A stretch of 64,000 nt of DNA from a virus, in IMG/VR virus record IMGVR_UViG_3300034072_000373, positions 1-64,000 of that record; one strand, written 5' to 3'. The stretch's first letter is position 1; every line of letters begins with the position of its first letter. The translations under genes and the position numbers were made by a program. This document shows, in pieces, positions 1 to 64,000 of the stretch. The notes under the pieces were generated by a model. That model searched no databases and was not told where the DNA came from. It saw nothing but the letters and a program-made list of their open reading frames with translations.

Positions 1-18
1 GCACTGGTTCATCAGACA

Positions 19-114
19 TTAGCCTATCCAATATGCTAAAGAGAAGAATGCGACGAGAGCCAAGAAGGTGAAACACCCATCAGGTTCTGGATCGTAATCA
101 GTGGTCAGTGCCAT
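19..114 (-). CDS. Small membrane peptide (31 aa)
   Basis: Hand-translated MALTTDYDPEPDGCFTFLALVAFFSLAYWIG. One hydrophobic stretch; its TAA overlaps the next ATG (TAATG). Confidence 0.45.
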   Translation of the reverse strand: MALTTDYDPEPDGCFTFLALVAFFSLAYWIG

Positions 115-463
115 TGGCAATTCCCTCAATGATTCTCATGCAAGCATGAGCATGTGTGATCCAAGGATCAGGCATACATGAGGTGACGAGAACAACCCCT
201 GAAACGTCTTGAGACATTTCAAAGATTTTCTCTAGCTCAAGCATGACTTCGAGATTTTCCTCTTTAATCTGCTGTTCGAGCCAGATGGAATATTCATCTA
301 CCTGATCAGCATATCGACGGATGGTGTAGTCATGTCCTCCACCACAATTGGTTCCCTTCTGTCCTAGCTTGATGCCAGAGGCAGTCATGGACAGTGGGCC
401 TTCATCCATATTGTATTGGAGGCCAGTGACTTTGTTTCCCTTACATTCTACGAGTATTACCAT
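98..463 (-). CDS. Hypothetical protein, weakly DUF4326-like
   Basis: YxxWLxxQI..ELxxI..SCMP..THAH resembles the DUF4326 C-terminal C-x-P..H pattern; tightly packed with its neighbours. Confidence 0.6.
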   Translation of the reverse strand: MVILVECKGNKVTGLQYNMDEGPLSMTASGIKLGQKGTNCGGGHDYTIRRYADQVDEYSIWLEQQIKEENLEVMLELEKIFEMSQDVSGVVLVTSCMPDPWITHAHACMRIIEGIANGTDH

Positions 464-933
464 TCGAGAAATTCCTTGTAGCTATGAACTGCACGGGAAT
501 ATTCTAACTGTCTGCTCTCTGCCCTTATCCTTTGATAGTCAGGGTCAGTGTATTCCAGATGATGATTCTGTTCTGTTGGACTTATTTCAGGTTTTTTCTG
601 ATACATCAGACGATGTATGCCCTCGAAGAACTCCCATTTGTTGAGTTCTTTGATCTCTTCTTCCTGCAATAGCACGAAGTGAGTATATTTATAACCACGT
701 AATCTATGTGGTTCAGTTACAATTGTAACCTCCCACTCAACCATTGGATCAAAGTTAGGACTTACAAACATTGTGTTATTAGATGTGCTATCACATATAA
801 TAAAATGATCCCTGATCCAGTGCAGGCCAAAATTGTAATTTAGACAGATCACTGCCAATTGAATTCGTGGTTCTTGAATCTCTTGTGCGTCATGGATGAA
901 AGGAAGATGACGCCAATATCTACGCCTGTTCAT
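457..933 (-). CDS. Hypothetical early protein
   Basis: 158-aa ORF with an AGGAG RBS upstream; operon packing. Confidence 0.7.
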   Translation of the reverse strand: MNRRRYWRHLPFIHDAQEIQEPRIQLAVICLNYNFGLHWIRDHFIICDSTSNNTMFVSPNFDPMVEWEVTIVTEPHRLRGYKYTHFVLLQEEEIKELNKWEFFEGIHRLMYQKKPEISPTEQNHHLEYTDPDYQRIRAESRQLEYSRAVHSYKEFLEW

Positions 934-1012
934 ACCCCAAACTCCTTTGGGTAATTATTGAGTCAGTTGACCCAAAATCTCCTACTTAGTTTTTGGGGTA
1001 TGAGTTCAACTT

Positions 1013-1216
1013 TTAGGACAGAGTTGAGGTCAGGAACTGACGATCACCGAGGTTTGCACTCTCGATCAGCTTACCCTTGTAGAGAACAGAGGGAACTGAG
1101 AGTGTGCCAGTCAGGCGCTTCACTTCATCCTGATACACCTTGGTTTCATCCTTGGTGGTCTGCTTATTGCTATCGCTACGCTCAACAACACCAGCGTTCT
1201 GCTTATTCTTTGCCAT
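1013..1216 (-). CDS. Hypothetical protein (67 aa)
   Basis: ATG with AGGA upstream; lies just after the gp2 terminator. Confidence 0.55.
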   Translation of the reverse strand: MAKNKQNAGVVERSDSNKQTTKDETKVYQDEVKRLTGTLSVPSVLYKGKLIESANLGDRQFLTSTLS

Positions 1217-1235
1217 TTTGATCTATCCTATGATG

Positions 1236-1275
1236 AAAAAATATGGGAACCATGAGACTGAATCCCATGGTTCCC
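1236..1275 (-). terminator. Rho-independent terminator after the gp2-like gene
   Basis: GGGAACCATG/CATGGTTCCC stem followed by ATATTTTTT on the minus strand. Confidence 0.8.
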
Positions 1276-1283
1276 TATGTTGG

Positions 1284-1658
1284 TTACTTGAGCTTGACAG
1301 CGAAGACGTTGCCTTCACTGACGGTCTGCGGCTGAGCGTCGTCAATGCGACGGACCTGAGCCTTGAGGTTGATCACCGCATCTTCGCCGGGCTTCAGCGA
1401 CTGAGCGATCTCCATGATCTGCGACAGCAGATCGTTCTGAGCAGCACGGAACTGCTTGAACTTTTCGTTCTTGCCACTCACCTTGAGCGGCTGGACCGAA
1501 TCCAGCGGAATGCCCATAGGCACCGACAGGAACGGATATTCTTCGTCTTCGGTTTCGACACCGACATTCAGCCAGAACTGGCTGGGTTCACGATCTTCTG
1601 CCTGAGCAGCAGGAGCCGACGAACGGTTGCCGAAACGGATGGGGAGTTCAACTGCCAT
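1284..1658 (-). CDS. N4 gp2-like ssDNA-binding activator of RNAPII (middle transcription)
   Basis: SQFWLNVG..FLSVPMGIPLD..FRAAQNDLL..LKPGE..QVRR matches the gp2 family pattern. It sits downstream of a vRNAP hairpin promoter. Start moved to ATG 1658 (GAAGGA RBS). Confidence 0.85.
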   Translation of the reverse strand: MAVELPIRFGNRSSAPAAQAEDREPSQFWLNVGVETEDEEYPFLSVPMGIPLDSVQPLKVSGKNEKFKQFRAAQNDLLSQIMEIAQSLKPGEDAVINLKAQVRRIDDAQPQTVSEGNVFAVKLK

Positions 1659-1725
1659 GATATATTTCCTTCTTTTGACTTCTCTTGATGTTGAAAGGGG
1701 CTGTGAGTAACTCACTTACATACAA

Positions 1726-1747
1726 CCCCAAACGGCCGAAGGCCGTT
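1726..1747 (-). promoter_or_regulatory. vRNAP hairpin promoter for the gp2-like gene
   Basis: Template (+) strand CCCC-A-AACGGCC-GAA-GGCCGTT: GAA triloop closed by C:G, with a C 11 nt from the loop centre (+1 about 1728), as in N4 early promoters. Confidence 0.85.
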
Positions 1748-1759
1748 AAACCAAACGAA

Positions 1760-1930
1760 TTACTCTAACAATTCGTAGGTAATAGTCCGCTTGTGCAAGG
1801 TTACATTAGAACCTTGAGAGCGTAATTTGTGTAGCCGTTTGGTGGCTAACTCAATATCATTAGAAATACATACATCTGTCCCCTTCTTTGACCGCACAAC
1901 ATATGAAATATCTGGTGCTGGAATAGTCAT
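1760..1930 (-). CDS. Small hypothetical early protein
   Basis: Start refined to MTIPAPD (ATGA overlap with the upstream stop, AAGGA RBS). Confidence 0.6.
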   Translation of the reverse strand: MTIPAPDISYVVRSKKGTDVCISNDIELATKRLHKLRSQGSNVTLHKRTITYELLE

Positions 1931-2100
1931 GCGATTCGTTCCTTTAAGATGCTCCAACGGACATCCCGAACCAATACAGGTATGTAGAGGAATGCCGGTT
2001 CATCGTAGAGCTTGTTGAGACGTTCAGCTTCAGCATGTGCTTCAGCTTTGCTGTAATAGAGTTTACCTGCCCTTGATACGGATCGTTTGATTGTGCTCAT
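1927..2100 (-). CDS. Small hypothetical early protein
   Basis: MSTIKRSVSRAGKLYYSKAEAHAEAERLNK; packed between its neighbours. Confidence 0.55.
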   Translation of the reverse strand: MSTIKRSVSRAGKLYYSKAEAHAEAERLNKLYDEPAFLYIPVLVRDVRWSILKERIA

Positions 2101-2395
2101 TATAGAGTTTACGAAGGATTTCACGATTCTTGGCTCCTGTCCTGCCCATGGATTTGAACTCAAGGACACCACGGTCCCAAAGCTGACCACGCTTTGCACG
2201 GATGCGATACAAGCTCACACCCTTGGGCAATACTCGAAGTATTTCTTCAGCAGTGTGTGGTTGATTGAAGATATGACGGAGATAATAATCCCGCTGATAA
2301 TTGATCGGAGTGTTAGGAGCACCACGATCAACATGGACAGTAACCCGCTCATTGAGTAGGTTACGCTGGATGAATGATTTGAGATAGTCGAACAT
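2063..2395 (-). CDS. Hypothetical early protein
   Basis: 110-aa ORF, TGATG coupling to the upstream gene. Confidence 0.65.
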   Translation of the reverse strand: MFDYLKSFIQRNLLNERVTVHVDRGAPNTPINYQRDYYLRHIFNQPHTAEEILRVLPKGVSLYRIRAKRGQLWDRGVLEFKSMGRTGAKNREILRKLYNEHNQTIRIKGR

Positions 2396-2856
2396 CAGTA
2401 TTTCATCCTTTCCTGACGATACTGTTCATATTCAGCATTCCACCGTGACATGAGTTCACGATAGATTGTATGAGCATCACTCTCACTATGTGAGAGATAC
2501 CAGTTGTTGTAGGTTTGAGGCTTTACATGCGAATCCAGATATGAATTGCTATGATATCTGGAGCCTTTACTTCCTCCCAAGAACTCCTTCGATACGAAGA
2601 AGTCTTTGTATGGTCGGAACTTAGGTTTGCCGAATGTTTCGCAAGAATGGTCCAACAAGTGGACTACACCGAGATATTCAGGCTCTAGAACCTTCGTGGC
2701 TCCACCTTGTCCCACACGCCAGATAGGCTCTCCAATCTCCAGCAAATCTGGAGAATAGACATACAGCGTAAGATCAATTGGACCCATATAAGCGAAGTTG
2801 AAAGGGCTAGGCTGTGCGAGTTCATCACGCATACGCTCGGATTGATACAGCAACAT
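2395..2856 (-). CDS. Hypothetical early protein
   Basis: 153-aa ORF, TAATG coupling. Confidence 0.7.
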   Translation of the reverse strand: MLLYQSERMRDELAQPSPFNFAYMGPIDLTLYVYSPDLLEIGEPIWRVGQGGATKVLEPEYLGVVHLLDHSCETFGKPKFRPYKDFFVSKEFLGGSKGSRYHSNSYLDSHVKPQTYNNWYLSHSESDAHTIYRELMSRWNAEYEQYRQERMKY

Positions 2857-3395
2857 TAGCGGTTATCCTTTATTTCTTGGAGGATATCAGCAAGAGACTT
2901 GCCAATAGGTGCATTCATGTAGCGATCCATTTCTGCTGAATAGCAGCGATGATCTTCATGCTCGAAGTTGTCGATTGGGTTGTAATATGGACCATCATCG
3001 TAGTAATAATCCACATCATATAGATAATCATTGAAGTGCAAGCCTTCATCATAATCATCTTGAGGATACTCATAGTCATCCTCTGCACCATACCACCAAT
3101 CAGGTAGTTCCATTGGCTCATCGTCATACCAATCGAGGTCGTCATAATATTCCTCGATATCGCCCATCATATCTTCATAGAGGGCGAACTTGATTTGGAG
3201 CTTGGCAGCTTGTCTGCGGACACGACTGGAATATCGCACCATCTTGGAGCGAGATTTAGTCCAGTCATATTCCCAGTTGTTAGCTTTGACTGTGCCATGC
3301 CTGTCGTAATTAACGCCACACATGACTTCAGATGGATAGCGTTGACGCATTGCCTTACGCTTCCACTTAGGGTTGGCTCTACGAGTCCAGCCCAT
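2856..3395 (-). CDS. Early protein with a basic N-terminus and a Asp/Glu/Tyr-rich central tract
   Basis: 179 aa, TAATG coupling; composition is visible in the translation. Confidence 0.7.
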   Translation of the reverse strand: MGWTRRANPKWKRKAMRQRYPSEVMCGVNYDRHGTVKANNWEYDWTKSRSKMVRYSSRVRRQAAKLQIKFALYEDMMGDIEEYYDDLDWYDDEPMELPDWWYGAEDDYEYPQDDYDEGLHFNDYLYDVDYYYDDGPYYNPIDNFEHEDHRCYSAEMDRYMNAPIGKSLADILQEIKDNR

Positions 3396-3583
3396 TAGTC
3401 TTTACTCGACAGATATTCATGGATCATGAGTGCAAATGCACCAGCAGCAGCCATGCACTGTGCAAATGCCACATAGAGCAGACCCTTGAATTGATACATC
3501 AGTTGATGATTATACTCATCGGTCTGGATGGCGATCATGAATGCGCAGAGCACATTGAAGATGATGAAAATGAACTTAGCCAT
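3395..3583 (-). CDS. Small membrane protein with two predicted TM segments
   Basis: Two hydrophobic segments; operon packing. Confidence 0.65.
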   Translation of the reverse strand: MAKFIFIIFNVLCAFMIAIQTDEYNHQLMYQFKGLLYVAFAQCMAAAGAFALMIHEYLSSKD

Positions 3584-3585
3584 GA

Positions 3586-3768
3586 TTACTTGTCCTTATT
3601 AATGAAATATAAGTGAGCAGCTTCCCATGCTTCAGAAAGTTCAGGAGTCATTACCATAAGGCCCGTTATATTATCACTTGAGCCGTCTGGATGTTGTCTG
3701 CCTGTGCGAATTTCTCTCTGAGAAGCATCTAAAGCTAGTAATAGGTTTGATAAAAGTTCTTCAACCAT
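3586..3768 (-). CDS. Small hypothetical early protein
   Basis: 60-aa ORF with an AAGGA RBS. Confidence 0.6.
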   Translation of the reverse strand: MVEELLSNLLLALDASQREIRTGRQHPDGSSDNITGLMVMTPELSEAWEAAHLYFINKDK

Positions 3769-3937
3769 GGTTGAATGTCCTTATATCATATCGAAGACCA
3801 GCTTCGAGTTTCCACCAATCATCACTACCGATGACATAGACAGTCCAGTTTTTATCGAACAAGTCGAATTGGACTAATTCATCGTATGGTTCCCATGAAC
3901 CATCATCATGGATGATTACAGCTTCACCATCTCTCAT
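3761..3937 (-). CDS. Small hypothetical early protein
   Basis: Start refined to MRDGEAVIIH (GGAG RBS). Confidence 0.6.
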   Translation of the reverse strand: MRDGEAVIIHDDGSWEPYDELVQFDLFDKNWTVYVIGSDDWWKLEAGLRYDIRTFNHG

Positions 3938-3941
3938 TGGA

Positions 3942-4097
3942 TTAGTTCTCCGGGTTTTCCATTTTAGACAACCAATCCGACATCTCGATATCGGTTGGCT
4001 CATACATGTTCTCATCAGGGATGGAGCAATCTTCGGAATGATCCGTAGCTTCATCATATATCTTCTGCTGACAAAGCCCGCAGTTATATGCTTTCAT
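3942..4097 (-). CDS. Small acidic protein with a possible Zn site (51 aa; not in the ORF track)
   Basis: Hand-translated MKAYNCGLCQQKIYDEATDHSEDCSIPDENMYEPTDIEMSDWLSKMENPEN; GGAG RBS; CxxC..H..C. Confidence 0.6.
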   Translation of the reverse strand: MKAYNCGLCQQKIYDEATDHSEDCSIPDENMYEPTDIEMSDWLSKMENPEN

Positions 4098-4153
4098 GGT
4101 TCTTTCTCCATTAGTTATAATAACCTTGGATATTTCTACCCAAGGCTATTGAA

Positions 4154-4372
4154 TTAATGTTTGATTTGAGAGAGCATGAACCGACCAAGAGCGAAGATAC
4201 GCTCATTGGATTGAGCCAGTTCAAGCTTGAGTTTGACCACATTGTCTTCAGCAACAATGAGTTTATTGAGCCAAGCCTTCTTGGTTCGAGGATGAGTTGA
4301 GGTTTCCATACGTTCTTTGATATGGAAAACCATATATTCTGCATCCAGCAGAGTTTCCTCACGAGTTTTCAT
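4154..4372 (-). CDS. Small helical hypothetical protein
   Basis: 72-aa ORF starting 2 nt after the upstream stop. Confidence 0.6.
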   Translation of the reverse strand: MKTREETLLDAEYMVFHIKERMETSTHPRTKKAWLNKLIVAEDNVVKLKLELAQSNERIFALGRFMLSQIKH

Positions 4373-4374
4373 AT

Positions 4375-4542
4375 TTATGCTCGGACAATCTTGGTTTCAA
4401 AACCACGATCATCTCGCCAGTATTTTCCCTGACGAATTGCTGCGTCAACATTCTTATGAATATAAACTTTCACGCAATTGGGGAATTTTACTTTTACATG
4501 AAATTTCGCTGCGCTCAATTTCGTCTGCGACTGATAGGACAT
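4375..4542 (-). CDS. Small basic early protein (55 aa; not in the ORF track)
   Basis: Hand-translated MSYQSQTKLSAAKFHVKVKFPNCVKVYIHKNVDAAIRQGKYWRDDRGFETKIVRA; GGAGG RBS; 28 nt from the predicted vRNAP +1. Confidence 0.7.
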   Translation of the reverse strand: MSYQSQTKLSAAKFHVKVKFPNCVKVYIHKNVDAAIRQGKYWRDDRGFETKIVRA

Positions 4543-4569
4543 GGAATTTTCCTCCAGATACTAAATTTT

Positions 4570-4588
4570 CCATACAATCGAAGATTGT
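4570..4588 (-). promoter_or_regulatory. Third vRNAP hairpin promoter (variant stem)
   Basis: CC-AT-ACAATC-GAA-GATTGT: same GAA loop, C:G closing pair and CCATA spacing as the gp1 promoter. Confidence 0.7.
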
Positions 4589-4712
4589 CACGAAACTGCG
4601 TTTCGCAACGTCTACGCTTCGCTCCGACTGTTATTTTCTTCTTATGGAAAGTAGAGAAAAGTAGAATTTTCTGATCCCATCCTTCGGATGGAATCGAATT
4701 CTTCTATCAACT

Positions 4713-4738
4713 AAAAATGCGGGGATTTCTCCCCGCAT
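4713..4738 (-). terminator. Terminator after the gp1-like gene
   Basis: ATGCGGGGA-GAAA-TCCCCGCAT followed by a T run on the minus strand. Confidence 0.85.
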
Positions 4739-4743
4739 CCTTC

Positions 4744-5055
4744 TTATTTCTCCAAGATTTCCGTATATTCTGCCAGAAGCGAATTGAACAATTCAGCATC
4801 AGCTTCATCGGTCATCATATTCTCGATTTCCTTGCGCGCCTTAAAGTCTGCAAGGGCAGCCTCACGAGCAAGCTTCTTGTCGAGCTTCTTTAAGGCAATC
4901 TTGTTATTCTTCTGGGTCTCTACCTTATACAGGTTAGCGTTGTCATGCCAAGCAGTTACAACTGAGTTGAGTGCATCAACAGACAGAGTAGCAGTATCAG
5001 CTACCTTAACAACAGTGTTGAAGATAGAGCCAGCAGTCTGAGTGATAGTAGCCAT
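4744..5055 (-). CDS. N4 gp1-like first early protein
   Basis: Helical 103 aa with the T..GSI..TV...A.T....DA pattern; first gene after a hairpin promoter at the predicted genome end. Confidence 0.75.
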   Translation of the reverse strand: MATITQTAGSIFNTVVKVADTATLSVDALNSVVTAWHDNANLYKVETQKNNKIALKKLDKKLAREAALADFKARKEIENMMTDEADAELFNSLLAEYTEILEK

Positions 5056-5082
5056 GGTTAGTCCTTATAATGGGCATCATTA

Positions 5083-5101
5083 CCCATATGGCCGAAGGCC
5101 A
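5083..5101 (-). promoter_or_regulatory. vRNAP hairpin promoter for the gp1-like gene
   Basis: CCC-ATA-TGGCC-GAA-GGCCA; shares the core GGCCGAAGGCC with 1734-1744; +1 about 5084. Confidence 0.85.
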
Positions 5102-5678
5102 ATACATAAGGGGGCCACTACTGGTGTTAATAAGTGTTAACCGGGGGGGTATGTTTACATTACCCCGGTGTTCACCAGTGTTATATTACATTGGAACATA
5201 ATTATCAAAAAATTCAGTATAAAATACAATATAATTATGACTATCTCTATAACCGTATTTATGTTGTGTTACGTGGAATGAGTGTATATGTCCCGTCTCC
5301 GTTGTCTTTCCAATCAACGAATTGGAAGTCTTTCCACTCTTCTTCAAATTCTAATGGGAGAGGTAAGGTGATTTCATCCCTCTCATTTCTATGAATCCAT
5401 TGAGAATATATTGGTCCCTGTCTCATGGCTCAGTCCTATTCAAGGTTAGGGGGAGGGTTTAAGGGAACACGGGGTTGACCAGAGGCAACAAGGGGGTTCC
5501 ATTTATATCTCGTAAGCACATGTGTGATGTAATCACAAACTGCTGGAGAGAATGTGAAACATTAGATTATGGGCAAACAATGGTAGGGAGGGTTGGTCCG
5601 GTTTTGATACACCTTGTCAACCCCCCATGTCTAAGTGATTTTTTCGATTAGTGTGATCGAAATTTTCGATTAACGGTT
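5102..5678. other. Non-coding region probably containing the genome ends (collapsed direct terminal repeat)
   Basis: About 580 bp without a credible gene, lying between gp1 and the terminase-proximal genes, which is where N4-like genomes end. Contains G runs (CCGGGGGGGT) and short repeats. Confidence 0.6.
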
Positions 5679-6194
5679 TTATCGAGCAGAGAATCCACGA
5701 GAACCCCAATCAATCGCAAGATCAATGAGTTCCTCCACCGGGACATTGAAGAAGTAGTCACGGTTTTTGAAGCGGAACATCACTTCTTCCGTTGGCTCAA
5801 TGAGGGTGGGAGCAGGGTTAGCCCAATTCTTCATGAGGATACCACTGTCTGCTGCGTGCTGACGGATTTCATCTTCTCTTTCAGCGGAGAGTTTCTTCCT
5901 CTTCCGATTGATGATCTTCACTGGTGGGAGTGGACCATCAGGGATTGAGAAACGGACTTTACTTCCAATAGCTTCCCATGTTTCAGGAACATCTATTTGT
6001 CCGTGGACAGGCCAGCCGGGATAGTGCTTGGCATTGATGGTCATGCAGTTGGTTCCATGAACCAAGTGACCTCCTTCAATGACTCGTTGTAGTATCGCAA
6101 CATTATTAAGTGTATAAGTGATAGTGAATCTATGACCGATCATTCCATCAGGCATACGGATGGTGATAGTCTTTCCAGAGTTCGAGATTTTCAT
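5679..6194 (-). CDS. Hypothetical protein (171 aa)
   Basis: Start refined to MKISNSGK (AAAGGA RBS); the upstream extension is antisense to the next gene. Confidence 0.7.
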   Translation of the reverse strand: MKISNSGKTITIRMPDGMIGHRFTITYTLNNVAILQRVIEGGHLVHGTNCMTINAKHYPGWPVHGQIDVPETWEAIGSKVRFSIPDGPLPPVKIINRKRKKLSAEREDEIRQHAADSGILMKNWANPAPTLIEPTEEVMFRFKNRDYFFNVPVEELIDLAIDWGSRGFSAR

Positions 6195-6255
6195 TATATG
6201 TCCTTTCTGTAGGCTCCTTGATGGACAACCTATATTCATTAATGGAGTAAAAGAT

Positions 6256-7218
6256 ATGAGCGTATTGAACGCATTGCAGCGCAAATACACCTTGGTTGGT
6301 TTTAAGGGGCCAGTAACCCTACAGGATATCGTTGATACTGCTATTGCTGGTGGCTCCGGTGGAGGCGGGGGTGGTGATGGCGTCAGTGTTACCGGCGCGG
6401 CCATTGATGCCAATGGTGATCTGATTATCACTCTGTCTGATAACTCAACCCTTAATGCTGGTAGGGCGCGAGGCGTTGATGGTGCAGATGGAACCAGTTA
6501 TACTGCTATGTCTCAGGCTGAGGCAGCGGCAGGGACTGCTACCACACCTCGTGTTATTACCGCTGCACGATTGAAGGAAGCGATTGAAACCCATGCCCCA
6601 AGTGGTGGTGGGGGTAGCTCTACTCCTTGGTATTGGAATCCACCTGTGGCTGCTGACTTCACTCTACTGAGTGGTGACGCAAACAGTCTGACTCTTACGG
6701 ATGATGCCGATGTTGGTCTGATGATTAAGTCAGGTCCAATTGTTGGTGGTGCAGGCGACGTATCTCGTATTGCAGTGAAGCCTATTCCAAATCCTGCTGC
6801 GGATTGGGATATTCGAGTCCATGCACTGACCTTTGCTGATGGGCAGGACTATACCAAGATTCTTCCCTTGGTTCTGCGTGATAGCGTAGGTGGGCGACTG
6901 GCTACAATGTCAGTGACCAACGAGAGCAACACTTATGCCAATGTGAATTTCAATTCACTGACTGCATATGGTGGCGCAACTGGTGACTCGTTTAACAACA
7001 AGGGCGGTGCTCCTATGTGGTTCCGCGTTGCCTGTGTTGGCTCGACCCTGACTTACTATGTGTCGATGGATGGTAAGAACTGGTTGGATGTGGCGACCGC
7101 TGACGTCACTTCATTCCTTGCCAATCGTCCTAATCAGGTTGGGTTTGGTGCCAACTTCAATAAGATTGTGGGTAAGAAGGCGGTTATCACCGTCGATCAT
7201 CTTTCAATTACTCAGTAA
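6256..7218 (+). CDS. Fibre/receptor-binding-like protein with a C-terminal ConA/LamG-like beta-sandwich
   Basis: GGAG RBS. GVSVTGAAIDANGDLIITLSD..GVDGADG collagen-adjacent motif, SQAEAAAGT..ITAARLKEAI fibre motif, WFRV..GSTLTYYVSMDGKNW lectin-like strands. Confidence 0.7.
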   Translation: MSVLNALQRKYTLVGFKGPVTLQDIVDTAIAGGSGGGGGGDGVSVTGAAIDANGDLIITLSDNSTLNAGRARGVDGADGTSYTAMSQAEAAAGTATTPRVITAARLKEAIETHAPSGGGGSSTPWYWNPPVAADFTLLSGDANSLTLTDDADVGLMIKSGPIVGGAGDVSRIAVKPIPNPAADWDIRVHALTFADGQDYTKILPLVLRDSVGGRLATMSVTNESNTYANVNFNSLTAYGGATGDSFNNKGGAPMWFRVACVGSTLTYYVSMDGKNWLDVATADVTSFLANRPNQVGFGANFNKIVGKKAVITVDHLSITQ

Positions 7219-7220
7219 CG

Positions 7221-7255
7221 AAAAATCCCCCCACCTATTTCTAAGTGGGGGGATT
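7221..7255. terminator. Terminator hairpin; the better U-tract is on the minus strand
   Basis: AATCCCCCCAC/GTGGGGGGATT stem, A5 on the left, only TTCT on the right. Confidence 0.75.
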
Positions 7256-7397
7256 CTCCGAAAGGAGCGGACCATGGCAAGTTCCGCGAGTATGTTATGG
7301 ATCACCAGAGTAAGAAAGACCTAACACCCTTGGCTCCATTTGCAGACTGTTACAAAGCCACCTGTCTGCTGGGCTAACCGACGAACACTTTACAACC

Positions 7398-7432
7398 TTG
7401 CTTTAAGGTAATCTTGAGTCTAAAAATGTCAA
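7398..7432. promoter_or_regulatory. Overlapping divergent sigma70-like promoter candidates
   Basis: Minus strand: TTGACA (7432-7427), 16 nt, TACCTT (7410-7405). Plus strand: TTGCTT (7398-7403), 17 nt, TAAAAA (7421-7426). Confidence 0.45.
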
Positions 7433-7454
7433 GCCACAAAAGGAGGGCTTGAAT

Positions 7455-7796
7455 ATGACTGACTCAATCGAACAGATTCGCTTACGCTGCTTTCATGAAG
7501 TAATGCACCCAGATAAGCACATGCCTCAGCTTTTGAGCGAAGCTAAGCAGCTTGAAGAATATGTGCTAGGCAAGACTCTAGTGCAGAATAATCCAGTGCA
7601 TTTCATGGATCGTGTAAAGCAGGAAGCTGCTGAGCTTTATACAAAGCTCGAAGCACTCAAGAAATTTATCGCTACCGATACCTTCCAGCAACTCGAAGAC
7701 GAGGAACAGGCAGACATGGAAGCACAGTGTTCTCTCATGGCTCGATACCATGGGACACTTCAGCGTCGTATTCTACGATATGAGAAGAATCAGTGA
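7455..7796 (+). CDS. Hypothetical protein with a crAss001_48-like C-terminal helical hairpin
   Basis: FMDRVKQEAAELYTKLEALKKFI..F..L...EQ..M..Q...M..Y...L..RI; AGGAGG RBS. Confidence 0.7.
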   Translation: MTDSIEQIRLRCFHEVMHPDKHMPQLLSEAKQLEEYVLGKTLVQNNPVHFMDRVKQEAAELYTKLEALKKFIATDTFQQLEDEEQADMEAQCSLMARYHGTLQRRILRYEKNQ

Positions 7797-7803
7797 GGTA
7801 GGT

Positions 7804-8193
7804 ATGGCTTCGCAAGACCCATATGATCTGTCGAACGATTATAATACTCCCCTCTCTCCTGAGAAGGAAAAAGCTTTTCAGGAGTGGGCAGCTAAAGCTA
7901 ATCGTTTAGGTGATCTAAGAGATTACGATCTGAGAGGTGCTTTTCTCAATCAAGAGAAGGAAGCATCCAACGGACATCTTCCCGACACCTATAAGAAACC
8001 TAATCATCCCACATTCTCTGATGAATCTCAGTATGCCAAGGATGGTTGGGTAGGCGGTTCTTGGAAAGAGAATCCTGAAACCAAGCGCTGGAGTTTCACG
8101 CCTAGTGGGACAAATTTGTTTTGGAGAAAACCGGAGGCATTACAGCAATACTTCAAAGAGTATGAGCCTGATGCTGATCTGATTTTGAATTAG
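7804..8193 (+). CDS. Conserved phage hypothetical protein (DYDLRG..GHLPDTYKKPNHPTFS)
   Basis: GAGGT RBS; motif-rich 129 aa. Confidence 0.75.
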   Translation: MASQDPYDLSNDYNTPLSPEKEKAFQEWAAKANRLGDLRDYDLRGAFLNQEKEASNGHLPDTYKKPNHPTFSDESQYAKDGWVGGSWKENPETKRWSFTPSGTNLFWRKPEALQQYFKEYEPDADLILN

Positions 8194-8199
8194 GGTTTA

Positions 8200-8235
8200 A
8201 GGGGGACAGGTAAAAGGCAGAAAACCCTGTCCCCC
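8200..8235. other. GC-rich hairpin upstream of the small terminase
   Basis: GGGGGACAGG/CCTGTCCCCC inverted repeat with no clear U-tract. Confidence 0.5.
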
Positions 8236-8292
8236 ACAATCTGTCGATGAACCCAACCACATCGAACCAATCGTGTATGACGGGATACTGAA

Positions 8293-8982
8293 GTGATTAC
8301 AAGTGAAGAAGTTGCACTGGCCTTGCCAGCAAATTTGAAATCAGTGGCTACGCAGGAAATTGCTGATTATATCAACAATATCTCTGGTGATCCTCTCATT
8401 GCAGAGCAAATCCGAAACAACTTTGTCTCGTATGCTTCAGTGATGAAGGAAGGTAAGCACAGCACCAAACAATATATGGAAGCTGTCACCTATGCCACGT
8501 TCAAGCTGATGAACTATACCAACAATGAGGCGTATGCTCGGACATTCCCTCAGCGCTATCAGTCAATGGTAGCGAACGGTAAAACTCCGAAAGAAATAAG
8601 CTCATTCGTCCATGCCTACAATAAGGGCAAGCTGGTCAACCAGATTATGGAGCAAACTCTTGTTCCTATGTGGGTTTTGAATCAGCCCTATTTCCAAGAG
8701 GCTATTCTCACGCAGGTTGATCTGATGAGGAACTCTGGCTCGGATAAGGTGAGAAGTGACGCAGCCAATTCACTGCTGACTCATCTGGCTAAGCCAAAGG
8801 ATACGGCTCCCTTGGTTCAGATTGATATGCGTGACACTGGACTGAATGCCATGAAGGAACAGATTCTTCTCTTGGCTCAGGCACAACGTGGAGCAATCGA
8901 GAATGGAACCACGGCAAGGGATATTGCCGCTACTCCACTCTTTCCAAAGGAATCGGAGGTAATTGAGAATGGCGCTGATTAA
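8293..8982 (+). CDS. terS: Terminase small subunit (N4 gp69-like)
   Basis: ALPANLK..AYARTFPQRY..YNKGKLVN..SDKVRSDAANSLLTHL is typical of N4 gp69 homologues; directly upstream of terL. Confidence 0.8.
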   Translation: MITSEEVALALPANLKSVATQEIADYINNISGDPLIAEQIRNNFVSYASVMKEGKHSTKQYMEAVTYATFKLMNYTNNEAYARTFPQRYQSMVANGKTPKEISSFVHAYNKGKLVNQIMEQTLVPMWVLNQPYFQEAILTQVDLMRNSGSDKVRSDAANSLLTHLAKPKDTAPLVQIDMRDTGLNAMKEQILLLAQAQRGAIENGTTARDIAATPLFPKESEVIENGAD

Positions 8983-10555
8983 ACAAGAGCTAGATGAATG
9001 GCTGGATCAAGTTAGTTATGAGCATCTGAATAGCACAGACTATATTCCATCTGAGTTAGCTTTGGAGTTCATGAACTTCATTAAGCTGGTCAATGGTAAC
9101 GAGGGGGAAGCTAATAAGACTCCCCCAATGCACCTTGCTATGATGGATAAGCTGGCTGATCCTGTTTCATATCTGGTGAATCTATGTTTCCGTGGTGCAG
9201 CTAAGACTACAGTGTTTGGGGAATACTTCTTCCCATTCCTAGCATTCAGAGAAGAGCTTCCTCATCTGGGTAAGGTCGAGGGTGCTATCTATATTTCTGA
9301 CTCAATGGAAAACGGTGTTAAGTCTCTCCGTAAAAACCTTGAGCATAGATATGAGCAGTCTGATTTCCTGAAGGAATGGATGGAGATTGAATTCACCGAT
9401 CCATACATTGTCTTCAAAAATAAGAATGGTCATAAGCTGGGGCTTCGACTCTTTGGTGCGAAGACTGGTCTTCGAGGCACCAAGATTTTCGGTAAGCGTC
9501 CAACTGTCGCTGTGCTCGATGACTTGATCGGTGATGGTGATGCGAACAGTCAGGCTTCAATGCAGGCAATTCGTAACACTGTTTATCGTGGTCTAAATCC
9601 AGCACTTGATCCAACAAAGAGAAAGGTGATCTTCAACGGGACTCCTTTCAATAAGCAGGATATTATCATTTCTGCTGTGGAATCAGGTGTTTGGAATGTG
9701 AACGTCTGGCCTGTGTGTGAGAAATTCCCTTGCTCTGAAGAAGAGTTCAGGGGTGCATGGCCTGATCGTTTCACGCACGAAAAGCTGATGGAACAGTATG
9801 AACTAGCTGTAGGTAACGGCGAAGTTGCTGCATTCATGCAGGAATTTATGCTGCGTATTACCTCTGAAGAGGAACGGTTGGTTCAGGAAGGGGAGATTCA
9901 ATACTATGATCGTGGGAATCTTCTGAGGAATGAAGGCAACTTCAATTTCTATATCACCACTGACTTTGCCACTTCAGAGAAGCAGAGTGCTGACTACTCA
10001 GTTATCTCTGTGTGGGCATACTCAGCTAATGGTGACTGGTTCTGGGTGGATGGTGTCTGCCAGCGAATGACTATGGATAAGAGTGTTGACCATCTATTTA
10101 GATTGGTGAGCCAATACCATCCTCAACAGGTTGGTGTTGAAATCACTGGTCAACAGGGTGGTTTTATCCAATGGCTCCAGAGAGAGATGATTATCCGAAA
10201 CATTTGGTTTAACTTTGCATCTTCAGCAAAGTCAGGTGAACCCGGTATTCGTCCACTGGTGTCTAAGCTGGCACGATTCAATCTCGTGGTTCCATGGTTC
10301 AAGGCAAAGAAGTTCTATTGGCCAGAGGAAATGAAAGCCTCTGAGATTATGGGAATGTTCCTTGGACAAATCCGTCTAGCCACCTTTAGTGCATTGAAGG
10401 GCAAGGACGATTGTATTGATACAATCTCCCAATTAGCGTATTTGAATCCATGGAAGCCTTCAGAATCTGCTCCGGCCACTCCACATGAATTATCTGTTTG
10501 GGATAGGGCGAGAATGGATTCTGAATCCGCTGCACTCTCTTCCTACATCGTTTAA
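8969..10555 (+). CDS. terL: Terminase large subunit (N4 gp68-like)
   Basis: FRGAAKTT Walker A, AVLDD Walker B, NGTPF, TTDFATS..DYS and DDCID RNase H-like nuclease motifs; GGAGGT RBS. Confidence 0.95.
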   Translation: MALIKQELDEWLDQVSYEHLNSTDYIPSELALEFMNFIKLVNGNEGEANKTPPMHLAMMDKLADPVSYLVNLCFRGAAKTTVFGEYFFPFLAFREELPHLGKVEGAIYISDSMENGVKSLRKNLEHRYEQSDFLKEWMEIEFTDPYIVFKNKNGHKLGLRLFGAKTGLRGTKIFGKRPTVAVLDDLIGDGDANSQASMQAIRNTVYRGLNPALDPTKRKVIFNGTPFNKQDIIISAVESGVWNVNVWPVCEKFPCSEEEFRGAWPDRFTHEKLMEQYELAVGNGEVAAFMQEFMLRITSEEERLVQEGEIQYYDRGNLLRNEGNFNFYITTDFATSEKQSADYSVISVWAYSANGDWFWVDGVCQRMTMDKSVDHLFRLVSQYHPQQVGVEITGQQGGFIQWLQREMIIRNIWFNFASSAKSGEPGIRPLVSKLARFNLVVPWFKAKKFYWPEEMKASEIMGMFLGQIRLATFSALKGKDDCIDTISQLAYLNPWKPSESAPATPHELSVWDRARMDSESAALSSYIV

Positions 10556-10565
10556 GGAATTAAGT

Positions 10566-11255
10566 ATGATTCTGGAAGATGTGTTTACTCTCTTGGCTCA
10601 TGGGGAACTACAGAATCTCTCCATGGCTAAGGGGGGAGGTATCATTGAAGAGAAGCAGCCTGTAATCGTTACTCATATTAACGATGCACTAATGCGTCTC
10701 TATTCTCGATTTGTGATTAAGGAGAATGAACTTCTCCTTGAGTGCTACGAGAATGTCACCCAATATTATTTGAAGATTGAGCACACTAAGTCTCAGGGTG
10801 ATCTACTTCAGTATATCATTGATACAGAAGAGAATCCTTTCATAGAGGATGTTATCAAGGTTCTTGGAGTAACCTCCAATTACCGTGGTCCTGCTGCAAT
10901 CAATGATCCTGATGTATGTTGGAATATCAGGACTCCTCAACCTCAGATGGTTCAGGTTCCTAGTCCAATTGCTGGTGAATCTCTCTCTGTTACCTATCAG
11001 GCATCCCATCCAGTTCTCCATGTCGATGACATGTGTGAAGCTGAAGTGGAGTTGCCTCCTGTCCTCATGAAAGCACTGACCTCATATGTGGCCGGTAAAA
11101 TCTATGGGGATATGAATGGTCAGGAGAATATGGTTAAGTCTCAAGAGCAGATGTCAGTCTTTGAAGGTATCTGTGCTGAAGCCATTGACCGTGATCTAGT
11201 CAATACAAGCTCTTCGTCCACTAACACTAAGTTTCATCAGAGAGGTTGGGTATGA
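10566..11255 (+). CDS. Head-tail adaptor (N4 gp67-like)
   Basis: LAHGELQNL..INDALMRLYSRF..YQASH..LPP..ALTSYVA..NTKFHQRGWV; synteny. Confidence 0.8.
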   Translation: MILEDVFTLLAHGELQNLSMAKGGGIIEEKQPVIVTHINDALMRLYSRFVIKENELLLECYENVTQYYLKIEHTKSQGDLLQYIIDTEENPFIEDVIKVLGVTSNYRGPAAINDPDVCWNIRTPQPQMVQVPSPIAGESLSVTYQASHPVLHVDDMCEAEVELPPVLMKALTSYVAGKIYGDMNGQENMVKSQEQMSVFEGICAEAIDRDLVNTSSSSTNTKFHQRGWV

Positions 11256-11689
11256 ACCACTATTCGTCTTCGTTTAATCCCTTTGGTTCCAATAAGGCCA
11301 TTCTGGTCGATAAGATGATTGGTTCAGCATATGATGTAGTAAAACTTGTTGCCATGAATCTCGCTGAGATTCTCTATGTGGCTCAGAATCTGGATACTAT
11401 TCAGGAGACACTTCAGAACATCCGTAAGGAACGTGTGATTAATATGTCACTGGTTCCTTCGAGTGGTGTGATGATTGTCCCTCTTCCAGCGGATATTCAG
11501 GTTGCTGATATCAGCTACTTCACTGTCCAGATTAAGACCACGACTGGTGATCTCTACACTCCCGATAGCGGATACTTCAAAATCCGTATCGTGAATGATG
11601 CTCTGGAAATCACTGTTGATCCAGCAGCTAGTGCTGCTTTTGTTGGTGCTACCTTCCTCTGGAGCATTGTCTTTAGGGAGGGGCTATAA
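11252..11689 (+). CDS. Short N4 gp66-like appendage anchor protein
   Basis: N-terminal LVDKMIGSAYDVVKLV..NL motif; position after gp67. Confidence 0.6.
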   Translation: MNHYSSSFNPFGSNKAILVDKMIGSAYDVVKLVAMNLAEILYVAQNLDTIQETLQNIRKERVINMSLVPSSGVMIVPLPADIQVADISYFTVQIKTTTGDLYTPDSGYFKIRIVNDALEITVDPAASAAFVGATFLWSIVFREGL

Positions 11690-12099
11690 TGGATGTGATC
11701 CCTCGTAAAACTCTGGAAGCCTCACCCCAAGTGTTGGAATTCGACACTTTAGTGGTGGGGCATAATTCCGGGGCAAAGTATGTGACGGTATCCAATACTG
11801 GTAATCGTCCCATCAAGATTAAGGCCATCAGGAAAGCTGGGGATATCAATATCTCCAACAATGCTCCTGCTGTCCTACGTCCCGGACAGTCATTCCAAAT
11901 TACTGTCTACTTTGTCCCATCAACTGAAGGGGCAAGGAGAGCCTCAATCTATATCGACACTGACAATGCTGTTGGCATTGAATATGTCTCGATCACTGGA
12001 TTTGGTTATCTGGACGGTGTTGAAGCACTAACCCTTAAAGCATTTGCTGAGGAACTCGTTGCTATTAAAGCTCGACTCACAGCACTGGAAAATGGTTAA
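11689..12099 (+). CDS. Ig-like (ASH/choice-of-anchor-D-like) protein with a C-terminal coiled coil
   Basis: SPQVLEF..VTVSNTGNRPIKI..LRPGQSFQITVYFVPS..G.RRASIYI is a typical ASH pattern. Confidence 0.7.
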   Translation: MDVIPRKTLEASPQVLEFDTLVVGHNSGAKYVTVSNTGNRPIKIKAIRKAGDINISNNAPAVLRPGQSFQITVYFVPSTEGARRASIYIDTDNAVGIEYVSITGFGYLDGVEALTLKAFAEELVAIKARLTALENG

Positions 12100-12110
12100 G
12101 GAGAAGTGTT

Positions 12111-12449
12111 GTGACCACATCTGTAGAAGTGCAGCTTGCGCGTATGGAAGAACGAATGGAAATCATCCTCGCTGATTTAGCTGAAGCTAAGGAGCGTAGG
12201 AGAGAGCAATACGTCTGGAATGAAACCATCAAAGGTTCATTGGCTGTTTTGAATGGTCGTCTTGCTAACGTAGAAAGCAGCATGTCTGAGGCTAAACCAA
12301 CTCTAGCTGAATTCACCAGAATGAAGCATGAAGTGAATGGCGCAGGTAAGTTGGGTAAATGGGTGTGGGCAATTGCTGGTGCAGTAATCGGTGCCATTGC
12401 TACATCAAGAGGATTCATTTTGCATATGTTAGGATACAATCCATCATGA
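12111..12449 (+). CDS. Holin/antiholin-like protein (coiled coil plus C-terminal TM)
   Basis: LARMEER coiled coil, then GAGKLGKWVWAIAGAVIGAI TM; upstream of the endolysin. Confidence 0.6.
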   Translation: MTTSVEVQLARMEERMEIILADLAEAKERRREQYVWNETIKGSLAVLNGRLANVESSMSEAKPTLAEFTRMKHEVNGAGKLGKWVWAIAGAVIGAIATSRGFILHMLGYNPS

Positions 12450-13015
12450 CCGATCTACTAACTGTGAAGGTGGCAGCAGAACTCATTGAGCATGAGGCCA
12501 TCGTTCTGGAAAGTTATTACGATAATGCCAATCCCCCAAGGCTAACTTGGGGGATCGGTGTAACTGATGCCTCTGGCCATAAGGTTGGACGGTATAAGGA
12601 TAATCCCCAGACGATTCAGCGTGTGCTTGAAATTTATCTCTGGCTCCTGAGAACTGTCTATGTTCCTGATGTCCTCAAGGCTTTTCAGGGTTACAATCTC
12701 ACTGAAGCTGAATTCGGTGCTGCTCTCTCATTCCACTATAATACTGGTGCAATCCTAAAGACGGATTGGGTTAAGCTGGTTAAAGCTGGGAAGCGTAAGG
12801 AAGCACGGGAATTTCTAGAGACTCACTATCTTAATGGTGGTTCTCTCACTAAGCGTCGTAAGCTGGAGGCTTCACTCTTCTTCGATGGACGTTGGACTAC
12901 GGATTTCCGTGCCACTGTCTTCAGTGTGAAGAAGCCAAGCTATACTCCTAATTGGAGCAGTGCTAAGACGGTCGATATTCTCGAACCTCTGAAGAAGGCT
13001 ATGCTTGCAAAATGA
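12446..13015 (+). CDS. Endolysin, GH24 lysozyme family
   Basis: HEAIVLESYYD..LTWGIG (catalytic E..D..T), AALSFHYNTG, LTKRRKLEASLF. Start refined to ATG 12446. Confidence 0.88.
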   Translation: MTDLLTVKVAAELIEHEAIVLESYYDNANPPRLTWGIGVTDASGHKVGRYKDNPQTIQRVLEIYLWLLRTVYVPDVLKAFQGYNLTEAEFGAALSFHYNTGAILKTDWVKLVKAGKRKEAREFLETHYLNGGSLTKRRKLEASLFFDGRWTTDFRATVFSVKKPSYTPNWSSAKTVDILEPLKKAMLAK

Positions 13016-13272
13016 ATAAGCTTCTAGGCGCACTGAAAAGTGCTGATGGTGATTATGAAATTCAGCGAACTCTCGGTGCGCTTGGAACCATCACATATAT
13101 TGTCACAGTCCCTCTCCTGATCTGGCTCGATAAGATTACAGTAACTCTCACTGAATTCTGTTTAGCCTACCCATCAGGATTGGGTGCTTGTGTTTTGACC
13201 ACTGCTGGTTCTATCGCCCTAAAGGATAGACAGATTGCTAAGGCAAAGAAGGAGGAACTACCCGGTGGCTGA
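13012..13272 (+). CDS. Putative two-TM holin
   Basis: Two hydrophobic segments and a basic C-terminal tail; follows the endolysin. Confidence 0.55.
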
Positions 13273-15562
13273 ACCAGAATCATCAGGGTTTCGACCAACA
13301 GAGAGTCAATCTCAGAAGCTGACAGAGTGGGAGAATGAACCCTCTCTGTTGGACCTGAAGAGTGATTTCGATGTGTCGAAAGATACTCACAATAAGCAGA
13401 TGGTGAAGATTGACCACTGGAACGATCTTATGTTCGTTCGTGGTAGGGCTAAACCTAATGCACCAAAGAATCGCTCTCAGGTGCAGCCAAAGCTCATTCG
13501 TCGTCAGGCTGAATGGCGTTACTCTGCACTGACTGAACCATTCCTTGGTTCAAATAAGCTGTTCAAGGTTTCTCCAGTTACATGGGAAGACGAAGAGGCA
13601 GCAAAGCAGAATGAGCTACTTCTGAACCATCAGTTCAGAGTAAAGCTGAATCGTGTCAAATTCATTGACGATTTCGTCCGTTCTACGGTCGATGAAGGGA
13701 CTGCCATTCTTCGGTATGGTTGGCTCCGTAATGTCACGACTGTTAAGGAAACAGTTCCTACCTTCCAGCATTTTGCAATGACTACGGAAGAAGAGGCACA
13801 GGCTCTACAGCAGGCACTCCAACTTCGCGAAGAGAATCCCAGAGGATATGAAGATCAGGTTCCTCCTGAACTGAAAGCTGCTGTCGATTATTTTGATCAG
13901 ACTCAGCAGCCTACTGTTGCTGTCCAGAATGGTGTGCAGGAAATTGATGTAGAGAAGATTCTACAGAATGAGCCTACTGTTGAAGTGCTCAATCCTAAGA
14001 ATGTGTATCTTGATCCCACCTGCAATGGGGACATGAATAAAGCACTGTTTACGGTTGTTGCTTTTGAAACCAACAAGGCTGAATTGCTGAAGAATCCAGA
14101 AACCTACAAGAATCTTGATAAGGTCAACTGGTCTACCAACACTCCAATTTCGGATGCTGAATATGAAACCCAGACACCAAATGTCTTCGAGTTCAAAGAC
14201 GACTTGCGTAAGAAAGTCGTGGCGTATGAATATTGGGGATTCTACGACATTCACGGTAACGGTGAACTTGTTCCCATTGTCGCTACGTGGATTGGTGACA
14301 CCATCATTCGACTGGAAGAAAGTCCCTTCTCAAATAAGAAGCTTCCTTTCATCGTGGTTCCCTACCTCCCCGTTAAGCGTGAGCTATACGGTGAACCAGA
14401 TGCCGAACTCCTAGAAGATAACCAGAAGATTCAGGGTGCCCTAACTCGCGGTATCATTGATCTCTTGGGTCGATCTGCCAATAGCCAGATTGGTTTGGCT
14501 AAGGGTCTATTGGACCCTATGAATCGCAATCGGTATGATCGTGGTGAGGATTATGAATTTAATCCCAGCATGAATCCTACTTCCCATATTATTGAGCATA
14601 AATACCCTGAACTACCTCAGTCAGCTATGATTATGCTGAACTCTCAGAACCAAGAAGCTGAAGCACTGACTGGTGTGAAGAGCTTTGGTGGAGGTATGTC
14701 AGGTGAAGCTTATGGTGAAGTTGCTGCCGGTATTCGTGGTGTTCTGGATGCTGCTTCCAAGCGGGAAATGGCGATTCTCCGTAGGCTTGCTAAAGGCGTT
14801 ACTGAATTGGGTCAGGCAATCATTTCGATGAATGCCGATTTCCTGTCTGAACAGGAAGTGATTCGTGTAACCAATACTCAGTTTGCTGTAATCAAACGTG
14901 AAGAGATTCAGGGTCAGTTTGATCTTGAAGTGGATATCTCCACGGCAGAAGTCGATAATCAGAAGTCTCAAGATTTGAGCTTCATGCTTCAGACCATTGG
15001 TAACTCAATGGACTTTGGTATGACCAAGATCATTCTGTCTGAAATTGCTGAACTGAAGCGTATGCCTGCCTTGGCTTATACGATTAAGACATTTGAGCCA
15101 CAGCCTTCACCTGCACAACAGCGTCTAGAAGAACTGGCTATTCAGAAGGCTGAACTGGAGAATGAAGAACTCCAGTCACAGATTGAACTGAATAGGGCTA
15201 AAGCTCGTCAGGCAGAAGCTCAGGCTGATAAGACTGATCTTGATTATGTTGAGCAGGAAACTGGCACAACTCATGCCAGAAACATGCAGAAGCAGAAAGC
15301 TCAGAGCGAAGGTAATCAGAATCTACAGGTTACTAAGGCTCTCACTACTCCAAAGAAGGAAGGTGAAGCCAAGCCTGACATTGATGCTGCTGTTGGTTTC
15401 AACGAACTAAGTAAGCGTCTAAGTAACGATGGTATCCCTGATCGTGTTGACAACAGTTTTGAAAGGGACCAACAAGCAGAAAGTGATCCAAGGTTTAGCA
15501 TCTATAGTAGGTTCTATCAGCCAAGCCTTGATCCAGCGTCTAACCCAAATATGAGTATTTAA
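13265..15562 (+). CDS. Portal protein (N4 gp59-like)
   Basis: [48 protein letters not shown]; GTG start with a GGAGG RBS. Confidence 0.95.
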
Positions 15563-15563
15563 G

Positions 15564-15893
15564 ATGTCCCGACTAATTGAACTAGAAATGCAGAAGCGTG
15601 GTCTTGAAGAGCGTCTTGCGTATAAGGACAAGTTTGATCGTCTTTTCGCAAATCCCGATTTTCAGGACGTGGTTCAGAAGCTGTTCTGTGAACAGGAAGC
15701 ACTGGCTTATCTTGGCCGATATGTTGATTCCAATCTCAGTGACGATGCTCGTGCTGAAGGTCTGGAAATGGCAAAGGCAGCAGCAAGTCTGAAGCTTTGG
15801 TTCCAGATTCAGGGTCAGCTACTGGATCGGACCCCCGGTGATCTCCAGAAGGTCAAAGATGAAATTGAATGGACTCGTCAGGAAGGGAATTAA
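15564..15893 (+). CDS. N4 gp58-like protein
   Basis: RLFANPDFQDVV..F..EA pattern; lies between portal and scaffold. Confidence 0.75.
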   Translation: MSRLIELEMQKRGLEERLAYKDKFDRLFANPDFQDVVQKLFCEQEALAYLGRYVDSNLSDDARAEGLEMAKAAASLKLWFQIQGQLLDRTPGDLQKVKDEIEWTRQEGN

Positions 15894-15897
15894 TTAA

Positions 15898-17094
15898 ATG
15901 AGTGGTATGACCCAGCAGACCTCGGATACTCTTTCGAGCATGTCTGATGAGGACTTCCTAAAGGCTCTTCCATCAGCGGTGGAAGAGTCTACTCAGACGG
16001 AAGAATCTTCACAGCAGGCTCCAGCAGAGGAACAGACTGAGGAAGTCGAAACCCAGACTGAAGTTCAGACGCCTACTGAGGAATCTCAGGAACAGGCGGA
16101 AGAACAGCCTGAAGAGAAGGTTGAAGGTGAAGAAGCACCTACTCCTGATGAACAGGTTCAGACTGAAGAACAGCCTCAGCAGCAGCCAAAGGTTGAAGAA
16201 CCTAATGCTCTGAAGGAAGGGGAAGAAGCCCCTAAGCAGGAAGAACAGCCTAAACCAGAGGCTAAATCACCTACTGATCTTCAGGCTTTCCATGATAAGA
16301 TTCTGGCTCCATTCAAAGCGAATGGTAAAATGCTTCAGGCAAAGGATGCCGATGAAGCAATTCAGCTTATGCAGATGGGTGCTAACTACACCCGTAAGAT
16401 GCAGGAACTTCAGCCAGCCCGTAAGACCATTATGCTCCTAGAAAAGCACGGTCTTCTGGATGAAGAAAAGTTGTCCTATCTGATTGATCTTCACGAGAAG
16501 AATCCAGAGGCAATTAAAAAGTTGGTTCAAGAGTCTGGTATTGAACCAATGGATATTGATCCAAATGAAAAATCAAACTATGTAAGTGCTAATCATCAAC
16601 TCTCTAACGAGGAATTTGCGTTCAGAGCCGCTGTTGAGGAAGTATCTACTTCGACCAACGGGCATGAGACGATCAAAGCTGTTAGTGGTTGGGATCAGAC
16701 TAGCCAAGACTTCATCTGGGAAAACCCAAGCGTTCTATCAATTATTCACGAACAAAAAGAGAGCGGTGTTTACGATCTCATTGTTGCTGAAGTTGATCGA
16801 CGCAAGACCATGGGTCAAATCCCAGTTAACGCTCCATTTATCGCTGCTTACGAAACTGTAGGTAAGGAAATGGCTGAAGCAGAATTGGCAGCTAAGAAGG
16901 TGACAGAGCAGCCCAATGTGGTTGTTGAACCTAAACCAGTAGTAGCCACTACTGTTGCAGCCCCTAAGCCAACAGCCGCTAATGGTGATAAGGCTAAAGC
17001 CGCAAGTCCAACCAGAACCAATGGAGCCAAGGCTCCTGTAGTCGATTTCTCCAAGCTTTCAGATGATGAATTCTTGAAGACATTCAAAGCATAA
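15898..17094 (+). CDS. Scaffold-like protein (N4 gp57-like, often annotated tape measure)
   Basis: Acidic N-terminus; PFKANGK..IQLMQMGANYTRKMQ; immediately before the major capsid gene. Confidence 0.85.
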   Translation: MSGMTQQTSDTLSSMSDEDFLKALPSAVEESTQTEESSQQAPAEEQTEEVETQTEVQTPTEESQEQAEEQPEEKVEGEEAPTPDEQVQTEEQPQQQPKVEEPNALKEGEEAPKQEEQPKPEAKSPTDLQAFHDKILAPFKANGKMLQAKDADEAIQLMQMGANYTRKMQELQPARKTIMLLEKHGLLDEEKLSYLIDLHEKNPEAIKKLVQESGIEPMDIDPNEKSNYVSANHQLSNEEFAFRAAVEEVSTSTNGHETIKAVSGWDQTSQDFIWENPSVLSIIHEQKESGVYDLIVAEVDRRKTMGQIPVNAPFIAAYETVGKEMAEAELAAKKVTEQPNVVVEPKPVVATTVAAPKPTAANGDKAKAASPTRTNGAKAPVVDFSKLSDDEFLKTFKA

Positions 17095-17106
17095 GGATCG
17101 TAATTC

Positions 17107-18318
17107 ATGCTAAATTATAACGCCCCTATTGATGGTGCTAAGTCCACCATCGACAATGCTCCCGGCAATAGCTCGGATCAGATGAACAGCTACCACTGGC
17201 TGCGTAAGAGCATCATCACTGCTCGTAAGCTTCAGTTCTTCACGCCTCTGGCTCGCACTGAGAATATGCCAAAGAACTATGGTAAGACCATGAAGCTCTA
17301 TGAGTATGTTCCCATTCTCGATGACCGCAACGTCAACGATCAGGGTATTGATGCTGCTGGTGCTACCATTGCCAATGGTAATCTGTATGGCTCAAGCAAG
17401 GATATCGGCACCATTACTGCCAAGCTCCCTGTCCTTCAGGAAGGTGGCGGTCGAGTGAACCGTGTTGGCTTTACTCGTATCCAGCGTGAAGGTTCGCTAG
17501 TTGAATTCGGTGAATTCTATGAATTCACTAAGGATTCGCTGATGTTCGATTCAGACCCTGAGCTTATGAGCCATCTGAGCCGTGAACTGGTGAACTCAGC
17601 CGTTCAGATTTCAGAAGCTGTTCTACAGCGTGATATTCTGGCCGCTGCTGGTGTTACCGTGTTTGCTGGTGCAGCTACCTCAAACGGCACTGTGACTGCT
17701 GAAGGTGCAACTCCTTCAATCGTGGATCATGATGATCTGGTTCGTCTGGATCAGATTCTGACTGATAACCGGACCCCAATGCAGACCACTGTTATCAGCG
17801 GTTCGCTCTACACTGATACCCGCACCATTCCTGCTGCTCGTATCATGTTTGTTGGTTCCGAACTGGTCCCAATGCTGAAGAAGATGCAGGACTCATTCGG
17901 TAATCCTGCCTTCATTGCAGTCCAGCACTACACTGATGCTGGCACCGCTCTGAATGGTGAGATTGGCTGCATTGACAGCTTCCGTCTGATTCAGGTTCCT
18001 GAAATGCTGCATTGGGCTGGTGTCGGTGCAACTGTAGGCACCAATCCCGGTTATCGTGCATCGAATGTCGGTAACGGTAATCGTTACAACGTCTATCCAA
18101 TGGTCGTTGTGGGTGAGGACAGCTTTGCCACTATCGGTTTCCAGACCGATGGTAAGTCAGCGAAGATGAACGTCCTGACCAAGATGCCCGGTCGTGAAAC
18201 TGCTGATCGCAATGATCCATACGGTAAGACTGGTTTCAGTTCTATCTCTTGGTTCTATGGCTTCCTTGCCAAGCGTCCAGAACGTATCGGTCTGATCAAG
18301 ACTGTTGCACCCATCTAA
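17107..18318 (+). CDS. Major capsid protein (N4 gp56 family)
   Basis: [59 protein letters not shown]. Confidence 0.97.
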
Positions 18319-18342
18319 TAGATGGTGCTAACTCCACAAAAG

Positions 18343-18376
18343 AGGGAGGGGGATTAACTTCCTCCTCCCTTTTTTT
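18343..18376 (+). terminator. Terminator after the major capsid gene
   Basis: AGGGAGG/CCTCCCT stem followed by a T run. Confidence 0.85.
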
Positions 18377-18401
18377 ATTCCCTACATAAAGGTGTGTTAT
18401 C

Positions 18402-19019
18402 ATGAATCTTGAACCAAATGCTCTAGATCAGAGTGATGCCGAAATGGAAGTTATCCCTGCTGCTGAAGCAAAGGATGAACTGACTGTTCTCAAAGAACGT
18501 GCTCGTAAGATGAACATCACGTTCTCAAACAACATCAAGGTCGATGCTCTTCGTGAGAAGATCGAAGCTGTGATGAATGGTAATAAGACTACCAAGGCTG
18601 AGCCAGAGACGGATGAAGGTGGCAACTCAGTTGCCGACATTCGTAACAAGGTTTACCTCGAAGCAATGAAGCTGGTCCGTATTCGTATTACGAATATGAA
18701 CCCTGCCAAGGGTTCTCTGTTTGGTGAATTCTTCACTGTGGCAAATCGCTATATCGGCACTGTCACAAAGTATGTCCCATACAATGAAGCCTCCCAAGAA
18801 GGCTATCATGTTCCTCACTGCATCTATGAAGCGCTGAAGGAAAAGGAATATCTTCATGTCCGCACCAAGACCAATCCTCGGACTGGTGCTGCAATTCCTG
18901 AAACCAAGTATGTGAAGGAATTTGCTATCGAAGTTCTGCCTCCCCTGAGTGAGAAAGAACTGAAGGATTTGGCACTGGCTCAGGCTGCTGCCGGTTCAAT
19001 TGAACCAACCAACACTTAA
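18402..19019 (+). CDS. N4 gp55-like protein
   Basis: LKERARKMNITFSNNI..LREKI; KLVRIRITNMNPAK..GEFFTVAN..EFAIEVLPPL. Confidence 0.8.
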   Translation: MNLEPNALDQSDAEMEVIPAAEAKDELTVLKERARKMNITFSNNIKVDALREKIEAVMNGNKTTKAEPETDEGGNSVADIRNKVYLEAMKLVRIRITNMNPAKGSLFGEFFTVANRYIGTVTKYVPYNEASQEGYHVPHCIYEALKEKEYLHVRTKTNPRTGAAIPETKYVKEFAIEVLPPLSEKELKDLALAQAAAGSIEPTNT

Positions 19020-19034
19020 TAAGGATGATGCGTC

Positions 19035-20594
19035 ATGAGTTGTGGTGCTGAAGTAACAGCCAAGAGATTGTATGATGCCCTCAAAGCAGACGCATCATTT
19101 GATTTCCCTGAACTGGATTGGGATGATCCAGATTTGCAATTTCCCCCTACAACGGGGGAATTGTATGAGCCAATTGAGAAGCTGAAGGATGAAGACCTAA
19201 CCACTGGACTAATCAACGGTGATGGCACATTCGATAAGCTGATGGCTTCAATCAAACATCACCTTCGTGGTGAATTTGAAGATGGCCGAATCACTGGTCG
19301 GGAATTCTCAGAAGCATATACCCAGAGCACAGTTGCTGCTCTGGGAACTGCTGTTCAGTATCTTCTGGGTAAAGATCAGGCTAACTGGCAGGCAATCCTT
19401 CTACAGCTTCAGGCTAGAGAAGCTGCTATTGCTGCAATCAATGCTAAGGTCACACTACGGACTTCAATGCTTCAGTATGAAGTTGTCCGTATGCAGGCTG
19501 AAATGTCAGTTATTGATTATGCCAATAAGAAGATTCAGTTGGCTATCGCTGATGAAGATTACTGCCTGAAGATTCAGCAAGGTGAACTGAATGAGATTGA
19601 AAAATCAACTCGTCAGTATAATCTTGATACGATTCTCCCACTCCAGTCTCAGATGCTGACTGAACAGATTGCTGGGCAGGTTCTGGATAATACCGGACAG
19701 GGTATTCAGAATGATACTGCAACATATAATCTAGATGAGATTCTGCCTAAGCAGGCTGCACAGCTTACAGTTCAGACTGATAATCTGACCAAGCAAGGTT
19801 TGGGCATCGTGGCTCAGACTGCAAATGTTGAATCTGACACTGCCATTAAGGGTTATCAGCTTTCGGATATGCTTCCTGCTGAACTGGCTCAGACAGAGGC
19901 TCAGACTACGAATCTTGGTAAGCAGGGTATCATTCTGGATGATGAGCATGATCTCAATCTGCTGCGTGCTACAGGTCTTGGTATTGATAATAATACAAAG
20001 ACTTACAATCTGAACACCATGCTTCCTGCACAGATGGCAGGGGTTGTGGCACAGACTGATATGGTCACTGCACAGATCGTCAATGAAAGTAAGCGTGGTC
20101 TGGTTTTGGATCAGAATGTCCTTCAGCTTCAGGCTGAGATTCTGGGCATTGGTCTGGATAACGATACCAAGACTTACAATCTGGCCAACATTCTGCCTAA
20201 GAATCTTGAGCTACTGACGGCACAGGTTGCAGGTGTTGAAGCAGATACTGACGGTAAGATTTATAATGTTACCTATGTTCTGCCTAAGCAGCTTGAACTG
20301 GTTAGTGAACAGGTTGAGTCAACCAGAGCGCAAACCATGGATACCAGAACTGACGGCACCACTGTCATTACTGGTCTGCTTGGTAAACAGAAGGCACTCT
20401 ATGAACAGCAGATCACCAGCTATCAGCGTGATAGTGAAGTGAAGGCTGCAAAGATGTTCATTGATGCTTGGATCACACAGAAGACCATTGATGAAGGTCT
20501 GCTCCCACCAGAGGGCTTCGAGAATGACAATCTCGATTTGATTCTGGCGAAGCTGATCTCTAACAACGGTTTCGGAACAATGATTGCGGATTAA
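19035..20594 (+). CDS. Tail tube-like structural protein (N4 gp54-like), repeat-expanded
   Basis: GDGTFDKLM..HLRGEF..GRITG and RAQTMDTRTDG..GKQKALY.QQITSYQRD..WITQKTIDEG; six internal YNLxxxLP-type repeats. Confidence 0.8.
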   Translation: MSCGAEVTAKRLYDALKADASFDFPELDWDDPDLQFPPTTGELYEPIEKLKDEDLTTGLINGDGTFDKLMASIKHHLRGEFEDGRITGREFSEAYTQSTVAALGTAVQYLLGKDQANWQAILLQLQAREAAIAAINAKVTLRTSMLQYEVVRMQAEMSVIDYANKKIQLAIADEDYCLKIQQGELNEIEKSTRQYNLDTILPLQSQMLTEQIAGQVLDNTGQGIQNDTATYNLDEILPKQAAQLTVQTDNLTKQGLGIVAQTANVESDTAIKGYQLSDMLPAELAQTEAQTTNLGKQGIILDDEHDLNLLRATGLGIDNNTKTYNLNTMLPAQMAGVVAQTDMVTAQIVNESKRGLVLDQNVLQLQAEILGIGLDNDTKTYNLANILPKNLELLTAQVAGVEADTDGKIYNVTYVLPKQLELVSEQVESTRAQTMDTRTDGTTVITGLLGKQKALYEQQITSYQRDSEVKAAKMFIDAWITQKTIDEGLLPPEGFENDNLDLILAKLISNNGFGTMIAD

Positions 20595-20598
20595 GTCG

Positions 20599-23283
20599 AT
20601 GGGTTTGTTTTCGTCTAAGAAGAAGATTTTCGTAGCCACCTCCGTCTATAATATGGCGGGGGATGAGCTAGAGAGACGTAACTACCTCAAAGACATGATT
20701 ATCAACAATGTCTTAGCCCCCCAGCCAGCAAGCTGGGGGGATTTGATCAATCAGAACTACCTCTATGGACCCGGCATGAAATTACGCCGTTGGTTCAAAT
20801 GGGTAACTAAGCCCGGTAACTATAATCATGTAGGGCTGCCTACTGGTGTCCTCTACGGCTCACTCTCACTAGATAATGATCTAGTTATCCCTCAGCTTCC
20901 TGAAGACCCTAGCGCTACCATTCTGGTGCAGGAGTCTCATGTTGGTGGGGGTGATTTCTCATGGTGGGCAGATCAGTGGATTCTCCAGAATGAGCCAGAC
21001 CTGATCGACACGGAATTTAAAATTGACTATGACGATACAACTTCTCAGATCGTTATCACTCGTCCAGATGCTTCTACAGTGTCTTTTGCTCCAGTGGGAT
21101 ATAATCAGAACCAGAACTATATCTTCGTCAATTATGTTGTGGCAGAAGATTTGGCAGATGAAAGTGTGGTCACAGGCACACCTACAAACAGTGATCCACT
21201 CCCTTCAGAGTCTGGATGGGATTTGGTATCTACTAACACAACCAATGTTCCTGTTACGCTGAAGACGTATGAGAAGGTTGATATCACCTATAGTGATGCC
21301 ACACCTCCGTCTTCATCTGGACCCAATGAGACTGGTTCTACAGATACAAATTATGACCTCATTGAGCGTCATCTACGTAAAGAAGAATACACTGGTAGCT
21401 CATCTACTGGTGATGAAACTGCATCTGTAAAAACAGAGCGATATACCAATGATGGTAAGAAAGTAGTGGCCGTAGAAGATGTGGATGTTGTTAATGAAGA
21501 CATTGGGGGTGGTGTCACTAAGACAACTACTACAACTACTTATACCGATACTTTGGTTAATGATCGTTGGTATCGTGATGACACGCAACGTGTGAATATC
21601 CGTAGCTGGTCTACGGCTAAGATTTTCATTTATCAGATTGGTTCAGGCAATGCTGCACTGGATGCTTTGATTGATGAATCTGCCATGAGTGGGACTCAGT
21701 TCTTCCCACACATTCCAGTCCGTATCGACAATAAGATGATTAGCGAAATGGGTCCAACCTATGACGCTGCATTTGCTCAAGCTGATAAAGCCTATAAGCG
21801 TGCTGTCGGGGATCATATTGATACCCTGATTGAGAAGGTAGCTGAGAATGAAAGTCTGAAAGATATTGACTACACCATGGTTGTCTTTGGTGTTCAGGCC
21901 AATGTCATTGAGAACGCATGTCGGAAATACATGTTCAGATTCTTCCAGAAGCTGTCCGAATCTCAGTTTGCTGACCAATCTGATTATGTCACTTGGGAAA
22001 CCAAGAAGACCGGATTTGAGGCAGCAATGCAAGCATGGCTAGATTGGAAAGCTGCTCAGAGCAATGAGTCTGATCCAGACTTTGGCACTCCTGAACCGAC
22101 GATTCCTGACTATAGCTATCTGCCCAGCAATCTAATGCGGGTAGCTACTACAGGTGACTATGGTTCAGAATTCAATATGGAAATCTCATGGGCTGCTATT
22201 GAGCATGAGGAATTCACTGGTGAGGCTAAGCCTAATGTAAAAGTTGGGGAGGTTTGGTTCCAGCAGATTGGGTTCGAGGACACTCTCTACAATATGTATG
22301 CTAAGAGAGGTAAGCTGGGTGAGTATGAATCACGGGTCAATGTTGTCCGTGGATATTACCAGACAAGTGCCAATACGTATGAACGTCTGACCATCATCAA
22401 CATGATTCATAAGAATTATGTGTATAAGGGTAAATCTGTCGAGACTGACTTTGCATTTGGTCTGACTGATCCAGAAGAGTCAGAATTCATTGTGCCACTG
22501 CATTACCCTACTTTCAGGGAAATGAGTCTGGTGGATTCTACCCAGATGGCAACAGCATGTATCTTGCTGGCATTTAATTGCTACAAGGTAAAGAAGATCA
22601 AATGGTATCAGCGGGGCATCTTCAAGATTGTTCTGGTGGTAGCAGTGATTGCTGTTTCCATTGCCTTGGCTCCAACCACTGGTGGTGCTTCACTTGGTAT
22701 TCTTGGAACTAATATTGCTGTGGGATCAGCCATTGGTTTGACTGGTCTAGCTGCTGCTATTGCTGGGGCCATTGCAAATGCAATCGTTGCTGCAATCATC
22801 ATGCAGGCAGTGAGTATGATTGCTACCGGAATCTTTGGTGCAAAGATTGGTCTGATCCTCACAGCTATTGCTGCTGTCGTTGTCATGAATGTTGGGTCTA
22901 TGTTTGGTCCCAATGGTTCCATGGCTTTGAATTGGGACAGCCTTATGAGGGCAGATAATCTTCTCAAGATGACTAGCTCTGTAGGCAATGCCTATCAGGC
23001 ATATGTCGGCGGGAAGATTATGGATTATCAGGAGAAGACTGCTGACCTCATGAAAGAGTATCAGTCTAACCTGAAGGATATTCGACAGAGCTATATTGAC
23101 CAAGGGTTGTATGGTAATGCAACGATTGACCCAATGCAGTTTGTCCAAAACAACTTTGCATTGGAAAACTCTGATACGTTTTTGGCTAGGACACTTTTGA
23201 CGGGGACAGATATTGCAGAGATGAGCCAGAATCTCTTGACTGATTTCTCGACTTTAACCCTCAGCACTGAACTCCCAATATAA
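20599..23283 (+). CDS. N4 gp53-like structural protein with C-terminal hydrophobic helices
   Basis: MGLFSSKKKIFVATSVYNMAG start; FIVPLHYPT..LAFNCYKVKKIKWYQRGIFK followed by TM-like segments. Confidence 0.8.
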   Translation: MGLFSSKKKIFVATSVYNMAGDELERRNYLKDMIINNVLAPQPASWGDLINQNYLYGPGMKLRRWFKWVTKPGNYNHVGLPTGVLYGSLSLDNDLVIPQLPEDPSATILVQESHVGGGDFSWWADQWILQNEPDLIDTEFKIDYDDTTSQIVITRPDASTVSFAPVGYNQNQNYIFVNYVVAEDLADESVVTGTPTNSDPLPSESGWDLVSTNTTNVPVTLKTYEKVDITYSDATPPSSSGPNETGSTDTNYDLIERHLRKEEYTGSSSTGDETASVKTERYTNDGKKVVAVEDVDVVNEDIGGGVTKTTTTTTYTDTLVNDRWYRDDTQRVNIRSWSTAKIFIYQIGSGNAALDALIDESAMSGTQFFPHIPVRIDNKMISEMGPTYDAAFAQADKAYKRAVGDHIDTLIEKVAENESLKDIDYTMVVFGVQANVIENACRKYMFRFFQKLSESQFADQSDYVTWETKKTGFEAAMQAWLDWKAAQSNESDPDFGTPEPTIPDYSYLPSNLMRVATTGDYGSEFNMEISWAAIEHEEFTGEAKPNVKVGEVWFQQIGFEDTLYNMYAKRGKLGEYESRVNVVRGYYQTSANTYERLTIINMIHKNYVYKGKSVETDFAFGLTDPEESEFIVPLHYPTFREMSLVDSTQMATACILLAFNCYKVKKIKWYQRGIFKIVLVVAVIAVSIALAPTTGGASLGILGTNIAVGSAIGLTGLAAAIAGAIANAIVAAIIMQAVSMIATGIFGAKIGLILTAIAAVVVMNVGSMFGPNGSMALNWDSLMRADNLLKMTSSVGNAYQAYVGGKIMDYQEKTADLMKEYQSNLKDIRQSYIDQGLYGNATIDPMQFVQNNFALENSDTFLARTLLTGTDIAEMSQNLLTDFSTLTLSTELPI

Positions 23284-23294
23284 AGGATTATGAA

Positions 23295-23786
23295 ATGGGA
23301 CAACCAACTCCTGATAACCCTCTGGGTCTAGATTACACTGGTGGCAATGGGTTCGGTGCGTCAACACTGCTCAGCCCCGGACAGATTACATCAAAAGCAA
23401 TTCCAACCCTTGGGTATGATACAAGTGGATTTTGGGGAGGCTCAAGTGATGTTCTCACTAATGGTTCCTCAACTATTCCAGTTGGTTCTGGTGGGCAGGG
23501 TGGTGGATTCTTCGGTGGCATGAATGGGATGCAATCCGTTGGTGCTGTTCTGGGTGGTCTACAGTCACTCAGTAACATGTTCCTCGGATTCCAAGCTCTG
23601 AGCCAAGCAAAGAAGCAGTTTAAGACACAGCGTGCATTCTCAAACGCAAATCTTGAGAATCAGGTTAAGAGCTACAATACTGCTTTGGAAGATAGGGCTA
23701 GAAGCAGGGCTGCTGTTGAAGATCAGTCTGCATCCCAAGCTCAGGGTTACATTGATAAGAACCGTCTGAACTTCTCTAGAATCTAA
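23295..23786 (+). CDS. Ejection protein (N4 gp52-like)
   Basis: Gly-rich hydrophobic helix followed by AKKQF..N..NQVKSYNTALEDRARSRA; synteny. Confidence 0.8.
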   Translation: MGQPTPDNPLGLDYTGGNGFGASTLLSPGQITSKAIPTLGYDTSGFWGGSSDVLTNGSSTIPVGSGGQGGGFFGGMNGMQSVGAVLGGLQSLSNMFLGFQALSQAKKQFKTQRAFSNANLENQVKSYNTALEDRARSRAAVEDQSASQAQGYIDKNRLNFSRI

Positions 23787-23797
23787 GGAATATTAAT

Positions 23798-25873
23798 ATG
23801 GCTGCACTAACTTGGAGAAACGTTGCTGCCCCTGATTTCTCAGGAGTTCAGGGGGGCATCAGCAATGCTGGTGAATTCTTTAATCGTGCTTTCTCCGGTG
23901 GTCAGAAGACTGTGGAGAATATTCAGAATATCCGTGAGGATAATGCTGTAAAGGAAGTCTTGGGCAGAGCCTTGGCTTCCAATGATCCTGCTGCAATTCA
24001 GGCAATGGCTGCTGAAGCTGCTCAGAATCCTAATTTCACTCTTCGTGGTTTGGATACTCTGAACCGTCAGGTGGATACCCTTCAGCGTAGGAATCTTACT
24101 GAAGAACAGATTCTTGGTGCCAGACAGGGTAGAGAACAGGGAGCTACTCTGTTTAATCGTGGTGAGCAGGAATATAGCGCAAGAGAAGCTGCCAGAGGTG
24201 AAATCCTGAAACTATATGGTTCAGGTATGACACCTGATAAGATTGCTCAAGCTGCTGCATCCAATCCAATTCTGGCTGCATTGCCTACCAAGGATTTGAT
24301 GGGAATTATTGATGACTCCTACAATCGTAGGGATCGCAATCTAAATTATGATATTCGCTCAACTGAATTTGCAAACAGTCAGGCAGATCGTAATGACGCA
24401 TTTGTGGTAGCAGACGCTCTATCCACCATTGACCAATCTTCATTGACTGATGAAGAAAGATTCTCCGCACTTGAGAGAATGCGGGGTAATCTCACCCCTA
24501 GACAATATACACTTGCCCGTAATCGTCTTATGGGTGGTGGAACAGGTGGTGCTGGCGGAGGTGAATTTGCTGCTCCTGCATCTGGCTCATTTTCTGCTGG
24601 TGGTTCCAATTATGCTTTTGGAGCGCCACAGAAAGCATATGCAGATGTCTTCTCCAGTGCTGGTGTCAGTAACAATGTTGTCGCTGGTCTACTAGGTAAT
24701 GCCCACGTTGAGGGTGGTTGGACTGGTAAAGAAGGTGACGGTGGTGCTGCTGGTGGTATTGTCCAGTGGAGGGATGGAAGACGGGATGCTTTCATTCAGC
24801 GTAATGGTGTTGACCCAACAAAAGCATCACCTGAAGTTCAGGCAAGACATGTGATGTGGGAACTTTCTACTCCTGAAGGTAGAAAGGTTGCTGGTATTAC
24901 GGAACAGCAAGCCAATGCCATTTTGAATGCTAAGTCACCTGAAGAAGCTGCTGAATATATTGACCGTTTTTATGAGCGTTCATCTGGTCAGCATCGTCAA
25001 CAGCGTATTGCTGCTGCGGCTGCATATGGTCAATTGACTCGTCCCGGTGATCCTGTTGCTAATGGGCTTCAGGGAATTGCAAACAGTGTGGACACTGATC
25101 GTGCAAGAGCACAACAGGGCGGTTCAGTTGGTGCCAGAATTCTCCGTGAGAATGCTGGTTCAAAGAAGGATCGTGCTGATGTTATCAGTGATGTGATGAC
25201 TTCTCTTGGAGCCTCTGACAGAGGAACAGTTGAGAATATCTTCAATGATATGCGTAACCGTTTCCTTGCCAATGGTTGGGAAGCTCCAAATGATGCAATC
25301 ATTGGTGCCGCTCTAAAGACTGGTTCAACCTATGATCGTAGACTTGGTGATCGTATCTGGGATTGGACAGGTAATCTTTTTGGAGCCACGGATGCTGTAT
25401 CAGGCGGACTTCAGGTAGATAGAGATAATCTCTATAATCGTCTGAAGGATATTGTGCAGAGTCCTCAAGCTTCAAATGTGGCTGTTGTGGAAGCTCAGAG
25501 AAATGCTGGGGAACAAGCTGCATCTGTTGCAGATGCACAGTATCAGCAGGCAAGAGCACAACGTGAATATGCAGAGAATGAGGTTAGATCAGGCCGTAGA
25601 CCTAACATCAATCTCAAACCATATTATGATCGTGAGAACCAAGCACTAGCAACTTCACAGGCTGCAAATGCTGCTGTTAGGAATTCAGGTTTGACTAATC
25701 CCGGTGTTCAGCCTGTTGGTTCCTCAACAGGTAAACCTACTCAGGGAACACCTAAGTCAACTGATGACTTTGTGCGTAATGCTGCTGATCGACGTAGGCA
25801 AACTGCACCGCCTCCAAGAGCATCCAATGGATGGCAATTGCTCAAAGATACGGTAACTGGTATCTTCGACTAA
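23798..25873 (+). CDS. Ejection protein (N4 gp51-like) with an internal phage-tail lysozyme domain
   Basis: MAALTWRNVAAPDFSG start; AGLLGNAHVEGG..GIVQWRDGR..QARHVMWEL..EEAAEYIDRFYERS (Phage_lysozyme2-like). Confidence 0.82.
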   Translation: MAALTWRNVAAPDFSGVQGGISNAGEFFNRAFSGGQKTVENIQNIREDNAVKEVLGRALASNDPAAIQAMAAEAAQNPNFTLRGLDTLNRQVDTLQRRNLTEEQILGARQGREQGATLFNRGEQEYSAREAARGEILKLYGSGMTPDKIAQAAASNPILAALPTKDLMGIIDDSYNRRDRNLNYDIRSTEFANSQADRNDAFVVADALSTIDQSSLTDEERFSALERMRGNLTPRQYTLARNRLMGGGTGGAGGGEFAAPASGSFSAGGSNYAFGAPQKAYADVFSSAGVSNNVVAGLLGNAHVEGGWTGKEGDGGAAGGIVQWRDGRRDAFIQRNGVDPTKASPEVQARHVMWELSTPEGRKVAGITEQQANAILNAKSPEEAAEYIDRFYERSSGQHRQQRIAAAAAYGQLTRPGDPVANGLQGIANSVDTDRARAQQGGSVGARILRENAGSKKDRADVISDVMTSLGASDRGTVENIFNDMRNRFLANGWEAPNDAIIGAALKTGSTYDRRLGDRIWDWTGNLFGATDAVSGGLQVDRDNLYNRLKDIVQSPQASNVAVVEAQRNAGEQAASVADAQYQQARAQREYAENEVRSGRRPNINLKPYYDRENQALATSQAANAAVRNSGLTNPGVQPVGSSTGKPTQGTPKSTDDFVRNAADRRRQTAPPPRASNGWQLLKDTVTGIFD

Positions 25874-25878
25874 ATAAG

Positions 25879-25905
25879 AAAGCCCTCTTAACGGAGGGCT
25901 TTTTT
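25879..25905 (+). terminator. Terminator between the gp51-like and vRNAP genes
   Basis: AGCCCTC/GAGGGCT stem followed by a T run. Confidence 0.8.
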
Positions 25906-25943
25906 ATGCTATGTGAGGTCAAAATCACCTAAAGGTATTGTGT

Positions 25944-28900
25944 ATGGCAAACCCCTCTTCCACCATTATGAATGAGTATCTGTCTAAGGCTAAGCAAACA
26001 GGTGTTGCTAATGCCACTGCACAGAAGAAGCAGACTATGGCTGCTCAAGCATCTGTAAATGATGATGCTCTTTACCGTATTGCTTCTGCTCAAAGTAATG
26101 GCACTGGCAATTCCATGGAAGGTTACGAACGTGACCTTAGAACCATGGGAACCTTTGATCTAATCGGTAAGTATGGTTCGGGGATTGTTGGTGATCTGTC
26201 ACGGCTAGAAAATGCTAGAGAGCGTTATCGTGGTGATGAGTCATCCCAGCGTGGTTTTGGTGATGTAGTTGGGGATGCTGCTATTGGTGTGCCCACTGCA
26301 TTTGCATCTGGTATCCATTCAATTGCAAATTTGATCGAAGCCCCATTTGCTCCAGAGACTGCTGCAAGAGATGCGTTGGCAAATGCTAAGTTTGGTGAAT
26401 GGGCTAACTCATTCCAGAGTGATGCACTCAATCAGCGTAGACGTGCTGCTGGTGCCGATCTCCAAAATACTCAAGCAGATAATAAGGCTGCACAGGAAAG
26501 AGGTGAGATTAACTCGCTAGAGCGTATGGGCAGAGATGCCTATGATGCTGCTGCACGTTATCTGGATGATGGTGCGCTTACATCAGACGTTGTTGCTCAG
26601 GGTGTTGGTTCACTCTTTATTGGTGGTCCAATGATTAAGGGCTTCAGTAAGGTTGGTCAGGGTATCCTGAAAGCTGCTGGCCGTGGTGAATCTGTCCTAG
26701 CTGGTAGGGTTGTTAATGCTGCTGCTGGTTCACTAGGTGTAGGCACACAGGAAGCTGGTGGTGCTTACGATCAGACTGTTCAGGCTGCTATGGAAAGAAT
26801 GGCAGATAGAACTGATCTCACTGAAGAACAGAAGCTGGAACTAGCTAATAAGGCTGGTCTGGAAGCTGCTGCTATTCAGGGAACTGTTGCTGCTGGGATT
26901 GGTCTAATTCCCGGCATGACTAACCTTGAACGTGCTCCACTTGCTCTTCGTGGTTCAGTCCGCAATTCAGTCAAAGCTATTCTGGGTGAGACTCTTGAAG
27001 AAGCTACTCAATCAACTTCAGGTCAGTTGGCTCAGAATCGTGCTATCCGTGATGTGGTTGATCCAAATCAGGATATGCTTGAAGGTGTGGGTGAACAGAC
27101 TGCTCTCGGTGCAATTGGTGGCTTTGGTTCTGCTGGTATGGTTCAGGCTCCAAGCCTTGCAGCTAATACTGCAATGGCTCCTGTCCGTGCTATCATGGCT
27201 AAGGGTGCTGAAATCAATTCACGTAGGGAAGCTGCACAGGTTCAGGAATTCTCCAATAATGTAGAAACTGTTCGTGCTGCTGGTCCTGTGAATATGGATG
27301 CAGTTAACACTGCCATTGATAACTCTGATCTTGATCCAGAGATTAAGAACACTGCTCGTGCTCAGATTGATGGGATGATGCAGCGTGCTTCATACACCCC
27401 TGAACAAACACGCAATTATTCTCCAGAACTTCAATCATATCTGGAAGATTCAATTGATAAGTTTGATGCTCTCGACACTGCTATGGCAATTGTGGAAGAT
27501 TCTGACTTCACAAATGCACAGCGTCTGGAAGCAGGTGCTTATATCGCACAAACTGTTCTTCAGAATAATTCTCAGATCAAAGCTGATCTAGATGAAGCAA
27601 TTGCTGCTATTCATGAGGATGACCCTGAATTTGATAAGCTCATTGAATACAATGATCTTATGGATAAGATGGGTAGCCATCCTATTGTTCAGCGCATGGT
27701 TCAGCAGTTTAGGGAACAGGTTGCGGCAGTCACCCCTGAACAGGTGAATGCTGAAGCTATGGCAACTCCTGAAGGTAAGCAGACTGCTAGTGCAGTAGCT
27801 ACTGCTGTGGCTTCTGATCCTGAAGCTGTAAGCCCAGAGGTTATCTCAACCATTTTGGAACATGATGAATCTGATCCTGAATTCTCACCAGTGAATCGTA
27901 AGATTCTGGAAGGTGCTCAGGCATATCATGATATGAAGGAAACTCTGCGTAAGAATGCAGAGCAGATTGCCATTCAGAATATCAATGCTGTCACTGACAA
28001 CATGATTAAGTCACGCTTTGAGGATAACCCACAGGAAGGTTCTCCTTTGGCTCTATCACTGCGTGACCATTACACCCGTTTCTATAATGCACTGATGGCC
28101 AATGATGATGTCTCTGCAAAGGATTACCTAGATAATCTAGGTTTCTTTGCTGCACACATGCAGAACAAGTTGGCCACTGTGAACTCAGCTATTGAGGACA
28201 ATGCTTATAGTGAAAAGCTGGCTAAGCCTTATATGGCAGTGGTTCCAGCCAGAACTGCTGCACAGCGTAAGTGGGTTCCATCCAATCTCAAGATTTGGAT
28301 GAATGGCAGAGCAAAGGACAGTGTGCGTCTGGCTAAGCGTATCCAGCTAGAAGCTCAGGCAATCACCAATACCTATAACAACCTTGTGGAGCAGAATCCT
28401 GAATTCAATCTTCCTACGATTGATGTAGGCACACTGAACCCTCTCTTTGATGGTTCAATTGATGAAGTCGTAAATCGGTATAAGGGTCAAAAGAATGTTC
28501 AAACGTCTACTTCTGACAGTAGCGGAAACGCTAATCCTCAGCGGACTCAACAGTCTGAAGGAACGTCAGTCACGCAAAGCAGCCGAGAAGGCACTGAAGA
28601 AAGCGGAAGCGAAACTTCAGGAACAGAATCCCGTGGTTCCAGAGTAACTCCTGAACAGGCACGGGGTATCTCTGACAGAGCACTACAGTCACGAATCACC
28701 AGTCTCGAATCAATGATCGAAGACAATAAGGCGACTGTGCAAGACAGAGCTACCCTTGCCGTTCTCCGTAAGGAGAATGCCAATCGTAATGCTGAAGCAA
28801 TGCAGCGTGAACGAGAGGAACAGGAAGCTGAAGCTAAGGCTAGAGCGACTGAATCAAATCAGGATCAAAAGCCTAAAACTCCAGAAGTCACTGATTCTTC

Positions 28901-31900
28901 AGAAGATAATTCTGAGGAAAGCACTGATGCGTCTGAAGAATCAAATGTGGATGAAGAAGTTGAGGAGCCAAATGCTCCTACCCTTCAGTCAGTTTACACT
29001 GATCTTCATGAAGGCTCTAACTTCCTGACTATGTTCAAGGCTAAGTTTAAGAAGAGCCGTATTGCAACGAACACTTCACCGCAGGCTTTTGTAGGTGATG
29101 CACTATTCGATAAGGAAAGTCTGAAGAAGGTTTCTGGAACCAATGCAAATGGTTATACCAAGAAGGTAGCTCAGGCTTATCACAATCTATTCCGTTCAAT
29201 GGGTGTTGTTCAGGATGCTCTGAACAGGCAGCTTGCTGCTGCCATGAAACAGAATCCCAACATGTTTAAGCGGGATGATAGATTCAACTTGGTTCAGGGT
29301 AAGGTTCTGAACTTCGTTGGTCCTGATGGTAAGTGGAATCCTCAGATCATTGAGAAGGCAATCATGGCTGCAATGCAGTTTGTGATTACCGGCAACAGTG
29401 TCCACTACAACAAGGATAAGGAAGATATTGCCAAGGCATTTGGTATGGACCCTTCCAATGTAACTCCTTGGATTGAAGGCGTAGTCAACAACACCATCAT
29501 GTATAATGATGCGGTCTATCAGCTATCACGTAAGATTGCTGATTACCTTGGTGTGTCTGTTGATCCTAATGCCCCAATGGGCATTGCCAACGGCATGATG
29601 GATGGTCTGGCTATTGAAGTGCTGAGAGCCTTTGAGACTGCTGGCTATATTGAATCTGGTATTCTCAAGACTGGTAAGAGCCAGCATGGTTATCTCGATT
29701 TCCGTGGCTTCACTCCCGGTAAGAAGACTAAGCTACAGAATGAGGCACGCCAGAGAATTAAGGATGTGTCTTCATATCCCAATGCAATGGATGACATTGT
29801 TCTGACTGAGAGAGACAATCCAGTCTCGATTGGTGAGCAGTTGGATCGTATGCCTAAGACTCGTCTGCGTCAGGATACTCCCCTTACTCGTGATGAGCAG
29901 CGGGCTGTTAGACTGATCCAGAATACTCCACTGTATGCCAATACAACTATGGCTAATCTGTATCAGAAGCTGGGCAAGGATAATCTTGTTCGTCTGTTTG
30001 GTTCACCAATTGCTGATCCAGCTAAGTTGAACAGGGAAGACCTACTCTCAAAGGAAGGCAAGAACCTCACTGTGATTTCTGCCTTTGATGCCTTTGAGAA
30101 GTATTTCTCCATGCTTCAGGAATATGCCAATGACACCAAGGATGCTCTGGGCAATGTTCCAATGTATTTTGGTTCAGAGATTACCTCAGTCGGTCGTCTG
30201 ATGATGATCGGTGAGCAGAACCCTGTTGCTGCTAAGATCATTCGTGAATTCCTCCTACCTACTAAGGCAACGGTGGATATGAATGATCCAGTCAATGAGC
30301 ATAATTACTATCTCATGATGGCTCAGGCTTTGGGTAAGAAGCTGGACAAGATGACTCCAGAACAGGCTGTTCAACAGGCTAAGGATACCCTGTTCTCTGA
30401 GGACATGGGTAATCTGCTGGAGACTCTTGAAACTCTGATGGGTGATGGTGAAGTCACTGTAGAGGCAATGAATGTCCTACAGGATAATATCAAATCGCCA
30501 TTCATGCTTCATGCTCTGACTGATTTCATTCGTTACAATCAGGCTAAGGCTGAAGGCAATCTTCAGAGATTCACCACCTCACTGTATCTGGAAGCTGATG
30601 GTAGAACCAATGGTCCTGCTGGTGCCCTGTTCCTGTATGGAACTGGTGCATTCACTTTGAACCAGCTTCGTGATTTCCAGAGAGTAGGTGTGTTCCCCGG
30701 TGATGCTGCTGGGACTGAAGCTGAGCCTAACTTCTCAGGTAAGCAGAAGATTGCTGATCTTTATGAACTAACTGCTGATCGCTTTACTAAGCGTCTTGGT
30801 TCACTGGTCGATGATATTCTGAATACTGCACGGGCTGCTAATCGTAAGGGTCAGATCACCGATAGATATGAGAACCAAATCCGTAACATGTTTGGTGCGG
30901 TGACTACGCTTATCCACGATACAGGTAATGGCATTGTCACCAATGCAAAAGGTAAGCTGGAGACTACTCGTGGTTCTGTGAAGAATCCTCTGACCAAGTT
31001 TATCTATGGTGCAGGTGAAGCCTCAATCTCTGCTGGCATCACTCAGGATATTCTGGCCAGCTTCTATGAGGCAGTTTCAGAACATCTGACCACAGGCAGC
31101 AATCCAGTAGCTTTTGCTAACATGCAGAATCTCATTGGACACTTGGTTCATAATAAGCTGGGGACTCGTAAGTCTGATGGTGTGAGCTTTGTTTTTGACA
31201 AGCAGAACACCGATTTCTCATTCCCTGCTGATGAAGCTGGTTGGAGAAACTTCAAGTTTACTTCTGAACAGGTCAACACAATCAATGCCAATGTCAGAGC
31301 AATGTATGTGAATCCTATGGTTCGTTCCATCAATTCAGTGATGGTCGATACTCTGGGAACCACTGGTCTGCTTATCGCAGCTTCCAACATGCAGAATGAA
31401 CTGTATGCAAAGCTGATGGATGAAGCGATCAAGAATGCTTTGAAGGAAAAGAAGCGTGCTGATCCTAAATTCCAGAACCATCACTTCCTGTCAGAGAATG
31501 AACTGAAGAAGATCAAGAATTCACTCAATTGGGTTAAGCCCCAGATTGATGAGAATCTCCAGTCATTGAATCTCAGCCCTACTGAGGCTGGTCTGACTAT
31601 GGACAGTGGTAGTGAACTGAAGTTTGTGAGCAGCCTTGATGGCAATCACAATGTTCCCGGTCAGGTCAATCTTCCCGGAGCCATGGGTGTTAGAGCAGTG
31701 CCTCTGACCACCATTAACTTTGGTGATGCCAGAATGGTAATCAATGCTTTCATGAAGGGTATTGAAAAGGTTCTGGCTGTCTATGACGGTATGCACATGT
31801 CACTGGATCGTATCCCTGTGGATTCGGTCAAGTATAATGAAGCTGTCAGTGAAGCATGGGACTTCAATGCTCTGAAGGTTTTCACTGAGCAGTTTGAAGG

Positions 31901-34900
31901 TATGGTTAAGAACCTGTCACCTGAAATGCTGGCTGATATGGCATCAGATGAAAATACTCCTGAAAGCATTCTGCGTGATTTGCAGAGAGCTTCACGGGAG
32001 ATTGATGCTCGTCAGTATGCACTTAATCAGGTTGCACTATCTGTAGACCAGATGGCTGCTACTGGTTCATCATTCACCAAGAACATGGATAAGACCGCTG
32101 TTGATGAACAGCAGACTTTTCAGATGCTGAATGATGCCTATGATGAATTCATGGCAAAGCAGGAGCCAAAGGAAGTATCTAACTTTGAGCTTCCTTCACG
32201 TATGAAGGGTCTTGCTGTTGTCCATAAGGAATCTGGTGCATATGTAATTCGTGCTAATAAGCTGATTGAGAACATTGCAGCATTGACCACCGATAAGAAT
32301 CTTATCTCATTGGTTCAGTCACTGAAGCTGCCTAATAGCGAAGATGTAAAGATCATCTTTGGCTCAGCAGAAGCTCGTAGAAAATATGCTCCTGACCTAA
32401 TGGCTAAGAGCAAATCAACTACTCGTGGTCTGTCTGATCCAGCTACCAATCGTATTCTATTGAACACGCAGTCAATGGAAACACTGGTGCATGAACTTAT
32501 TCATGCTGCCACTTTCAATACTGTTTACAATAGCTTGAATGGTTCTGCTTCAGAAGAACAGATGGATGCTGTTGAACGTATTGAAGCTTTGATGGACCAG
32601 TTCATTAACATGGATTATGATACGACTGGTTGGTCAGATAAGGCTAAGACTGCATATCGTCGTCTAACCAACGTCATTAATAATGCACTGTCTCAGAATG
32701 AGAATGATCTCTTTGTTGATGAGATTCTCAATCGAGCAATTGCTGTTAATGAATTTATGGCTTGGACACTTTCCAATCAGGAGTTGGGATATGTTGCATC
32801 GAAGACGCAGGCTTCACCAGAGATTGTCCGCTGGACTCAAAAGGCTTGGAGAGCGGTTCAGCAATTCTTCCGTGCTGTTAAGTTCTGGGAACCCAGACAT
32901 GATATCCTTAGCAATCTGCGGTTTAACACTCAGATTCTGACTACAGAGACTGAGGCACCTTCGGTTGCTGATATCGCCAATGGTATCTCACTGGCTCATG
33001 AAGAGGCAGAAAGCCCTGTGCTGCGTAAGCTGTTCTCTCAGTTGAGCACTGCTCTTCAGGGTAGAAGAGAAGAAGCCAATGGCACTGCTAACGTAGAGAG
33101 CATTGGTATCGGTGGTAGGGTAGCAAATGACTTCAGTGCTGCATTCCCAATGGATGCTGAACAGAAGAATCAGTTTGCTGTAATGGTTACTGCTATGTCT
33201 CAGGGTATGGGCCTTGAAGGCAATGCCTTCGCTCGTATCGCTGATATCTATCAGACTGTTCTGGAGAAGCTGGATGTCACTGACTTCCTAGCAAATCCTG
33301 AATCAACCAACCCTGCTGAGATTGCTACGGCTACTGCAAAGTATAATGCTGTTATGGGTAACACCACTGCACTCACTGGTGCAGATGGAGTGTCAACCCG
33401 TATCCCAGCATTCTTGGCTCTGTCACTAATTGATCCAGAATTCAGAAAGGTTCTTGAGAAGCTCAAGACTCCTAAGAATAAGGATTGGAAGTTTGAAGGT
33501 GTTGGAGCCACTCTGAATGATCTTGGCTCAAGAGCTATGCAGGGTCTGAACAACTATGTTGCTCCTACCGGCAAAGCTACCAATGCTAAGGAAGCAGTGG
33601 ACAATCTCATTGGGCATATGACTCGTGATCTGTCCAAGGCACAGACTGCTGCTGAAATGGCATCACGTAAGGGTCATGGTTATCTGGACAAGGCGAATGA
33701 TTTCTTTGTCGAGAACATGGAACGTCTGAGCAAGATTGCTGATGAGAAGCTCTCACGGGTAATGGATACTACCCAGAATAAGTATGTGAATATCGCTGCT
33801 GGTGTCGGTAAGATGCTGACAGGCGTTATCAATGCTGAAGTGGGTGAAGCCAACTCAGAAAGCATGATGCAGATGATTAACCGTCTGAAAGGTTGGGATA
33901 CTATCCGTGCAGCCTATTCAGATATCGTTGGTAGAACCAAAACCAATGCTGGCGTCTATGATCTTATCAAGCTTGTGAAGTCAGTGGTTTCACAGGGCCG
34001 TGAGAAGTATCGTGAGCAGTTGCCCAAGATTATCAAGGGTAAGTTCAAGAAGGCTCCTACGGCTGCACAGTGGACTTCACTGTTCCGTGGTATTGCCAAG
34101 ACTGACATTGCTGCTCTTCGGAACCATATGACCCAGAGTGAAATGCTTGAGGTCATTGGTTCAGATGCAAATGTCCGTGCAGAGATTGCTAGACTGGAAG
34201 GTATCCTGCCTGACAATGTTCTGAAGGCTGACAGAATTGCTAAGGCTAAGCAGCTTGCCAATTTCATGAACACAGGTGTTTATGGCGATATGCTTCTGCG
34301 TAATGCAAAGGCTGTTGCTGATCTGAGAGGCATGAACAATCAGGCGAATTCAACTGTTGATGAAGTTCAGACAATTGATTCACTGATTTCCCTTTATGCT
34401 TTCCAGAGCATGGATGCTGCACATCGGAACACCATTCGTGAACTGATGACCAATGAGCCAGATGCTATGAAGTATCTGATTGCTCAGGTGCAGGGTGCTA
34501 GACAGGATGAATTGGCCAAGGTCACTGATGATGTCGCCTACAATGTTTATAAGGGCTATACCCCTTCTGAACAGCGTGAAGGCATCAGCTTGATCGTTGC
34601 TGAAGATACCGACCGTGCAAGACTGGAACGTCTGGGTTATGTCCGTAAGGGTGACTACAATGGCTCAAACAAGGAGACTCGTGCGAGCTTCAATACCAAG
34701 GGCTATTACTATTCACCTGTGACTGGTAACAACCCATTCACTCAGGGCATTTCACAGAATGTGAATGAGACTGTCGGCGGTGTTGATCCTATCCGTGGTT
34801 TCAGCTTTGGTGTTCGCCATGCTGGTATCATTATGGACCCACGTAAGGTTCAGCGGATTGCTAATAGCCCACGGACTGATCGTGGTAATGAGAGCCTGTC

Positions 34901-36311
34901 ACCCATCTTCAACAAGGATGGGGATATCATTGCCTTTGAGCGGACTATTGATCCTGCAATGGATGCACTGCTGGATCGTAGCACTGATCTTGCTGATATG
35001 CTGGGTGCATGGAGAGGTCGTCAGTTTGAGGAAGAGAATGCAATCGTCTTCAATACTGAGCTTCTGGGTGCTCTGAAGGATATGCACGATAGACGCCCTG
35101 CTAATAGCAACGGTGACTATATCAATATTCTGGATGATGCTGAGTTGGCTCGTGATCCAGTGTTGGCTGATGCTGTGAAGCTGCTGTCTCCTAGAATGAA
35201 GGCAGAAGCTGCTGAACTGTTCGGTGAGAACAATTTCATTCCTGTCCGTAAGGATATGCTGAATGATGTTGTTGGTTATCGTGCTGCATCTGTAGGTGAC
35301 TCATGGACTGGTGTTACCCGGTTCAATGAGAACACACAGAATGCAATCGTTAATCTGGCAACTGGTTTTCTGGGGAGGGATGCCTTCAAGAAACTGGTTC
35401 AGGCTGAACGGTTCGTGGAAGGTGTAGTGGGCGATATTCGTAAGACCATTGTGGTTCGGTCAGTGATCGTCCCATGGGGCAACTTTATCTCTAACATGGG
35501 TCAGCTACTTACCCGTGGTGTTCCACTACATGCTTTGATCTCTGGTGTTCCAAAGAAGCTGAATGAAATTCAGACCTACGCTAAGAGCCAGAGAGATCAT
35601 ATTCGTTATGAGTCTGATCTGCTGGCAGCTAAGGGTGCTAACGATACTAGAGGAATTGCTCAGGCTGAAGCTAAGCTAAAGACAATTGAGGATATGCAGA
35701 AGCGTCTAAGCATCTGGCCTCTAATTGCTGCTGGTGAGTTCAGTTCAATTGCTGAAGATTTGGATAAGGCTGATAATCCACTTGCCACTGGTAGATGGAT
35801 GGATTGGATTGAATCCAAGATTCCTCAGTCTGGTATGTTGAAGGAGCCACTGAAATACTATTGGCTGGCTTCAGATACCCCTCTGTTCAAAGCACTACAG
35901 ACTTCAGTGAACTATGGTGACTTTGTTGCAAAGGCTGTCCTGTATGACCATATGACCAAGACTAAGAAGATTTCAAAGGAAGATGCTCTTCCCAAGATTT
36001 CTGAAGAGTATGTCAATTACGATAAGGTTCGTGGTCGGGTTAGACAGAAGCTGGAGAATGTTGGCTTGCTCTGGTTCTGGAACTTCAAGCTTAGATCAAC
36101 AAAGGTTGCGCTAAGTATGATCCGAGAGAATCCAGTCCATGCCCTGTTCTATTCCTTGGTTCCAACTCCAGATATTCTTGGTGATATTGATTCACCACTT
36201 CTGGATAACATCTTCTATCAGGCAACCGATGGTTCGCTAGGATATTCGATTGGACCGGGGATGGCAGTTCAGGGATTCAATATGAATCCATGGAACAGTT
36301 TGATCTTCTAA
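25944..36311 (+). CDS. Virion-encapsidated RNA polymerase (N4 gp50-like, 3,455 aa)
   Basis: TSVGRLMM (TxxGR), YLEADGRTNGP (motif A), RGSVKNPLTKFIYG (motif B), LAVYDG (motif C); size; no Cys seen after Met 25944. Confidence 0.97.
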   Translation: MANPSSTIMNEYLSKAKQTGVANATAQKKQTMAAQASVNDDALYRIASAQSNGTGNSMEGYERDLRTMGTFDLIGKYGSGIVGDLSRLENARERYRGDESSQRGFGDVVGDAAIGVPTAFASGIHSIANLIEAPFAPETAARDALANAKFGEWANSFQSDALNQRRRAAGADLQNTQADNKAAQERGEINSLERMGRDAYDAAARYLDDGALTSDVVAQGVGSLFIGGPMIKGFSKVGQGILKAAGRGESVLAGRVVNAAAGSLGVGTQEAGGAYDQTVQAAMERMADRTDLTEEQKLELANKAGLEAAAIQGTVAAGIGLIPGMTNLERAPLALRGSVRNSVKAILGETLEEATQSTSGQLAQNRAIRDVVDPNQDMLEGVGEQTALGAIGGFGSAGMVQAPSLAANTAMAPVRAIMAKGAEINSRREAAQVQEFSNNVETVRAAGPVNMDAVNTAIDNSDLDPEIKNTARAQIDGMMQRASYTPEQTRNYSPELQSYLEDSIDKFDALDTAMAIVEDSDFTNAQRLEAGAYIAQTVLQNNSQIKADLDEAIAAIHEDDPEFDKLIEYNDLMDKMGSHPIVQRMVQQFREQVAAVTPEQVNAEAMATPEGKQTASAVATAVASDPEAVSPEVISTILEHDESDPEFSPVNRKILEGAQAYHDMKETLRKNAEQIAIQNINAVTDNMIKSRFEDNPQEGSPLALSLRDHYTRFYNALMANDDVSAKDYLDNLGFFAAHMQNKLATVNSAIEDNAYSEKLAKPYMAVVPARTAAQRKWVPSNLKIWMNGRAKDSVRLAKRIQLEAQAITNTYNNLVEQNPEFNLPTIDVGTLNPLFDGSIDEVVNRYKGQKNVQTSTSDSSGNANPQRTQQSEGTSVTQSSREGTEESGSETSGTESRGSRVTPEQARGISDRALQSRITSLESMIEDNKATVQDRATLAVLRKENANRNAEAMQREREEQEAEAKARATESNQDQKPKTPEVTDSSEDNSEESTDASEESNVDEEVEEPNAPTLQSVYTDLHEGSNFLTMFKAKFKKSRIATNTSPQAFVGDALFDKESLKKVSGTNANGYTKKVAQAYHNLFRSMGVVQDALNRQLAAAMKQNPNMFKRDDRFNLVQGKVLNFVGPDGKWNPQIIEKAIMAAMQFVITGNSVHYNKDKEDIAKAFGMDPSNVTPWIEGVVNNTIMYNDAVYQLSRKIADYLGVSVDPNAPMGIANGMMDGLAIEVLRAFETAGYIESGILKTGKSQHGYLDFRGFTPGKKTKLQNEARQRIKDVSSYPNAMDDIVLTERDNPVSIGEQLDRMPKTRLRQDTPLTRDEQRAVRLIQNTPLYANTTMANLYQKLGKDNLVRLFGSPIADPAKLNREDLLSKEGKNLTVISAFDAFEKYFSMLQEYANDTKDALGNVPMYFGSEITSVGRLMMIGEQNPVAAKIIREFLLPTKATVDMNDPVNEHNYYLMMAQALGKKLDKMTPEQAVQQAKDTLFSEDMGNLLETLETLMGDGEVTVEAMNVLQDNIKSPFMLHALTDFIRYNQAKAEGNLQRFTTSLYLEADGRTNGPAGALFLYGTGAFTLNQLRDFQRVGVFPGDAAGTEAEPNFSGKQKIADLYELTADRFTKRLGSLVDDILNTARAANRKGQITDRYENQIRNMFGAVTTLIHDTGNGIVTNAKGKLETTRGSVKNPLTKFIYGAGEASISAGITQDILASFYEAVSEHLTTGSNPVAFANMQNLIGHLVHNKLGTRKSDGVSFVFDKQNTDFSFPADEAGWRNFKFTSEQVNTINANVRAMYVNPMVRSINSVMVDTLGTTGLLIAASNMQNELYAKLMDEAIKNALKEKKRADPKFQNHHFLSENELKKIKNSLNWVKPQIDENLQSLNLSPTEAGLTMDSGSELKFVSSLDGNHNVPGQVNLPGAMGVRAVPLTTINFGDARMVINAFMKGIEKVLAVYDGMHMSLDRIPVDSVKYNEAVSEAWDFNALKVFTEQFEGMVKNLSPEMLADMASDENTPESILRDLQRASREIDARQYALNQVALSVDQMAATGSSFTKNMDKTAVDEQQTFQMLNDAYDEFMAKQEPKEVSNFELPSRMKGLAVVHKESGAYVIRANKLIENIAALTTDKNLISLVQSLKLPNSEDVKIIFGSAEARRKYAPDLMAKSKSTTRGLSDPATNRILLNTQSMETLVHELIHAATFNTVYNSLNGSASEEQMDAVERIEALMDQFINMDYDTTGWSDKAKTAYRRLTNVINNALSQNENDLFVDEILNRAIAVNEFMAWTLSNQELGYVASKTQASPEIVRWTQKAWRAVQQFFRAVKFWEPRHDILSNLRFNTQILTTETEAPSVADIANGISLAHEEAESPVLRKLFSQLSTALQGRREEANGTANVESIGIGGRVANDFSAAFPMDAEQKNQFAVMVTAMSQGMGLEGNAFARIADIYQTVLEKLDVTDFLANPESTNPAEIATATAKYNAVMGNTTALTGADGVSTRIPAFLALSLIDPEFRKVLEKLKTPKNKDWKFEGVGATLNDLGSRAMQGLNNYVAPTGKATNAKEAVDNLIGHMTRDLSKAQTAAEMASRKGHGYLDKANDFFVENMERLSKIADEKLSRVMDTTQNKYVNIAAGVGKMLTGVINAEVGEANSESMMQMINRLKGWDTIRAAYSDIVGRTKTNAGVYDLIKLVKSVVSQGREKYREQLPKIIKGKFKKAPTAAQWTSLFRGIAKTDIAALRNHMTQSEMLEVIGSDANVRAEIARLEGILPDNVLKADRIAKAKQLANFMNTGVYGDMLLRNAKAVADLRGMNNQANSTVDEVQTIDSLISLYAFQSMDAAHRNTIRELMTNEPDAMKYLIAQVQGARQDELAKVTDDVAYNVYKGYTPSEQREGISLIVAEDTDRARLERLGYVRKGDYNGSNKETRASFNTKGYYYSPVTGNNPFTQGISQNVNETVGGVDPIRGFSFGVRHAGIIMDPRKVQRIANSPRTDRGNESLSPIFNKDGDIIAFERTIDPAMDALLDRSTDLADMLGAWRGRQFEEENAIVFNTELLGALKDMHDRRPANSNGDYINILDDAELARDPVLADAVKLLSPRMKAEAAELFGENNFIPVRKDMLNDVVGYRAASVGDSWTGVTRFNENTQNAIVNLATGFLGRDAFKKLVQAERFVEGVVGDIRKTIVVRSVIVPWGNFISNMGQLLTRGVPLHALISGVPKKLNEIQTYAKSQRDHIRYESDLLAAKGANDTRGIAQAEAKLKTIEDMQKRLSIWPLIAAGEFSSIAEDLDKADNPLATGRWMDWIESKIPQSGMLKEPLKYYWLASDTPLFKALQTSVNYGDFVAKAVLYDHMTKTKKISKEDALPKISEEYVNYDKVRGRVRQKLENVGLLWFWNFKLRSTKVALSMIRENPVHALFYSLVPTPDILGDIDSPLLDNIFYQATDGSLGYSIGPGMAVQGFNMNPWNSLIF
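28495..28647 (+). CDS. Candidate overprinted 50-aa gene nested in the +1 frame of the vRNAP linker
   Basis: TAAGGG 8 nt before ATG; MFKRLLLTVAETLILSGLNSLKERQSRKAAEKALKKAEAKLQEQNPVVPE with phage-typical codons. Confidence 0.5.
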   Translation: MFKRLLLTVAETLILSGLNSLKERQSRKAAEKALKKAEAKLQEQNPVVPE

Positions 36312-36316
36312 AAACA

Positions 36317-36350
36317 AAATACCCCCAGAGAGAAATCTCCGGGGGTATTT
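36317..36350. terminator. Bidirectional terminator between the convergent late and middle modules
   Basis: AAATACCCCC/GGGGGTATTT stem with a GAAA loop. Confidence 0.85.
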
Positions 36351-36352
36351 CA

Positions 36353-36517
36353 TTACGTGGTAGCAGGCGGATCATCGTCATGGAGTATGACCCATCCGAT
36401 AAGACAGATCACAACGAATGCCGCTATGTAGGGGGCCGCAACTACAATGGCTGTCGAGAGAACCATGAATAGTCCCAGAGCCACTAATCCTAATAGCAGC
36501 TTACCGGCCACACCCAT
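36353..36517 (-). CDS. Small membrane protein (54 aa; not in the ORF track)
   Basis: Hand-translated MGVAGKLLLGLVALGLFMVLSTAIVVAAPYIAAFVVICLIGWVILHDDDPPATT; TAATG coupling. Confidence 0.7.
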   Translation of the reverse strand: MGVAGKLLLGLVALGLFMVLSTAIVVAAPYIAAFVVICLIGWVILHDDDPPATT

Positions 36518-37011
36518 TAGTTGTTAACTGGCTTCTTCAAACCAGAGAACAGTCCACGCTTTGGTGCTGATGGAGGTGCTTCCTCCACAACGGCTGGAGC
36601 CTTGTCTTCCTGATATTCAGGGGCAAGCTCTTCGCCAACAGGAGTTTCTTCTTCGACTGAGACGGGTTCACCATCTGGCTCGAATGGAAGTTCTGCCTGT
36701 CCCTCATCGGCTGGTGTTGGTTCTGATTCTGGCTCAGGAGCCTTCTCAGCAACCTCGACAGTCCGACGAGTATATTTACGCTTCGGCTTCTCTTCAGCCT
36801 CAGCGGGTTCCGCAGGGGCGCTGGTGACAGTGTTTGCAGGGATGATGTTTTCCGCAGTGGGAACAACGTCGCTTGCATTGACAATTGCCACAGTCACGCC
36901 CTCTTCACTGAATGAGATATCCAGTGATGCGTTGGGGTTGATTGTGATCAGGGCTGAAACGTGGTCCTGCACCAGTGATGCAATGACCGACTTTTCGATG
37001 GTAAATTTCAT
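36517..37011 (-). CDS. Acidic, Pro-rich hypothetical protein
   Basis: Folded-looking N-terminus, KRKYTRR, acidic tail ending GLFSGLKKP; position typical of N4-like phages. Confidence 0.75.
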   Translation of the reverse strand: MKFTIEKSVIASLVQDHVSALITINPNASLDISFSEEGVTVAIVNASDVVPTAENIIPANTVTSAPAEPAEAEEKPKRKYTRRTVEVAEKAPEPESEPTPADEGQAELPFEPDGEPVSVEEETPVGEELAPEYQEDKAPAVVEEAPPSAPKRGLFSGLKKPVNN

Positions 37012-37012
37012 T

Positions 37013-37579
37013 TCACACCTTTTCCAAAAGCCGCATTAGGGTCTGGAATGCCGGAGTGTGGACTCCAGCATGAATTGCAGCGATAGCGTCTGCGGCATGT
37101 TCTGCCTTGCTGGTAATCTCAACCTTGCCCTTTAATTTCCGAGTAGGCCAATTTGAGTTGGGATACAACTTGACCGCCTCATCAATCATATTCTGCTTAG
37201 TGGCATTCTTGTTTCCGGTCAGATGGTATTTCACTTCTGATGCGGTCACTTCAATTATTTGGTGTCCCATGGACCTAAGCATTCCAAGGATACCGACGCA
37301 CACCCCATATGAGGTCATAGCTCTTGCTGACTGTGAGCCAACAGGAACTTCCACAAACATGACCTTACAGGATTGGGCGACTCTCAGAACCTCCTCAGCT
37401 AACTGCTCTGATCTGAACATGTCAGAACTATTAACCCTTACTTGCTTTGTGTTAAGCTTTTCTGGTTCAATAACAGTCAACTGAGGGGTGCTGAGTTCGC
37501 CAGAGTCAAGGCAAAGATTAGCCTTGGCAATACCCCAATGTGTGAAGCTGGGGTCCATTCCGGCGACTGGAATGATCAC
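37013..37579 (-). CDS. RuvC-like Holliday junction resolvase
   Basis: AGMDPSFTHWG..FVEVP..EVK..TGNKNATKQNMI..EHAADAIAA. Confidence 0.88.
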   Translation of the reverse strand: MIIPVAGMDPSFTHWGIAKANLCLDSGELSTPQLTVIEPEKLNTKQVRVNSSDMFRSEQLAEEVLRVAQSCKVMFVEVPVGSQSARAMTSYGVCVGILGMLRSMGHQIIEVTASEVKYHLTGNKNATKQNMIDEAVKLYPNSNWPTRKLKGKVEITSKAEHAADAIAAIHAGVHTPAFQTLMRLLEKV

Positions 37580-38334
37580 TTCTTCTGGAACAGACCAGAC
37601 TTCTTGCGTTCACCACCTTCCTGTGGAGGTGAACCGGGCTTACCGGACTTGCCGCCGCCCTTTGCACCAGCAGTCTTGTCGATGCACTGGCCCTTGTTCT
37701 TTTCGAGCCACTTGTCCCAGAAGACGCCTTCGACTTCTGAAACGTCACCGTCAGGATTGTCCTTCAGGAACTTGGTGATTTCGCTGACAGTAGCCTTGGC
37801 TTCTGGATGCAGAACCTTGGCAATGTTGTTCCGCTTCACGGTCTTGCCGGTGGGAACATATTCACCGTTCTGAAGCTCAGTCTTGTCTTCCAGAGTTTCC
37901 AGAATGGCCAGTGCCACTTCACCACCTAGCAGAGCAGTGATGACAGGAACGCTCTTGGGCAGTTCCTTCTTCTCGTCTGGATCGTATATGTTGACCTTCT
38001 TCTCTTCGACATACTGGTCCATCTCTTCCAGAGCTTCGCCAGTGATCAGGATGCAGAGATCGTTCACGGTATAGAAACCGGGAAGACCATAGTTCTTACC
38101 ATCCTTCTCGTAGAAGTTGTCACCCTTTGCATTGGTGAAGTAGACCTGTTCCTTGTGGGTCTTACCACCATGCTCGAATTCCAGACCGAGGAACTGAGCA
38201 CCCTTCTTCGATTCGCCTACATAGGCCATCTTGATGGTGCCGGTATAAATGTCTGAGGGAACTGTGAAGCCACCACCAACAAAGTCGGTGTTTTCTTCCA
38301 GATTGTCAGTTCCCATTTTCTTGAAAAGTGCCAT
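37576..38334 (-). CDS. ssb: Single-stranded DNA-binding protein (N4 gp45-like)
   Basis: DFVGGG..SDIYTGTIKMAY..LPGF..VNDLC; C-terminal KKSGLF; synteny. Confidence 0.85.
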   Translation of the reverse strand: MALFKKMGTDNLEENTDFVGGGFTVPSDIYTGTIKMAYVGESKKGAQFLGLEFEHGGKTHKEQVYFTNAKGDNFYEKDGKNYGLPGFYTVNDLCILITGEALEEMDQYVEEKKVNIYDPDEKKELPKSVPVITALLGGEVALAILETLEDKTELQNGEYVPTGKTVKRNNIAKVLHPEAKATVSEITKFLKDNPDGDVSEVEGVFWDKWLEKNKGQCIDKTAGAKGGGKSGKPGSPPQEGGERKKSGLFQKK

Positions 38335-38346
38335 TATATTCTAACC

Positions 38347-39087
38347 TCAGTTGTAAAAGTCGTTAAGACGATCCAGAAGAAGCTGTGCATCGTTGTTGAT
38401 GTAAGTTTCTTCCCTGCTGAACAGACCCATTGGTGAGCGGATACGTTCGTGTATTGTTGCCTTCGTCAGACGAGTCTGGAAGACATGCTTGTAGCCGAGA
38501 ATCTCATCATCTTCCGTGATGGTGAGTAGATCATTCTCATATGGCTCAAGGTCTTTGAGAGTCATCTTCTTCGTGGAAACCACGGTGGAGAAATATGACT
38601 CAATGCCATTATTGGCCAATGCACCCTTAACGGGAACACATGTTACGTTGGCCAGAAGTTCCTTGTCATAGCTGGTCTTGGTATGAGCCAAGATGATGAC
38701 AGGTTTCTCGAACAGAACCACCTTCGTCTGAAGGAGATTCTTCCAATACTGAGCATAGTCAGACCATGCTTTCTGGCCGTTCGATGATGGGAGAACATAC
38801 TGAGACTCATACATATCCATTAGATATGTTGAAGTATCAATGATGATCCCCTTGGTTTCATCTGCAATTTCACCGTCTCCGGTAGCAGCATCGAACCCTT
38901 CATAAACCTGATAAGGATCGCTGATACGAATATCGTTGAACTTGTTTCTGAATGGTAGTCGCTTACCAGCCTCACACCCAAGATACAGCCAATCAGGCTG
39001 ATCTCGGATGTTCATGAGGCTTGTCGACTTGCCTGACGCAGATTCACCACTAATTAGAACGAGTTGATTGTTTACATCTTCGGACAT
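38347..39087 (-). CDS. AAA ATPase (N4 gp44/Sak4-like)
   Basis: GESASGKS Walker A, IIIDT Walker B, ILAHT, RIRSPMGLF. Confidence 0.88.
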   Translation of the reverse strand: MSEDVNNQLVLISGESASGKSTSLMNIRDQPDWLYLGCEAGKRLPFRNKFNDIRISDPYQVYEGFDAATGDGEIADETKGIIIDTSTYLMDMYESQYVLPSSNGQKAWSDYAQYWKNLLQTKVVLFEKPVIILAHTKTSYDKELLANVTCVPVKGALANNGIESYFSTVVSTKKMTLKDLEPYENDLLTITEDDEILGYKHVFQTRLTKATIHERIRSPMGLFSREETYINNDAQLLLDRLNDFYN

Positions 39088-39088
39088 G

Positions 39089-41236
39089 TTACGCCTTATA
39101 TTTTTGGGCAACAGAACGAAGAATGGTAGAATCAATCTCGTCCGTTGGTAGTGGGGAATCTAGCTTCTTATTGAAGCTATGGACTGCGTTTGAAACATCA
39201 ATGAAATCCATTCCACTATCTACAAGAGCTAGTGCGAACTTAATCATATGATTGTTTCTGCTGCCTGATACCATTCGAGCAGCAAACCACCGTTCCAGAT
39301 TATCGAGACTGGACAGACTCTTCATGCTGTTTTTGTATTGTTCATGGCGTGAAGTCTTAGGGATGAATGGCAACACATCCAGAAGATCACCTTCCATGTT
39401 CAGTGTGAACTCACCATTATGGTAGGTTTCCCACTTCTTACTTCGTTGGTTCGCTGCTTCGTCAGTGGGGAAAGGCAACCATTCCATCACTGCATTCATG
39501 AATTCCTTATATTCATCGGAATCCAGTTCAAGGTGATAATTTGTTGGAAGCATCAACCTGAAACGATTTTCCTCTTCGGTATGTCGTTTCGTTGTGTAGG
39601 TAATGAACTTGTAGTCTTTCAACAGTTCATGAACCAACGACAATGATGTTCCACCATCCACATCAATCGTAATGAGGTTGAATCCCGGAATGGTATTCTC
39701 TTCCTTACGATGCTCACCTTTGAAGTGATGGTTCGACCAGTGAAGACCTTCTGCCTGAGTGAGAATGTCTAGGTTCTCAAATGGAACCATTTCTGGTTCA
39801 TAATGATAAGCCCAATTGTCACTGTGGGATAGAATGATTTCCTGAAGGTTAGTTTCCTTCAGAGTTTCACCTCTGAAGAATTCGATACCTTCAACGAAAG
39901 TCTTCTTAATGATGATGTGCTTCTTATAGCCCCATGCTGTGGCCAGAGACATCATTTCATTTCTACGGCTACTGGTAGAGCTATAGAATGGTAGGGCTTC
40001 GAGAAGATCAGCATGTGTGACTTCAGTGTCAACGTCAGCGATATACTTCGCCAACTTCACATATGCTTTCTCACGATCCAAGATAACTTGGAAAGCCTTA
40101 CCTGATTCCTCAACAAGCAGGATAGCACGATGGAGATTTTCCATCGAGATATACTGAAGTTGATCCACGAAGGAATAAGCACCAGCCAGCTTGAGTGCTT
40201 TGAAATAACGATGAGAGATTTCCGCTTTACGGATATCTTCATGTTCTTTCATTTTGTCAGCTTCACGCTCACAAGCAATCTTATACTGGATCAGTTCAAT
40301 TGCCACATCATCAGGCATTTGCATCTTCCATCCATGGATCGTAGCATCTGCCAGCTTCATGAAATGGGAATACCATTTGTTAACGGTATCAGATTGATCC
40401 CTGCTGATTAGGGCATTGAAGATTTCTTCTGGTGTCATGGAATCGGATGCACGAATTGTGTGCTGGCCAAAGCCAAACAAACAACGTCTTGCATATCCTG
40501 TCTCAAGGAATGAGTAGAATTGATCTTCAGTCTGACCACCATCCAACAGCTTGCTTGGAGTGCCAAACAGCAGTGCATTGGTTGGAGTCTTACCGGTGAT
40601 CTCTTCACCTCGTTTGTTTTCCTGAGTGTTCTTGGTCAGCTTGTTCTTCACCATCCCTTGGTCATACAACTCAAGGAATAGATTCAGCACATCGACTGAG
40701 CCAATGAGGTTGGAACCGATTTCGTCAATCTGAAGATTGAGACTGCCAGCCTTTGCCATCAGCAACTTATTACGAAGTTGCTTAACGGCTGGAGGAGTAG
40801 CACTATCAAAGGTGAACGCATAAGCACCACCTGAGTTATACTCCTTCAGAGCCTGATCGTATTCCTCCTGTTGATCGGTGCCATTTCTGACAGCACGATC
40901 ATCAGCAATTTCCCACAAATGCTTTTCAGCAATGATGGGCATTGTTTCTTCGATAAAGCGTTTCTCGAAGCCTTGGAGGAATTCCTGTTCAACGATGTTG
41001 ACGGAATATCCCTTACCAAAGCCAGAGGTAGCTAGAGCCAGTGCATAGATATTTACCGGCACTTCCCCACGATCTTTCGTGACAATGACAGCCCTCTGAC
41101 AGCTTGCCATCTTAGCAAGGAAATAGGCCACCTCTGTTCTAAAAAATCCTTTATCTTTGTTTTGGGTCTTTGCACATAAGACCTCGACTATTTCTTCAAT
41201 GGCGGGATGATGGCCCGTATCCATTAGCTCAATCAT
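39089..41236 (-). CDS. Primase-helicase (N4 gp43-like)
   Basis: ATSGFGKG Walker A, QIDEIG Walker B; IDVDG..YTTKRH..RFRL primase motifs; GSRNNHM PriCT-like C-terminus. Confidence 0.88.
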   Translation of the reverse strand: MIELMDTGHHPAIEEIVEVLCAKTQNKDKGFFRTEVAYFLAKMASCQRAVIVTKDRGEVPVNIYALALATSGFGKGYSVNIVEQEFLQGFEKRFIEETMPIIAEKHLWEIADDRAVRNGTDQQEEYDQALKEYNSGGAYAFTFDSATPPAVKQLRNKLLMAKAGSLNLQIDEIGSNLIGSVDVLNLFLELYDQGMVKNKLTKNTQENKRGEEITGKTPTNALLFGTPSKLLDGGQTEDQFYSFLETGYARRCLFGFGQHTIRASDSMTPEEIFNALISRDQSDTVNKWYSHFMKLADATIHGWKMQMPDDVAIELIQYKIACEREADKMKEHEDIRKAEISHRYFKALKLAGAYSFVDQLQYISMENLHRAILLVEESGKAFQVILDREKAYVKLAKYIADVDTEVTHADLLEALPFYSSTSSRRNEMMSLATAWGYKKHIIIKKTFVEGIEFFRGETLKETNLQEIILSHSDNWAYHYEPEMVPFENLDILTQAEGLHWSNHHFKGEHRKEENTIPGFNLITIDVDGGTSLSLVHELLKDYKFITYTTKRHTEEENRFRLMLPTNYHLELDSDEYKEFMNAVMEWLPFPTDEAANQRSKKWETYHNGEFTLNMEGDLLDVLPFIPKTSRHEQYKNSMKSLSSLDNLERWFAARMVSGSRNNHMIKFALALVDSGMDFIDVSNAVHSFNKKLDSPLPTDEIDSTILRSVAQKYKA

Positions 41237-42218
41237 CGGGGAAATACTCTCTACGCTGGTTGCAGATATCGTAAGCGGGACAGAATGGACACCGCTTCAC
41301 TTCACCGGGGACAGTGACGACAACGCCTTTTCCCTTTTCAGCTTTGAAAGCAGCAGCGTCAGCTAGTGTCTCAAAGTTCTTTGTGGATCGAGCAGTTGGG
41401 TCTTTGGCTTTCTCTGGATCGCTATAGTATTTGAACTTAGGATCAGACCGCCAAAGGTCTTCATCGGAACATGGTGGAAGCTGATCTTGAGGAGTCTTAG
41501 AATACTTCTCAAGTTGTTCCAGCTTATGAGTTACCCATTTTTCAGTGTCACTCAAGGAATTAAGCTCATGATCCTTATGTAGAACCCGTTGCTGAGGATA
41601 TGCGGGATTTGTTTTGGCTGACATTTTCTGCCAGTCAGTGAACACATAGTTCACCCGCATGAAACCTTCAGTAATTATCGGGGTCTCGGATACCGAGTCG
41701 ATCCATCGGTAAAGAGATGTCTGAAGTATATGTTCTTCATCTCTTGTTCCGTATAACCAGTTAAAAGCGGAAGTAGACTTATTGTCTTCGACATGGCCTT
41801 CCGCCACCAGATCGAACTTGCCACCAATAGTATATCCATTGAACTCTCTAAAGATGCGTTGTTCGATGTAGACTGGAATGTCATCATCGGTGACTGTCGA
41901 TGGATCAGGATTGATCTTGATCCGGTCAATGGTCTTTGGACCATAACCTAGCTTTTCAAGATTAGTCCGATAGTTTGTGACCCAAGCTTTCTCAATGCTA
42001 TCGTGAACTGCATTCCCTAATGCACGATTCACATAATCAAGCACATCTGATTTCTGCTCATCATATTTCACTCTGCGTGACATGATGAGTTGCTTCAGCG
42101 GCTTCATCAATGTGGTAACACTGATATAGTTTGGCTGATAAACGTAATCGTAATCATCGTTTACCAGCCAGACTGCTAGGGACAGGGAAATGTTATTAAA
42201 ATTCGTGATCATTCCCAT
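41229..42218 (-). CDS. PD-(D/E)xK exonuclease (N4 gp42-like)
   Basis: GNAVHD..EQR..GGKFD..EDNKST; C-terminal C..CPFCPAYDIC cluster. Confidence 0.85.
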   Translation of the reverse strand: MGMITNFNNISLSLAVWLVNDDYDYVYQPNYISVTTLMKPLKQLIMSRRVKYDEQKSDVLDYVNRALGNAVHDSIEKAWVTNYRTNLEKLGYGPKTIDRIKINPDPSTVTDDDIPVYIEQRIFREFNGYTIGGKFDLVAEGHVEDNKSTSAFNWLYGTRDEEHILQTSLYRWIDSVSETPIITEGFMRVNYVFTDWQKMSAKTNPAYPQQRVLHKDHELNSLSDTEKWVTHKLEQLEKYSKTPQDQLPPCSDEDLWRSDPKFKYYSDPEKAKDPTARSTKNFETLADAAAFKAEKGKGVVVTVPGEVKRCPFCPAYDICNQRREYFPDD

Positions 42219-42227
42219 GGCTCCAGA

Positions 42228-42698
42228 TTAGGAAGTTCTTGAGATTCTTCTCAAGATGCGTCCAGCATAATGGACGATCTTCTGCGCTCCATAGAGAGCA
42301 GTGTGACCGGGTTTACCATTGTGCTTTCGGGCATTGGCTCCACGCCAAATTTCCTTGAAGATATTAGCCTCATCTGGATTCAGTTCAAGTGCTTCGATGA
42401 TGTCTTCACACTCTGCCTGATAAGGTTCCTGATCTTCCCTTTGTGGGTGATCCACATGAACTAGATAGTAGTTCACACGGCCACCCTTAACTTCAGTTTC
42501 CTGAGCGAGCTTAGCTGGTAAGCCCTTCGCTAGTTCCTGCTTCGCCAGCTTCTGCACTATCTCCGCCATCGACTGATTCTCCGGTGGTGGATTCAGCTTC
42601 TCCAGCGCTTCCCGAAACTCCTGTTCCTGTCTCGACGCTCCCATCATTTCCTCCTGTATCGCTTGAAAGAACTTCGGATGCCTTGCTGCGAGTCCCAT
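42228..42698 (-). CDS. DUF3310-related protein with an N-terminal helical extension
   Basis: GGRVNYY..ECEDIIEAL..EANIFKEIWR..LYGAQKIVHY; AGGGAG RBS before 42698. Confidence 0.7.
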   Translation of the reverse strand: MGLAARHPKFFQAIQEEMMGASRQEQEFREALEKLNPPPENQSMAEIVQKLAKQELAKGLPAKLAQETEVKGGRVNYYLVHVDHPQREDQEPYQAECEDIIEALELNPDEANIFKEIWRGANARKHNGKPGHTALYGAQKIVHYAGRILRRISRTS

Positions 42699-43020
42699 TG
42701 AATGCTCCCTCAGCCTGTGCCTTCAGTTCTGCTTCTTCGGTGCCAGCACGGAAATCTTCTTCCGACATACGGCCCAGAGGAACCAGATTGGTGATGATCA
42801 CATCCATGATCTTTGGGTTGTTTGGGTTGCCCTGCATCTTCTGAAGGAACTGCACCTGAAGTGCCTGTTGGATACGGCCAACTGCCTTGAGATTGAAAAC
42901 AGGATCATCATTGATGATGAGTGCATTGCTGTCCACTCGCTGAGCGAAGGTAGCCTCATCATCCACAAAGATGATGATGCCAGCAGCAATGAAATAGTTG
43001 TGTAGCTTCGTGTCGGTCAT
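42511..43020 (-). CDS. N4 gp40-like protein with an acidic tail overlapping the next gene
   Basis: GGAG RBS; QQALQ..DVIITNLVPLGRMSEEDF. Confidence 0.7.
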   Translation of the reverse strand: MTDTKLHNYFIAAGIIIFVDDEATFAQRVDSNALIINDDPVFNLKAVGRIQQALQVQFLQKMQGNPNNPKIMDVIITNLVPLGRMSEEDFRAGTEEAELKAQAEGAFNGTRSKASEVLSSDTGGNDGSVETGTGVSGSAGEAESTTGESVDGGDSAEAGEAGTSEGLTS

Positions 43021-43031
43021 TTAGATTCTCC

Positions 43032-43071
43032 AAAAGAAAAGGAACCAAGAGACATAATCCCTTGGTTCCTT
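43032..43071 (-). terminator. Terminator after the fibre cassette
   Basis: AGGAACCAAG/CTTGGTTCCT stem followed by TTTCTTTT on the minus strand. Confidence 0.8.
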
Positions 43072-43090
43072 ACTTTCACTCTAATGTCTA

Positions 43091-46000
43091 TTAGAGCGGG
43101 TTTGCTAGGGTTTGTGATGAAGTCTGGGAATAGATGAACCAAGTTGAGCCAGCAGCCCTACCTAGTGCTTCTTGTTCAGCCAGCTTCGTTGCAAACGCAT
43201 TGTCTGCGATCACCTTAGCGTTCTGCATTTGTGTATCAGTGTAGCCCATACGAATGAGCGTATCTGGTGCAGCCAGAAGCAAGTCAGTTCCCTGACCGTC
43301 TCTGGAGTTTGACGTTGAACTGCCGGGAAGAGTGTATCTATCCCATGTAGCTGTATAACCGTCAGTCAACATGCGTGCTCTTGAGGCAGCATATGAATGT
43401 GGCAAGGCAGCTACGTCTGACATGTCATTAAGATTAGTCATCCAGTTCTGACGCCATACTGAAATGCTGTAATACTGATTATCAGCAGGTGGGATATCAA
43501 ACCCATTGTTGATTCTCTGTCTTACACGCTCTGCATGTGCATCACACATGAAGTCGAACACTTCACCAGCAATAGAGCTTCTGGCTCTGATAGCTGCATC
43601 CATGCCATAGAACTTCATGGTGAACAGTGATGCCAGCCAATAGCCAGCTTGGAATTCGGAGTAGCCTACGTCCTGATATGCTGCACCTGAAGTTTCATAC
43701 TTCACTGCCATGCCAAAGACATTGCAGACATATGAGTCCAGCTTCAGAATATCAATTTCACCTTCAGTAAAGATATCTGAGGGTGGATTGAAATAGACAT
43801 CACCATAGTTAGCTGCCCAACCTTCATAGTCAGCAACCAACCAATCCAAGATTTCACTACGGCTGTAGAGACGATCACTATTCTGTGAACCATAATGCCA
43901 AGCCAATGCAGCATGTTGGTGAACCCAAGCTGCTGATCGACCAGCCCATTCGGACTGATTGACATTGATGATTGCACTGGAACCGCCTGAATAGAGTCTG
44001 GTCTGATCGGTAAACTGATTACCCATCATCGCAAATTCAGGAGTCTTGAACAGTGAACTACCCCAATATGGGAACTGATGCCCATGGAGTGAGTCGATAC
44101 CAAACCCACCAAAATATGGATGAGTTGGATCAACAGCCCAACGAATACCGTAAGTGTCAGGGGTTGCCCTCCAACGCATTGGGTATTCTTGGGTAATCCA
44201 GTCAGCACGATTATCCAACGATGCCATTGCATACCATGCACGTTCTGGTGGGGTGTATGATTCACCAGCACCATAATAGTGATAGCGCATTGAGATTGGT
44301 CGGGTTGGATTCCCCTTATACAGAGGCTTACAACGACCATTCTCCACTGAGTGATATGGCTCAGAAGCATATGAAGTCAGATAGTCTAGTGCAATGTTAA
44401 GCAGAGGAGTCTGATCAACATGACGGACACCATTCACATCCTGACAGTAGATTGCCACTGGTTCAGGAATTGCCTGACGCTCATTACGAGTGCCACCATT
44501 ACCTGTCAGTGGTGATTTACCACAGATATTGAATGGGGTGTATTTGAGCCAAAGCCCAGCATTAGGCTTAGTTGAATTACTGGTATAAGGACCAGTGACG
44601 GTATTACCGTATGGGTCAGTATTGTTGGGTGAATTAGCCCATTCAGTAATTGAACTGTAGCCTACCTCGAATGGCTCCCATGGCATGTTAAGCCAGTTAC
44701 CATAACCATTCTGCTGGAAAGTCCCCATGACTCTCGCATCACCACCATTCACTGAGAAACCAGTGTATGAGTTAAATGGGATACGAGCCTCAAACACAGG
44801 CATATTTTCATACACTTGGTTCTGAGTATAGATTTGGGGATTACGATTTCTCCAAATGATAGAGCAACGAGCAGTGCCTTGTGGATACCACCAGTTACCT
44901 GTGTCTACCATTGGATTGGCTCGACCATCATAGTCACCTTCCCAGACATTAGGAATGTCTAGGCCATTGAGTGGGCCACCATCTGGACGTTCGATAGTAT
45001 CCAAGAGGTTATTATCTTTGTCGTAGATTTTCCACTTATGAGGAACCATGTAGGTATTCTTGCCCTGTGGATCACCAAATGGTGATTCAGGGACATTGAT
45101 CCAGTAGACGAACTGGAAGACTGAGTATGTGCCCATACGGATACATTCACAGCCATAAGCCAGATCGCCAATGATTGGGACCGGACCCTTTGGAATACAC
45201 TCAAACCATTTATAGTTCAGGCTATCGGCCTCAAACCGACAGTTCTGAGCTTGCGGTAGAGTCATGACCAATTCGTTTGGATGAGGAATCCCTACGCCAG
45301 TAGACCAGTCTTCGAGGACTGCCTTATAAGCGTCACCGGGTTCCACATCATACTCATCCACAATGACGGTGATGATCTTGTCTTCAACGTCTGTGGTATT
45401 GGTGATTGTCACAGGTGATGGGGCACGGACAACATTGTCTGTAGCATCCACAACAAGGCGTGAAATTACCAATGGAGTGATTGAGCCTTCAGGAACAGTT
45501 TCATAGGTGTAGTCGATACCGGGGGTATCATAGTCCACCTTCAGAGACTTGAACTTACAGACCCGTGCATCACTGAGATTGCCGATAGAACCATTGACCC
45601 AGATAGCCATGCTTGGCGTGATCTTTGGCCTATCATATGCTGTGACATCAACAGTGTTGATAAGCACATCATCAATAGTCAGTGTTACAGTTCTCGTGGT
45701 TCCATTGTCCGCATATTCCACGACATACTTATGAATGTCAGGGAGGAATGGGGCAAAGGTTGCGGGATCACAAAGCTGGATGCTTGTAAAATCAGCAGCA
45801 GTTTTGTTTCGTCCCATTTCTAGGACGAGAGTGTCACCTGTGCCACCAGCCCAACGATACTGAATGTTGAAACGATCTGAGGGATACTCATACATTTCAA
45901 ACAGACGAACACCGTAGTTGATAATGGCACCTGTCCACTCAACCCTGAACCTTGAAGGTGCAAAGGTAGTTGCTGGATCAGAGGTTTCCTGAAGCAAAAT

Positions 46001-47533
46001 TCCAACCACATTTGCAAACATGGCAACATCAGTATCCAGATTCACACACTGGTTTACTGAATCCCATGAAGCATTTGCAGCAGCAGCTTCACCCTGAACT
46101 GAGTTCGAGGTGTAATAGCCCAAAGGCAAGCTGTTACCGAAACCTTCAGTCATTGAATCAGGAACATGGCCTGTCCCAATAACCCCACCATCATTGGCCA
46201 GATTCCACAGACAGTTACGAGATAGAGTAACGTCGAATGGGCGCTTCTCTCTCAAGTTAAATGCAGTGTCATCATAGGCAATGCTGTAGGACTTCCCTAC
46301 TTCGGTGATAGCACCGAGAGGTAGGATAAGACCGGGAGCAACGTAGAGTGTATCAGGAGTATCAGCGTCTGCTGGATTCAGAACAACACTTGCACCCTGA
46401 GCCACTGTCCAAGCAGACCAACCTGCTGAATTACCAGCCCGAACCTCACAACCGATTACATAATCGGTATCACCCTGAATGGGTGTGTAAGTGTTCTGAT
46501 CAGCATTCAGAATAGGATTGGATGCTCTTGTCCAACGATACTCATACATAGTTGGGATTACATCCCATGAGCCATTGTTTACAGAGAGTTCTTCCCCATA
46601 AATAAATGAGCCTGAGATAGTTGGTGCAGTGACATTGACGGGGAAATCATCCGAAGGAATCTCTTCACCATCAACAACACCACCGCCTGTAGCAGCGACA
46701 TAAGCACTGTTACCTGAAGCGTTAGTAGCTCTTACCTTGGCTCCAATTGTAGTGCCTTCATCAATTGCTAGAAGGTTATATGTGTTTCCGTTGGCTCCGG
46801 GAATATCAATCCCATTTCGAGTCCACTGACGTGAGAACGAAGTAGGAGAGTTAGTCCATGTGCCTGTGGATACACTGATCGTCTGACCCACAACAAGTGA
46901 GCCAGAGATAGCAGGGGCAGAGAGATTTGCTGGAGCTTGAGGAACCGTCTCTGGATTGACGACACCCCCACCTGTGGCATTGACCCAGATGGATTCACCA
47001 GCAGCGTTTTCTGCACGAACCTTGGCACCAATCACACTGTCTACATCACTGTCGAGCAGTGTGTAGATCGTGGATGTTGCACCAATGATATCAACGCCAC
47101 CAAGGGTCCACTGATAGTCGTAATCAGTGGGATTGCCTGTCCATGAACCAGTGGACACTGAGAGGGTAACACCCTCTGTCAGTGTGCCTGTGATTGCTGG
47201 AGCAGATACGAGAGTTGGAACCTGAGTGACAGGGGGAAGCCCATCACTAGCAACACCAATGACGAGGTTTACACCTGCGTCATCAGTGGTTGCATACAGA
47301 CCAATTCTCTTCTCTGGATCAGAGAATGGAAGCTGAATATCAACTTCATCCCCCAATTCAGAAGCTGGTGCATCAGTGATGACGGGAACCATCAGATAGG
47401 TTCCCGTCCCAATAGCTTCTGGACCCTCAATTGCTGAGAGGTCCACAAGATGGAGTTTGCCTCCATCACCATCATTACCCTTGGGTCCGGGCGGACCCTG
47501 AATAGGTGTGCCAACAAGATCGACTTTGATCAT
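43091..47533 (-). CDS. 1,480-aa modular fibre/depolymerase-like protein (anchor, three Ig-like repeats, lectin-like domain, large C-terminal domain)
   Basis: GPPGPKG; three APxIxG..G.TLSVS.G.W..P..Y.YQW...G..I.GA...Y..D....IG..VRA.N..G repeats. Confidence 0.75.
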   Translation of the reverse strand: MIKVDLVGTPIQGPPGPKGNDGDGGKLHLVDLSAIEGPEAIGTGTYLMVPVITDAPASELGDEVDIQLPFSDPEKRIGLYATTDDAGVNLVIGVASDGLPPVTQVPTLVSAPAITGTLTEGVTLSVSTGSWTGNPTDYDYQWTLGGVDIIGATSTIYTLLDSDVDSVIGAKVRAENAAGESIWVNATGGGVVNPETVPQAPANLSAPAISGSLVVGQTISVSTGTWTNSPTSFSRQWTRNGIDIPGANGNTYNLLAIDEGTTIGAKVRATNASGNSAYVAATGGGVVDGEEIPSDDFPVNVTAPTISGSFIYGEELSVNNGSWDVIPTMYEYRWTRASNPILNADQNTYTPIQGDTDYVIGCEVRAGNSAGWSAWTVAQGASVVLNPADADTPDTLYVAPGLILPLGAITEVGKSYSIAYDDTAFNLREKRPFDVTLSRNCLWNLANDGGVIGTGHVPDSMTEGFGNSLPLGYYTSNSVQGEAAAANASWDSVNQCVNLDTDVAMFANVVGILLQETSDPATTFAPSRFRVEWTGAIINYGVRLFEMYEYPSDRFNIQYRWAGGTGDTLVLEMGRNKTAADFTSIQLCDPATFAPFLPDIHKYVVEYADNGTTRTVTLTIDDVLINTVDVTAYDRPKITPSMAIWVNGSIGNLSDARVCKFKSLKVDYDTPGIDYTYETVPEGSITPLVISRLVVDATDNVVRAPSPVTITNTTDVEDKIITVIVDEYDVEPGDAYKAVLEDWSTGVGIPHPNELVMTLPQAQNCRFEADSLNYKWFECIPKGPVPIIGDLAYGCECIRMGTYSVFQFVYWINVPESPFGDPQGKNTYMVPHKWKIYDKDNNLLDTIERPDGGPLNGLDIPNVWEGDYDGRANPMVDTGNWWYPQGTARCSIIWRNRNPQIYTQNQVYENMPVFEARIPFNSYTGFSVNGGDARVMGTFQQNGYGNWLNMPWEPFEVGYSSITEWANSPNNTDPYGNTVTGPYTSNSTKPNAGLWLKYTPFNICGKSPLTGNGGTRNERQAIPEPVAIYCQDVNGVRHVDQTPLLNIALDYLTSYASEPYHSVENGRCKPLYKGNPTRPISMRYHYYGAGESYTPPERAWYAMASLDNRADWITQEYPMRWRATPDTYGIRWAVDPTHPYFGGFGIDSLHGHQFPYWGSSLFKTPEFAMMGNQFTDQTRLYSGGSSAIINVNQSEWAGRSAAWVHQHAALAWHYGSQNSDRLYSRSEILDWLVADYEGWAANYGDVYFNPPSDIFTEGEIDILKLDSYVCNVFGMAVKYETSGAAYQDVGYSEFQAGYWLASLFTMKFYGMDAAIRARSSIAGEVFDFMCDAHAERVRQRINNGFDIPPADNQYYSISVWRQNWMTNLNDMSDVAALPHSYAASRARMLTDGYTATWDRYTLPGSSTSNSRDGQGTDLLLAAPDTLIRMGYTDTQMQNAKVIADNAFATKLAEQEALGRAAGSTWFIYSQTSSQTLANPL

Positions 47534-47545
47534 TTTCGTTATCCC

Positions 47546-49978
47546 TTACGCAGTTGCACGATTTGCGAAATTATCCACATACGGAGTGAAACCAGCTTCG
47601 ATAGTGTTATTCGACAGAGTAACATCATCTACATACCAGTTTGTCACAAAGTTTGTGGGGAATGACCAACCGACAGGGTAATTCGCAAAGGATACCGTGT
47701 TGTCGCTAATCACCAGACCATCAGCCGACCAGAGTTGGCCTTCAGGACTGATTGTGATTACAGTCAGAGCATTGTCCTTATAACGTCCTTGGATCAGGAT
47801 GTTATTATCAATTACCCCTGTTGCACCATTCGACAAGTCGATCAGATAGTTCACACCCTGACCGAACGTATCGTCAATGGAGCAATTCCGCATATTGATA
47901 GCTCTTGCACGGCACTTCACATAGTGACCACCAGTGCCACGATCAAACTGGCAATTATCCAGTGTGAACGTGTTAATCTGCCCAATGTAAACACTATGAG
48001 CAGGACCACCTTCTGTGTAACCACAGCGGGTGAATCGGGTATTCTTGATTGTGATAAAGCTGTTGGCTCGATCACCACCAATGATTAGACCATTGTAACT
48101 ATCTCTGAAGATGCAGTTCTCAACGAGCAGAGCATCAGATTCATGTCTGATACCAGCTTCATTGGTTTCATCACCCTTCATGTTGCGGAATTCGATATTG
48201 CGGACAACAGACTCTACACCACGAAGAACGAGTGCAGCTTTCTGTTCAGCAATACCACCATCAAAGATGACAGGACCAAGGGTTGAACCTTGGTAAGTAA
48301 TGGAGCCACCATTCTGAACCACGGAATCACCATAGACACCGGGTTGAATTTCAATGGTTCCAGTCCCGTTACCAATTGCCCAAACAGCATCTGCGAGTGT
48401 GGCATATGAAGTGCCAGTCTCAAGGACAGTGAATGGGTTAGCTGGAGGGGGTGAGCCTTTGACACCATCAGGAACAATCAGAAGATAATTGGCTACACCG
48501 TCGATGGTGTAATCCAATCTCTGGTTCCCTCTATCTGTGGTCAGAGTTCTGGTATCGACATACAAGCTCTCAAAGGTAGCCTTCGAGATTGTCCCATTTG
48601 ACACGGGAGCATAGCTGATTACTGGATCAAGCCGCTTATATGAAAGGCGAAGGTAATTGATTTCCAGATTGTCTACGGAAGTCAGATAGCTACCCAACAC
48701 ATTGTTTGAGTAAAGTGTGCTATTTGCGGTTACGTAAACTTTGGTTGCAGTAAGTTCAGTAATACCGAACTTCACACCATTCACATAGAATTCAACATGA
48801 CCACCATCGCTTTCTGGATCATTGACCCATTCAGCTTCGAGTAGCATTTCCCCTGTATGGGGATTGAATTGATTGATGAGGGTGGAAGGGGTATAAACAG
48901 TTTGTGTTACACCATTGGCGCTTAGTCTGAAGAACAGAGCCTTCGACCAGTGGATACCAAAGGTAGCTTCACAAACACCACTTTCACCAATGCCAAGAAG
49001 AATCGTAGTGCTATCTTGCTGATGGGCATAGACCATAGCAGAGAAGCGGATTCTGGCTGGCATATCTGGTTGTGATGCTCCTGAGAATGCTAGTCCAGCA
49101 GCAGCGGATACAAGCCCTGAAGTCTTGGAGAGCACAACCTTATTCCCATTGTAGGTGGCTCCAGTGCCATCCACAGTGAGGGGAACAGATACCTCACCAC
49201 CACTTGCAGCAAAGCTACCGCCAATGACGGAATTCCACTGAGTGGTGTAGGTGGGCTGTGACGTATCAACAACACGCTGAGCCAGAGTTACCCCTGACTC
49301 AAATGCAGTTGTGATGTTGATTGTGGGATTGGCTGCCAAGACTGTCAGATTCAGCGGAGTGAGTTCACCACGATAAACATACAGAAATGGTAGATAGTCC
49401 CATTCAGGAAAGATGGAGGCAGGGTCTTGAAGGACACCACCACCAGTTGCAGCAACGGCTGGGCTTTCGCCTTCATCGTTGGTTGCATAAACATTCAGGC
49501 CAATGACCTTCAGTTTATCGTCTGTTGATGTAGCATATGAAACACCAACAGCACCGGGAATTGCCACACCATCCAAAGTCCATTCATATCTGAATGATGT
49601 TGGATTATTGAGCCAAGTGCCATCGGTTGCTTTAAGGAGAGTCTCCCCAGCAATTAGCTGACCTTGGATCGTTGGTGGCACGGTATTGATAGGGGTGAGG
49701 ACATCTCCATCAGAGATGCCTACCACCACATCAACCCCTTCAGTATTGGCATAGGCATACATAGCAATCCGCTTATTCAGATTGTTGTATGGAAGCTGTA
49801 GATCGACTTGATCGACCATGGCTTCATTTGGCACTGACCGAACTACTGGAACCAACAGATAAGACCCGGAGCCAATAGACCCCGGACCTGAAATGTCGGA
49901 TAGATCGACCAGATGCACATATCCATCTTTGCCCTTTGGACCCTCTAGAGGAGTCCCCACTAGATCAAACTCAATCAT
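47546..49978 (-). CDS. 810-aa paralogous fibre with one Ig-like repeat, a lectin-like domain and a C-terminal right-handed beta-helix
   Basis: N-terminus shared with the 1,480-aa protein; YATLADAV..TIEIQPGVY..NEAGIR..VENCIFRD..HSVYIG..GHYVKCRA pectin-lyase-fold repeats. Confidence 0.78.
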   Translation of the reverse strand: MIEFDLVGTPLEGPKGKDGYVHLVDLSDISGPGSIGSGSYLLVPVVRSVPNEAMVDQVDLQLPYNNLNKRIAMYAYANTEGVDVVVGISDGDVLTPINTVPPTIQGQLIAGETLLKATDGTWLNNPTSFRYEWTLDGVAIPGAVGVSYATSTDDKLKVIGLNVYATNDEGESPAVAATGGGVLQDPASIFPEWDYLPFLYVYRGELTPLNLTVLAANPTINITTAFESGVTLAQRVVDTSQPTYTTQWNSVIGGSFAASGGEVSVPLTVDGTGATYNGNKVVLSKTSGLVSAAAGLAFSGASQPDMPARIRFSAMVYAHQQDSTTILLGIGESGVCEATFGIHWSKALFFRLSANGVTQTVYTPSTLINQFNPHTGEMLLEAEWVNDPESDGGHVEFYVNGVKFGITELTATKVYVTANSTLYSNNVLGSYLTSVDNLEINYLRLSYKRLDPVISYAPVSNGTISKATFESLYVDTRTLTTDRGNQRLDYTIDGVANYLLIVPDGVKGSPPPANPFTVLETGTSYATLADAVWAIGNGTGTIEIQPGVYGDSVVQNGGSITYQGSTLGPVIFDGGIAEQKAALVLRGVESVVRNIEFRNMKGDETNEAGIRHESDALLVENCIFRDSYNGLIIGGDRANSFITIKNTRFTRCGYTEGGPAHSVYIGQINTFTLDNCQFDRGTGGHYVKCRARAINMRNCSIDDTFGQGVNYLIDLSNGATGVIDNNILIQGRYKDNALTVITISPEGQLWSADGLVISDNTVSFANYPVGWSFPTNFVTNWYVDDVTLSNNTIEAGFTPYVDNFANRATA

Positions 49979-50309
49979 GAGTTACCTCCGTTCTGAAGAT
50001 GAAAGGGATGGTCTGAGTTCGAGTCTCATATCCACCCGGAGCAGTCAGAAGAATATCTAGATCGTTACGACCTAGAGGCCAGTCACCAGTTAGGTTGTGG
50101 TAAACCAATAGTGCTGTGTAATCTTCATTGACCCAATAGCAGGAGATATCTGCAATTGGTGGAGCACAGCCCCTGCTACGTTCTTTCCTCAGTTGAGCAG
50201 TGGGAACCCAATGCTCGAAGAATTTCGGAGAGAATCCCTCCGGCAATTCTAGAGAGAAAATGTATGCGAACGTATTCCCTCGTTTGAAAGTGATTGGTTT
50301 GGTGATCAA
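49971..50309 (-). CDS. Small beta-rich fibre adaptor-like protein
   Basis: TTG start with an AGGAGG RBS; ITFKRGNTF..AQLR..T.DWPLG...DI...T.T.PF pattern, as seen upstream of fibre genes. Confidence 0.6.
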   Translation of the reverse strand: MITKPITFKRGNTFAYIFSLELPEGFSPKFFEHWVPTAQLRKERSRGCAPPIADISCYWVNEDYTALLVYHNLTGDWPLGRNDLDILLTAPGGYETRTQTIPFIFRTEVTHD

Positions 50310-50310
50310 C

Positions 50311-52905
50311 CTAACCTCCTGTGGCTTCTGATACGATTTCAACTATCTCTTCTTCTGATGCTCCATTGGGTATGGTGACTTCCTTTGACCAGTCTGGAAA
50401 ACAGACAAAGAAGGTTCCACCCAGCTTCACATCAGGATGATATATATCAGGATGGTTCTGCCACCTAGCTGCATTAACCAAATGCTCATTGGTGAACATA
50501 ACCGCTTCAATATCATCTGGAATTAGGAAATAGTTTGCATCATGAATTTGAGCACAAATCTTGATCTTATGTTTCCACTTGGACTTTCGCACTTTACCCA
50601 TAAATTCTGAGCCAGCACGAGAGTTTAGTAGACACCAAGATTGTCCCAAAGCATTGCCTGCTGTTCTTCCTTCAGCTTGGGCTTGATAAGGTGTCTTGGA
50701 GGTTCCCCGTATTACCTGATGGAGCAACGGAGTTCTGACACGCAAACCAAATGCAGCAGTGATATAGCCCACCTTAGAGGCTTTATCTAGCTGAGTATCG
50801 ACCCATGTATCACTAACCACATATAGTTCGTGATAACGCTGTTCGATCAGCTTTGCTTTCTCTTCAGTAAAACCACAATTCGCCATGAGGGTAACGTATG
50901 TGCCTGCATATGTCAGAGCAAAGGTAGGAACCTTAGATTCCTGCCTCAAATGCTTATAAACATCTGCAATGCTATTGATGGACTTGACACAGTTTGGATC
51001 AATGCCAGTCATCTGATCCTTGAAGTAGGCATATGCACGGAGGCAATGGCCATCATACCCATCGGTATAGACCTTCAGCTTCATTGGGTCTTTGGTAGTC
51101 AGGGCAGAGATTCGATCCTCAAGAGAGTCGAAATCCAAGCCACAGAACAGCCAGCCCGGTGGAGCTTTGAAGCACTTCTTTAGAATCTTCGCATACTTGG
51201 TTCCTGTAGACGGTAGATTCTGTAGGTTAGGCTTACTGGAAGATAGTCTGCCTGATACAGTTCCACCGAGGTTGAAATTGCCGAATAGGTAATGCCAACC
51301 GTCTTTGCCTTTCTGAGCACCTTCCAATGCTGGAATGAATGTAGAGAGAATCTTCTCCACATCCTTATATGCTAACAGAGCATCAAGGAAATCTAGGATA
51401 TCCTGATTGTCTGTATGCTTCTTCAGAGACTTCAGGGTGTCAGCATCACAGCTTGGCGCTTTGCTATCTGTGTATGCAATGACAGGCAGTTGCAGGAACT
51501 CATAGAGAATTTCCTGAATCTGTGGCCCTGAATTGGGATTGAATGTCTCATTGAAGTCAGAGGCATAAACACGTTTCTTAACGTATTTCTTATTGGCCTT
51601 ATAGGCCAAGTTATGATTGAGAATGTCCCTGTATTCTTTGATGATAAGGGAATTCTGAATCTTGGTAAGAGCTTCGTCGTAGTCTTTAGTCAAGGCTACC
51701 TTAGCTCTCTTCACTTCTTCCATATCGACAGGCAGACCAGTCAACTGCATCTGAATAATGTCCACCATCGCTGGTTTGAAGACAGTATTGTAGATGTCGT
51801 TTTGCTGGTCATAGACCATGATGGGATGGTTCTTATTGAACACATACCATGTCGCTAGGCCGTCAGTGAGATTGTATGTGAGTAGTTGTCTCTTTGGTAT
51901 CTTTGTAATGTCATTGATTTCGTCTTGTGCGTAATTTCCTGCATATTCATGAGCCAATGTCTTCAGAGACAGATCATTCCCTGCACAGCTATTGGTTGCA
52001 AGATAGCTGATTAGCTTCGTGCAATCCCAATAGGTGAGTAGAATTTTCAGACCTTCATGCAGACCTTCTTGGTCAAGTAGGTCATCCATGAATAACTGAT
52101 AGATCAAAGCATAAGCATCGTAAGCGATGTTATGATAGATGATCGTCCGTTTCTGCTTATACATTGCTATAAGGAAGTCTTTTAGATACTTCCTGATGAT
52201 GAGGTTCTTACGATTTACACCGTAATCATCATCACCCTTCGCATGGTAATCAACAGGAAAGGCAATTCCTTCATGTTGGTTCCAGCAAAGAGTTACGGTT
52301 CCAATCCCACAAGACCAATGCTTCAGTGAGAAGCCTTCAATGTCCAGTGTGATAGCACCTTTCATAGCTAGGATATTATCCAGCCATGCTTTGATCTCCT
52401 TTGGAGAATCAGGATATGCAGCAACCTTAATGATGTCACTGCCCAAGGCTTTGTAATTACTTTCCATGGTTCCCTGAAGGGCATCCATGGCAACCTTGAT
52501 CTGGTGAGTCACCTTTTCAGGATTGTAAAACATAGCTTGGTAATTGGGGATGTAGAACACCTTTTGCTTACCAAACTGACTATCCACAGGATAACCAATA
52601 AATGGTTCTGCTTTGGACTGTTTGGTATATGCTTTGAAGTATTCCGAATCCCCACAGAGAATATACTCTACACCGCAATCATCTAATACATCTTGGAGTT
52701 CTTGCGTGATATACTCACGCATTTCCGCCATTGGTGTCTTCTTCTTGCCGGGGGCTTGGAACAGGTCAATGACTACGAAGTCTGACCTGTCCAGAGTTCG
52801 ATTAACAAAATATGCTTTTGCTATTTCCTCTGTTTTGATTTTGGGAACCAAGATGGCAACTTTGTATTTGCCATCCTCTACATCAGAGAAAATATCATAT
52901 CTCAT
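50311..52905 (-). CDS. DNA polymerase, family A (N4 gp39-like)
   Basis: LDIEG and YHNIAYD exonuclease motifs, TVSGRLSSSKPNLQNLP, LDFDSLE (A), RQESKVPTFALTY (B), QIHDA (C). Confidence 0.96.
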   Translation of the reverse strand: MRYDIFSDVEDGKYKVAILVPKIKTEEIAKAYFVNRTLDRSDFVVIDLFQAPGKKKTPMAEMREYITQELQDVLDDCGVEYILCGDSEYFKAYTKQSKAEPFIGYPVDSQFGKQKVFYIPNYQAMFYNPEKVTHQIKVAMDALQGTMESNYKALGSDIIKVAAYPDSPKEIKAWLDNILAMKGAITLDIEGFSLKHWSCGIGTVTLCWNQHEGIAFPVDYHAKGDDDYGVNRKNLIIRKYLKDFLIAMYKQKRTIIYHNIAYDAYALIYQLFMDDLLDQEGLHEGLKILLTYWDCTKLISYLATNSCAGNDLSLKTLAHEYAGNYAQDEINDITKIPKRQLLTYNLTDGLATWYVFNKNHPIMVYDQQNDIYNTVFKPAMVDIIQMQLTGLPVDMEEVKRAKVALTKDYDEALTKIQNSLIIKEYRDILNHNLAYKANKKYVKKRVYASDFNETFNPNSGPQIQEILYEFLQLPVIAYTDSKAPSCDADTLKSLKKHTDNQDILDFLDALLAYKDVEKILSTFIPALEGAQKGKDGWHYLFGNFNLGGTVSGRLSSSKPNLQNLPSTGTKYAKILKKCFKAPPGWLFCGLDFDSLEDRISALTTKDPMKLKVYTDGYDGHCLRAYAYFKDQMTGIDPNCVKSINSIADVYKHLRQESKVPTFALTYAGTYVTLMANCGFTEEKAKLIEQRYHELYVVSDTWVDTQLDKASKVGYITAAFGLRVRTPLLHQVIRGTSKTPYQAQAEGRTAGNALGQSWCLLNSRAGSEFMGKVRKSKWKHKIKICAQIHDANYFLIPDDIEAVMFTNEHLVNAARWQNHPDIYHPDVKLGGTFFVCFPDWSKEVTIPNGASEEEIVEIVSEATGG

Positions 52906-53393
52906 ACAATCAACCTCAATGCCGAGTAATATTCGATTAGCTCCATTCCTTGGACAATATCGTCAGGTATCGGTGGCTCAACGATAGAGCGTGATAGAGA
53001 CGATATTTCCTTGGGGAAGCAATCCACTATACAGTCAGGAGAGTAATCACGGAAGGCTTGATAATTCCCACAGTGTTTCAATCTGATGGATAGGGTCTGT
53101 TTGCAGACTTGATAATCTGCATCCAATCTCTCTTCTTTTTTGACGAGAAAGTGGAATTTTTCCGCCATTTCCTCTGGAACATGATGGAAAACTCTTTTAC
53201 CTCTAGGCATATTCTTGAGGGTATATCTATGACCCTCTGCAAAAATGGCACTGCACTCTAGTCCCAGATACCTCTTAGCTTCTGAGACATATCTGTCTGC
53301 ATCGTCCTTCAGCCCTTGCTGTTGGACGGAGAATAGCTTCTCTAATGCAGACAGAATGAATGCAGTGGACCATTGAGTTCTGATGACCTTCAT
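52902..53393 (-). CDS. N4 gp38-like protein
   Basis: Lies between helicase and polymerase; RD..PDC..SLSR..IEYYSALRLI. Confidence 0.7.
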   Translation of the reverse strand: MKVIRTQWSTAFILSALEKLFSVQQQGLKDDADRYVSEAKRYLGLECSAIFAEGHRYTLKNMPRGKRVFHHVPEEMAEKFHFLVKKEERLDADYQVCKQTLSIRLKHCGNYQAFRDYSPDCIVDCFPKEISSLSRSIVEPPIPDDIVQGMELIEYYSALRLIV

Positions 53394-53400
53394 GGTTCAC

Positions 53401-54696
53401 CTATCGGACAAGACCGCCATATTTTTCTGTCAGGGAGCCATGGAAGCATACACGCTTCCTTGCACGAGAGCAGGCCACATACAATGCACGGGCTGCTTCA
53501 TCAGGCTTATTCATCTTGCTAAGGTTCGTAGCGTCGATGTAGACAGTCTGATAGGAGCTACCCTGAGACTTATGGAACGTGGAAGCATCACGTTGGCGAA
53601 GATCAGGATAACCTTCCTTTAGGCCAAACAATGTTGTCCAATCCTTCTGACGACCAGCATATTTGATGAGGTCTTGGAAGTGGTTTCGATCCAATGGAGC
53701 TTTCATCACAGGATAGCGAACGCCATACATGGATTCAAATTCCACAGGAACACAAGTCATCTGAGCGTCTCTGCCTACTTGAACAAGTTCCGTAGTATCT
53801 CCGACCCCAACAATAAGGACTTCCTGTTCGATAGATAGGCGGCCAGAGCTACCGATCTTGATTGCTGAGTTGGAGACGAGAGTTTCCCCAATGACGTAAG
53901 GCTGTGTATTTCCTCGTAGATCATGGATATGGTCATTAAAATCGAGGACACGCTCATTGGTGTAGGCAAGAATTCTGGACTCATGCCTTGGGTCTTGGAA
54001 GTTGTTGGCAATTTCATCCTCGAACTCCTCATCACTGAGCCAGTCAATGATGCCGGGAACTATCTTAATCGGATTGAACACTAGCGATTCAACGCTGGTT
54101 CGAAGCTGATTGTTTAGTCCCATGAGGTGTGGACAGGTTGTCCGCATTGGTTGCTTCAGTTCTAGCATCCGTAGATTACGGCGATAGATTGGGCTGAGTG
54201 ATTCCATAACTGGAGCCAACTGACAGTGATCCCCGACATACACGATCTTACATTCGTGAGTCCCTTGCAGGATATACTTCAGAAGATCGGAGTCGATGTA
54301 GGAACATTCATCAATGAAGATGATGACGTTCTGATGCACACGCCAGTTACCAGATGGACGAACTGATGAACGACCAGTTGAATAGTCATTCTTCACCACC
54401 AGATTCAGGAATGAATAAATGGTGGAAGTTGGACGTTTTGTAGCTTCACCAAGCACAGCAGCAGCTTTGTTGGTGGTAGCTGTCATTTCAACATCTGTAT
54501 ATCTTGGCTCAATGTCCATGAGCTTACAGGTGCTGAGATATTGGGGGATGATGTTGTCGATGAGATAGCCCATTAGGACTGTCTTACCTACACCACCGGG
54601 ACCAGAGATAATGATCTCTGGTTCATCATCATTGAGCAGGAACTCAAAGAAGGCATCAGCAGCAGCTTGCTGATCGGAATTCAGGGTTACACTCAT
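53401..54696 (-). CDS. SF1 Dda/RecD-like DNA helicase
   Basis: GPGGVGKT, ATTNKAA, FIDECS, GDHCQLAPV, TFHKSQGS, LYVACSRA. Confidence 0.93.
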   Translation of the reverse strand: MSVTLNSDQQAAADAFFEFLLNDDEPEIIISGPGGVGKTVLMGYLIDNIIPQYLSTCKLMDIEPRYTDVEMTATTNKAAAVLGEATKRPTSTIYSFLNLVVKNDYSTGRSSVRPSGNWRVHQNVIIFIDECSYIDSDLLKYILQGTHECKIVYVGDHCQLAPVMESLSPIYRRNLRMLELKQPMRTTCPHLMGLNNQLRTSVESLVFNPIKIVPGIIDWLSDEEFEDEIANNFQDPRHESRILAYTNERVLDFNDHIHDLRGNTQPYVIGETLVSNSAIKIGSSGRLSIEQEVLIVGVGDTTELVQVGRDAQMTCVPVEFESMYGVRYPVMKAPLDRNHFQDLIKYAGRQKDWTTLFGLKEGYPDLRQRDASTFHKSQGSSYQTVYIDATNLSKMNKPDEAARALYVACSRARKRVCFHGSLTEKYGGLVR

Positions 54697-54710
54697 AGAT
54701 ACCTCTAGCG

Positions 54711-54742
54711 AAAAAATAAGCCCCCATTACTGGAGGCTTATT
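54711..54742 (-). terminator. Terminator after the NTP-PPase gene
   Basis: AATAAGCC/GGCTTATT stem followed by a T run on the minus strand. Confidence 0.75.
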
Positions 54743-54744
54743 GT

Positions 54745-55191
54745 TCAAATGAATGGGTAAAGCTGTGGGGGCTTGTAATTTGGCCCCTTCATGATTTTAC
54801 CAACTTCATTCAGAATTGGTTCCCCATCGACAAACTTGGACCAGTTAGAAGCATCGACTTCTTCCGTGGCACCTACAATGTCGGTTTGAACCATATGAGC
54901 ACAACCAATGTTGGTCACAATCTGATCGCATAGAGCGTCCAGATAGTTCAGACGATTAGGAATCGAGAAGACTCCTTCACTCTGATAGCAATAGTCTTTC
55001 AGACCCATCAGGGCCAGCTTGGCTTTTGCTAGGACAACTTCACCTTCTGGTGAGTTTGATTGGATTTCCTGAACCATTTCAAGAACTTCCTCAAAGTGAG
55101 CACCCAATTGGGTGTGGAAGTCCTTGTTTGATACAGGCTGCTTCTTTCCTTTCTGAAACCATGAAAGGATACTGGCAATAGTGTTGGTCAT
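54745..55191 (-). CDS. MazG-like nucleoside triphosphate pyrophosphohydrolase
   Basis: HFEEVLE..LDALCDQIV..EVDASNWSKF..GKIMKGPNYKPP. Confidence 0.85.
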   Translation of the reverse strand: MTNTIASILSWFQKGKKQPVSNKDFHTQLGAHFEEVLEMVQEIQSNSPEGEVVLAKAKLALMGLKDYCYQSEGVFSIPNRLNYLDALCDQIVTNIGCAHMVQTDIVGATEEVDASNWSKFVDGEPILNEVGKIMKGPNYKPPQLYPFI

Positions 55192-55514
55192 GAATGTCTC
55201 GTGTTATATGCCTCGACAATCAGGTTGGTCAGCCACTTTTTAATGTGGATAGTTTCTACCTGATCGGCAAGCCATTCTTGCTGATCTTCGGTTAATGTGA
55301 GGAATATATCCTCAAAGAACGAACGGCGGGTATCACATGGCTGGATACCAATATCGACCATTCGTGCTTTCACGGAGGTTTGATGGACGCCCAGAGCTTG
55401 TCCAATTGTCTTCAGAGATAGACCAACATTATTCAGTTTGATTAGATCAGCATCTGTAAATTTACGAGATTTTCTTTCGGTCTTGGCTCTCTTACGAACG
55501 GTATTTGTGGTCAT
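55188..55514 (-). CDS. HTH DNA-binding protein (N4 gp35-like)
   Basis: LNNVGLSLKTIGQALGVHQTSVKAR..DTRRSFFE; start refined using the GGAG RBS. Confidence 0.8.
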   Translation of the reverse strand: MTTNTVRKRAKTERKSRKFTDADLIKLNNVGLSLKTIGQALGVHQTSVKARMVDIGIQPCDTRRSFFEDIFLTLTEDQQEWLADQVETIHIKKWLTNLIVEAYNTRHS

Positions 55515-55525
55515 GTCTAACTCCA

Positions 55526-55552
55526 AAGAAGACTCCCCCATTTCTGGGGGAG
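55526..55552 (-). terminator. Probable terminator after rIIB
   Basis: CTCCCCCA-GAAA-TGGGGGAG followed by TCTTCTTT. Confidence 0.65.
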
Positions 55553-55560
55553 CCTTTCAT

Positions 55561-57000
55561 TTATGCTGGCTTGGAAGCCACAATGATTTCCTCTTCGGAA
55601 GGACTGAAGCCCAGCTTATGCCAGCCGACCTTCTTTTCCTTCTTGAAGGCGTAGAGCTTCGCCCACTCTTCATTGTCGAACATTGCACGAGCAATGCCAT
55701 TACGGCTCATGGATTTGGCCGCTGTCACTTCAGCAACAGCAGTCTTAACGTCCAGTGCCTGAGACTTATCAAGAGTCACGTTGTCCGTGTCCTTGACGAT
55801 AGCAGCCGATTCCACCGTCTCTTCAGTGGTCTTTTCGATCACTTCCTGAGCGTTGGTTTCGGCATCCAGATCGGTGATAACCAGACCGCCGCCGTAGCCT
55901 TGGGTGATTTCCACCAACTGGACAGGTGCAGGATAGTTACCTGCCACTGCTGCTGCCAATGTCCGGGTGATGACATGATCGGCAGGGAACGAGACGTTGT
56001 TGGTCAGGTCAGTGTAGGTATCCTTGGGGATTTCTGCAATGATCTGATAACCACAGACTCGAACCTTGTCTGGCTCACCATGGGGAACCGCAAGAATATC
56101 CTCTGGTCGAATGACACAGAGAACAATCACATCATTGCCGTGGAAGAAGCCACGAATATACTTCTTCCGAGCAATGTGCAGGCCGTTGGAACAGCTTGCA
56201 TTGCGATTCAGGTCAACAAGGCTATGAGCCATGAAGACCTTGGAACCGACCTTCTGGAAGACCTTGCCGGTGTGCTTATCAGCAAACCGACCGTCATTAA
56301 GGCGACGAAGCACCTTATATGCCAGAATGTCACCAGCATTGGTGAAGGGCAGATCGTTCTTCTGAACGAACGTCAGACAGTCCTGAACGGAATGCTTACG
56401 TGAATCAATCACTGCACTGAGTCGTGCAATGAAATTGTTCAGCCCTTCTGGGTTATCGGTCTTGGCAGCATGAGCCACATGATCCTTCAGCTTTTCCATT
56501 TCTGGAACGACCTTATCACCCACAACAGCAATGATGGTTTCATCGCTATTGATCTTGGATGAAGTTGCAGGAGTTGCGTGCTTCATGATGTCTGCCACAG
56601 CATTGTCGATCTTGTCCGACTTTGCCTTGTCAGCCGTCACTGGAACGGTGACAACTTGTTCCACCTTCTTAGGAGGAACTTGACCGACTCGACCCTTTGG
56701 AGTCTCATCGTCTCCACCGAAGATAGCCTTGACGGCACTCTTCAGAACGCGGAAGAACTTGACCATGCCCTTGCCTTCAGTCTTTTCAGCATAGGTAGCG
56801 AATGGATCAGAATCCTCCCGGATTTCAATATCGGCATAGCCGTTATTGATGATGGGGTCTTTGCACTGAGCATAGACACCCTTCAAACGCTCATCCCCTT
56901 GGAGGATGACCATCTCTTCGATTGTTTCACTGCCTTCCTTGGCGTAAAACAACTGGAGCCTCGTTGTGTTGAGGTCCAACGCATATACACGGATTTTCAT
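55561..57000 (-). CDS. rIIB: rIIB-like protein
   Basis: LPFTNAGDILAYKVL..CSNGLHIA..Y..P.D...VP....KVRVCGY. Confidence 0.9.
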   Translation of the reverse strand: MKIRVYALDLNTTRLQLFYAKEGSETIEEMVILQGDERLKGVYAQCKDPIINNGYADIEIREDSDPFATYAEKTEGKGMVKFFRVLKSAVKAIFGGDDETPKGRVGQVPPKKVEQVVTVPVTADKAKSDKIDNAVADIMKHATPATSSKINSDETIIAVVGDKVVPEMEKLKDHVAHAAKTDNPEGLNNFIARLSAVIDSRKHSVQDCLTFVQKNDLPFTNAGDILAYKVLRRLNDGRFADKHTGKVFQKVGSKVFMAHSLVDLNRNASCSNGLHIARKKYIRGFFHGNDVIVLCVIRPEDILAVPHGEPDKVRVCGYQIIAEIPKDTYTDLTNNVSFPADHVITRTLAAAVAGNYPAPVQLVEITQGYGGGLVITDLDAETNAQEVIEKTTEETVESAAIVKDTDNVTLDKSQALDVKTAVAEVTAAKSMSRNGIARAMFDNEEWAKLYAFKKEKKVGWHKLGFSPSEEEIIVASKPA

Positions 57001-57003
57001 GGG

Positions 57004-59523
57004 TTAAATACTTTCGATGAAAGTGGTGATGAGTTTCACACCCTGTGGTGCTAAGTCACCGGAGAAAATATCCTGATAGCCGTATTCGTCTATCTTATTG
57101 AGGACTTCATGCTTCCTAAAAGCCTGCATGAATGCGATCATACGTTCGCAAGGTTTGATCTTGGCGAACTTAGCTTCGACAGCTTGAATCTCATCGACAT
57201 ACTCTTTCGAGTAGCGATGAATGTGCTGCTTCTTCATATATTTCCAAAGCTCGTAGTAGACTACATCTAGTTCGTTCTTTGGAGTATGAAGACGATACTT
57301 CTTCTGGATATCTTCATGTTGCAGCATAGGCAGAACCATGTCTGCTACATTTTCAGCAACATAGCCGGTTACACCCAGACTAACTGGCACCATTGGATGG
57401 TGTGGGTGGGTGGCATGAACAGCACAGATAGTCTTGCTGTTCAGGATGTGATCGAACATCTTCTTAGCAAGATAGCTGTTCAAGTTCATGGCTCCCTTTT
57501 GCATGTATTTGTCACGCTGAGTCGTAGTCACAGCGATACCGATTACATCACCAAACTCCTTGATGACGAAATCATGCAGCTTTGTGGGCATACGAATCAT
57601 ATCATCACACTGACCATCACCCTTACGGATGAGAGTCACTGCTTCAGGCTTGGAAACTCGATTAGCTGTTTGAACAGCAATAATCGTTTCATATTGTGCC
57701 CTTGGCAGATATGCCTTCATTGAAGTCAGCGTTGGAATGCCGATCTTCTTTGGGACAGCCTTGGTTGGATCACCAGCAGCTACAACAGGACGTTCTACTT
57801 CGCGGCAGTTGTCGATGACCTGATAGCCCAAGTCCTTGAAGAACTGAACAATCTCATCCTTCTTCTTCGTATTCCGAGGAATGACGTAGGTAAGGAAGTC
57901 ACCTGACTGATGATGCTTCTTCAGTTCTGGCTCATAGATGGCGTCAGTGATGTCGCTGGTATTGTGACCAATGACGATGAACCTCCGAAGGAAGTTCAAC
58001 TGAGCATCAATGTTGAATGAAGTATAATACTTCAGTTCCACCAGACCAGAACGGTGACGACTCCGCCAACCATTCTTCTCAAGCTCATAGATAGTATGAG
58101 CATAGACCTTCAGATGCTTCAGGTTCACCTTGGGGTTTGCCTGAGCAGCCTTTATGATAGGCCAGAAGTGGTGACGAACGATCCAGTTATTGTGTGAATA
58201 TATCTGGTTGTAGCCATGATAATAAACACGAGAGGTGTTGTTATCCGTGGTGGTAAGCTGATTACGGAAAGCCGTAGCCAACTTACGATCCAAGAGCTTA
58301 CCCCGAATGGCTCGATTGATTCGCCACTTATATTCTTTCAGAATAATGTTGGGGTAAAAGGATTCGCTGAGACTGCCCAACAACATTGCACGATTCAAGG
58401 TATAGTTATCCTCGATTCGTTCACGGTTGGTGAAGGCATCATCATTCCGCATACGGGCAATATGACCCGGCGTCATTGCCAAGATGGCAATGGGATTCAT
58501 GTGAGCGAACACTTCCTTATGAAGCTCAGTAATCACTGGAGCAGCGAATTCAGGCTTCAGCTTGGAATAGAAGTTCTCACAGAAATCCTTCAGAATCTTA
58601 TTGACCGTATTAACAGTCAATTCTGACATGCTCAGACCTTCACGGGAAGGCATGATAGACAGTGAATCTGGTTCAGCCATAACCACAAGGCGATATGCCC
58701 GTGAGCCATAACGATTGCCCTGTGCAGGAATGTCACGGACAAAACGAACTGCCTTTTGAAGCATTTCGTTTGTCGATTCGTGAGATTCCAGAGGATACAC
58801 CACATTGCCATAACGAACAAAGATTGTGTTATTAGCATTGTCAATCGACAGTGGCTCAGTGGTGATGAAGAATCCATGCTTCGATTGGCTAAGTGGCAGA
58901 GTCGGGAGCAGTTCATCATTCAGGGTAGCTGAGATTTCACCATTGAAGACTACCGAACGGATAGCAGCCATGATGTATGATTCATCATGTGGCTTGATTT
59001 CGATCTTCACTTCCAGACCTGATTCATCCCCACATGGCATGGAAATGATAGGCAGCATTGAAGGCTTACCATTGACCTCAGCAGAGGACTTGGAAGCCTT
59101 GTAGATCGTCTTGGTTCCTTCGTGGTATGACGACACCTGAAAACTATCTACATAGGCCCATGGGCTTTTACAGCCCAATCCGAAGCCGCCTGTGACACCA
59201 GAGTCATTGGTCTTGGTGGAACCACCATAGACGCAATAAATCTTCTGAATCTTGTCAGGGTGAATACCCTTACCAAAGTCACGGATAATGAGAACATTAT
59301 CCCGAAGAGTGATTGAACCGGGGGTATCCGTCTTACCTGCATCAATATGGGCATCCCACATATTACAGATAGTTTCACGGATCATTGCCAGACGAGGATT
59401 GCTGTAGAGGGCAGTGGACAGGATGTGAGCCAAGTGGGCTGAATCATCGAACGAGAAGTCCATAGCCTTATTCTTCGATACCGTAACATGGGTTACGTGA
59501 TCGGCAGACTGAGATACTTGCAT
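57004..59523 (-). CDS. rIIA: rIIA-like protein (N-terminal GHKL ATPase)
   Basis: LYSNPRLAMIRETICN..DAH..IRDFGKGI..STK..GGFGLGCKSPWAY. Confidence 0.92.
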   Translation of the reverse strand: MQVSQSADHVTHVTVSKNKAMDFSFDDSAHLAHILSTALYSNPRLAMIRETICNMWDAHIDAGKTDTPGSITLRDNVLIIRDFGKGIHPDKIQKIYCVYGGSTKTNDSGVTGGFGLGCKSPWAYVDSFQVSSYHEGTKTIYKASKSSAEVNGKPSMLPIISMPCGDESGLEVKIEIKPHDESYIMAAIRSVVFNGEISATLNDELLPTLPLSQSKHGFFITTEPLSIDNANNTIFVRYGNVVYPLESHESTNEMLQKAVRFVRDIPAQGNRYGSRAYRLVVMAEPDSLSIMPSREGLSMSELTVNTVNKILKDFCENFYSKLKPEFAAPVITELHKEVFAHMNPIAILAMTPGHIARMRNDDAFTNRERIEDNYTLNRAMLLGSLSESFYPNIILKEYKWRINRAIRGKLLDRKLATAFRNQLTTTDNNTSRVYYHGYNQIYSHNNWIVRHHFWPIIKAAQANPKVNLKHLKVYAHTIYELEKNGWRSRHRSGLVELKYYTSFNIDAQLNFLRRFIVIGHNTSDITDAIYEPELKKHHQSGDFLTYVIPRNTKKKDEIVQFFKDLGYQVIDNCREVERPVVAAGDPTKAVPKKIGIPTLTSMKAYLPRAQYETIIAVQTANRVSKPEAVTLIRKGDGQCDDMIRMPTKLHDFVIKEFGDVIGIAVTTTQRDKYMQKGAMNLNSYLAKKMFDHILNSKTICAVHATHPHHPMVPVSLGVTGYVAENVADMVLPMLQHEDIQKKYRLHTPKNELDVVYYELWKYMKKQHIHRYSKEYVDEIQAVEAKFAKIKPCERMIAFMQAFRKHEVLNKIDEYGYQDIFSGDLAPQGVKLITTFIESI

Positions 59524-59532
59524 TGTCTTTCC

Positions 59533-59886
59533 TTAGCAGGAGCAACTGAAGAAGTGACGATGAGTTGATTCATCATCCACATCCTTATCGAGCAGGACGT
59601 TCATGGCTCGGAAGAAGCCCTGATCTACGCCCACACCTTCAAAGGCACCGCCACGAGTGATGTAGTCACCACCCCAACGTGTATTAGGGTCCATATGGCT
59701 CAGGTGAGTGTCGATGAGTTCATCGGAAGTTACGGGATGGTTCCCATATTCTTCGTCCTCACACATGTCGGACAGGTTCTTGGCATAACCCTCAATCCAC
59801 TTGAGGGCTTCAGCCTTGGAATCACCCAGCAGAAGTCGAGCAGTATGCTCTTCCTCTGGGTATCCAGCGATAGGATGGTAGCTCAT
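59533..59886 (-). CDS. Hypothetical protein ending FFSCSC
   Basis: ATGA coupling; 117 aa. Confidence 0.7.
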   Translation of the reverse strand: MSYHPIAGYPEEEHTARLLLGDSKAEALKWIEGYAKNLSDMCEDEEYGNHPVTSDELIDTHLSHMDPNTRWGGDYITRGGAFEGVGVDQGFFRAMNVLLDKDVDDESTHRHFFSCSC

Positions 59887-60218
59887 TCAGCCTCCGGGAA
59901 ATCTGGATGGGACCAGACATGGCGAAGTGAAGTGATACGGCGTGGATAAACCACCAGCCAGAATTCTTCACCACGGGGAACACCGCTCTTTGGTAGGAAC
60001 GGATCAACGATGCCGACATAAGCAGGGCTACCCCTGAGTCGAGTATGGAAAGCCTGACCACTTTCAGCGATATAAATATCCTGTCCGGGTTTCAGGTCTT
60101 CACCGGCTGTGATTGGCTCTACTGCCAAATGAATTGCGTCACGATATTCCTTACGGAAATGGACCATGCCCAATGTTTCAAGGGCGTCAGTTGACACTGA
60201 CCGATTATCACCGCTCAT
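59883..60218 (-). CDS. Conserved phage hypothetical protein
   Basis: RDAIHLAVEP..AGEDLKPG..GIVDPFL..FWL..P..ITSLRHVWSHPDF; start refined using the AAGGA RBS. Confidence 0.75.
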   Translation of the reverse strand: MSGDNRSVSTDALETLGMVHFRKEYRDAIHLAVEPITAGEDLKPGQDIYIAESGQAFHTRLRGSPAYVGIVDPFLPKSGVPRGEEFWLVVYPRRITSLRHVWSHPDFPEAE

Positions 60219-60352
60219 TTCTTTTTCCTTTAATTTAGAGTTTTTTATCTGTGCTGGACTATCCAATTCTGACCAGCAGATCGGACCAGTGTTTCATAGT
60301 TTCGGCTGGACCCCGTGAGTCAACGGCACGTTTAGAGAGTGTGACTCTATAG

Positions 60353-60429
60353 TGGCGCTCCCTGAAGGACTCGAACCCTCAACCAACCGACTAGAACTCG
60401 GTTGCTCTATCCATTTGAGCTAAGGGAGC
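60353..60429 (-). tRNA. tRNA-Arg(UCU) with encoded CCA
   Basis: Acceptor stem GCTCCCT/AGGGAGC, D-arm GCTC/GAGC with A20, anticodon stem ACCGA/TCGGT with loop GT-TCT-AG, T-loop TTCGAGT, G73-CCA. Confidence 0.92.
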
Positions 60430-60436
60430 GTAACAC

Positions 60437-60658
60437 TTATTCATCCACTACAGGAGGTGTAGGGATGAACATGAACTTTTCGAGGAACTCAGGAACAGCC
60501 CGGTAAAATACCAGACCGTTATTGGGTTCAGTGGTGTAACGAACAGTGGGGAACCACTCATCGTTATACTGGCTCAGATTCTTTTCCAGAACCGAGTTAA
60601 CCCGATATACCTTGCCCTTGTAGGTCCAGATACTATCAGGAGGGATTAACTGTGACAT
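60437..60658 (-). CDS. DUF1653-like small SH3-type protein
   Basis: WTYKGKVYRV..PTVRY....GLVFYRAVPEFLEKF; start refined. Confidence 0.65.
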   Translation of the reverse strand: MSQLIPPDSIWTYKGKVYRVNSVLEKNLSQYNDEWFPTVRYTTEPNNGLVFYRAVPEFLEKFMFIPTPPVVDE

Positions 60659-60890
60659 CTGCCGATTCCAGTTCTTCGAGCGTAATTCTGATAGCAGAGC
60701 CATCAGCGAATTTAACATCCCGTTCAACACGTTTGGTTCCTGATTCCATAACCAGATCAGCACATAGTGCTAGATAAACATGTTGTGTGATGTTGGCGAC
60801 ACGTTTGATTGGCTGACGGTATTTTTCTTCCGTCAGCCAGAGATCACCCGTTTCTGTGTCCATACGGACAGACAGCTTGTTTGGGTTCAT
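60636..60890 (-). CDS. Hypothetical protein
   Basis: 84 aa, coupled to the thyX stop. Confidence 0.65.
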   Translation of the reverse strand: MNPNKLSVRMDTETGDLWLTEEKYRQPIKRVANITQHVYLALCADLVMESGTKRVERDVKFADGSAIRITLEELESADVTVNPS

Positions 60891-61765
60891 AGTCCAAGAA
60901 TCTTTCGATGCTGGATAAACCCAACAAAATTACCCCATTTGGAAGTATCATCAGAATTGAGGACACCCTTTGGATCAGGGGTAGCCTGATGCTCACAAGG
61001 TGAAGCATGAGCAGGCTTTGCCACGATCAGCTTAGCATACAGCTTGATATCGTCACTGATGGTGGTGGGCTTACCTTCATGAGTAAAGTAAGACACACGA
61101 GCACATCGAGCCACGGAAACCTGAAGCAGTAGAAGCTGCACTTCAGTCTTGGAGACTGGATAGTTTTCATGGTGACATGCCTTAATGTAGTCATGGGCAG
61201 CCAGTTCATCCTCAGCGGTGACATATGGTAGATGCCATTCACCAACCTTCAGATACTTTGGCTTGGATGCTTCCATGGCTGCTTTCATCTGAATAGCAAG
61301 CTCATGAATCTCAGGCTGTGCATCTTTATGAGCACGAAGCTCAAAGAAGTTATCCCATTCGGTCGAGGTAACGACCACACGGATATGTGCCCATGGTTCC
61401 AGAATACGATTGGCAATCTGCTTATGCAGACCATGCTTAATCATATTCTCAGCAACCAGAATGTTTAGGTTCATAGCTTGGAGCCAATGAGCCTTAACAC
61501 TTTCCAGTGCATCGCCTTCCAATTCAGGACCAGCCTGCATACCGGGTTGATGACTGCCCCAATAGATTGGCCATGCTGGTTCACGCTTCAGATCAGCGAT
61601 CATACGAGCAATGGGAATTGCACGACTGGATGAGGCATTACGACTCATACAACGATGAGTCATAAATTCAGAGTGGATGAACCGTGGATACAGCAGTTCC
61701 ATGGTTGTGATTCGCTTACCGTCTGGGGAGACGGAATCAGCGATAATCTTTGCAGAAATCGTCAT
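60887..61765 (-). CDS. thyX: Flavin-dependent thymidylate synthase
   Basis: PRFIHSEFMTHRCMSRNASSSRAIP, HKQIANRILEP, ARCARVSY..HASPCEH. Confidence 0.9.
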   Translation of the reverse strand: MTISAKIIADSVSPDGKRITTMELLYPRFIHSEFMTHRCMSRNASSSRAIPIARMIADLKREPAWPIYWGSHQPGMQAGPELEGDALESVKAHWLQAMNLNILVAENMIKHGLHKQIANRILEPWAHIRVVVTSTEWDNFFELRAHKDAQPEIHELAIQMKAAMEASKPKYLKVGEWHLPYVTAEDELAAHDYIKACHHENYPVSKTEVQLLLLQVSVARCARVSYFTHEGKPTTISDDIKLYAKLIVAKPAHASPCEHQATPDPKGVLNSDDTSKWGNFVGFIQHRKILGL

Positions 61766-62262
61766 TTACGGTTCCTTCGGAGATAGTTTGTGTAGGCTTC
61801 CACCTTTGCAAGTTCTGGATGATTATGAATCCAGACACCTGTTGATGGATCGAATTCTTTTCTGAAGAAGTCATCCAGATCAGGACGACTGGTGGGAATT
61901 GAAACATCCACCATTTTACATGCTTCATCGAATTCACCATCAGAACACAATGGTTCCTCATTTGGTTGTAATTCGTAAGCAAATGCTGCCGCTGACAGCA
62001 TGATACGGAGCTTAGTCTGTATCTCTGAGGGGTTTCCCCACGAAGCCATATCAATATAGCTCCCGAATAATTGAATCATTCGCTTACGGTGTAGATACCG
62101 TGTGATTTGATAATCCCACTCACCGGACCATGCGAATTCTGCCGTGTCTCTTGCTTCTGGAGATTCCATGGCTCGAATGTTGCATAGAGTTCGCCTTAAC
62201 GATCCCATTTTCCAGTTATGGTCACGAGCAAGAATCTCTAAGGGAGTCTGCGTTCTAGCCAT
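61762..62262 (-). CDS. Hypothetical protein with a LigA domain Ia-like motif
   Basis: AAFAYE...EPLCSDGEFD..F.PSTGVWIH.HPEL. Confidence 0.65.
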   Translation of the reverse strand: MARTQTPLEILARDHNWKMGSLRRTLCNIRAMESPEARDTAEFAWSGEWDYQITRYLHRKRMIQLFGSYIDMASWGNPSEIQTKLRIMLSAAAFAYELQPNEEPLCSDGEFDEACKMVDVSIPTSRPDLDDFFRKEFDPSTGVWIHNHPELAKVEAYTNYLRRNRK

Positions 62263-62275
62263 GGATCACCTAACA

Positions 62276-62312
62276 AATAAAAAAAGGGAGCGGATTTCTC
62301 CACTCCCTTTTC
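62276..62312 (-). terminator. Terminator
   Basis: AAAAGGGAG/CTCCCTTTT stem with a GAAA loop and a long T tract. Confidence 0.8.
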
Positions 62313-62331
62313 TTGTTGCTCTAAACAGAGT

Positions 62332-62715
62332 TTAGATCAGAGTCAGGTGCTCCGCAGCACGTTCGAGCAGGAAATCCTGTTCATCGGCATCCAGAAATTC
62401 CCAACGGACACCGTGGGAATGGAATGCCAGTGCCTTGGCGTAACCCTGAATCTCACCCTGAAGGAAGCAGCCACATGGGCCTTCTTCTTCTTCAGGAGCT
62501 TCTTCGACTTCGGCTGGATATTCACCAGCCTGATCGACAGGAGCGGTAGCATATGCCGAATCAGTGTCAGGACCGCTGCCGATGATAGCAGCACCAAGCC
62601 CACCAAGGGCAGCATCACCGAACAGTTCCGAGATTGGAATGTGTCGCACGGTGATATTCTGATCGGCTGCAAGTTCGTTCAGCAGGGCTGCAATGAAATC
62701 TTCAGGCTTTTGCAT
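62332..62715 (-). CDS. Acidic hypothetical protein
   Basis: Start refined to MQKPEDF; the upstream part of the track ORF overlaps the next gene. Confidence 0.65.
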   Translation of the reverse strand: MQKPEDFIAALLNELAADQNITVRHIPISELFGDAALGGLGAAIIGSGPDTDSAYATAPVDQAGEYPAEVEEAPEEEEGPCGCFLQGEIQGYAKALAFHSHGVRWEFLDADEQDFLLERAAEHLTLI

Positions 62716-62752
62716 TTGAGTTCTCTCTGTTTGAGTTCCGAAGGACTGGGGA

Positions 62753-62950
62753 TCAGTCTTCGGTCTGTGCTTCGCCAGCCTTTGCGATGGCTGAACGGAC
62801 GGCACGATTGGTTTCCGCCACTTCGACCGCACCACCATTGGTGAGGTTGATACGGCTGCCACCGGCTTCAGTTGGGATGAAACCGACGATCTTGTCAACA
62901 GCCAGATTGACTTCTGCGCCGTTGTTCTTGAGACGAATGAATGCTGACAT
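62753..62950 (-). CDS. Small beta-rich protein, FlbD/SwrD-like pattern
   Basis: FIRL..NG..V.L..DKI..........I.L.NG....V.ET...V...I. Confidence 0.65.
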   Translation of the reverse strand: MSAFIRLKNNGAEVNLAVDKIVGFIPTEAGGSRINLTNGGAVEVAETNRAVRSAIAKAGEAQTED

Positions 62951-62997
62951 TGTTTGCACTTTCTATCAAAGGGTATGAAACACCCGAAAAACAAACG

Positions 62998-63321
62998 CTA
63001 GACGAAAATGAATTTCCGCCTGTCGTTATCACCGATGAGGTTATGCAATTCATTTGCTTCCCTCAATCGTTGTTTGGCATCGTCACCATGAGCTTTATTC
63101 AAGTTCGTGATGACAACACCTAGCGCACTCTGAATCAGATTACGCTGGGAAACAGTGAGAACAACCGGGGTTGGACCTTCACTTGCTCCCACATGGTTCA
63201 ATTCAAAGCAGGCTTCACAGGCATCCGCAAAGGGAGGCGCTGGATAGACCTTCTTCTTATCGAAACCGATTTCGGCTCCACACCTGTCACAGTAGTGGAC
63301 CACCACATTCTTTGCAGCCAT
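62998..63321 (-). CDS. Hypothetical Zn-finger protein
   Basis: YCDRCG..DACEAC. Confidence 0.7.
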   Translation of the reverse strand: MAAKNVVVHYCDRCGAEIGFDKKKVYPAPPFADACEACFELNHVGASEGPTPVVLTVSQRNLIQSALGVVITNLNKAHGDDAKQRLREANELHNLIGDNDRRKFIFV

Positions 63322-63836
63322 CAGTGAGTTACCTCCATGATAGCTTCTACAGGACGATCAGCTTGATTCTGATACTTGCCTGAGTAGTGGGCTGGAATAG
63401 CCAGTTCATGGAACAAGACTTGTGCAATGCCTGAACCAGCAGGAATATGCACACCTTCTGAACCATGGAAAACCAGTTCCAAGGTGAGGAAGCCTTTCCA
63501 ACCTGGTTCGATTACCGTGTTGAAAACACTCAGACCCTTACGAGCCAAGGTGGATTTGTCATGGACAATTCCAACCAGATTCTCAGGCATCTGAAATTCT
63601 TCGATAGCTGAAGCTAGACAGAACCGACCGTAGATACGTTCACTATCCACCATGAGATATGGTGTAGGCGGGTATCCTCGATCATATTCCACAAAGCGGA
63701 ATCGAATGTCCTGCTTCAGTCGAATGTCGTAACCAGCTTCGGTCAAGCCGTAGCTAGTTCCATGTGCAACACGCTTGCACTCTTCCATATTCTTGATTGG
63801 CTCAAGAGCTAGAAGCTGTGACCCATTGATAATCAT
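63321..63836 (-). CDS. dcd: dCTP deaminase
   Basis: SYGLTEAGYDIRL..HDKSTLARKG..NTVIEPGWKGFLTLEL..GIAQVLF..YSGKYQNQ. Confidence 0.92.
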   Translation of the reverse strand: MIINGSQLLALEPIKNMEECKRVAHGTSYGLTEAGYDIRLKQDIRFRFVEYDRGYPPTPYLMVDSERIYGRFCLASAIEEFQMPENLVGIVHDKSTLARKGLSVFNTVIEPGWKGFLTLELVFHGSEGVHIPAGSGIAQVLFHELAIPAHYSGKYQNQADRPVEAIMEVTH

Positions 63837-63937
63837 TACTGACAACCTTTATCGTGCTTAAAGAGCCAGCAGAATCCAATGTAGACTATCAGAAGAATTC
63901 CTATGTGAATTAGGAAATCAATAAGATCAGGAGACAT
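63836..63937 (-). CDS. Small membrane peptide (33 aa)
   Basis: MSPDLIDFLIHIGILLIVYIGFCWLFKHDKGCQ; GAGG RBS; TAATG coupling to dcd. Confidence 0.5.
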   Translation of the reverse strand: MSPDLIDFLIHIGILLIVYIGFCWLFKHDKGCQ

Positions 63938-64000
63938 TTTCCTCTACCCATTTTCTGAAAGCAGATGGGAGGAATGGGCCAGCATATTTTGCAACTCCAT

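Follow-up and report, generated by a model that had tools for sequence, protein, structure and literature searches.

The virion RNA polymerase (vRNAP) gene of the phage analysed here contains, in its +1 frame, a complete small open reading frame (ORF) of 50 codons plus a TAA stop codon (positions 28495 to 28647, plus strand; product P0001), whose start and stop both lie inside the larger gene, as would be expected of an embedded gene. Judged from sequence comparison, there is about an even chance that this stretch is a real overprinted gene which is specific to this lineage and restricted to its clade.

If so, some of the ribosomes on the late vRNAP mRNA would start at AAGGG-N8-ATG (28482 to 28497), which is placed in an unusually unstructured, A-rich stretch. 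From there they would translate, as we infer, the +1 frame into a helical protein of 50 residues, superimposed on the disordered linker that leads from the N-terminal domain (NTD) to the RNA polymerase domain. The overprinted gene would be young and confined to the small clade of the phage, and the linker would accept the residues imposed by the second frame as long as it stays hydrophilic, which would lead to rare codons and low complexity in the polymerase frame.

Location of the reading frame in the polymerase gene

The window, by which we mean the whole stretch of 64,000 nucleotides that was analysed, comes from a 76-kb IMG/VR virus record which is complete according to CheckV. The vRNAP gene is its longest ORF (25938 to 36311, plus strand, 3457 codons). 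The product contains the Pfam domains vRNAP_dom_2, N4_RNAP_helical and vRNAP_dom, and N4-like virion RNA polymerases match it at 26–32% identity in tblastn searches. Among 1.8 billion representative proteins the best full-length relatives are about 30% identical, and the phage is a deep-branching schitovirus. The longest vRNAP ORF begins at a TTG codon at 25938 and the database protein P0003 (3455 residues) two codons later at an ATG at 25944; this ATG is likely to be the start of the gene, in agreement with the 3455-residue database entry.

The Pfam polymerase domains begin at residue 1320 of vRNAP. The first-pass annotation had placed the candidate just before the polymerase region, and this is indeed where it lies, namely at the start of the NTD-RNAP linker, which is linker 1 of the Schitoviridae. 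The corresponding low-complexity linker of N4 gp50 takes up residues 907–1006/1007 (PMC13434306 and PMC13492108). In the main frame the site consists of linker 1a (28497 to 28643, plus strand), 49 residues rich in S, T, G, E, Q and R that directly adjoin the conserved end of the NTD and are followed by a block of conserved motifs. In an alignment of 29 vRNAPs the same site is hypervariable, gapped and of low complexity in the 28 other proteins.

The conserved main-frame motif that follows, which we call block B (28648 to 28830, plus strand), extends from VTPEQA to QREREE, also contains the motif ATLAVL and stands within an otherwise hypervariable linker 1. Among the residues compared, 32 of 37 are identical in P0004, a protein of the near relative described below which starts at a Met at 28713, and a few vRNAPs with identities of only about 30% (P0005, P0052 and P0008) share parts of the block. 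Possibly block B serves the linker as a short functional element.

Start signals and chance expectation

The 50-codon ORF preceded by AAGGG-N8-ATG which had been noticed in the first-pass annotation is present. The Shine-Dalgarno-like (SD) sequence AAGGG is found at 28482 to 28486 (plus strand), 8 nt before the ATG and inside the vRNAP codons TAT AAG GGT (Y-K-G), and the ATG itself sits in AAT GTT (N-V). The duplex of AAGGG with the anti-SD sequence has an energy of -5.1 kcal/mol and fits the uAAGGr ribosome-binding site (RBS) that is usual in this phage. The start region folds at -6.5 kcal/mol, compared to -13.3 ± 3.9 kcal/mol for internal ATGs. The ORF has, with AAGGG-N8-ATG and an unstructured start, initiation signals of its own, which are not statistically distinctive genome-wide; an equally strong SD precedes 12% of the internal off-frame ATGs, and AAGG precedes 6% of them.

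A possible, if somewhat doubtful, alternative is that the ORF is a shadow of the vRNAP frame without any product, and that the similarity in the relative results from small numbers, from the style of substitution in linkers or from a younger patch of DNA. Several results speak for it. The SD and the ATG can be explained by the vRNAP frame, because Y-K-G and N-V are semi-conserved residues encoded by preferred codons. By chance, about 0.3–0.45 off-frame ATGs per genome are expected to combine an SD of this strength with an unstructured start and a length of 50 codons or more. When synonymous codons were resampled with the vRNAP residues kept the same, an ORF of at least 50 codons starting with ATG arose in 40–45% of the trials, so that the open frame by itself does not exceed chance. 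The +1 frame stays open because stops in it need codons of the type NTA or NTG (L, I, V, M) followed by a purine, and these are scarce in the linker. A second +1-frame ORF with a TTG start and 90 codons extends over the acidic linker 1b (28756 to 29028, plus strand) because the linker is T-poor, and it illustrates what a shadow ORF looks like; the linkers of KP8 and Axy04 hold similar ones. The candidate had also been set apart from the other, Leu-rich shadows in the gene, but the N-terminal half of P0001 is itself a Leu-rich shadow of TCN and ACN codons. The arguments that had originally been offered for the candidate, namely its open frame, its RBS and ATG, its favoured codons and its coextension with the unusual stretch of vRNAP, are thus either explained by the vRNAP frame or inaccurate.

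The candidate has the highest coding log-odds among the 107 off-frame ORFs scored in the window, a score that the unusual codons of vRNAP inflate. Its raw coding likelihood is no outlier among off-frame ORFs (z 2.7), and p values of 0.006–0.03 for the coding-likeness of the +1 frame are obtained under nulls in which local codon composition is preserved. A few places in the window that are certainly single-coded are equally ambiguous between frames.

How often such ambiguity occurs is illustrated by two +1-frame ORFs on the minus strand (51180 to 51362, 60 codons, and 53078 to 53251, 57 codons), both inside real genes and both with near-equal coding scores in the two frames. In a further place on the minus strand (62332 to 62994), an ORF in another frame (62753 to 62959) scores far better than the frame that was called; this is probably a wrong frame in a crude longest-ORF gene call and not an overlap.

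A near relative with two frame breaks

The only near relative is one Logan contig of 3610 nt, which is known from its gene calls P0154 (136 residues) and P0004 (425 residues). A blastn search for phage DNA matching 28200 to 28950 gave none, and no related loci with DNA were found in viral, metagenome or genome contig collections. Up to window position 28574, P0154 corresponds to the vRNAP frame (66% identity), while its last 23 residues match the +1 peptide of the window instead of vRNAP and end at the same stop; a frameshift-aware alignment maps a 1-nt deletion in the relative to 28575. P0004 ends in an out-of-frame tail as well, after a second 1-nt deletion near 30006, and stops where the +1 frame of the window stops. 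Out-of-frame tails of broken gene calls can therefore expose the alternative frame of a relative without its DNA.

The vRNAP of the relative thus carries two or more 1-nt deletions in a stretch of about 1.45 kb. We read these breaks as errors or decay because the second one (~30006) would destroy the polymerase domain; the contig is a poor, error-prone assembly or a decaying copy. If the deletion at 28575 were real, it would break the candidate ORF.

P0154, which reads the vRNAP frame to 28574 and then the +1 frame to the shared stop, has the form expected if the +1 frame were reached by frameshifting from the vRNAP frame, yielding a truncated NTD protein that ends in a helix of K, A and E. 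We consider such frameshifting very unlikely, since the second, similar deletion suggests that the breaks of the relative are errors or decay, no indel is seen at the site in four strains from wastewater and the subsurface, and inspection by eye revealed no canonical slippery motif at 28560 to 28580. That P0154 is a natural fusion protein was rejected in view of the two frame breaks in the contig, and an ancestral compensated frameshift across the whole linker was rejected as well, given that the first half of the ORF follows the vRNAP frame in the relative.

The sequence of the phage itself occurs in metagenome contigs of wastewater and subsurface runs. Contigs of four of these runs that extend across 27000 to 30500 show no indels. 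Among the 40 of 113 strain differences that were listed, too small a number for a test of frames, none falls within 28495 to 28647, and those listed at 28679, 28742 and 28745, just downstream of the ORF, are vRNAP wobble positions; gaps in coverage carry no weight here. Wastewater contigs of two runs (X4 and X7) diverge by 4–13% upstream of about 28374 (27000 to 28372) and by 0.7–2% downstream of it (28376 to 30500), which may reflect a recombination boundary near 28374, within the region of the N-terminal domain. A match in a further run (X15; 40 nt, 85%, 28571 to 28610) was set aside as probably stemming from another organism, its flanks being unrelated purine-rich sequence.

Substitution pattern over the linker

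In the overlap, the wobble base of a vRNAP codon is position 2 of a +1 codon, and position 1 of a vRNAP codon is the wobble base of the +1 frame. The second half of the ORF can be compared through the out-of-frame tail of P0154. Over the +1 codons 28576 to 28644 this tail aligns without gaps and with 15 of 23 residues identical (65%; BLASTP E 1e-5 for the pair). Eleven of these codons form a conserved island (K-x-AEKALKKA; 28576 to 28608, plus strand) that is near-identical in the relative, with 1 of 22 visible nucleotide positions changed, and the 13 codons after it have diverged (9 of 26 visible positions changed). The vRNAP wobble positions are changed at 4 of 23 in 28576 to 28644, while no fewer than 7 of the 24 vRNAP-frame codons in the overlap must be different in the relative; many of the codons are rare.

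Controls behave differently. In the out-of-frame tail at 30007, vRNAP wobble positions are changed at 4 of 7. Comparing the vRNAP segments of five schitoviruses in ten pairs, at 40–71% identity, gives wobble identities of 0.39–0.55. Among the control windows, which overlap and are mostly taken from folded regions, none of 2932 windows of 23 codons at a local identity of 0.6–0.8 reaches a wobble identity of 0.83, and only 1.7% of those at a local identity of 0.45–0.75 reach a +1 identity of 65%. A shadow leaves the 19 of 23 kept wobble positions unexplained, many of them in rare codons and despite the number of vRNAP codons that differ. A younger patch of DNA fits poorly with the divergence of the 13 codons that follow the island.

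In the first half of the linker, where the relative is read in the vRNAP frame, position 1 is changed in 13 of 27 vRNAP codons and position 2 in 4 of 27. The +1 residue of the window is still possible at 16 of 19 informative codons, compared to 57% and 54% elsewhere in the same pair. Nulls based on substitution models give p values of 0.007 or less for this half, and across 5162 control windows the compatibility with the +1 residue averages 0.49 ± 0.11, with none reaching 0.84. Exchanges among S, T, P and A and between G and R, which are found in hydrophilic linkers, also favour changes at position 1 and count against an overprinted gene; even so, a shadow needs a separate cause for the position-1 bias of this half. 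The vRNAP-frame residues of the relative would allow the candidate ATG and SD, and in this one relative the stop and the 23 codons before it are conserved. The length of linker 1a is equal in the phage of the window and in the relative, which we count in favour of an overprinted gene, whereas linker 1b is rich in indels and not alignable.

Taken together, the two halves fit the pattern of a coding frame, in which positions 1 and 2 of the +1 codons are held and position 3 is free; this joint reading comes from one genome pair, each half of which shows two of the three codon positions, and takes the halves to be alike. The only open frame that fits the register of the substitutions is the +1 sense frame. 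In the antisense frame directly opposite, the open part is limited to 28455 to 28550, and an antisense gene in the form of a 78-residue minus-strand ORF (28547 to 28783) was rejected, as it is rich in S, L and R and lies in a frame at odds with the pattern of substitutions. The earlier proposal that the second frame is under selection is partly supported in that the relative keeps the vRNAP wobble bases and changes those of the +1 frame; the support is independent of the arguments first given for the proposal, most of which are weak, but it is thin, being drawn from one relative.

Codon usage and constraints on the nucleotide sequence

As had been claimed, the vRNAP frame over the ORF is of low complexity and uses uncommon codons. 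It is rich in S, T, G, E and Q and has the lowest codon adaptation (CAI) in the whole gene (z -3.9). In detail, GGA is used for 4 of 6 Gly compared to 8% elsewhere in the vRNAP gene, ACG for 3 of 8 Thr compared to 6%, and CAA for 3 of 5 Gln compared to 12%; CGA, which makes up 3% elsewhere in the gene, is over-used, as are AGC and TCC. Low complexity alone was rejected as the cause of the low CAI, given that linker 1b, rich in S, E and D, has a normal one. A general cluster of rare codons at the domain boundary was rejected too, such a cluster in linker 1 being absent from five other schitoviruses.

The unusual codons had been said to cover exactly the stretch of the ORF. In a sliding CAI of 15 codons, however, the atypical tract reaches from about 28480 to 28760 (plus strand), which is about 110 nt beyond the stop and into the conserved block; its wobble positions are rich in A and C and poor in T, and its AT skew is 0.25–0.40. 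The rare codons downstream of the stop are explained by none of the models considered. Nor is the ORF written in particularly favoured codons, as had been assumed. Its CAI is 0.55, which is equalled or exceeded by 34% of the open off-frame windows, and it contains GCG three times and AAA four times. Both this ordinary off-frame CAI and a low-CAI tract that outreaches the ORF are points in favour of a shadow.

It is also conceivable, although we hold it to be unlikely, that it is the nucleotide sequence or the RNA, and not a second protein, that is under constraint, either through rare codons that slow translation after the NTD has emerged or through an RNA or DNA signal at about 28480 to 28760. 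The extent of the atypical tract, which spans linker 1a and block B and is longer than the ORF, would fit with this, as would the wobble positions kept by the relative and the folding of 28470 to 28770, which is mildly better than that of shuffled sequences (z -1.9). This z-score is not significant, however, and no Rfam match, promoter or terminator was found. The five other schitoviruses without a rare-codon cluster in linker 1 speak against it as well, and a signal in the nucleotides would not free position 1 of the vRNAP codons while holding positions 2 and 3.

Properties of the predicted product

No family or homologue of P0001 was found in Pfam, in phages (tblastn, E up to 10) or among 5.8 billion proteins, an absence that also agrees with a shadow. 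The ESM Atlas gave P0001 a best score of 0.84 but neither a family nor a neighbour, and a recognition score lower than real proteins typically reach. In the AlphaFold2 prediction residues 2–44 form a single helix with a mean pLDDT of 74, a result that does not discriminate between the explanations.

P0001 contains neither a Cys nor a lipoprotein signal and hence no lipobox of the kind found in o-spanins of the Rz1 type. A membrane span like that of a holin is not found either, the best 19-residue Kyte-Doolittle window scoring 1.05, below the usual 1.6, and containing Glu11. The role suggested in the first-pass annotation, that of an inhibitor, a chaperone or a guide for packaging, finds no backing in a family match or homologue, and the single predicted helix is the only structural result that bears on it. 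Our best guess, based on the predicted features of the sequence, is that P0001 would be a small amphipathic and possibly membrane-peripheral helix made together with the virion proteins. The more specific idea of a young de novo gene whose helix acts on vRNAP or on the ejection machinery, for instance in inactivation or in loading into the capsid, possibly with a frameshift route in addition that would provide the NTD with another, helical tail, is a long shot.

Significance and comparison with known systems

If the overprinted gene is real, it would be, as far as our searches and the literature show, the first gene reported inside the vRNAP gene of a schitovirus. It would cleanly illustrate how a disordered linker can give rise to a new protein in its second frame, the original frame being able to bear the cost, visible as rare codons and low complexity, and it would add an unannotated late protein to the N4-like phages, whose ejected polymerase makes them a subject of study. 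If it is not real, the case warns that T-poor hydrophilic linkers yield +1 ORFs with a plausible RBS by default.

In N4 the low-complexity linker 1 of gp50 is a flexible connector between the NTD and the polymerase that follows the same conserved block at the end of the NTD, and the linker of the window resembles it in all these respects. It differs from that of N4 in being split by a motif block (28648 to 28830) and in its first part, which is written in rare codons and is equally long in the relative. For N4 no second frame has been reported, and a conserved ORF at the corresponding spot is absent from N4, Axy04, Frozen, KP8 and G17.

Rz1 of phage lambda, a same-strand gene within Rz in the +1 frame, is an example of an embedded phage gene. 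Like Rz1, the ORF of P0001 is complete and small, has an RBS of its own and is entirely enclosed by a larger gene of the same strand, of which it occupies the +1 frame. Unlike Rz1, P0001 has no lipoprotein signal or Cys and is thus no spanin, its host gene encodes a virion RNA polymerase, and its conservation is seen in a single relative and at the level of sequence. If the ORF is real, the vRNAP gene is a new host gene for this known class of embedded phage genes.
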